20,000 nucleotides of DNA from the IMG/VR virus record IMGVR_UViG_3300025168_000060; one strand, 5' to 3'. The notes beneath the pieces are model-generated. The model was not told the origin of the DNA. It did not search any database and was given only the letters and a program-made list of their open reading frames with translations. The DNA comes from an uncultured virus (IMG/VR IMGVR_UViG_3300025168_000060) (taxonomy: Duplodnaviria; Heunggongvirae; Uroviricota; Caudoviricetes). The translations under genes were made by a program, and so were the position numbers. The number at the start of each line of letters is the position of its first letter. Within the stretch, counting starts at the first letter, position 1. Positions 1-20,000 of this stretch are shown piece by piece.

Positions 1-1113
1 GCTGAATGTATGGCACCACAAATTGCCTTAGCGAATACAAACAAAATGGCAAAATCTTTTGATGGTTTTGATTATCACAAAGACGCTGCTTATCATTTTG
101 ACGCTTTACTCTTTGCAAAATATCTAAAAGAGAATTATTGTTTACCAAGAGGTGTAAAACATATAAAAGAACATATAAACACCGTAGAAACAAATGAACA
201 TGGTATTATATCATTGAACGATAAACATACTGCCGACCTATACTTAGATTGCACAGGCTTTAAATCTTTGTTAATGAAAGAAGTAAATAGTAAGTTTATT
301 CACATGAACCATATTTTACCAAATGATAGTGCATGGTCAACAAAATTAGAATATACAGATAAAGAAAAACAATTAGAACCATATACAAATTGTACCGCTA
401 TAGAAAACGGTTGGGTATGGAATATACCTCAATGGCAAAAGATTGGTACTGGTTATGTTTATTCAAGTAAGTATATTGATGATGACCAAGCGTTAGAAGA
501 CTTTCATAACTATTTGGGAAAACCAAAGAATGTAAATTATAAAAAAACAGGTATGAGAGTAGGTAGACATAAACATATGTGGAAAAAGAATGTATGCTCT
601 ATAGGACTGGCTGCAGGTTTTATTGAACCTTTAGAAAGTACAGGTCTCCTTCAAACACATGTATTTTTATTAAAACTTGTAAAGAATTTAGAACGAGGCA
701 AAGTATCACAGTTTGATAAAGATACACACAATTTAGAATGTAATGATATATTTGATAACTTTGTTGCCTTTGTGGCGATGCATTATTCTTTATCACATAG
801 AGACGATACACAATATTGGCGTGATGTAAGAGAAAGAAGTATTGCGGAGTTAGAACTAGTGCAAAAAGTAATGAAAGTAAAACACATTGACCATTATTTT
901 ACAATAGATGGTGGTATGCATTATATTGCCACAGGTATGAATTATGATCCTATCTCTATGACAGATATATTAACAAAACAATATGAACTAGACACAGATA
1001 TAATAGATGAAAAATATGTGGCAACATTTGATACAAATAAGAATAGATGGAAAAATAATGCCAAAAAAGAACTTACATTATATAAATTTTTAAAGGAGAA
1101 TATACATGGGTAA
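1..1113 (+). CDS. Tryptophan halogenase-like flavin-dependent enzyme (PrnA/RebH family), 5'-truncated by the window edge
   Basis: Frame is open from base 1. Motifs AYHFDA, DLYLDCTGF, the WxWxIP motif (GWVWNIP) and IGLAAGFIEPLESTG are present. The N-terminal GxGxxG is not in the window. Confidence 0.88.
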   Translation, partial: AECMAPQIALANTNKMAKSFDGFDYHKDAAYHFDALLFAKYLKENYCLPRGVKHIKEHINTVETNEHGIISLNDKHTADLYLDCTGFKSLLMKEVNSKFIHMNHILPNDSAWSTKLEYTDKEKQLEPYTNCTAIENGWVWNIPQWQKIGTGYVYSSKYIDDDQALEDFHNYLGKPKNVNYKKTGMRVGRHKHMWKKNVCSIGLAAGFIEPLESTGLLQTHVFLLKLVKNLERGKVSQFDKDTHNLECNDIFDNFVAFVAMHYSLSHRDDTQYWRDVRERSIAELELVQKVMKVKHIDHYFTIDGGMHYIATGMNYDPISMTDILTKQYELDTDIIDEKYVATFDTNKNRWKNNAKKELTLYKFLKENIHG

Positions 1114-2152
1114 AATTGCCTTGATTAACGACACCCATTTAGGTTGTAGAAATGATAATCCTAATTACCATGAGTATATCTACAAGTTTTGGGAAGAACA
1201 GTTTTTTCCTTATATAGAACAAAACAATATAGATACAATCATACATTTAGGTGACGTGTTAGATAGACGTAAGTATGTGAATTTTAAAACACTACAAGAT
1301 TTCAATGAAAGAATAGTCAAAAGATTAAACGCCTATAATGTACATATCATTGTAGGTAACCATGACACCTATTATAAGAACACAAACAATGTCAATGCAC
1401 CACAAGAATTGTTAAGTCAATACCATGTGTATAGTCAACCAACAAAGGTGACAATAGATGATATGAACATGTTAATGATACCTTGGGTAACACCTGAGAA
1501 CTATGATAAAACAAAGATGATGTTAGAACAAGAAAGTGCTGACATGGTACTAGGTCATTTAGAAATCAAAGGTTTTGAAATGCACAATGGTCATGTGAGT
1601 GATACAGGTTTAGAACAATCATTATTCAGTAGATATGAAAAAGTATTATCTGGTCACTTTCACAAAAAGAGTGACAACGGCCATATATACTATTTGGGTA
1701 GTCAATATGAAATGACTTGGTCAGATTATAATTGTCCTAAAAACTTTCATGTACTGGACACAGAAACAAGAGAAATAGAAGCCATTCGTAACCCTTTGAC
1801 TATTCATTCTAAAATATATTACAATGATGAAACAACAGACTATGCAAATTTTGATTATGATACATGCAACCATAAATATATTAAACTCATTGTAGAAAAG
1901 AAAACAGATTACTTTATGTTTGATAAGTTTGTTGATAACATATATCAAAACGCCAAACCTTATGACTTAAAGATAATAGAAGACTATTCAGACTTAGACG
2001 CTACGAGTGTGGCAGACGATATAGTGGAACAAAGTGAAGATACCCCTACTTTACTGGACACCTATATAGAACAAACAGATACTACCTTAGATAAAGGTAG
2101 ATTAAAAAACTTGATGAAAAGTTTATACACGGAGGCATTTGATTATGAGTAA
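1106..2152 (+). CDS. 47: T4-like gp47 recombination endonuclease subunit (Mre11/SbcD-like metallophosphoesterase)
   Basis: Motifs DTHLG, HLGDVLDRRK, IVGNHD, GHLE and SGHFH. SD AAGGAG upstream. Lies upstream of gp46. Confidence 0.95.
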   Translation: MGKIALINDTHLGCRNDNPNYHEYIYKFWEEQFFPYIEQNNIDTIIHLGDVLDRRKYVNFKTLQDFNERIVKRLNAYNVHIIVGNHDTYYKNTNNVNAPQELLSQYHVYSQPTKVTIDDMNMLMIPWVTPENYDKTKMMLEQESADMVLGHLEIKGFEMHNGHVSDTGLEQSLFSRYEKVLSGHFHKKSDNGHIYYLGSQYEMTWSDYNCPKNFHVLDTETREIEAIRNPLTIHSKIYYNDETTDYANFDYDTCNHKYIKLIVEKKTDYFMFDKFVDNIYQNAKPYDLKIIEDYSDLDATSVADDIVEQSEDTPTLLDTYIEQTDTTLDKGRLKNLMKSLYTEAFDYE

Positions 2153-2834
2153 TGATTACCCAGACCACTTGTATTATAACAATACATACTTTTTTGGTCC
2201 TTATTTACATCATGGTAGAGTTGACCCTAAATTTATTAAAGACTTATTAGCCATAGGTGAGAAATCACAGGATATGGTTGATATGAAAAAGAACTTAGCA
2301 GGTGATTTAAAAGGTGAGTGGAAGTTTAGTGAAGAAGACCAAAGATGGTTTTGTAAACACATGAGATTAAACTTTGAACATTATGTGAAACAACGTGCCA
2401 GTTGGCATGCTGATTCAGAATTAGAAAAAAGAGGATATATTATAGATAACGTATGGATTAATTATCAACATCCAGGTGATTATCAACCAGAGCATATACA
2501 TGCAGGTGATTTTAGTTGGGTTATTTATTTACAGAATCCACCAGGACTAGAAGAAGAAAGAGATAACCACGATACACGAGGTCCTGCACCAGGTACAATT
2601 ACCTTCTCTTATGGTGAGGGTGTTGGTATGTCAATTGAAAACTATGCTGTCATCAATCAAAACTTTGCCAATAAAGTAGGTGACTTCTTTATATTTCCGG
2701 CACAATTAAGGCATTCTGTACCACAATTTAAGAGTGAGGGTGTGAGAATATCTATAAGTGGGAATGGTAGTTTCCAAGAAAAACATAGTCCATATAATGA
2801 TTACTTTTATGGAGAACAAAGAATAAACAATTAA
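2145..2834 (+). CDS. Putative 2OG-Fe(II) oxygenase (TIGR02466-like)
   Basis: VWINYQ..YQPEHIH..FSWVIYL..FFIFPAQLRHSV..RISISGN. SD GGAGG at 2131-2135 favours the ATG at 2145. Confidence 0.8.
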   Translation: MSNDYPDHLYYNNTYFFGPYLHHGRVDPKFIKDLLAIGEKSQDMVDMKKNLAGDLKGEWKFSEEDQRWFCKHMRLNFEHYVKQRASWHADSELEKRGYIIDNVWINYQHPGDYQPEHIHAGDFSWVIYLQNPPGLEEERDNHDTRGPAPGTITFSYGEGVGMSIENYAVINQNFANKVGDFFIFPAQLRHSVPQFKSEGVRISISGNGSFQEKHSPYNDYFYGEQRINN

Positions 2835-4546
2835 TGATAATATTTGAAACGATAAGGTGGAAGAACTTTCTTTCCACTGGCAATACCGGTATAGAAGTAA
2901 AACTAAACGAACACCAAGATACACTTATTGTAGGTCACAATGGTGCAGGTAAATCAACAATACTTGACGCCTTGTGTTTTGGTCTTTTTAATAAACCTTT
3001 TAGAGATATTAAGAAAGAACAAATGGTCAATAGTGTTAATCTAGGTGGCACAGAAATAGAAATAGAGTTTAGTATCTCTAATAATAAGTACAGAATTAAA
3101 CGTGGCATTAAACCTAATGTGTTTGAAATACACCTGAATGGTGAACTTGTCAATCAGGATGCCTCTATTGCTGACCAACAAAAATACTTAGAACAACAAA
3201 TATTGAAATTTAATTACCGTAGTTTTACACAGGTTGTTATACTAGGCAGTAGTGCATTTGTACCTTTTATGGAATTAAAATCACCACATAGACGAGAAGT
3301 TGTGGAAGATATACTTGATATAAAGATATTTTCTGTAATGAATATGTTAGTAAAGATACAAATAAAAGAAATACAAGACCAGTTACGAGATATTGATAGA
3401 GAGATTGATATTACCAAAAACAAAGTAGAGACACAGGAAAGATATATTGAACAAACAGGTAAGCAAACACAATCTACAATAGATGATTACAATAAGAAGA
3501 TACAAGAAAACAAAGACGCATTAAACAAATACAATGACCATAAAGCAGAGTTAGAAAAAGTATTAAACAAAGAAAAAGAAAAGATACTAGATGAGAATAA
3601 GGTACGAGAACAAGTAAAGAGATTAAATGCCTTTGAAACACAGTTTGAAACAAAAGTCAATGAGTGTACTAAACATAAAAAGTTTTATGAAGCACATGAT
3701 AATTGTCCTACATGTCAACAGACTATAGACCCACAGTTTAAATCAGAAAAGATATCTAAAGAAAACAACCAGATGTTAAAGTTTAATCAGGCATTAGAAG
3801 ATGTTGCCAAAGAAATATCTAGTAAACAACGAAGACTACAAGCCATTGCAAGTGTCTATGAGAATATGAAAGTAACAGAAATAGATATTGCGAAGTTTGA
3901 ACAATCTAGTAACGAACTACAAAACATTAATCGTAAATTAGAAAGTCAAGTAAATACTCTTATGCAACAAAGTGAAGAAACAGGTAATGCAAAAGGTAAA
4001 CTAGAGTCCTTACAAGAAATGATGGCACACCACGAGAGTGAACAGTTACGAAAAAAAGAAGAACTAGATTATCTACAGGCTGCCAGAGTAATGTTGGCAG
4101 ATACAGGTATCAAAACAAAAGTTATCAAACAATATCTGCCTATAATGAACCAGTTGATAAACAAATATTTGGCGTCTATGGACTTCTTTGTTAATTTTAA
4201 ATTAGATGATGAGTTTAGAGAGATTATAAGAAGTAGATTCCGTGATGACTTTAGTTATAGTAGTTTTAGTGAAGGTGAAAAGATGAGAATAAATCTGGCA
4301 CTATTGTTTACATGGCGTGCCATTGCTAAGATGAAGAACAGTATATCTACCAATCTATTAATGTTAGATGAAATATTTGACAGTAGTTTAGATGGTCAAG
4401 GTACAGATGACTTTCTAAAGATACTGAATACACTAGAAGGTGAGAATGTGTTTATCATATCACATAAGACAGACCTGATGGCAGATAAGTTTAAAAACAT
4501 AATGAGGTTTGAGAAGTACAAAAACTTTACAAGGATTGTTGAGTGA
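2834..4546 (+). CDS. 46: T4-like gp46 recombination endonuclease ATPase subunit (Rad50/SbcC-like)
   Basis: Walker A GHNGAGKST, coiled coil with zinc-hook CPTC, signature FSEGE, Walker B LLMLDEIFD, H-loop ISH. Confidence 0.96.
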   Translation: MIIFETIRWKNFLSTGNTGIEVKLNEHQDTLIVGHNGAGKSTILDALCFGLFNKPFRDIKKEQMVNSVNLGGTEIEIEFSISNNKYRIKRGIKPNVFEIHLNGELVNQDASIADQQKYLEQQILKFNYRSFTQVVILGSSAFVPFMELKSPHRREVVEDILDIKIFSVMNMLVKIQIKEIQDQLRDIDREIDITKNKVETQERYIEQTGKQTQSTIDDYNKKIQENKDALNKYNDHKAELEKVLNKEKEKILDENKVREQVKRLNAFETQFETKVNECTKHKKFYEAHDNCPTCQQTIDPQFKSEKISKENNQMLKFNQALEDVAKEISSKQRRLQAIASVYENMKVTEIDIAKFEQSSNELQNINRKLESQVNTLMQQSEETGNAKGKLESLQEMMAHHESEQLRKKEELDYLQAARVMLADTGIKTKVIKQYLPIMNQLINKYLASMDFFVNFKLDDEFREIIRSRFRDDFSYSSFSEGEKMRINLALLFTWRAIAKMKNSISTNLLMLDEIFDSSLDGQGTDDFLKILNTLEGENVFIISHKTDLMADKFKNIMRFEKYKNFTRIVE

Positions 4547-5247
4547 AATATTTTCCAGTAGTTGTAGATAATTTCTTCCGTAATCCAGATTTGATAAGAA
4601 AACTGGCATTGAGTTTAAACTATACACCTGATGATAAAGGTAGATGGCCTGGTCAGCGAAGCGAACAGTTACATACAATAGACTATGAATTGTTTATGAG
4701 TATTATGTTAAAGATTATGTCTATCTATACAGACTTTGCTTATTCAAACGTTACATGGGAAAATGCTAGTCTTTACTTTCACAAAATAAAAGATACAGGT
4801 GATAAAGAACTGAATAAAGGTTGGATTCATATTGACCAAGACTTTGAATTAGCAGGACTATGTTATTTGAATCCTGGTGTAAATGATATAAACACAGGCA
4901 CCTCACTTCACTCAATAGAAGACCACCACAAGTACGAAAGACATTATTATAAACATTTGTATTATCGAGGCGACAATGTGGATATAAATGATTATAAGAA
5001 AGAACTGAAAGAACACAATGACAAATATACAGAAACAATGAGAATATCTAACGTGTATAATAGAATGATTACCTATGATACAAAAGAACATCATTGTTTA
5101 AATGGCATATCAGAGAATGAAGAAAGATTAACTATGTTATTGTTTATGAGTGATATATCACCAGAAGGTAAGTTTCCTGTTTCCAGAATACAAGATGACA
5201 AACAGTATGATAACTTTATTGAAGAAAGGATAAATTTTTTATTATGA
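4543..5247 (+). CDS. Putative 2OG-Fe(II) oxygenase (DUF6445-like)
   Basis: VVDNFF..PD, WPGxRS, WIHxD, AGLCYLNP, GTSL, NVYNRMITYD..H, giving an HxD...H triad. GTG start overlaps the gp46 stop (GTGA). Confidence 0.72.
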   Translation: MKYFPVVVDNFFRNPDLIRKLALSLNYTPDDKGRWPGQRSEQLHTIDYELFMSIMLKIMSIYTDFAYSNVTWENASLYFHKIKDTGDKELNKGWIHIDQDFELAGLCYLNPGVNDINTGTSLHSIEDHHKYERHYYKHLYYRGDNVDINDYKKELKEHNDKYTETMRISNVYNRMITYDTKEHHCLNGISENEERLTMLLFMSDISPEGKFPVSRIQDDKQYDNFIEERINFLL

Positions 5248-6254
5248 AGATAACAATTGCCAGATTACGAAGTGGTACAAATTATAAAGAACCACTACAC
5301 GATATTATGGATAGTTTCTATGACCTATACAGACGATACATGGAAGAAAATACACAACACACTTATGGTGTTTATAACTTTGGATGGGGTCATGCAAACA
5401 GAAAAAAGTTAGATGATATACCAGATAGTGACGTTATTATTATACCAAGTGAGAATGAATTTACACAACACATTAAAAACTTTGTTGACCCAAGGCACAA
5501 AGCAAGAAGTGATGAAATGGTCAAACAAATAGGTGAACACCTATCAAATAAACATGTAATGATATGGCGTAGTGATAGAGCAGATAATGAAGAACTGTAT
5601 CGTAACAAAACATTTAAAGACCAACCCATTGGCAAGTTTAGTACATTAGACGAAATGGATATACCTGGTGGACTACATGGCATGAAGTATCATTTTATTA
5701 CAGAAAACTATCCGGCAAAACTAGATGAAACACGAGACATAGATTTTGTCTATTGGGGTACAGATAAACGTAAGACAACAGAAAATGTTGATAGTGGTGA
5801 TCCTAGGCACAAAGTATTTAAACAGATATACAAAGAAAAGAAGTTGTCCTCATACTGGATTGGTAAATTTAGTAATATAGAAAGAAATATGAAGATAAAC
5901 CGTATGGTGCATATATTACCATATCTAACAAGTGGTAAAGGTACATTGTGTTTTAACTGGATGAGTGAGACAGCCACAACAAGTAGATACCATGAGGCAT
6001 TGGCCTGTGGGTTGATACCATTTGTATGGCATAACTATGATGTAAACAATACAATAGTCGCTGACCCATGGCAGAGAGTATCAAGTGTAGAAGAACTCTA
6101 TGAAAAGTATGAAGAATTAAATGGAGCCAAAGGTGATTTATGGGGTCAAAAACTGATGGACATAGAAGAAGAATATAAAAAGAATGTCCTGAAATCAAAA
6201 GATGAGTATTATCAACTATTTAAGACAAGGCTTGACAAATTGTTAGAATTATGA
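5244..6254 (+). CDS. GT-B glycosyltransferase resembling T4 DNA beta-glucosyltransferase
   Basis: MKITI start, DIDFVYWGT, and TSRYHEALACGLIPFVWHNYD...VSSVEELYEKYEEL. These parallel recalled T4 BGT segments (MKIAI, LDVIYGGS, TLRVWETMASDAV...VNNRAELIDRVNEL). Length is similar. Confidence 0.65.
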   Translation: MKITIARLRSGTNYKEPLHDIMDSFYDLYRRYMEENTQHTYGVYNFGWGHANRKKLDDIPDSDVIIIPSENEFTQHIKNFVDPRHKARSDEMVKQIGEHLSNKHVMIWRSDRADNEELYRNKTFKDQPIGKFSTLDEMDIPGGLHGMKYHFITENYPAKLDETRDIDFVYWGTDKRKTTENVDSGDPRHKVFKQIYKEKKLSSYWIGKFSNIERNMKINRMVHILPYLTSGKGTLCFNWMSETATTSRYHEALACGLIPFVWHNYDVNNTIVADPWQRVSSVEELYEKYEELNGAKGDLWGQKLMDIEEEYKKNVLKSKDEYYQLFKTRLDKLLEL

Positions 6255-6260
6255 TAGGAT
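6232..6260 (+). promoter_or_regulatory. Sigma70-type promoter inside the 3' end of the glycosyltransferase CDS
   Basis: TTGACA(6232)-17 nt-TAGGAT(6255) with an extended -10 TG. Confidence 0.8.
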
Positions 6261-6273
6261 ATAGAATTATATT

Positions 6274-7530
6274 ATGGAAAAGAAAATAGATCCGCTACTA
6301 GAAGAGCAATGGGAGGTTTTTCAAAAAGAAAACCCAAGTGCGACATATCGTCACGTTGATGAGAATGAACTGGTAGATAGACTAACAAAAGAATTAACTT
6401 ATGCTTCTAATATGTCAGTAGAAGAATACACACTATATCAAAAATGGTGTGAAGTAAAAAACAAATATCCTGCACAAAAAGTAAATACTTTATTTGGTGA
6501 AGAAAGTCAATTAGTTGACCAGTCAAAAGATAAGTTATTAGTACATGTGAAAAACAATATATGGTCACCTAAAGACCCTATGGACTTTGAAAAGTTAGAA
6601 CCAGAGTTAATCTATACAAAAGACATACCCAATGGGTCACAATTGTGGAATGCAATTCGTACATTTGCTTCTACAATGAAAAACAATAACAACATAGGTC
6701 GTAACCTTAACTTTATTGTAAGAGATAAACCAACAAAGAAATACTTAGGTGTTATTTGTATCTCATCAGACTTTTTAGATTTAACACCAAGAGACAATTA
6801 CATAGGTTGGGATAGAGAACGTAAAACGAAGAAGATGATTAATCATACGGCAATAGGTAGTACGATTGTGCCACTACAACCACTAGGGTTTAATTATACA
6901 GGTGGTAAGTTATTGGCGTTATTATGTTTATCTGATAAAGTACAAGAAATATGGAAAAGAGAATATGGTGACACGATGGTAGGTGTAACAACAACAAGTC
7001 TATATGGTAGTTTTAGTCAGTATCAAAATCTTAAATACTGGAAGAAAAGAGGTCATAGTTCAGGTAGTGTATCTTATGAAGCAACAAAACCTACAATTTC
7101 TATGATACGAGATTGGTTAAAAGAAAATCATACAAGAAAATACTTTGAATGGTATGGTGCAACAAAACCTACAGGCCAGCCTTATAAGAGAGACCACAGA
7201 AATAGGTCACATACATTTGCCTACAGTAAGTTAGGCATACCAAGAGAGATTACAAAGTCTGCTCATAGTCGTGGTATCTATTTTAGTACACTATATGATA
7301 ACACTTGCGAATTTTTAAAAGAAGAAATAACGGAAGATAAGTTAAAAAAATCATTTGATAGTAGTATTGAAGGACTTGTAAATGTATGGAAAAACAAGTA
7401 TGCTAGTAAGCGTATTAAATCATTGATTAACCAGTCTAGGACGAACATGGAGACACTTTATTATGATGACTTGATACATCTAACTTGGGAAGAAACAAAG
7501 AATAAGTATCTAAAACAGGTAGGAAGATGA
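6274..7530 (+). CDS. DUF4338 / Druantia DruA-like protein (predicted GNAT-like fold), paralog 1
   Basis: GRNLNFIVRD..YLGVICISS..PRDNYIGW..IVPLQPLGFNYTGGKLLALL..TTTSLYG..SQY. Confidence 0.7.
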   Translation: MEKKIDPLLEEQWEVFQKENPSATYRHVDENELVDRLTKELTYASNMSVEEYTLYQKWCEVKNKYPAQKVNTLFGEESQLVDQSKDKLLVHVKNNIWSPKDPMDFEKLEPELIYTKDIPNGSQLWNAIRTFASTMKNNNNIGRNLNFIVRDKPTKKYLGVICISSDFLDLTPRDNYIGWDRERKTKKMINHTAIGSTIVPLQPLGFNYTGGKLLALLCLSDKVQEIWKREYGDTMVGVTTTSLYGSFSQYQNLKYWKKRGHSSGSVSYEATKPTISMIRDWLKENHTRKYFEWYGATKPTGQPYKRDHRNRSHTFAYSKLGIPREITKSAHSRGIYFSTLYDNTCEFLKEEITEDKLKKSFDSSIEGLVNVWKNKYASKRIKSLINQSRTNMETLYYDDLIHLTWEETKNKYLKQVGR

Positions 7531-7545
7531 GAACATTTAGCGAAC
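7531..7545. promoter_or_regulatory. Alphaproteobacterial-type LexA (SOS) box
   Basis: GAAC-ATTTAGC-GAAC is an exact GAAC-N7-GAAC direct repeat in an intergenic region upstream of a promoter. Confidence 0.55.
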
Positions 7546-7580
7546 ACCACATCTGTTGCAAAAATACAACAGTACAAAAA

Positions 7581-7667
7581 TGATAAGTCATTGAAAAACA
7601 ACGATTTTAATTTATATTATTTTGTTGACATTTGAACCAAAATGGTATAGGATATAGAAATAATTAA
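7581..7667 (+). repeat. Promoter-region repeat, copy 1 (paired with 10003-10089)
   Basis: Ungapped similarity TGATAAnnnATTGAAAAAnAA...TTTTAA...TATTATTT..TTGAC...TAGGATATAGAnATAATTAA, shared with the cobS upstream region. Confidence 0.8.
7625..7653 (+). promoter_or_regulatory. Sigma70-type promoter of the CobT-like gene
   Basis: TTGACA-17 nt-TAGGAT with an AT-rich UP region. SD GAGG before ATG 7677. Confidence 0.8.
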
Positions 7668-7676
7668 CGAGGTATT

Positions 7677-9968
7677 ATGAAACAAATTAGTAAAGAACAA
7701 AAATCAAATTTAGCAAGATTACTTGCAACAGAAAATCTTAACATAGAACACAGAAAAGTTAAGACGGCTTATTTTATTCCTAAAACTAGAACTTTATGCC
7801 TTCCAATATGGGAAGATATGAGTAACGATTTATATGACCTTTTATGCGGACACGAAGTTGGTCACGCTTTATATACTCCACAAGATGAAACAGTTTTAAA
7901 AGAAGCAATGAAGAATATTCCTCATTCATACTTTAATGTTGTAGAAGACATTAGAATTGATATGAACATGAAGAAGAAATATCCTGGTTTAAGAAAATCT
8001 TATTTCAATGGTTATAAAGAATTAGTTGAAAGAGACTTCTTTGGTAATATCCAAGAAGACGCTAACTCTATGAGATTTATTGATAGACTTAATATCTTTA
8101 CTAAATCTGGTAACTTAGAACAAACAATTGAATTTAACGAACAAGAACAAGAATTTGTTAACAAGTCACAAAAACTTGTTACATTTGATGATGTTATACA
8201 ATTAGCAACAGAAATCTTTGAATACTCTAAAGAAGAAAACTACGATCCTGAAAATGACCCATTACAACAAGTAGAAGCACAAAATGAAAATGGCGAAGAA
8301 GGTGAAGAAGAAACACAATCAGAGGAAAGTGAAAGTAATGGCGAAGAAGAAAACCAACAAGATAATGATGAAGGCGATACTACCACATCTACAAATGATA
8401 AACCTGCGACCAACGAAGAAGCAGAAACACAATCAAAACCGTCAACAGGTGAAAAAGGTAGTCACAACCCAGATATAAATGCTGGTGTAACAAAACCTAC
8501 TAATGTGGCACAAACAGATGTTGCCTTTGAAGAAAACAAATCTACTCTATCTAATACTGATGAAAAAACAAAAGATAATTTATATGTTACATTACCAAGT
8601 ATTAAATCTAGTGTGATTGTTGATTACAAAGAAGTATCAAACAAAATGAGTGAGTATCTTTCTACCACATATACAGATAAGTCATACAATTATAATATTA
8701 AAGATATTGCTAAAAGAAATACAAGATTTGCTGAGTTCAAAAGAAAACAAATGAAAACTGTACATTATATGGCAAAAGAATTTGAAATGAAGAAAGCGGC
8801 AGATAACTATAATAAAACACAACAAGCAGTATCTGGTTCTTTAAATATGAACAAAATACATTCTTACAAATATAATGATGATATCTTTAAGAAGTTACAA
8901 GTAGAACCAGGTGCTAAAAATCATGGTATGATTATGTTTATTGATTGGTCTGGTAGTATGAGTGATAACTTAGAGGATACTATTAATCAAACATTAAACT
9001 TAGTTATGTTTTGTAAGGCAGTACAAATACCTTTTGAAGTATATGCCTTCTCAGATATCAATTCTAAATATTTTGAACCCAATAGTGAAATGAATGATTA
9101 CTGGAGAAGTGATAGAAAGTCAATTCAAATTGCACCATTCAATCACAAACCTGGTGACTTGTTTGTTGAAAATGTTACACTTATTAATTTTCTATCAAGT
9201 AGAATGAAACCAAGAGAATACAATGAAGGTATGCAAAACCTTTTTGGTATAGGTGAGTGTTATGGTAGTCATCATCGAGGTAGATATTATAGAAGTGCTT
9301 ATGAACCACAATCTGAGGAAGATTACAACGTGGTACAATCACCACAATGTATGAGACTTGGTGGTACGCCGTTAGACCCTTGTATCATTGCGGCTACAAC
9401 TATTGTAAAAGAATTTATTACAAAGAATAAAATACAGAAAATGAACACAATCTTTTTAACTGATGGTTGTGGTCACACATTACAAAATGTTGTATTGAAT
9501 GACGGTAGAGTATCTAACGAAAATAGTCACAAACACAATATTGTTATTAGAGATAATGAAACAAAAACAAATACTACTTATGATGGTTATGGTTTTAACT
9601 CAACACATAAACCTATGTTAGATTTGTTTAAAAGAAAAACTGGTAGTAAAGTTATTGGATTTTATATATCTGCTCGTAATAATGTATCCTATTATGACAT
9701 CAATAATTTTCTACCAGTTGAAGCAGGCAACGAAGGTGTTGAAGCAGTAAGACAAAAAATGAGAAAAGATAAAGTTGGTATCATTACTGGTAATGGTTAT
9801 GATGAATTGTTTATCTTACCTAAAAAGAACTTAAAAATTGTTGATGAAGAAGCGAATATAGACCCTTCTATGACACCAGCAAAAATGAAACAACAATTCC
9901 TTAAAACGCTGAAAACAAAGAAAACAAGCAGAGTTTTATTAAACAAATTCGTAGAAAGAGTAGCATAA
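7677..9968 (+). CDS. CobT-like protein: N-terminal HEXXH metallopeptidase-like domain, acidic linker, C-terminal VWA domain
   Basis: HEVGHALYT, NVVEDIRI, an E/N/Q-rich linker, MIDAS DWSGSM, GGTPL and FLTDG. Adjacent to a CobS-like ATPase. Confidence 0.85.
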   Translation: MKQISKEQKSNLARLLATENLNIEHRKVKTAYFIPKTRTLCLPIWEDMSNDLYDLLCGHEVGHALYTPQDETVLKEAMKNIPHSYFNVVEDIRIDMNMKKKYPGLRKSYFNGYKELVERDFFGNIQEDANSMRFIDRLNIFTKSGNLEQTIEFNEQEQEFVNKSQKLVTFDDVIQLATEIFEYSKEENYDPENDPLQQVEAQNENGEEGEEETQSEESESNGEEENQQDNDEGDTTTSTNDKPATNEEAETQSKPSTGEKGSHNPDINAGVTKPTNVAQTDVAFEENKSTLSNTDEKTKDNLYVTLPSIKSSVIVDYKEVSNKMSEYLSTTYTDKSYNYNIKDIAKRNTRFAEFKRKQMKTVHYMAKEFEMKKAADNYNKTQQAVSGSLNMNKIHSYKYNDDIFKKLQVEPGAKNHGMIMFIDWSGSMSDNLEDTINQTLNLVMFCKAVQIPFEVYAFSDINSKYFEPNSEMNDYWRSDRKSIQIAPFNHKPGDLFVENVTLINFLSSRMKPREYNEGMQNLFGIGECYGSHHRGRYYRSAYEPQSEEDYNVVQSPQCMRLGGTPLDPCIIAATTIVKEFITKNKIQKMNTIFLTDGCGHTLQNVVLNDGRVSNENSHKHNIVIRDNETKTNTTYDGYGFNSTHKPMLDLFKRKTGSKVIGFYISARNNVSYYDINNFLPVEAGNEGVEAVRQKMRKDKVGIITGNGYDELFILPKKNLKIVDEEANIDPSMTPAKMKQQFLKTLKTKKTSRVLLNKFVERVA

Positions 9969-10002
9969 TGAGTGGCTGCGACAAGTTGTCAAGTAAATTA
10001 AT

Positions 10003-10089
10003 TGATAACCTATTGAAAAATAAAGGTTTTAAATTGTATTATTTACTTGACTTTACAGCAAAACTATGATAGGATATAGAGATAATTAA
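10003..10089 (+). repeat. Promoter-region repeat, copy 2
   Basis: Aligns without gaps to 7581-7667. Confidence 0.8.
10047..10075 (+). promoter_or_regulatory. Sigma70-type promoter of the CobS-like gene
   Basis: TTGACT-17 nt-TAGGAT with an extended TG. SD GAGG before ATG 10109. Confidence 0.8.
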
Positions 10090-10108
10090 AAATAAAGAGG
10101 AAAACATT

Positions 10109-11269
10109 ATGAAATTAAATGATAAACAAAAACAATTTGTAGAGACTGCTTACAAAGAACTTGGTACTGATACAGTAACAAGAAAGCAAGTCCAAGAAAT
10201 TGAGACTAAATTTAATCTAACTGGTAACAGTTGGTTAGTTAATTCAGGAGACTACAAAGTGGGTCGTGGTGTATATAAATTACCTGTTAACGGTATGGTT
10301 AATCCATCTAAGAATGTTAAACAGAAATTATCACCTGTACAACCACAAGAAAAGGTTACACTTAAAACTACTGAACGTGTTGCTGATAATCTAGTGCCTT
10401 CTAAAGAGGCAACTTTTGTATCTTTTGGTAACTACAAAGATATTAAGAATATTGTTAAATCTGGTATCTTTTATCCTACTTTCATTACTGGTTTATCTGG
10501 TAATGGTAAGACACTTAACATAATTCAAAGTTGTGCTGAGTTAAAACGTGAATTAATTAGAGTTAACATAACTGTTGAAACGGACGAAGATGATTTACTT
10601 GGTGGTTTCAGATTAGTTGACGGTGCTACAGTATGGCATGACGGTCCTGTTGTTGACGCTATGAAACGTGGCGCTGTTCTTTTACTTGATGAGATTGACT
10701 TAGCAAGTAATAAGATTATGTGTTTACAACCTATCTTAGAAGGTAACGGTGTGTTCCTTAAAAAGATTGGTAAATTTGTAGAACCACAATCTGGTTTTAA
10801 TGTAATCGCTACTGCCAATACAAAAGGTAAAGGTAGTGATGACGGAAGATTTATTGGTACTAACATACTCAATGAAGCATTCCTTGAAAGATTTCCTGTT
10901 ACTTTTGAGCAACAGTATCCTCCTATCAAGGTAGAACAAAAAATACTTGATAACGTTATGGATGCCTATAACTTAAAAGATGACAAGTTTACAGAAAACC
11001 TAGTTAAATGGGCTGATGTAATTCGTAAGACTTTCTATGATGGTGGTGTTGATGAGATTATCGCTACTCGTAGATTAGTACATATCATTAATGCTTATGC
11101 TATCTTTAAGAACAAACTAAAATCTGTTCAAGTGTGTGTAAACAGATTTGATGATGATACTAAAAACAGTTTCCTTGATTTGTATTCCAAAGTTGACGCA
11201 GGCGTTAATATGGAAGACCTATCAGGAAATGTCAATGATGATGAGACAGTAGAGGATAGTAATATCTAA
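10109..11269 (+). CDS. cobS: CobS-like MoxR-type AAA+ ATPase
   Basis: Walker A GLSGNGKT, TDEDDLLGG, Walker B LLLDEID, ATANTKGKG, NEAFLERF, TRRLVHI. Confidence 0.9.
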   Translation: MKLNDKQKQFVETAYKELGTDTVTRKQVQEIETKFNLTGNSWLVNSGDYKVGRGVYKLPVNGMVNPSKNVKQKLSPVQPQEKVTLKTTERVADNLVPSKEATFVSFGNYKDIKNIVKSGIFYPTFITGLSGNGKTLNIIQSCAELKRELIRVNITVETDEDDLLGGFRLVDGATVWHDGPVVDAMKRGAVLLLDEIDLASNKIMCLQPILEGNGVFLKKIGKFVEPQSGFNVIATANTKGKGSDDGRFIGTNILNEAFLERFPVTFEQQYPPIKVEQKILDNVMDAYNLKDDKFTENLVKWADVIRKTFYDGGVDEIIATRRLVHIINAYAIFKNKLKSVQVCVNRFDDDTKNSFLDLYSKVDAGVNMEDLSGNVNDDETVEDSNI

Positions 11270-11288
11270 TATGAAATTCATTCATAAT

Positions 11289-11338
11289 GTAGACCTCGTA
11301 GGTGGCGGAACTCATAATCCCGCCACCGCTAAATCTAC
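11289..11338 (+). other. GC-rich stem-loop immediately 5' of the tRNA-like gene
   Basis: GGTGGCGG(11301-11308) pairs with CCGCCACC(11320-11327). Outer helix GTAGA/TCTAC. No clean U-tract. Confidence 0.65.
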
Positions 11339-11343
11339 TTTGA

Positions 11344-11417
11344 GCGGGTTAAGCATAAAAGTAATGTGTGTTAATTCCATTAACAAGAACTTCGGGCAGT
11401 ACGAAGGATCCGCTCCA
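11344..11417 (+). tRNA. Non-canonical tRNA-Gly (anticodon UCC) with encoded CCA
   Basis: Acceptor stem GCGGGTT/GATCCGC plus T73 and CCA. D stem GCAT/ATGT. Anticodon stem TGTTA/TAACA with loop ATTCCAT. T stem CTTCG/CGAAG with atypical loop GGCAGTA. Length 74 nt. Confidence 0.8.
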
Positions 11418-11433
11418 ACTAACTAATAAAGAT

Positions 11434-11640
11434 ATGACAATAACAGTAATAGTAAAAAATAACAACGTAGAAAAAGCTATTAGAACCTTAAAGAAAAAGG
11501 TCCTAAAAGAAGGTCTCTTAAAAGAAATAAAACAAAGGCAATATTACGAAAAGCCTACGTTAAAGAGACAAAGAAGACATAAAGAAAATCTAAAACGTGT
11601 TGCTAAATTAAATAAGCAACGAGAACGTGAAGGATTTTAA
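11434..11640 (+). CDS. rpsU: 30S ribosomal protein bS21 homolog
   Basis: MTITVIVKNNNVEKAIRTLKKK..EGLLKEIKQRQYYEKPTLKR. 68 aa, basic. The start is taken as ATG 11434 because the upstream extension overlaps the tRNA. Confidence 0.92.
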   Translation: MTITVIVKNNNVEKAIRTLKKKVLKEGLLKEIKQRQYYEKPTLKRQRRHKENLKRVAKLNKQREREGF

Positions 11641-11696
11641 AAGAATTTCTGTTGATGACACGGCGGAATAAACACCATAAACTAAAGGAGTATATT

Positions 11697-11948
11697 ATGG
11701 CAAGAACAAGAATAGCAAACAGCACAAAATTTCTTAATGCAATGTTAAGAGGTGCTAGTGTAACCTGGACGGAAGCACAAAAAAAATTTAGTTTGAAATC
11801 ACCAAGAAGCGTGGTTAACAAATTAAGAGAAGATGGACATTGTGTGTACATCAATAAATCAGCAAAAGGTACTAGTTACAGAATTGGTACACCTTCAAAA
11901 GCGTTAGTGGCTGCAGGTTTTGCTATGTTAGAAGGCGCTTCTGCATAA
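11697..11948 (+). CDS. Small basic hypothetical protein, probable winged helix-turn-helix DNA-binding protein
   Basis: SD AAGGAG before ATG 11697. Pattern VTWTEAQKKF..SPRSVVNKLREDGHCVY...YRIG. Confidence 0.65.
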   Translation: MARTRIANSTKFLNAMLRGASVTWTEAQKKFSLKSPRSVVNKLREDGHCVYINKSAKGTSYRIGTPSKALVAAGFAMLEGASA

Positions 11949-12028
11949 ATAGTCATGTGGCAATTCATAAGACCACTTGAATGTTGCCTCTCGTAAAGAC
12001 AACATATTCAGCCTTTTTATGGTTTGGG

Positions 12029-12061
12029 CTTGTAAAAAATTAAACCATAACTATATAAATA
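12029..12061 (+). promoter_or_regulatory. hsp20 promoter: T4 late box TATAAATA overlapping an RpoH(sigma32)-like promoter
   Basis: TATAAATA at 12054-12061. CTTG(12029)-N17-ACTATAT(12050) resembles the alphaproteobacterial RpoH consensus CTTG-N17-CYTATNT. Confidence 0.6.
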
Positions 12062-12063
12062 CT

Positions 12064-12117
12064 AATGTACGCCATAATGGGTACATTTTAAACTCGCTTA
12101 AAAGGAGAAAAACTATG
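12064..12117 (+). ncRNA. ROSE-like RNA thermometer in the hsp20 5'UTR
   Basis: 5' hairpin AATGTAC-G-CCA/TGG-GTACATT, followed by CTCGCT(12093-12098) pairing with SD AGGAG(12103-12107) with a bulged G. This is the U(U/C)GCU ROSE motif. Confidence 0.6.
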
Positions 12118-12540
12118 AATAAAACTCTATCAATATGGAATGACCTACGACCATTTACTGTAGGCTTTGATAGTATCTTTGACCATTTTGACAATCAGTT
12201 AGAACATACAAGGTCACAAAATCAAACTTATCCCCCATACAACATTAACAGAATTGACGACCTCAATTATCAAGTTGAAATGGCACTTGCCGGTTTCAGT
12301 AGAAGTGATATTGATGTCCAGTACGCTGACAATCAATTAACTGTTAAGTCCGTACATAGTGATAAAGATGAAAAAGATACTATTCATAGAGGCATATCAA
12401 AAAGACATTTTACTAGACGATTTACTGTAGCAGATGATGTTATGGTAAAAGGTGCTAAGATGGAAGATGGTATGCTTTTAATTGACTTGGAAAAAATAGT
12501 ACCAGAGGAAAAGAAACCTAGAACTATTGAAATTAAATAA
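12115..12540 (+). CDS. hsp20: Small heat shock protein Hsp20 (IbpA-like)
   Basis: VGFDSIFD, YPPYNI, EMALAGF, IHRGISKRHFTRRF, GAKMEDGML, PEEKKPRTIEI. SD AGGAG. Confidence 0.95.
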   Translation: MNKTLSIWNDLRPFTVGFDSIFDHFDNQLEHTRSQNQTYPPYNINRIDDLNYQVEMALAGFSRSDIDVQYADNQLTVKSVHSDKDEKDTIHRGISKRHFTRRFTVADDVMVKGAKMEDGMLLIDLEKIVPEEKKPRTIEIK

Positions 12541-12553
12541 TGAATAAATGATA

Positions 12554-12574
12554 GGGTGGGCGTTATGCCCACCC
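12554..12574 (+). terminator. GC-rich hairpin after hsp20 (possible terminator or mRNA stabiliser)
   Basis: GGGTGGGCG-TTA-TGCCCACCC. Lacks a poly-U tail. Confidence 0.45.
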
Positions 12575-12585
12575 ACCACTATATT

Positions 12586-13140
12586 ATGAGCATACTTTTT
12601 GAAACACATATACTACACAAACACTTAGACCTTAACCTAGAGGTCATTAAACATCATTGTCGTGGCATAAGAATACATGGCAAAGGTAGAGACGTTTCTA
12701 ACATAGGTGGTTGGCAAAGTGAAGACTTATACGGCGACCATCCTGAACTTTACGATTTATTTGAATCCATAGATGAATATGGTAATGAATATTCTCAACA
12801 TGTAAATAGAGACCACGTTAAACTTGATAACGTGTGGGTAAACTTTAATGGTTACAAAGATTACAATAGACCACATGTACATAGTGGTGCATATGTAAGT
12901 GGTGTGTATTATGTACAAACACCTGAAGATTGTGGCAACTTATGTTTTGAACACCCTTCGCCACTACACAATACTGAATGGGACCATGTACCAAATGTAA
13001 TGGGATATGTTCCACAAGAGAATGATTTGTTTTTATTTCCTAATTGGCTAAGTCATTATGTATTACCAAATCTAAACAAAAAAGAGGAAAGAATTTCAAT
13101 CTCATTTAATCTAAGGCTTGACAAATCAACTGAATTATGA
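12586..13140 (+). CDS. Putative 2OG-Fe(II) oxygenase (TIGR02466 family)
   Basis: SNIGGWQS, WVNFN..YNRPHVH..SGVYYV..GNLCF, LFLFPNWLSHYV, RISISFN. Confidence 0.85.
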   Translation: MSILFETHILHKHLDLNLEVIKHHCRGIRIHGKGRDVSNIGGWQSEDLYGDHPELYDLFESIDEYGNEYSQHVNRDHVKLDNVWVNFNGYKDYNRPHVHSGAYVSGVYYVQTPEDCGNLCFEHPSPLHNTEWDHVPNVMGYVPQENDLFLFPNWLSHYVLPNLNKKEERISISFNLRLDKSTEL

Positions 13141-13146
13141 TAGGAT
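13118..13146 (+). promoter_or_regulatory. Sigma70-type promoter for the DUF3310-gp45-gp44-gp62-regA operon
   Basis: TTGACA-17 nt-TAGGAT with an extended TG. Nearly identical to the promoter at 6232. Confidence 0.8.
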
Positions 13147-13152
13147 ACCATT

Positions 13153-13524
13153 ATGTATAAATTTAAAGAAGATATTATATTAGATGATGTAAAGAGTTAT
13201 ATTGACAAAACATATAGTTCTCATTATTCATCTACAAAAAAACAGGCTACTGAAATCATTATCGACCAAGGACACGGTGAAGGTTTTTGTATGGGCAATA
13301 TTTTAAAATATGCTCAACGTTATGGCAAAAAAGATGGCAAGAATAAGAATGACCTTATGAAAGTTATACATTATGCTGTAATTCAATTGTCCCAAGACCA
13401 CTATCAGCAAGAGAATTTGTTAAAAAACTTACAACAAGACTTATTACAATATGATATTGGCAAACATGAAGAACCTGCCTTACGCTCTGTAATGTCAGAA
13501 AAATATAACAAGGAAAATATATAA
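13153..13524 (+). CDS. DUF3310 family protein (related to phage nucleotide kinases such as T7 gp1.7)
   Basis: SHY....QATEII....GEGFCMGNILKYAQRYGKKDG...DLMKVIHY. Confidence 0.78.
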   Translation: MYKFKEDIILDDVKSYIDKTYSSHYSSTKKQATEIIIDQGHGEGFCMGNILKYAQRYGKKDGKNKNDLMKVIHYAVIQLSQDHYQQENLLKNLQQDLLQYDIGKHEEPALRSVMSEKYNKENI

Positions 13525-14192
13525 TGAAACTAAGTGAAGCGACCAAAGAGATATTGAAGAACTTTTCTGACATCAATCCTAACTTGATGATTAAACCAGG
13601 TAAAGAACTAAAAACAATCTCTACTATGAAGAATATCCTTGCCACAGCGCAAGTAGAAGAAGACTTTCCACAAGATATTGCTATCTATGACCTATCTGAG
13701 TTCTTAGGTGTAATGTCTTTATTTAACAAACCTACATTTGCTTTTGATGATAAGTCATTGTCAATTAGTGAAGAAGGTACAAAAACAAAGTCAAAGTATT
13801 ACTTTGCTGATGCCTCTATTTTAACAACACCACAAAAAGATGTTAAAATGCCAGAAGCAGAGGTAAACTTTACATTGACGGAAACTGACTTAACAAAAGT
13901 TAAGAAAGCGGCTGCAATGTTACAACTACCTGATATCGCTGTATCAAGTGAAGGTGGTGATATTACATTGTCGGCGATGGATAAAAAGAATGATACTGCC
14001 AATAACTTCAATCTCAAAGTAGGTACAAGTGATAAGACATTTGTATTTCACTTTAAAACAGAACATTTGAAAATGTTACCTGGTGATTATGATGTGGCAA
14101 TCTCATCTAAATTAATTAGTAATTTTAAACACAAATCTAAATCAATTCAATATTGGGTTGCATTAGAGAATACAAGTAAATATACTGGCTAA
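13524..14192 (+). CDS. 45: T4-like gp45 sliding clamp
   Basis: MKLSEATKEILKNFSDINPNL, AIYDLSEFL, KMLPGDYDV, YWVALE. Synteny with gp44. Confidence 0.95.
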   Translation: MKLSEATKEILKNFSDINPNLMIKPGKELKTISTMKNILATAQVEEDFPQDIAIYDLSEFLGVMSLFNKPTFAFDDKSLSISEEGTKTKSKYYFADASILTTPQKDVKMPEAEVNFTLTETDLTKVKKAAAMLQLPDIAVSSEGGDITLSAMDKKNDTANNFNLKVGTSDKTFVFHFKTEHLKMLPGDYDVAISSKLISNFKHKSKSIQYWVALENTSKYTG

Positions 14193-14210
14193 TTAGATGA
14201 GGATTTTATT

Positions 14211-15155
14211 ATGGATAACTTTTTATGGGTAGAGCGATATAGGCCTGCCAAGATTGACGAATGTATTCTTCCTGTTGAGATTAAGAATACATTTAAACAA
14301 CTACTATCTAAGGGTGAGATACCTAACTTATTGTTAAGTGGTACTGCTGGCACAGGCAAAACTACTGTAGCGAAAGCATTATGTACTGAATTAGGTTTAG
14401 ATGTAATGATGATTAATGGTTCTGATGAAGGCCGTTCAATTGACATTGTAAGAAATCAAATTCGTAACTTTGCCAGTACAGTATCACTTAATCAAACAGG
14501 CAAACCTAAAGTTGTAATTGTTGATGAAGCAGATTACATGAATGCTGAAAGTGTTCAACCTGCATTAAGAAACTTTATAGAAACGTTTAGTGGTAACTGT
14601 AGATTTATATTTACATGTAATTACAAGAACAAAATTATACCTGCAATTCACAGTAGATGTACTGTAATTAATTTTACAATACAAAACAAAGACAAAGAAA
14701 AACTAGCAGGACAATTTCATACACGCCTTTCTAAAATACTTGACCAAGAAAACATTGAGTTTGACCCTAAGGTATTGGCAGAATTAATTATTAAATTCTA
14801 TCCAGACTTTAGACGAACTATCAATGAACTACAGCGTTATAGTGTAAGTGGTAAGATTGATACTGGTATACTTGTATCTATTTCAGATATGAATATACAA
14901 GGTCTCAATACAGCGTTAAAGAAACGAAACTTTCCTGATATGAGAAAGTGGGTTGTTGATAATATAGATAAAGACCCTGCTGGTCTCTATAAAGAACTTT
15001 ATGATAACTTATACCGTGTATTAGAACCTAACACTATTCCTGCAATGGTCATTCTTTTGGCTGACTATCAATACAAGAATGCTTTTGTGGCGGATCCTGA
15101 ATTAAACATGGTCGCTTGCCTGACAGAGATTATGGGTGAGTGTAAGTTTAAATGA
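14211..15155 (+). CDS. 44: T4-like gp44 clamp loader ATPase subunit
   Basis: LWVERYRP, GTAGTGKTT, VDEAD, TCNY, HSRC, YPDFRR. Confidence 0.96.
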   Translation: MDNFLWVERYRPAKIDECILPVEIKNTFKQLLSKGEIPNLLLSGTAGTGKTTVAKALCTELGLDVMMINGSDEGRSIDIVRNQIRNFASTVSLNQTGKPKVVIVDEADYMNAESVQPALRNFIETFSGNCRFIFTCNYKNKIIPAIHSRCTVINFTIQNKDKEKLAGQFHTRLSKILDQENIEFDPKVLAELIIKFYPDFRRTINELQRYSVSGKIDTGILVSISDMNIQGLNTALKKRNFPDMRKWVVDNIDKDPAGLYKELYDNLYRVLEPNTIPAMVILLADYQYKNAFVADPELNMVACLTEIMGECKFK

Positions 15156-15544
15156 ATGATTATAGTTTAACAAAGTACCTTACGGCCATTAATTGGTCAA
15201 AAGAAAAGTTACTAGATACTGACGATAAAGATTGGGAGAAAAAATACCCACCTTATATAATCAATAAAGGCCTATCTTATTTTTCAGATACCGTAATGTA
15301 TGCTAATGAAATGAATAGATTACATGGCGCTTCTAAGCACATGCAATTCTCGTTTTTACTAAATACTATTAGACCTAAAAAAAGGTTTAGTAAGTGGCTA
15401 AAAGCGTCAAAACTTAGCAACCTAGACTTGGTTAAAGTTTATTACGGATATAGCAATGAAAAGGCTAAACAGGCACTTGAACTGCTTACGAAAAAACAGA
15501 TTGAATATATAAAGAATAAATTATATAGGGGTGGGAAAAAATGA
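15152..15544 (+). CDS. 62: T4-like gp62 clamp loader small subunit
   Basis: YPPYIINKGLS, ANEMN, RPKKRFSKWLK, YYGYSNEKA. Lies between gp44 and regA. Confidence 0.93.
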   Translation: MNDYSLTKYLTAINWSKEKLLDTDDKDWEKKYPPYIINKGLSYFSDTVMYANEMNRLHGASKHMQFSFLLNTIRPKKRFSKWLKASKLSNLDLVKVYYGYSNEKAKQALELLTKKQIEYIKNKLYRGGKK

Positions 15545-15990
15545 GTGAAAATATAGAATGGAAGCCAGAGCATATGCTCGAGGTTCGTCTAAAAGAACCT
15601 GATGACTTTCTGAAGATAAGAGAAACACTTACAAGAATTGGTGTAGCAAGTCGTAAAGAACGTAAGATATACCAATCATGCCACATACTACATAAACAAG
15701 GTAGGTATTTTATTGTCCATTTCAAAGAACTGTTTGCCCTAGACGGCAAGCAAAGTAATATTTCCGCTAATGATGTTGAACGTAGAAATACAATATCACA
15801 ATTATTAGCAGATTGGGGATTAATTGAGTTGATTAGTCCTGTTGAAACCAAGGCACCATTATCACAAATAAAAGTTTTACCTTTTAAAGAGAAAAGTGAA
15901 TGGATACTGGAACCTAAATATAATATTGGAAAGAAACCTGAAAATGACACCAGACCCACAGAACAAACTAATACTACTACAAGCGCTTAA
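15541..15990 (+). CDS. regA: RegA translational repressor
   Basis: MLEVRLKEPDDFLKIRETLTRIGVA, YQSCHILHKQGRYFIVHFKELF, RRNTI..LL.DWGL. Confidence 0.96.
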   Translation: MSENIEWKPEHMLEVRLKEPDDFLKIRETLTRIGVASRKERKIYQSCHILHKQGRYFIVHFKELFALDGKQSNISANDVERRNTISQLLADWGLIELISPVETKAPLSQIKVLPFKEKSEWILEPKYNIGKKPENDTRPTEQTNTTTSA

Positions 15991-16165
15991 ATCTAGCGCT
16001 CAAGGCAATATAGATAAACATAAAGCAAATGTGGATATCTATCTACGAAATGCCATTGGCATTGGCGAGCATTCTGATATTGTGGAAACAATTGAAAAAG
16101 AAATCGACCACATTGCCAAATACCAAGACCAACTTGATATAATTGAAAAATACTTTGATAATTAG
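15944..16165 (+). CDS. Small hypothetical protein of a type seen in marine T4-like phages
   Basis: GNIDKHKANVDIYLRNAIGIGEHSDIVETIEKE. Fills the regA-gp43 gap. The ATG at 15944 overlaps the regA tail. Confidence 0.7.
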   Translation: MTPDPQNKLILLQALKSSAQGNIDKHKANVDIYLRNAIGIGEHSDIVETIEKEIDHIAKYQDQLDIIEKYFDN

Positions 16166-16167
16166 GC

Positions 16168-16196
16168 TTGACTTTTAGCACATTTTGTGTTATAAT
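16168..16196 (+). promoter_or_regulatory. Sigma70-type promoter of the DNA polymerase gene
   Basis: (AGGC)TTGACT-17 nt-TATAAT with an extended TG. Confidence 0.85.
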
Positions 16197-16206
16197 GTTA
16201 TTTTAA

Positions 16207-18678
16207 ATGCAAGAATTTTATACAAACGTTTCACCTTACGGTGATGAATTATTGGTACGAGGTTTCACAGGCGGTAAAAGATTTACTGATAGACTTCGTT
16301 ATGCACCAAAACTATATCATCCGTACAAAGGTAAAACTACACACAAATCCTTAGATGGCACACCTCTTATAGCGAGAACTTGTAAGACAGTTAAAGAAGC
16401 AAGAATACTCATTAAGAGATATGAAGACCACCCTAACTTTTTATATGGCACAGATAGATGGCAATATCAATACATGGCAGACTATTGGCCTGGCGAAATT
16501 GAATATGATAAAGAGAAATTAAGAATATACACAATTGATATTGAAGTTGAAAGTGAGTATGGTTTTCCACATGTAGATGACGCTGACGAGAAAATGATTT
16601 GTATTACAATCAAAGACCAAATCAAAAAACAATTTCTTGTATGGGGTATGGCAGATTACAAAGTCTCTAAAGACAATGTAAGTTATGTAAAATGTAAAGA
16701 TGAAAAAGATTTACTTATTAAGTTTCTAAAGTTTTGGCGTGAATATACACCTGATGTTGTTACAGGTTGGAATAGTAAATACTTTGATATGCCATATCTT
16801 ATCAATAGAACAAAGAAGGTATTAGGTGAACATGCTATCAAAAGATATTCACCTTGGGATATAGTTGATGAATCTACTGCCTATCACAATGGCAGACAAG
16901 TTACATTTTTTAGATTACTAGGCATTGCTCAACTTGACTATCTACAATTGTATGCCAAATTTACAATTAAGAACCAAGAACGATATACACTTGACCATAT
17001 TGCCTTTGTTGAGTTAGGTGAGCAAAAAGATAAAAACCCATATGATACTTTCAAAGAATGGTATCAAAATGACATACAATCTTTTATTGATTACAATGTC
17101 ATTGACGTTGAACTTGTTGATAAACTAGAAGATAGATTACAACTGATTGAACTTGCATTAACAATGGCATATCATGCCAAAGCAAATTATGAAGATGTAT
17201 TCTCACAGGTTAGAATGTGGGATACAATTATCTTTAATGAATTGTTAAAAGATAATATTGTCGTACCAATGAGAAAGGTTGGTCGTATAGAAGCAAAAGA
17301 ACTTGTAGGTGCATATGTAAAAGAACCTAAGACAGGTTTCCATGAATGGGTTGTCTCTTTTGATTTGAACTCACTATATCCTCATTTGATTATGCAATAC
17401 AACATATCACCTGAAACAATACTAGAAGGCCAAAAAGATATTACCATAGATAAACTTATTAGCAAAGAAATTGATACAACAGACGGTCATTGTTTGGCTG
17501 CAAATGGCACAATGTATAAATCAGATAAACAAGGTATGTTGCCACGAATTATACAAAAAGAATATAATGCTCGTACAATTTTTAAAAAGAAAATGTTAGA
17601 AGCAGAACAAATGTATGCCAACACAAAAGATAAGAAGTATGAAAAACTGGCACGTAAGTATTACATAGTACAACACTCTAAAAAGATATCATTGAATAGT
17701 GCTTACGGTGCAATTGGTAACAAATACTTTAGATACTATGACCACAGACAGGCAGAAGCAATCACCATGTCAGGTCAATTAAATATTAAGTGGATTGAGA
17801 AGAAACTAAACGAATACTTTAACAAGTTATACAATACAAATGATGATTACATCATTGCTTCAGACACAGATTCCGTGTATATCAATATGGCGCCACTTGT
17901 AAAAATGACTGGCGCAACAGACAAAGTAAAGATTGTAAAGGCACTTGACAAGTTTTGTAAAGAAAAGGTAGAACCATATATCGCCACAGTTTACAAAGAA
18001 CTGGCTGACTATATGAATGTGTATCAACAAAAGATGGAAATGGCAAGAGAAGTTATTGCTGATAGAGGTATCTGGACGGCAAAGAAAAGATATATTTTGA
18101 ATGTACATAATAGTGAAGGTGTACAATATCCTGAACCTAAGTTAAAGATTATGGGTATAGAAGCAGTAAAGACATCAACGCCATTACCTTGTAGAGATAA
18201 GTTAAAAGAATGTTTTAAGATACTAATGAATGGTGATGAAAAAGAAATGAAAGAGTTTTGTGTAAATTTCAGACGTGAGTTTGAACTATTACCACCTGAA
18301 GACATAGGTTTCCCTCGTAGTGTAAACAATGTAGAAAAGTATTCTGATACAACATCTATATACAAGAAAGGTACACCAATGCATGTCAAAGGTGCATTAC
18401 TATATAATCATCTATTGAAAACAAAAAAAGTATCACACAAACACCAAACAATATATGAAGGTGATAAAGGTAAGTTTGTCCATCTAAGAAAGAATCCTTG
18501 GAATGCCAATGTCATTACGTTCATTGGTAGTTTGCCAACAGAATTTGATATGCACAAACTCATTGACTATGAACAACAATTTACTAAATCATTTATGGAT
18601 CCTCTACGATTTATATTAGAAGCAATAAACTGGAAAGTGGATGCAAGTGATAGTAATACAATTGAGGATTTCTTTTGA
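16207..18678 (+). CDS. 43: T4-like gp43 family B DNA polymerase
   Basis: Exonuclease motifs DIEV, GWNSKYFD and YNVIDV. Polymerase motifs SFDLNSLYPH, KISLNSAYG, SDTDS and KKRY. C-terminal clamp-binding tail IEDFF. Confidence 0.98.
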   Translation: MQEFYTNVSPYGDELLVRGFTGGKRFTDRLRYAPKLYHPYKGKTTHKSLDGTPLIARTCKTVKEARILIKRYEDHPNFLYGTDRWQYQYMADYWPGEIEYDKEKLRIYTIDIEVESEYGFPHVDDADEKMICITIKDQIKKQFLVWGMADYKVSKDNVSYVKCKDEKDLLIKFLKFWREYTPDVVTGWNSKYFDMPYLINRTKKVLGEHAIKRYSPWDIVDESTAYHNGRQVTFFRLLGIAQLDYLQLYAKFTIKNQERYTLDHIAFVELGEQKDKNPYDTFKEWYQNDIQSFIDYNVIDVELVDKLEDRLQLIELALTMAYHAKANYEDVFSQVRMWDTIIFNELLKDNIVVPMRKVGRIEAKELVGAYVKEPKTGFHEWVVSFDLNSLYPHLIMQYNISPETILEGQKDITIDKLISKEIDTTDGHCLAANGTMYKSDKQGMLPRIIQKEYNARTIFKKKMLEAEQMYANTKDKKYEKLARKYYIVQHSKKISLNSAYGAIGNKYFRYYDHRQAEAITMSGQLNIKWIEKKLNEYFNKLYNTNDDYIIASDTDSVYINMAPLVKMTGATDKVKIVKALDKFCKEKVEPYIATVYKELADYMNVYQQKMEMAREVIADRGIWTAKKRYILNVHNSEGVQYPEPKLKIMGIEAVKTSTPLPCRDKLKECFKILMNGDEKEMKEFCVNFRREFELLPPEDIGFPRSVNNVEKYSDTTSIYKKGTPMHVKGALLYNHLLKTKKVSHKHQTIYEGDKGKFVHLRKNPWNANVITFIGSLPTEFDMHKLIDYEQQFTKSFMDPLRFILEAINWKVDASDSNTIEDFF

Positions 18679-19151
18679 TATCTAATCCAAGTTTAAGAAA
18701 AGCAAGAACTAACGGCATGTCATATGAAAAGAAATTTGAATTGTTTTGTAATTCAAAAGGTATTGGTAGTGTATATCACACTAGATGGTCAAGGAGTGGT
18801 ACAGGTTCTTTTGATGATGATAACAAGATATTAGTAAAAGACTTTCCATATGAAAGTATCTACCCAGGTCGTATATGTAAAACAGAATTTGTGTTAATAC
18901 TCAACGATAGAAGAATAAGAATAGAGTTTAAATCTCAGGATATGCCAGGTTCAACTGATGAAAAAATACCATATCTTTTAGAAAATGTAAGACATAGTTT
19001 TCCTGAAGATGAAGTAATACTTGGTATTATAGGACAAGGATGGCGACCAGGTATAAAAGAATATGTAAATAAACAAAAATTTAAGAATAAAAAAGTTTTA
19101 ATTTTTTATGATTATGATAAACTAGAGGAATATGTGAGTACAATTGTATGA
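18675..19151 (+). CDS. PD-(D/E)XK nuclease superfamily protein
   Basis: ARTNGMSYE..TEFVL..RIEFKSQ..PGSTDEKIPY..IIGQGW. TTG start coupled to the gp43 stop. Alternative ATG at 18717. Confidence 0.7.
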   Translation: MISNPSLRKARTNGMSYEKKFELFCNSKGIGSVYHTRWSRSGTGSFDDDNKILVKDFPYESIYPGRICKTEFVLILNDRRIRIEFKSQDMPGSTDEKIPYLLENVRHSFPEDEVILGIIGQGWRPGIKEYVNKQKFKNKKVLIFYDYDKLEEYVSTIV

Positions 19152-20000
19152 TATTAAATGACCAAGACAGTACCTGGGCAATGAATTACTTTATTGAATA
19201 CTTTGGCCAATTTGAAAGAATTGACCAGTATCTTAAAGAACAAAAACTAGAGCAAGTTAAATCTTTTCCATTTCAGTTACCTGGTATGGCAGATGAAGAT
19301 GATTTCTTTTCTACATTTGATATACACCCACATGATATGAAATTTAGTGTGACGATACCTAATGGTCAGATATTTGACCGTATGTTAAACAAGACATCTA
19401 GTCATACAAACATGTCATCTATACCTGGTAAGTCAATACGTTTATTAGTAACAGAAACAACGACCAATACTATTGTAGGTTTTATAAGACTAGGTAGTCC
19501 AGTTATTAACAGTAAGCCACGAAATGATTTTTTAGGCAGACCACTGGCAACAACAGACTTAAAAGAAATGGGTCGTTTCAATGCGAGTGCCATTATGGGT
19601 TTTGTTATAGTACCTACACAACCTTTTGGTTATAACTATCTAGGTGGCAAACTATTAGCCGCCATATGTTGTAGTCATCATGTCCGTAATTTACTAAATA
19701 AAAAGTACGATACAAATATATGTTTGTTTGAAACAACTAGTTTATATGGTAGTAGTAAGTCCTCAAGTCAATATGATGGCATGAAACCGTATCTGAGATT
19801 TAAAGGATTAACAGATAGTAATTTTTTACCACTATTACATGGTGACGCCTTTAAACAAATGAACAAATGGTTTACAGAAAGAAATGAAAACACACCTTTA
19901 GTTGACCCAGAAGCAAGTAGTAGAAAACTTAAAACTCAACAAAAGATGGTATCTGTTATAAAGGAATCATTAAAGAAACACAATTCAAACTTATATGAAA
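19148..20000 (+). CDS. DUF4338 / DruA-like protein, paralog 2 (3'-truncated by the window; absent from the ORF track)
   Basis: Manual translation is open from ATG 19148 (ATGA overlap) to the window end: PGKSIRLLV..VGFIRLGSP..PRNDFLG..IVPTQPFGYNYLGGKLLAAICCS..ETTSLYG..SQYDG. Confidence 0.85.
   Translation, partial: MILNDQDSTWAMNYFIEYFGQFERIDQYLKEQKLEQVKSFPFQLPGMADEDDFFSTFDIHPHDMKFSVTIPNGQIFDRMLNKTSSHTNMSSIPGKSIRLLVTETTTNTIVGFIRLGSPVINSKPRNDFLGRPLATTDLKEMGRFNASAIMGFVIVPTQPFGYNYLGGKLLAAICCSHHVRNLLNKKYDTNICLFETTSLYGSSKSSSQYDGMKPYLRFKGLTDSNFLPLLHGDAFKQMNKWFTERNENTPLVDPEASSRKLKTQQKMVSVIKESLKKHNSNLYE

What the first reader, a model, noticed from the sequence alone, without database searches (positions are those of the whole stretch)
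11344..11417. Elbow-less tRNA-Gly(UCC): candidate non-proteinogenic glycyl-donor tRNA
Seen: all four stems pair and the spacing is canonical (74 nt, encoded CCA). The bacterial GlyRS identity set is intact: G1-C72, C2-G71, G3-C70, U73, C35/C36. Near-universal nucleotides are changed: A8 instead of U8, D loop AAAAGUA without the GG pair, T loop GGCAGUA instead of UUCRANY (no U54, U55, A58), and A32/U38. T-stem pairs 50-64 and 51-63 are both U-A. Known: T-stem pairs 49-65, 50-64 and 51-63 tune EF-Tu affinity. Staphylococcal non-proteinogenic tRNA-Gly used by Fem transferases lose the GG/TPsiC motifs and bind EF-Tu weakly. Inference: intact stems with rewritten loops suggest selection rather than decay, giving an RNA that host GlyRS charges but that is diverted from the ribosome. 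Standard tRNA scanners may miss it or call it a pseudogene. By eye, Gly codons here are mostly GGT, so GGA codon supplementation is not an obvious need.
Basis: partly seen in the sequence, partly recalled or inferred. Interest (0 to 1): 0.9.

Follow-up and report, generated by a model that had tools for sequence, protein, structure and literature searches.

The report
Phage glycine tRNA with rewired elbow
This is a real glycine tRNA gene of a SAR11-type marine phage whose corner (elbow) is rebuilt rather than lost, one of a widespread phage-only class of tRNAs that annotation often misses, so its odd loops alone do not show a job outside protein synthesis.

Summary
The described cloverleaf is at 11344-11417 (+) and every listed nucleotide checks out. 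It is a gene under selection. Eighteen distinct relatives keep 95.5% of stem cells paired, against 36-52% in slid controls, and 12 of 21 pairs change on both sides. ARAGORN and Rfam's tRNA model miss the window copy.

"Elbow-less" is wrong. G19 and C56 stay, and G18/U55 are swapped together for A18/G55. The same D loop (AAAAGUA) and T loop (NGCRNUA) occur in phage tRNAs for His, Thr, Gln, Asp, Lys and Ile. In one complete 176-kb phage, G55-type tRNAs fill the otherwise empty Gly and Asp slots of a 23-tRNA set. The class is near-absent from cellular genomes. So the loops mark a phage tRNA class, not a glycine-specific adaptation.

Some glycine-specific oddities remain:
- The T stem is predicted to bind EF-Tu weakly: -9.1 kcal/mol, against -10.8 for bacterial tRNA-Gly(UCC).
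- The wobble base varies freely, including the almost unknown ACC anticodon.
- A few relatives have six-base anticodon loops.

No tRNA-dependent transferase was found in a related complete phage.

Best reading: a translational phage tRNA-Gly (about 0.6). The glycyl-donor idea stays open (about 0.15). The scan noted a similar tRNA before on other DNA (e1-5882213).

The parts
11344..11417 (+). tRNA-Gly(UCC) gene, 74 nt, with encoded CCA (11415-11417) and discriminator U (11414)
   Evidence: Sequence; cloverleaf MFE; 75.5 bits against my class model R1; covariation in 18 and 96 relatives
11344..11350 (+). Acceptor stem, 5' strand. It pairs with 11407-11413 and starts with G1-C72, C2-G71, G3-C70.
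   Evidence: Pairs 1-4 are invariant in 18 relatives, but the search pattern fixed them. Pairs 6 and 7 change on both sides.
11353..11367 (+). D arm: 4-bp stem and 7-nt loop AAAAGUA (A18, G19; no G18)
   Evidence: With only the T loop constrained, 68 of 68 tRNA-like hits have AAAAG in the D loop.
11369..11385 (+). Anticodon arm: 5-bp stem, loop AUUCCAU, anticodon UCC at 11376-11378, A32/U38 able to pair
   Evidence: All 5 stem pairs change on both sides among relatives. Position 34 is U, A or G among 18 relatives.
11390..11406 (+). T arm: stem C49-G65, U50-A64, U51-A63, C52-G62, G53-C61; loop GGCAGUA (G54, G55, C56, A57, G58)
   Evidence: 4 of 5 stem pairs change on both sides. G55-C56 is found in 18 of 18 relatives from a scan that left the T loop free.
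11279..11327 (+). Upstream conserved 22-nt motif (11279-11300) followed by a GC-rich hairpin (11301-11327) whose stem covaries. Function unknown; possibly a promoter/stem-loop cassette or the cobS terminator.
   Evidence: Alignment with HTVC008M. Present in L001-L012, and in L015/L016 without any tRNA. Occurs once in the window. The promoter-like match is weak, 9 of 12.
10109..11269 (+). CobS-like AAA_5 ATPase gene (context)
   Evidence: Pfam PF07728, E 4.9e-17; 'CobS' in HTVC008M
11434..11640 (+). Phage ribosomal protein S21 gene (context), starting 16 nt after the CCA
   Evidence: Pfam PF01165, E 4.2e-16

Best explanation
Positions 11344-11417 are a genuine tRNA-Gly(UCC) gene of a T4-like pelagimyophage, a relative of Pelagibacter phages HTVC008M and Mosig. 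It belongs to a phage-restricted class of tRNAs with a rebuilt elbow. The G18/U55 contact is replaced by A18/G55, the 54/58 pair takes other combinations, and the stacking pair G19-C56 is kept. Shown here: the gene is conserved with compensatory changes, the loops are a class feature across several amino-acid identities, and such tRNAs sit inside ordinary phage tRNA arrays. Inferred: it is cut out of an early transcript by RNase P and 3' nucleases, charged by the host's bacterial-type GlyRS through G1-C72, C2-G71, G3-C70, U73, C35 and C36, and used on the ribosome for glycine codons. It would read GGA/GGG, or all four GGN if U34 stays unmodified. Why the elbow is rebuilt is not known. G55 and a non-U54 rule out the usual pseudouridine-55 and m5U54 modifications and could blunt T-loop-directed enzymes.
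For: (1) Real and selected. Among 18 distinct relatives, 95.5% of stem cells pair, against 36-52% when partners are slid. 12 of 21 pairs change on both sides. The covariation score is 0.631 against at most 0.108 in slid controls, and 0 of 500 shuffles reach it. Among 96 class members, 91.7% pair against at most 46.5%, and the score is 0.757 against at most 0.122.
(2) The homologous HTVC008M copy is called tRNA-Gly by ARAGORN and scores 49.5 bits against RF00005, whose gathering score is 29.
(3) Class feature. By my fixed-position parse, its 90 distinct cloverleaves comprise 67 Gly and 23 others: His 7, Thr 7, Gln 6, Lys 1, Asp 1, Ile 1.
(4) Coupled tertiary change. In the tRNA arrays of two phages, 7 of 7 tRNAs with G55 have A-G in the D loop and 25 of 25 parsed tRNAs with U55 have G-G. 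In the reciprocal scan, 68 of 68 tRNA-like hits with GGCAGUA have AAAAG. In the forward scan, 18 of 18 distinct hits with ANAAGUA have G55-C56.
(5) Translational setting. The complete 176-kb phage G002 has 23 ARAGORN tRNAs for 17 amino acids, none for Gly or Asp. My model finds one G55-type Gly(UCC) and one G55-type Asp(GUC) in the same arrays. G003 pairs a G55-type Gly(GCC) with a canonical-looped Gly(UCC).
(6) T stems of non-Gly class members match the EF-Tu values of their amino-acid classes: His -10.56 vs -10.7, Thr(GGU) -9.75 vs -10.1, Ile -9.4 vs -9.4.
(7) Mosig's copy has a textbook TTGACA-17-TATATT promoter ending 8 nt before the tRNA.
(8) U33, C35, C36 and A37 are invariant in the 18 relatives.
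Against: Glycine members look unlike normal elongators in four ways.
(a) Calculated EF-Tu affinity is low. The window is -9.1 kcal/mol and 72 class Gly tRNAs average -9.22 (sd 0.58). The comparisons are -10.8/-11.0 for bacterial tRNA-Gly, -10.37 (n=44) for canonical-looped phage tRNA-Gly found with a matched scan, and -9.5 for the staphylococcal non-proteogenic tRNA. Part of this is AT-richness: at flank GC below 0.35 the gap shrinks to -9.18 (n=61) vs -9.83 (n=12).
(b) Position 34 varies freely and does not track codon use. The window has UCC while GGA is 13.7% and GGT 68.5% of Gly codons. A relative with a 94%-identical S21 has ACC with nearly the same usage.
(c) 6 of 91 distinct Gly members have a 6-nt anticodon loop.
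(d) Pelagimyophages carry few or no other tRNAs. My class model finds only this element in G000 and HTVC008M. In G001, ARAGORN also calls a tRNA-Thr and a 94-nt tRNA-Arg.
No evidence of expression, processing, charging or decoding was obtained. The RNA-library contigs are too thin to count.
Confidence: 0.6

Rival explanations
1. One reading: host GlyRS charges the RNA, but it binds EF-Tu poorly and is kept off the ribosome. It would then deliver glycine to a non-ribosomal acceptor through a Fem-like or other tRNA-dependent transferase of the phage or the host.
For: The calculated T-stem affinity of -9.1 kcal/mol is weaker than the staphylococcal non-proteogenic tRNA at -9.5, and 1.7 kcal/mol below the tRNA-Gly(UCC) mean. 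The weakness is specific to Gly within the class. G55 matches the TGC/TGT T loops of S. aureus NP1-3. The wobble base varies freely, including ACC in 25 of 73 class Gly tRNAs against 0 of 44 canonical-looped phage tRNA-Gly. 6 of 91 have 6-nt anticodon loops. It is the only strong match to the class model in G000 and HTVC008M.
Against: The loops cited as evidence are shared by His, Thr, Gln, Asp, Lys and Ile tRNAs, and G55 with A18 also occurs in Ala and Arg tRNAs. G19-C56 is kept. The rewired Gly tRNA is the only tRNA-Gly in a phage with 23 other tRNAs. No known tRNA-dependent transferase family is found in 175 ORFs of a complete relative or in the window's 22 ORFs. From my own knowledge, not tested here: Gram-negative SAR11 has no interpeptide bridges. 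The EF-Tu figure comes from a three-base-pair model made on canonical tRNAs and is partly explained by AT-richness.
Confidence: 0.15
2. Anti-defence RNA. The rebuilt elbow makes the tRNA resistant to a host enzyme that recognises the canonical T loop or elbow, or makes it a decoy for such an enzyme. Candidates are a tRNA nuclease or a toxin acting on glycyl-tRNA. Its main role would then be protection rather than codon supply.
For: The class is essentially confined to phage DNA. There are at least 120 viral-contig hits (capped), against 15 hits in 185,579 species genomes, and all 15 record titles begin 'MAG'. The tmRNA genes of HTVC008M and a related phage also carry a G55-type T loop. This suggests pressure on the T loop itself. 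Published cases of phage tRNAs that counter tRNA-cutting defences are recalled, not read here.
Against: No such nuclease or toxin is identified for SAR11. Recalled from my own knowledge, not read here: known phage counter-defence tRNAs differ in the anticodon loop, not the elbow. This reading explains the class but not the glycine-specific weak T stem. It was not tested here.
Confidence: 0.15
3. A cis-acting tRNA-like punctuation or leader element of the S21 mRNA. It would act as an RNase P cut site or a regulator rather than as a free tRNA.
For: It lies 16 nt upstream of the S21 start in the window. An S21-like ORF follows within 60 nt in 10 of 18 distinct relatives.
Against: 8 of 18 distinct relatives have no S21-like ORF after the tRNA, and where an ORF was found it is unlike S21. 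Mosig has the tRNA between Hsp20 and gp45 with its own promoter. L015/L016 keep S21 and the upstream motif without the tRNA. Full GlyRS identity and an encoded CCA are conserved.
Confidence: 0.03
4. Not an RNA gene at all: either a decaying tRNA pseudogene or chance cloverleaf, or part of the 51-codon ORF at 11271-11426.
For: The single-sequence fold is only modestly better than shuffles, with 7 of 200 as good. An ATG-started ORF covers the element. One frame is stop-free across it in 12 of 18 relatives. Mosig's copy is annotated as a 31-aa hypothetical protein.
Against: There is massive compensatory change in the stems with conserved loops. The frame is interrupted in 6 of 18 relatives. HTVC008M lacks the ATG and has no gene annotated there. 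The ORF has no Pfam family.
Confidence: 0.02

Closest known systems
T4-type phage-encoded elongator tRNA-Gly. Canonical-looped versions are abundant in viral contigs.
   Same: Same length (74 nt), same acceptor end (GCG...CGC-U-CCA), same 4-bp GYAU D stem, 7-nt D loop and 4-nt variable loop. Carried by T4-like myophages.
   Different: The D loop is AAAAGUA instead of AAUGGUA. The T loop is NGCRNUA instead of UUCRANN. 51-63 is A-U or U-A instead of G-C: G-C occurs in 1 of 73 class Gly tRNAs against 32 of 44 canonical ones. ACC anticodons occur in 25 of 73 against 0 of 44.
Staphylococcal non-proteogenic tRNA-Gly (NP1-NP3 of S. aureus; Ia/Ib of S. epidermidis)
   Same: Glycine identity, G55 in place of U55 so no pseudouridine-55, loss of G18, and a T stem calculated to bind EF-Tu weakly (PMC7826273 and PMC3239215).
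   Different: G19 is kept here, whereas the paper places a dihydrouridine at position 19 in the staphylococcal tRNAs. The loops here are shared with tRNAs of other amino acids. No Fem transferase is found in the phage. From my own knowledge, the host is Gram-negative. Wobble base A or G occurs here, whereas NP1-3 are all UCC.
Non-canonical-elbow tRNAs of organelles, and tRNA-Pyl
   Same: Functional tRNAs that lack the G18G19/T-Psi-C consensus (recalled from my own knowledge, not tested here).
   Different: Recalled from my own knowledge: those usually shorten or lose loops. Here loop lengths are canonical and a specific coupled A18/G55 substitution is kept across identities, in phages only.

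Membership tests
Bacterial-type elongator tRNA-Gly | Cloverleaf with 7/4/5/5-bp stems, 7-nt anticodon loop with U33, 73-nt body plus CCA | tested here: met
   covariation
Bacterial-type elongator tRNA-Gly | GlyRS identity set G1-C72, C2-G71, G3-C70, U73, C35, C36.
   Present in the window. Invariant in 18 relatives, although pairs 1-3 and the 3' end were fixed by the search pattern. Most Gly members of the 96-sequence set, found without fixing the acceptor, also start with GCG.
Bacterial-type elongator tRNA-Gly | Consensus tertiary nucleotides U8, G18, G19, U54, U55, C56, A58 | tested here: not met
   The window has A8, A18, G54, G55 and G58. Only G19 and C56 are kept.
Bacterial-type elongator tRNA-Gly | Reaches the Rfam RF00005 gathering score (29 bits) or is called by ARAGORN | tested here: not met
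   No hit for the window copy. The HTVC008M homolog does pass, at 49.5 bits and with an ARAGORN call.
Bacterial-type elongator tRNA-Gly | Aminoacylated with glycine and decodes GGN on the ribosome | not testable with these tools
   Needs biochemistry
Staphylococcal-type non-proteogenic tRNA-Gly | T loop lacks U55 (TGC/TGT instead of TTC) | tested here: met
   G55-C56 in the window and in 18 of 18 relatives. Feature taken from PMC7826273.
Staphylococcal-type non-proteogenic tRNA-Gly | Weak EF-Tu pairs at 49-65, 50-64, 51-63 (calculated about -9.5 kcal/mol, against a -10.8 mean) | tested here: met
   The window is -9.1 by the additive model of PMC3239215. This is a calculation only.
Staphylococcal-type non-proteogenic tRNA-Gly | A tRNA-dependent glycyl transferase (Fem family) is present in the same system | tested here: not met
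   No such Pfam family is found in the window's 22 ORFs or in 175 ORFs of the 99%-complete relative G001. 93 of the 175 had no family. The host genome was not searched.
Staphylococcal-type non-proteogenic tRNA-Gly | The odd loops are restricted to the special glycine isoacceptors | tested here: not met
   The same loops occur in His, Thr, Gln, Asp, Lys and Ile tRNAs, and G55 with A18 also occurs in Ala and Arg tRNAs.
Staphylococcal-type non-proteogenic tRNA-Gly | No binding to EF-Tu or to programmed ribosomes | not testable with these tools
   Needs biochemistry
Phage rewired-elbow tRNA class (defined here) | A18-G19 in a D loop of canonical length, together with G55-C56 in a 7-nt T loop and G53-C61 | tested here: met
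   Window; 75.5 bits against model R1; coupling shown
Phage rewired-elbow tRNA class (defined here) | Found in phage DNA and rare in cellular genomes | tested here: met
   At least 120 viral-contig stretches (capped), against 15 in one genome for each of 185,579 species, all with record titles beginning 'MAG'

The most novel reading that the evidence does not exclude
The solitary glycine members carried by pelagimyophages are charged by the host GlyRS but largely escape EF-Tu. They would then act outside ordinary decoding, as a glycyl donor or as a sink or decoy for enzymes that act on glycyl-tRNA. Separately, the A18/G55 elbow, which these phages' tmRNA genes appear to share in the T loop, would be a phage-wide device that makes their tRNA-shaped RNAs invisible to host enzymes that read the canonical T loop.
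Probability: 0.2. Interest if true: 0.85.

Novelty: new variant of a known kind. Interest (0 to 1): 0.62.

Why it matters
Published pelagimyophage genomes are listed as having no such tRNA. HTVC008M is given 0 tRNAs by tRNAscan-SE in Table 1 of PMC7029224. Mosig's copy is annotated as a 31-aa protein. Counts of phage tRNAs in marine viromes are therefore probably too low, and small 'hypothetical proteins' are being called over them.

The coupled G18/U55 to A18/G55 swap is a natural experiment on one of the most conserved contacts in biology, and it spans many tRNA identities. The glycine members add the ACC anticodon, which PMC6720975 describes as banished from nearly all organisms, and a T stem that the EF-Tu compensation rule flags as an outlier. 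Both features can be tested directly with transcripts.

My three literature searches, made in the held open-access and bioRxiv library only, found no description of this class. Subscription-journal work, including older phage tRNA sequencing, was not searchable.

Tried and rejected
- **Small-protein reading.** The ORF at 11271-11426 (P0001) was rejected on covariation, on stops inside the element in 6 of 18 relatives, and on the absence of an ATG or any annotation in HTVC008M.
- **S21 leader or punctuation.** Rejected because 8 of 18 distinct relatives lack an S21-like ORF downstream, and Mosig places the tRNA elsewhere.
- **Upstream hairpin as a tRNA-Met fragment.** The hairpin's loop resembles a Met anticodon loop. 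The loop is not conserved in relatives, so this is coincidence.
- **Metagenome scan with a free D loop.** It stopped at 120 rows and returned 103 distinct sequences, nearly all canonical-looped tRNA-Gly. It served only as a control, and it says nothing about intermediate forms.
- **RNA evidence.** 17 RNA-labelled runs hold part of the 801-base stretch, each less than half of its sampled words. Contigs of four runs cover pieces at depth 2-3. One contig ends at 11343, the base before the predicted 5' end. Another spans 11199-11397. This is too thin, DNA carry-over is not excluded, and it is not used as evidence either way.
- **Transferase search.** Pfam over the window and over G001 found none. 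The ORF calling was crude: ORFs of at least 70 aa, with ORFs crossing the 20-kb fetch boundaries lost.
- **Sigma-70 promoter scan of the window.** Only a 9-of-12 match overlaps the hairpin, so it is not convincing.
- **Earlier-findings look-up by sequence.** Nothing was found.
- **Not done.** Host (Pelagibacter) tRNA set and codon usage, because I held no handle for a host genome. tRNAscan-SE and R-scape, because they were not available.
Full report
**1. What is there.** The window is part of a 64,218-bp virus record. It carries the replication module of a T4-like phage: gp46/47-like nuclease, CobS-like ATPase, ribosomal protein S21, Hsp20, several 2OG-Fe(II) oxygenases, gp45, gp44, gp62, RegA and gp43. 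Its closest named relative is Pelagibacter phage HTVC008M, at 74.4% identity over 1.1 kb around the finding. Between the CobS-like gene (ends 11269) and S21 (starts 11434) lies the 74-nt element at 11344-11417. The sequence folds on its own into the cloverleaf: -18.6 kcal/mol, z -2.19, with 7 of 200 shuffles as good. ARAGORN finds no tRNA in the window. Rfam finds nothing at gathering score, no tRNA match at E<=10 on 11150-11650, and no RF00005 match in the whole record.

**2. It is a conserved RNA gene.**
- HTVC008M has an unannotated 150-nt gap at the same place. There ARAGORN calls a tRNA-Gly with anticodon ACC, and Rfam's tRNA model gives 49.5 bits against a gathering score of 29.
- The two copies share the acceptor end and both loops, but have entirely different, still complementary, anticodon and T stems.
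- An S21-protein scan of viral contigs gave 72 loci. I printed the upstream region for 29 loci plus the window, and L001-L012 carry the element.
- A pattern scan that fixed the acceptor ends and the D arm found 36 loci, all 74 nt long, with 18 distinct sequences.
- On these 18, 95.5% of stem cells are standard pairs, against 36-52% when partners are slid by 1-3 columns. 12 of 21 pairs change on both sides. The covariation score is 0.631 against at most 0.108, and 0 of 500 shuffles reach it.
- The pattern fixed acceptor pairs 1-4 and part of pair 5, and parts of the D stem. The anticodon and T stems were free, and they carry 9 of the 12 double changes.

The 51-codon ORF over the element is not the explanation. 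One frame is stop-free in 12 of 18 relatives but interrupted in 6. HTVC008M has no ATG there.

**3. The loops are a class feature, not a glycine feature.** My rough expectation by chance is about one.
- By a fixed-position parse, the 90 distinct cloverleaves are 67 Gly (UCC 44 plus 5 of 73 nt, ACC 17, GCC 1) and 23 others: His 7, Thr 7, Gln 6, Lys 1, Asp 1, Ile 1.
- Ninety-six 74-nt members, including the window, pair in 91.7% of cells against at most 46.5% when slid. 20 of 23 pairs change on both sides.
- The same scan over one genome for each of 185,579 prokaryote species gave 15 hits, all on records whose titles begin 'MAG'. The class is therefore essentially phage DNA.

**4. The elbow is rewired, not lost.** Compare the window with canonical-looped tRNA-Gly of the same length and D stem. 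The D loop changes from AAUGGUA to AAAAGUA, so G18 becomes A and G19 stays. The T loop changes from UUCRANN to NGCRNUA, so U55 becomes G and C56 stays.
- I built a covariance model (R1) from the 96 sequences and aligned every tRNA in the arrays of two phages to it.
- 7 of 7 tRNAs with G55 (Gly x2, Asp, Ala, His, Arg, Lys) have A-G in the D loop. 25 of 25 parsed tRNAs with U55 have G-G.
- Four long-arm tRNAs were mis-parsed and left out. Two weak matches have other loops.
- In the reciprocal scan, with the T loop GGCAGUA and the glycine 3' end fixed and the D loop free, 68 of 68 tRNA-like hits have AAAAG in the D loop. These came from 70 distinct sequences, 2 of which are not tRNA-like.
- In the forward scan, 18 of 18 had G55-C56.
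- The 54/58 positions take the combinations G/G, A/U, U/U, U/A and C/A.

I infer that A18 contacts G55 in place of G18-pseudouridine 55. The G19-C56 platform, which from general knowledge RNase P and the ribosome touch, would survive. No structure was computed.

**5. Setting in other phages.**
- Model R1 finds exactly one strong match in the window's record, in HTVC008M and in the 99%-complete relative G001.
- In the complete 176-kb phage G002, ARAGORN finds 23 tRNAs for 17 amino acids and none for Gly or Asp. R1 finds a G55-type Gly(UCC) and a G55-type Asp(GUC) in the same arrays. That set uses U34 tRNAs for the Ala, Val, Thr, Pro, Ser and Leu boxes, so Gly(UCC) fits it.
- G003 has a G55-type Gly(GCC) about 200 nt from a canonical-looped Gly(UCC).
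- Among 18 distinct relatives, an S21-like ORF follows in 10 and not in 8.
- Pelagibacter phage Mosig carries an ACC copy between Hsp20 and gp45. It is annotated as a 31-aa hypothetical protein and is preceded by TTGACA, 17 nt, then TATATT, ending 8 nt before the tRNA.
- Table 1 of PMC7029224 lists 0 tRNAs for HTVC008M by tRNAscan-SE (passages read). PMC8163748 mentions a tRNA only for another phage (passages read).

**6. What stays odd about the glycine members.** I used the additive model of Schrader and Uhlenbeck (PMC3239215; Tables 1, 2 and 4 read in passages). The base value of -10.1 kcal/mol was inferred from their Table 3 and checked against their staphylococcal value.

| tRNA set | Calculated EF-Tu affinity (kcal/mol) | Source |
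|---|---|---|
| Window T stem (C-G, U-A, U-A) | -9.1 | |
| Class Gly tRNAs, n=72 | -9.22 (sd 0.58); G51-C63 in 1 of 73 | |
| Bacterial tRNA-Gly means | -10.8 to -11.0 | |
| Staphylococcal non-proteogenic tRNA-Gly | -9.5 | |
| Canonical-looped tRNA-Gly, metagenome scan, n=93 | -10.67 | |
| Canonical-looped phage tRNA-Gly, matched scan, n=44 | -10.37; G51-C63 in 32 of 44 | |

- Non-Gly class members sit near their own class means: His -10.56 vs -10.7, Thr(GGU) -9.75 vs -10.1, Gln -9.0 to -9.45 vs -8.9/-9.1, Asp -10.5 vs -11.0, Ile -9.4 vs -9.4.
- AT-richness explains part of the gap. At flank GC below 0.35 the values are -9.18 (n=61) against -9.83 (n=12). At 0.35-0.45 they are -9.26 (n=9) against -10.5 (n=15).
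- ACC anticodons occur in 25 of 73 class Gly tRNAs, in 0 of 44 matched canonical ones, and in none that I saw among the 103. PMC6720975 (passages read) calls tRNA-Gly(ACC) 'banished from nearly all organisms'.
- The window has UCC, although GGT is 68.5% and GGA 13.7% of Gly codons. G001, whose S21 is 94% identical, has ACC with 69.4% and 15.4%.
- Positions 32 and 38 can pair in 80% of class members.
- 6 of 91 distinct Gly members have a six-base anticodon loop, in two acceptor-stem backgrounds.

These facts fit either four-way reading by unmodified U34/A34 in the strong GG box or relaxed decoding constraint. I cannot tell which.

**7. Partner enzymes.** No Fem, MurM, L/F-transferase, ATE, MprF or cyclodipeptide-synthase family appears in the window's 22 ORFs. 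None appears in 175 crude ORFs of G001 at E<=1e-5. Since 93 of the 175 have no family at all, the absence is weak evidence.

**8. Verdict.** Its distinctive loops, however, belong to a phage-wide rewired-elbow tRNA class that includes ordinary members of phage tRNA arrays.
- I put about 0.6 on a translational tRNA-Gly.
- About 0.15 on a glycyl carrier kept off the ribosome.
- About 0.15 on an anti-defence decoy.
- The remainder on minor readings.

I reached the class result before reading that note. I did not test its suggestion of a Mom-type enzyme.

Noticed in passing
L358:1453-1717 (G001:C1 about 117731-117995) and L351:1446-1757 (HTVC008M about 145103-145414): Two pelagimyophages encode an alphaproteobacterial-type permuted tmRNA. 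Rfam gives RF01849 at 74.7 and 83.8 bits and RF04321 at 98.4 and 90.6 bits. ARAGORN reads the tag as ANFNEYALAA in G001. Its tRNA-like part has a G55-type T loop (GGCAGUA or UGCAAUA), like the rewired tRNAs. None was seen in the window's 44%-complete record.
   Followed up: partly
window 11279-11327; also L001-L012, L015 and L016 upstream of S21: A 22-nt motif is conserved almost letter for letter right after the cobS stop. A GC-rich hairpin follows it, and its stem covaries while its loop does not. The pair is kept even in contigs that lack the tRNA. Its function is unknown; it may be a promoter/stem-loop cassette, a terminator or a processing site.
   Followed up: partly
L275, L285, L291, L301, L326, L636 (viral contigs): Six distinct rewired tRNA-Gly genes are 73 nt long and have a six-base anticodon loop (U-N-C-C-A-A, with N = U, A or C). 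They occur in two different acceptor-stem backgrounds, so this is not a one-off sequencing error.
   Followed up: partly
L381:2128-2203 and 2207-2278 (- strand; G002, next to the rewired tRNA-Gly): Two further weak matches to the tRNA model (23.8 and 25.8 bits) have no G in the D loop and T loops starting UGG or UGA. ARAGORN misses both. G002 lacks a called tRNA-Tyr, so one of them might fill that slot.
   Followed up: no
L394:16916-18148 and L394:19319-19981 (G001): A DUF6267 protein (E 1.2e-130) lies close to an AAA_33/Zeta-toxin-like kinase-fold protein. I wondered whether these form an RNA ligase/kinase-type tRNA repair pair as in T4. This was not examined.
   Followed up: no
window 6274-7530 and 19148-19999; L394:11595-12722: Two window ORFs and a G001 ORF match the Druantia DruA family (PF14236; E 3.1e-21, 7.9e-9 and 4.3e-9). 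These sit inside a phage replication module.
   Followed up: no
L397:4525-10945 (G001): The related phage carries CsgF- and CsgG-like curli secretion genes, a FecR-like gene and a CHASE2-adenylate/guanylate cyclase gene in a row.
   Followed up: no
L001:2036-2107: The HTVC008M tRNA also gives a sub-threshold match to Rfam's skipping-rope RNA (19.3 bits against a gathering score of 36.7). A 2026 preprint abstract seen in a search listing describes that RNA as a tRNA mimic.
   Followed up: no
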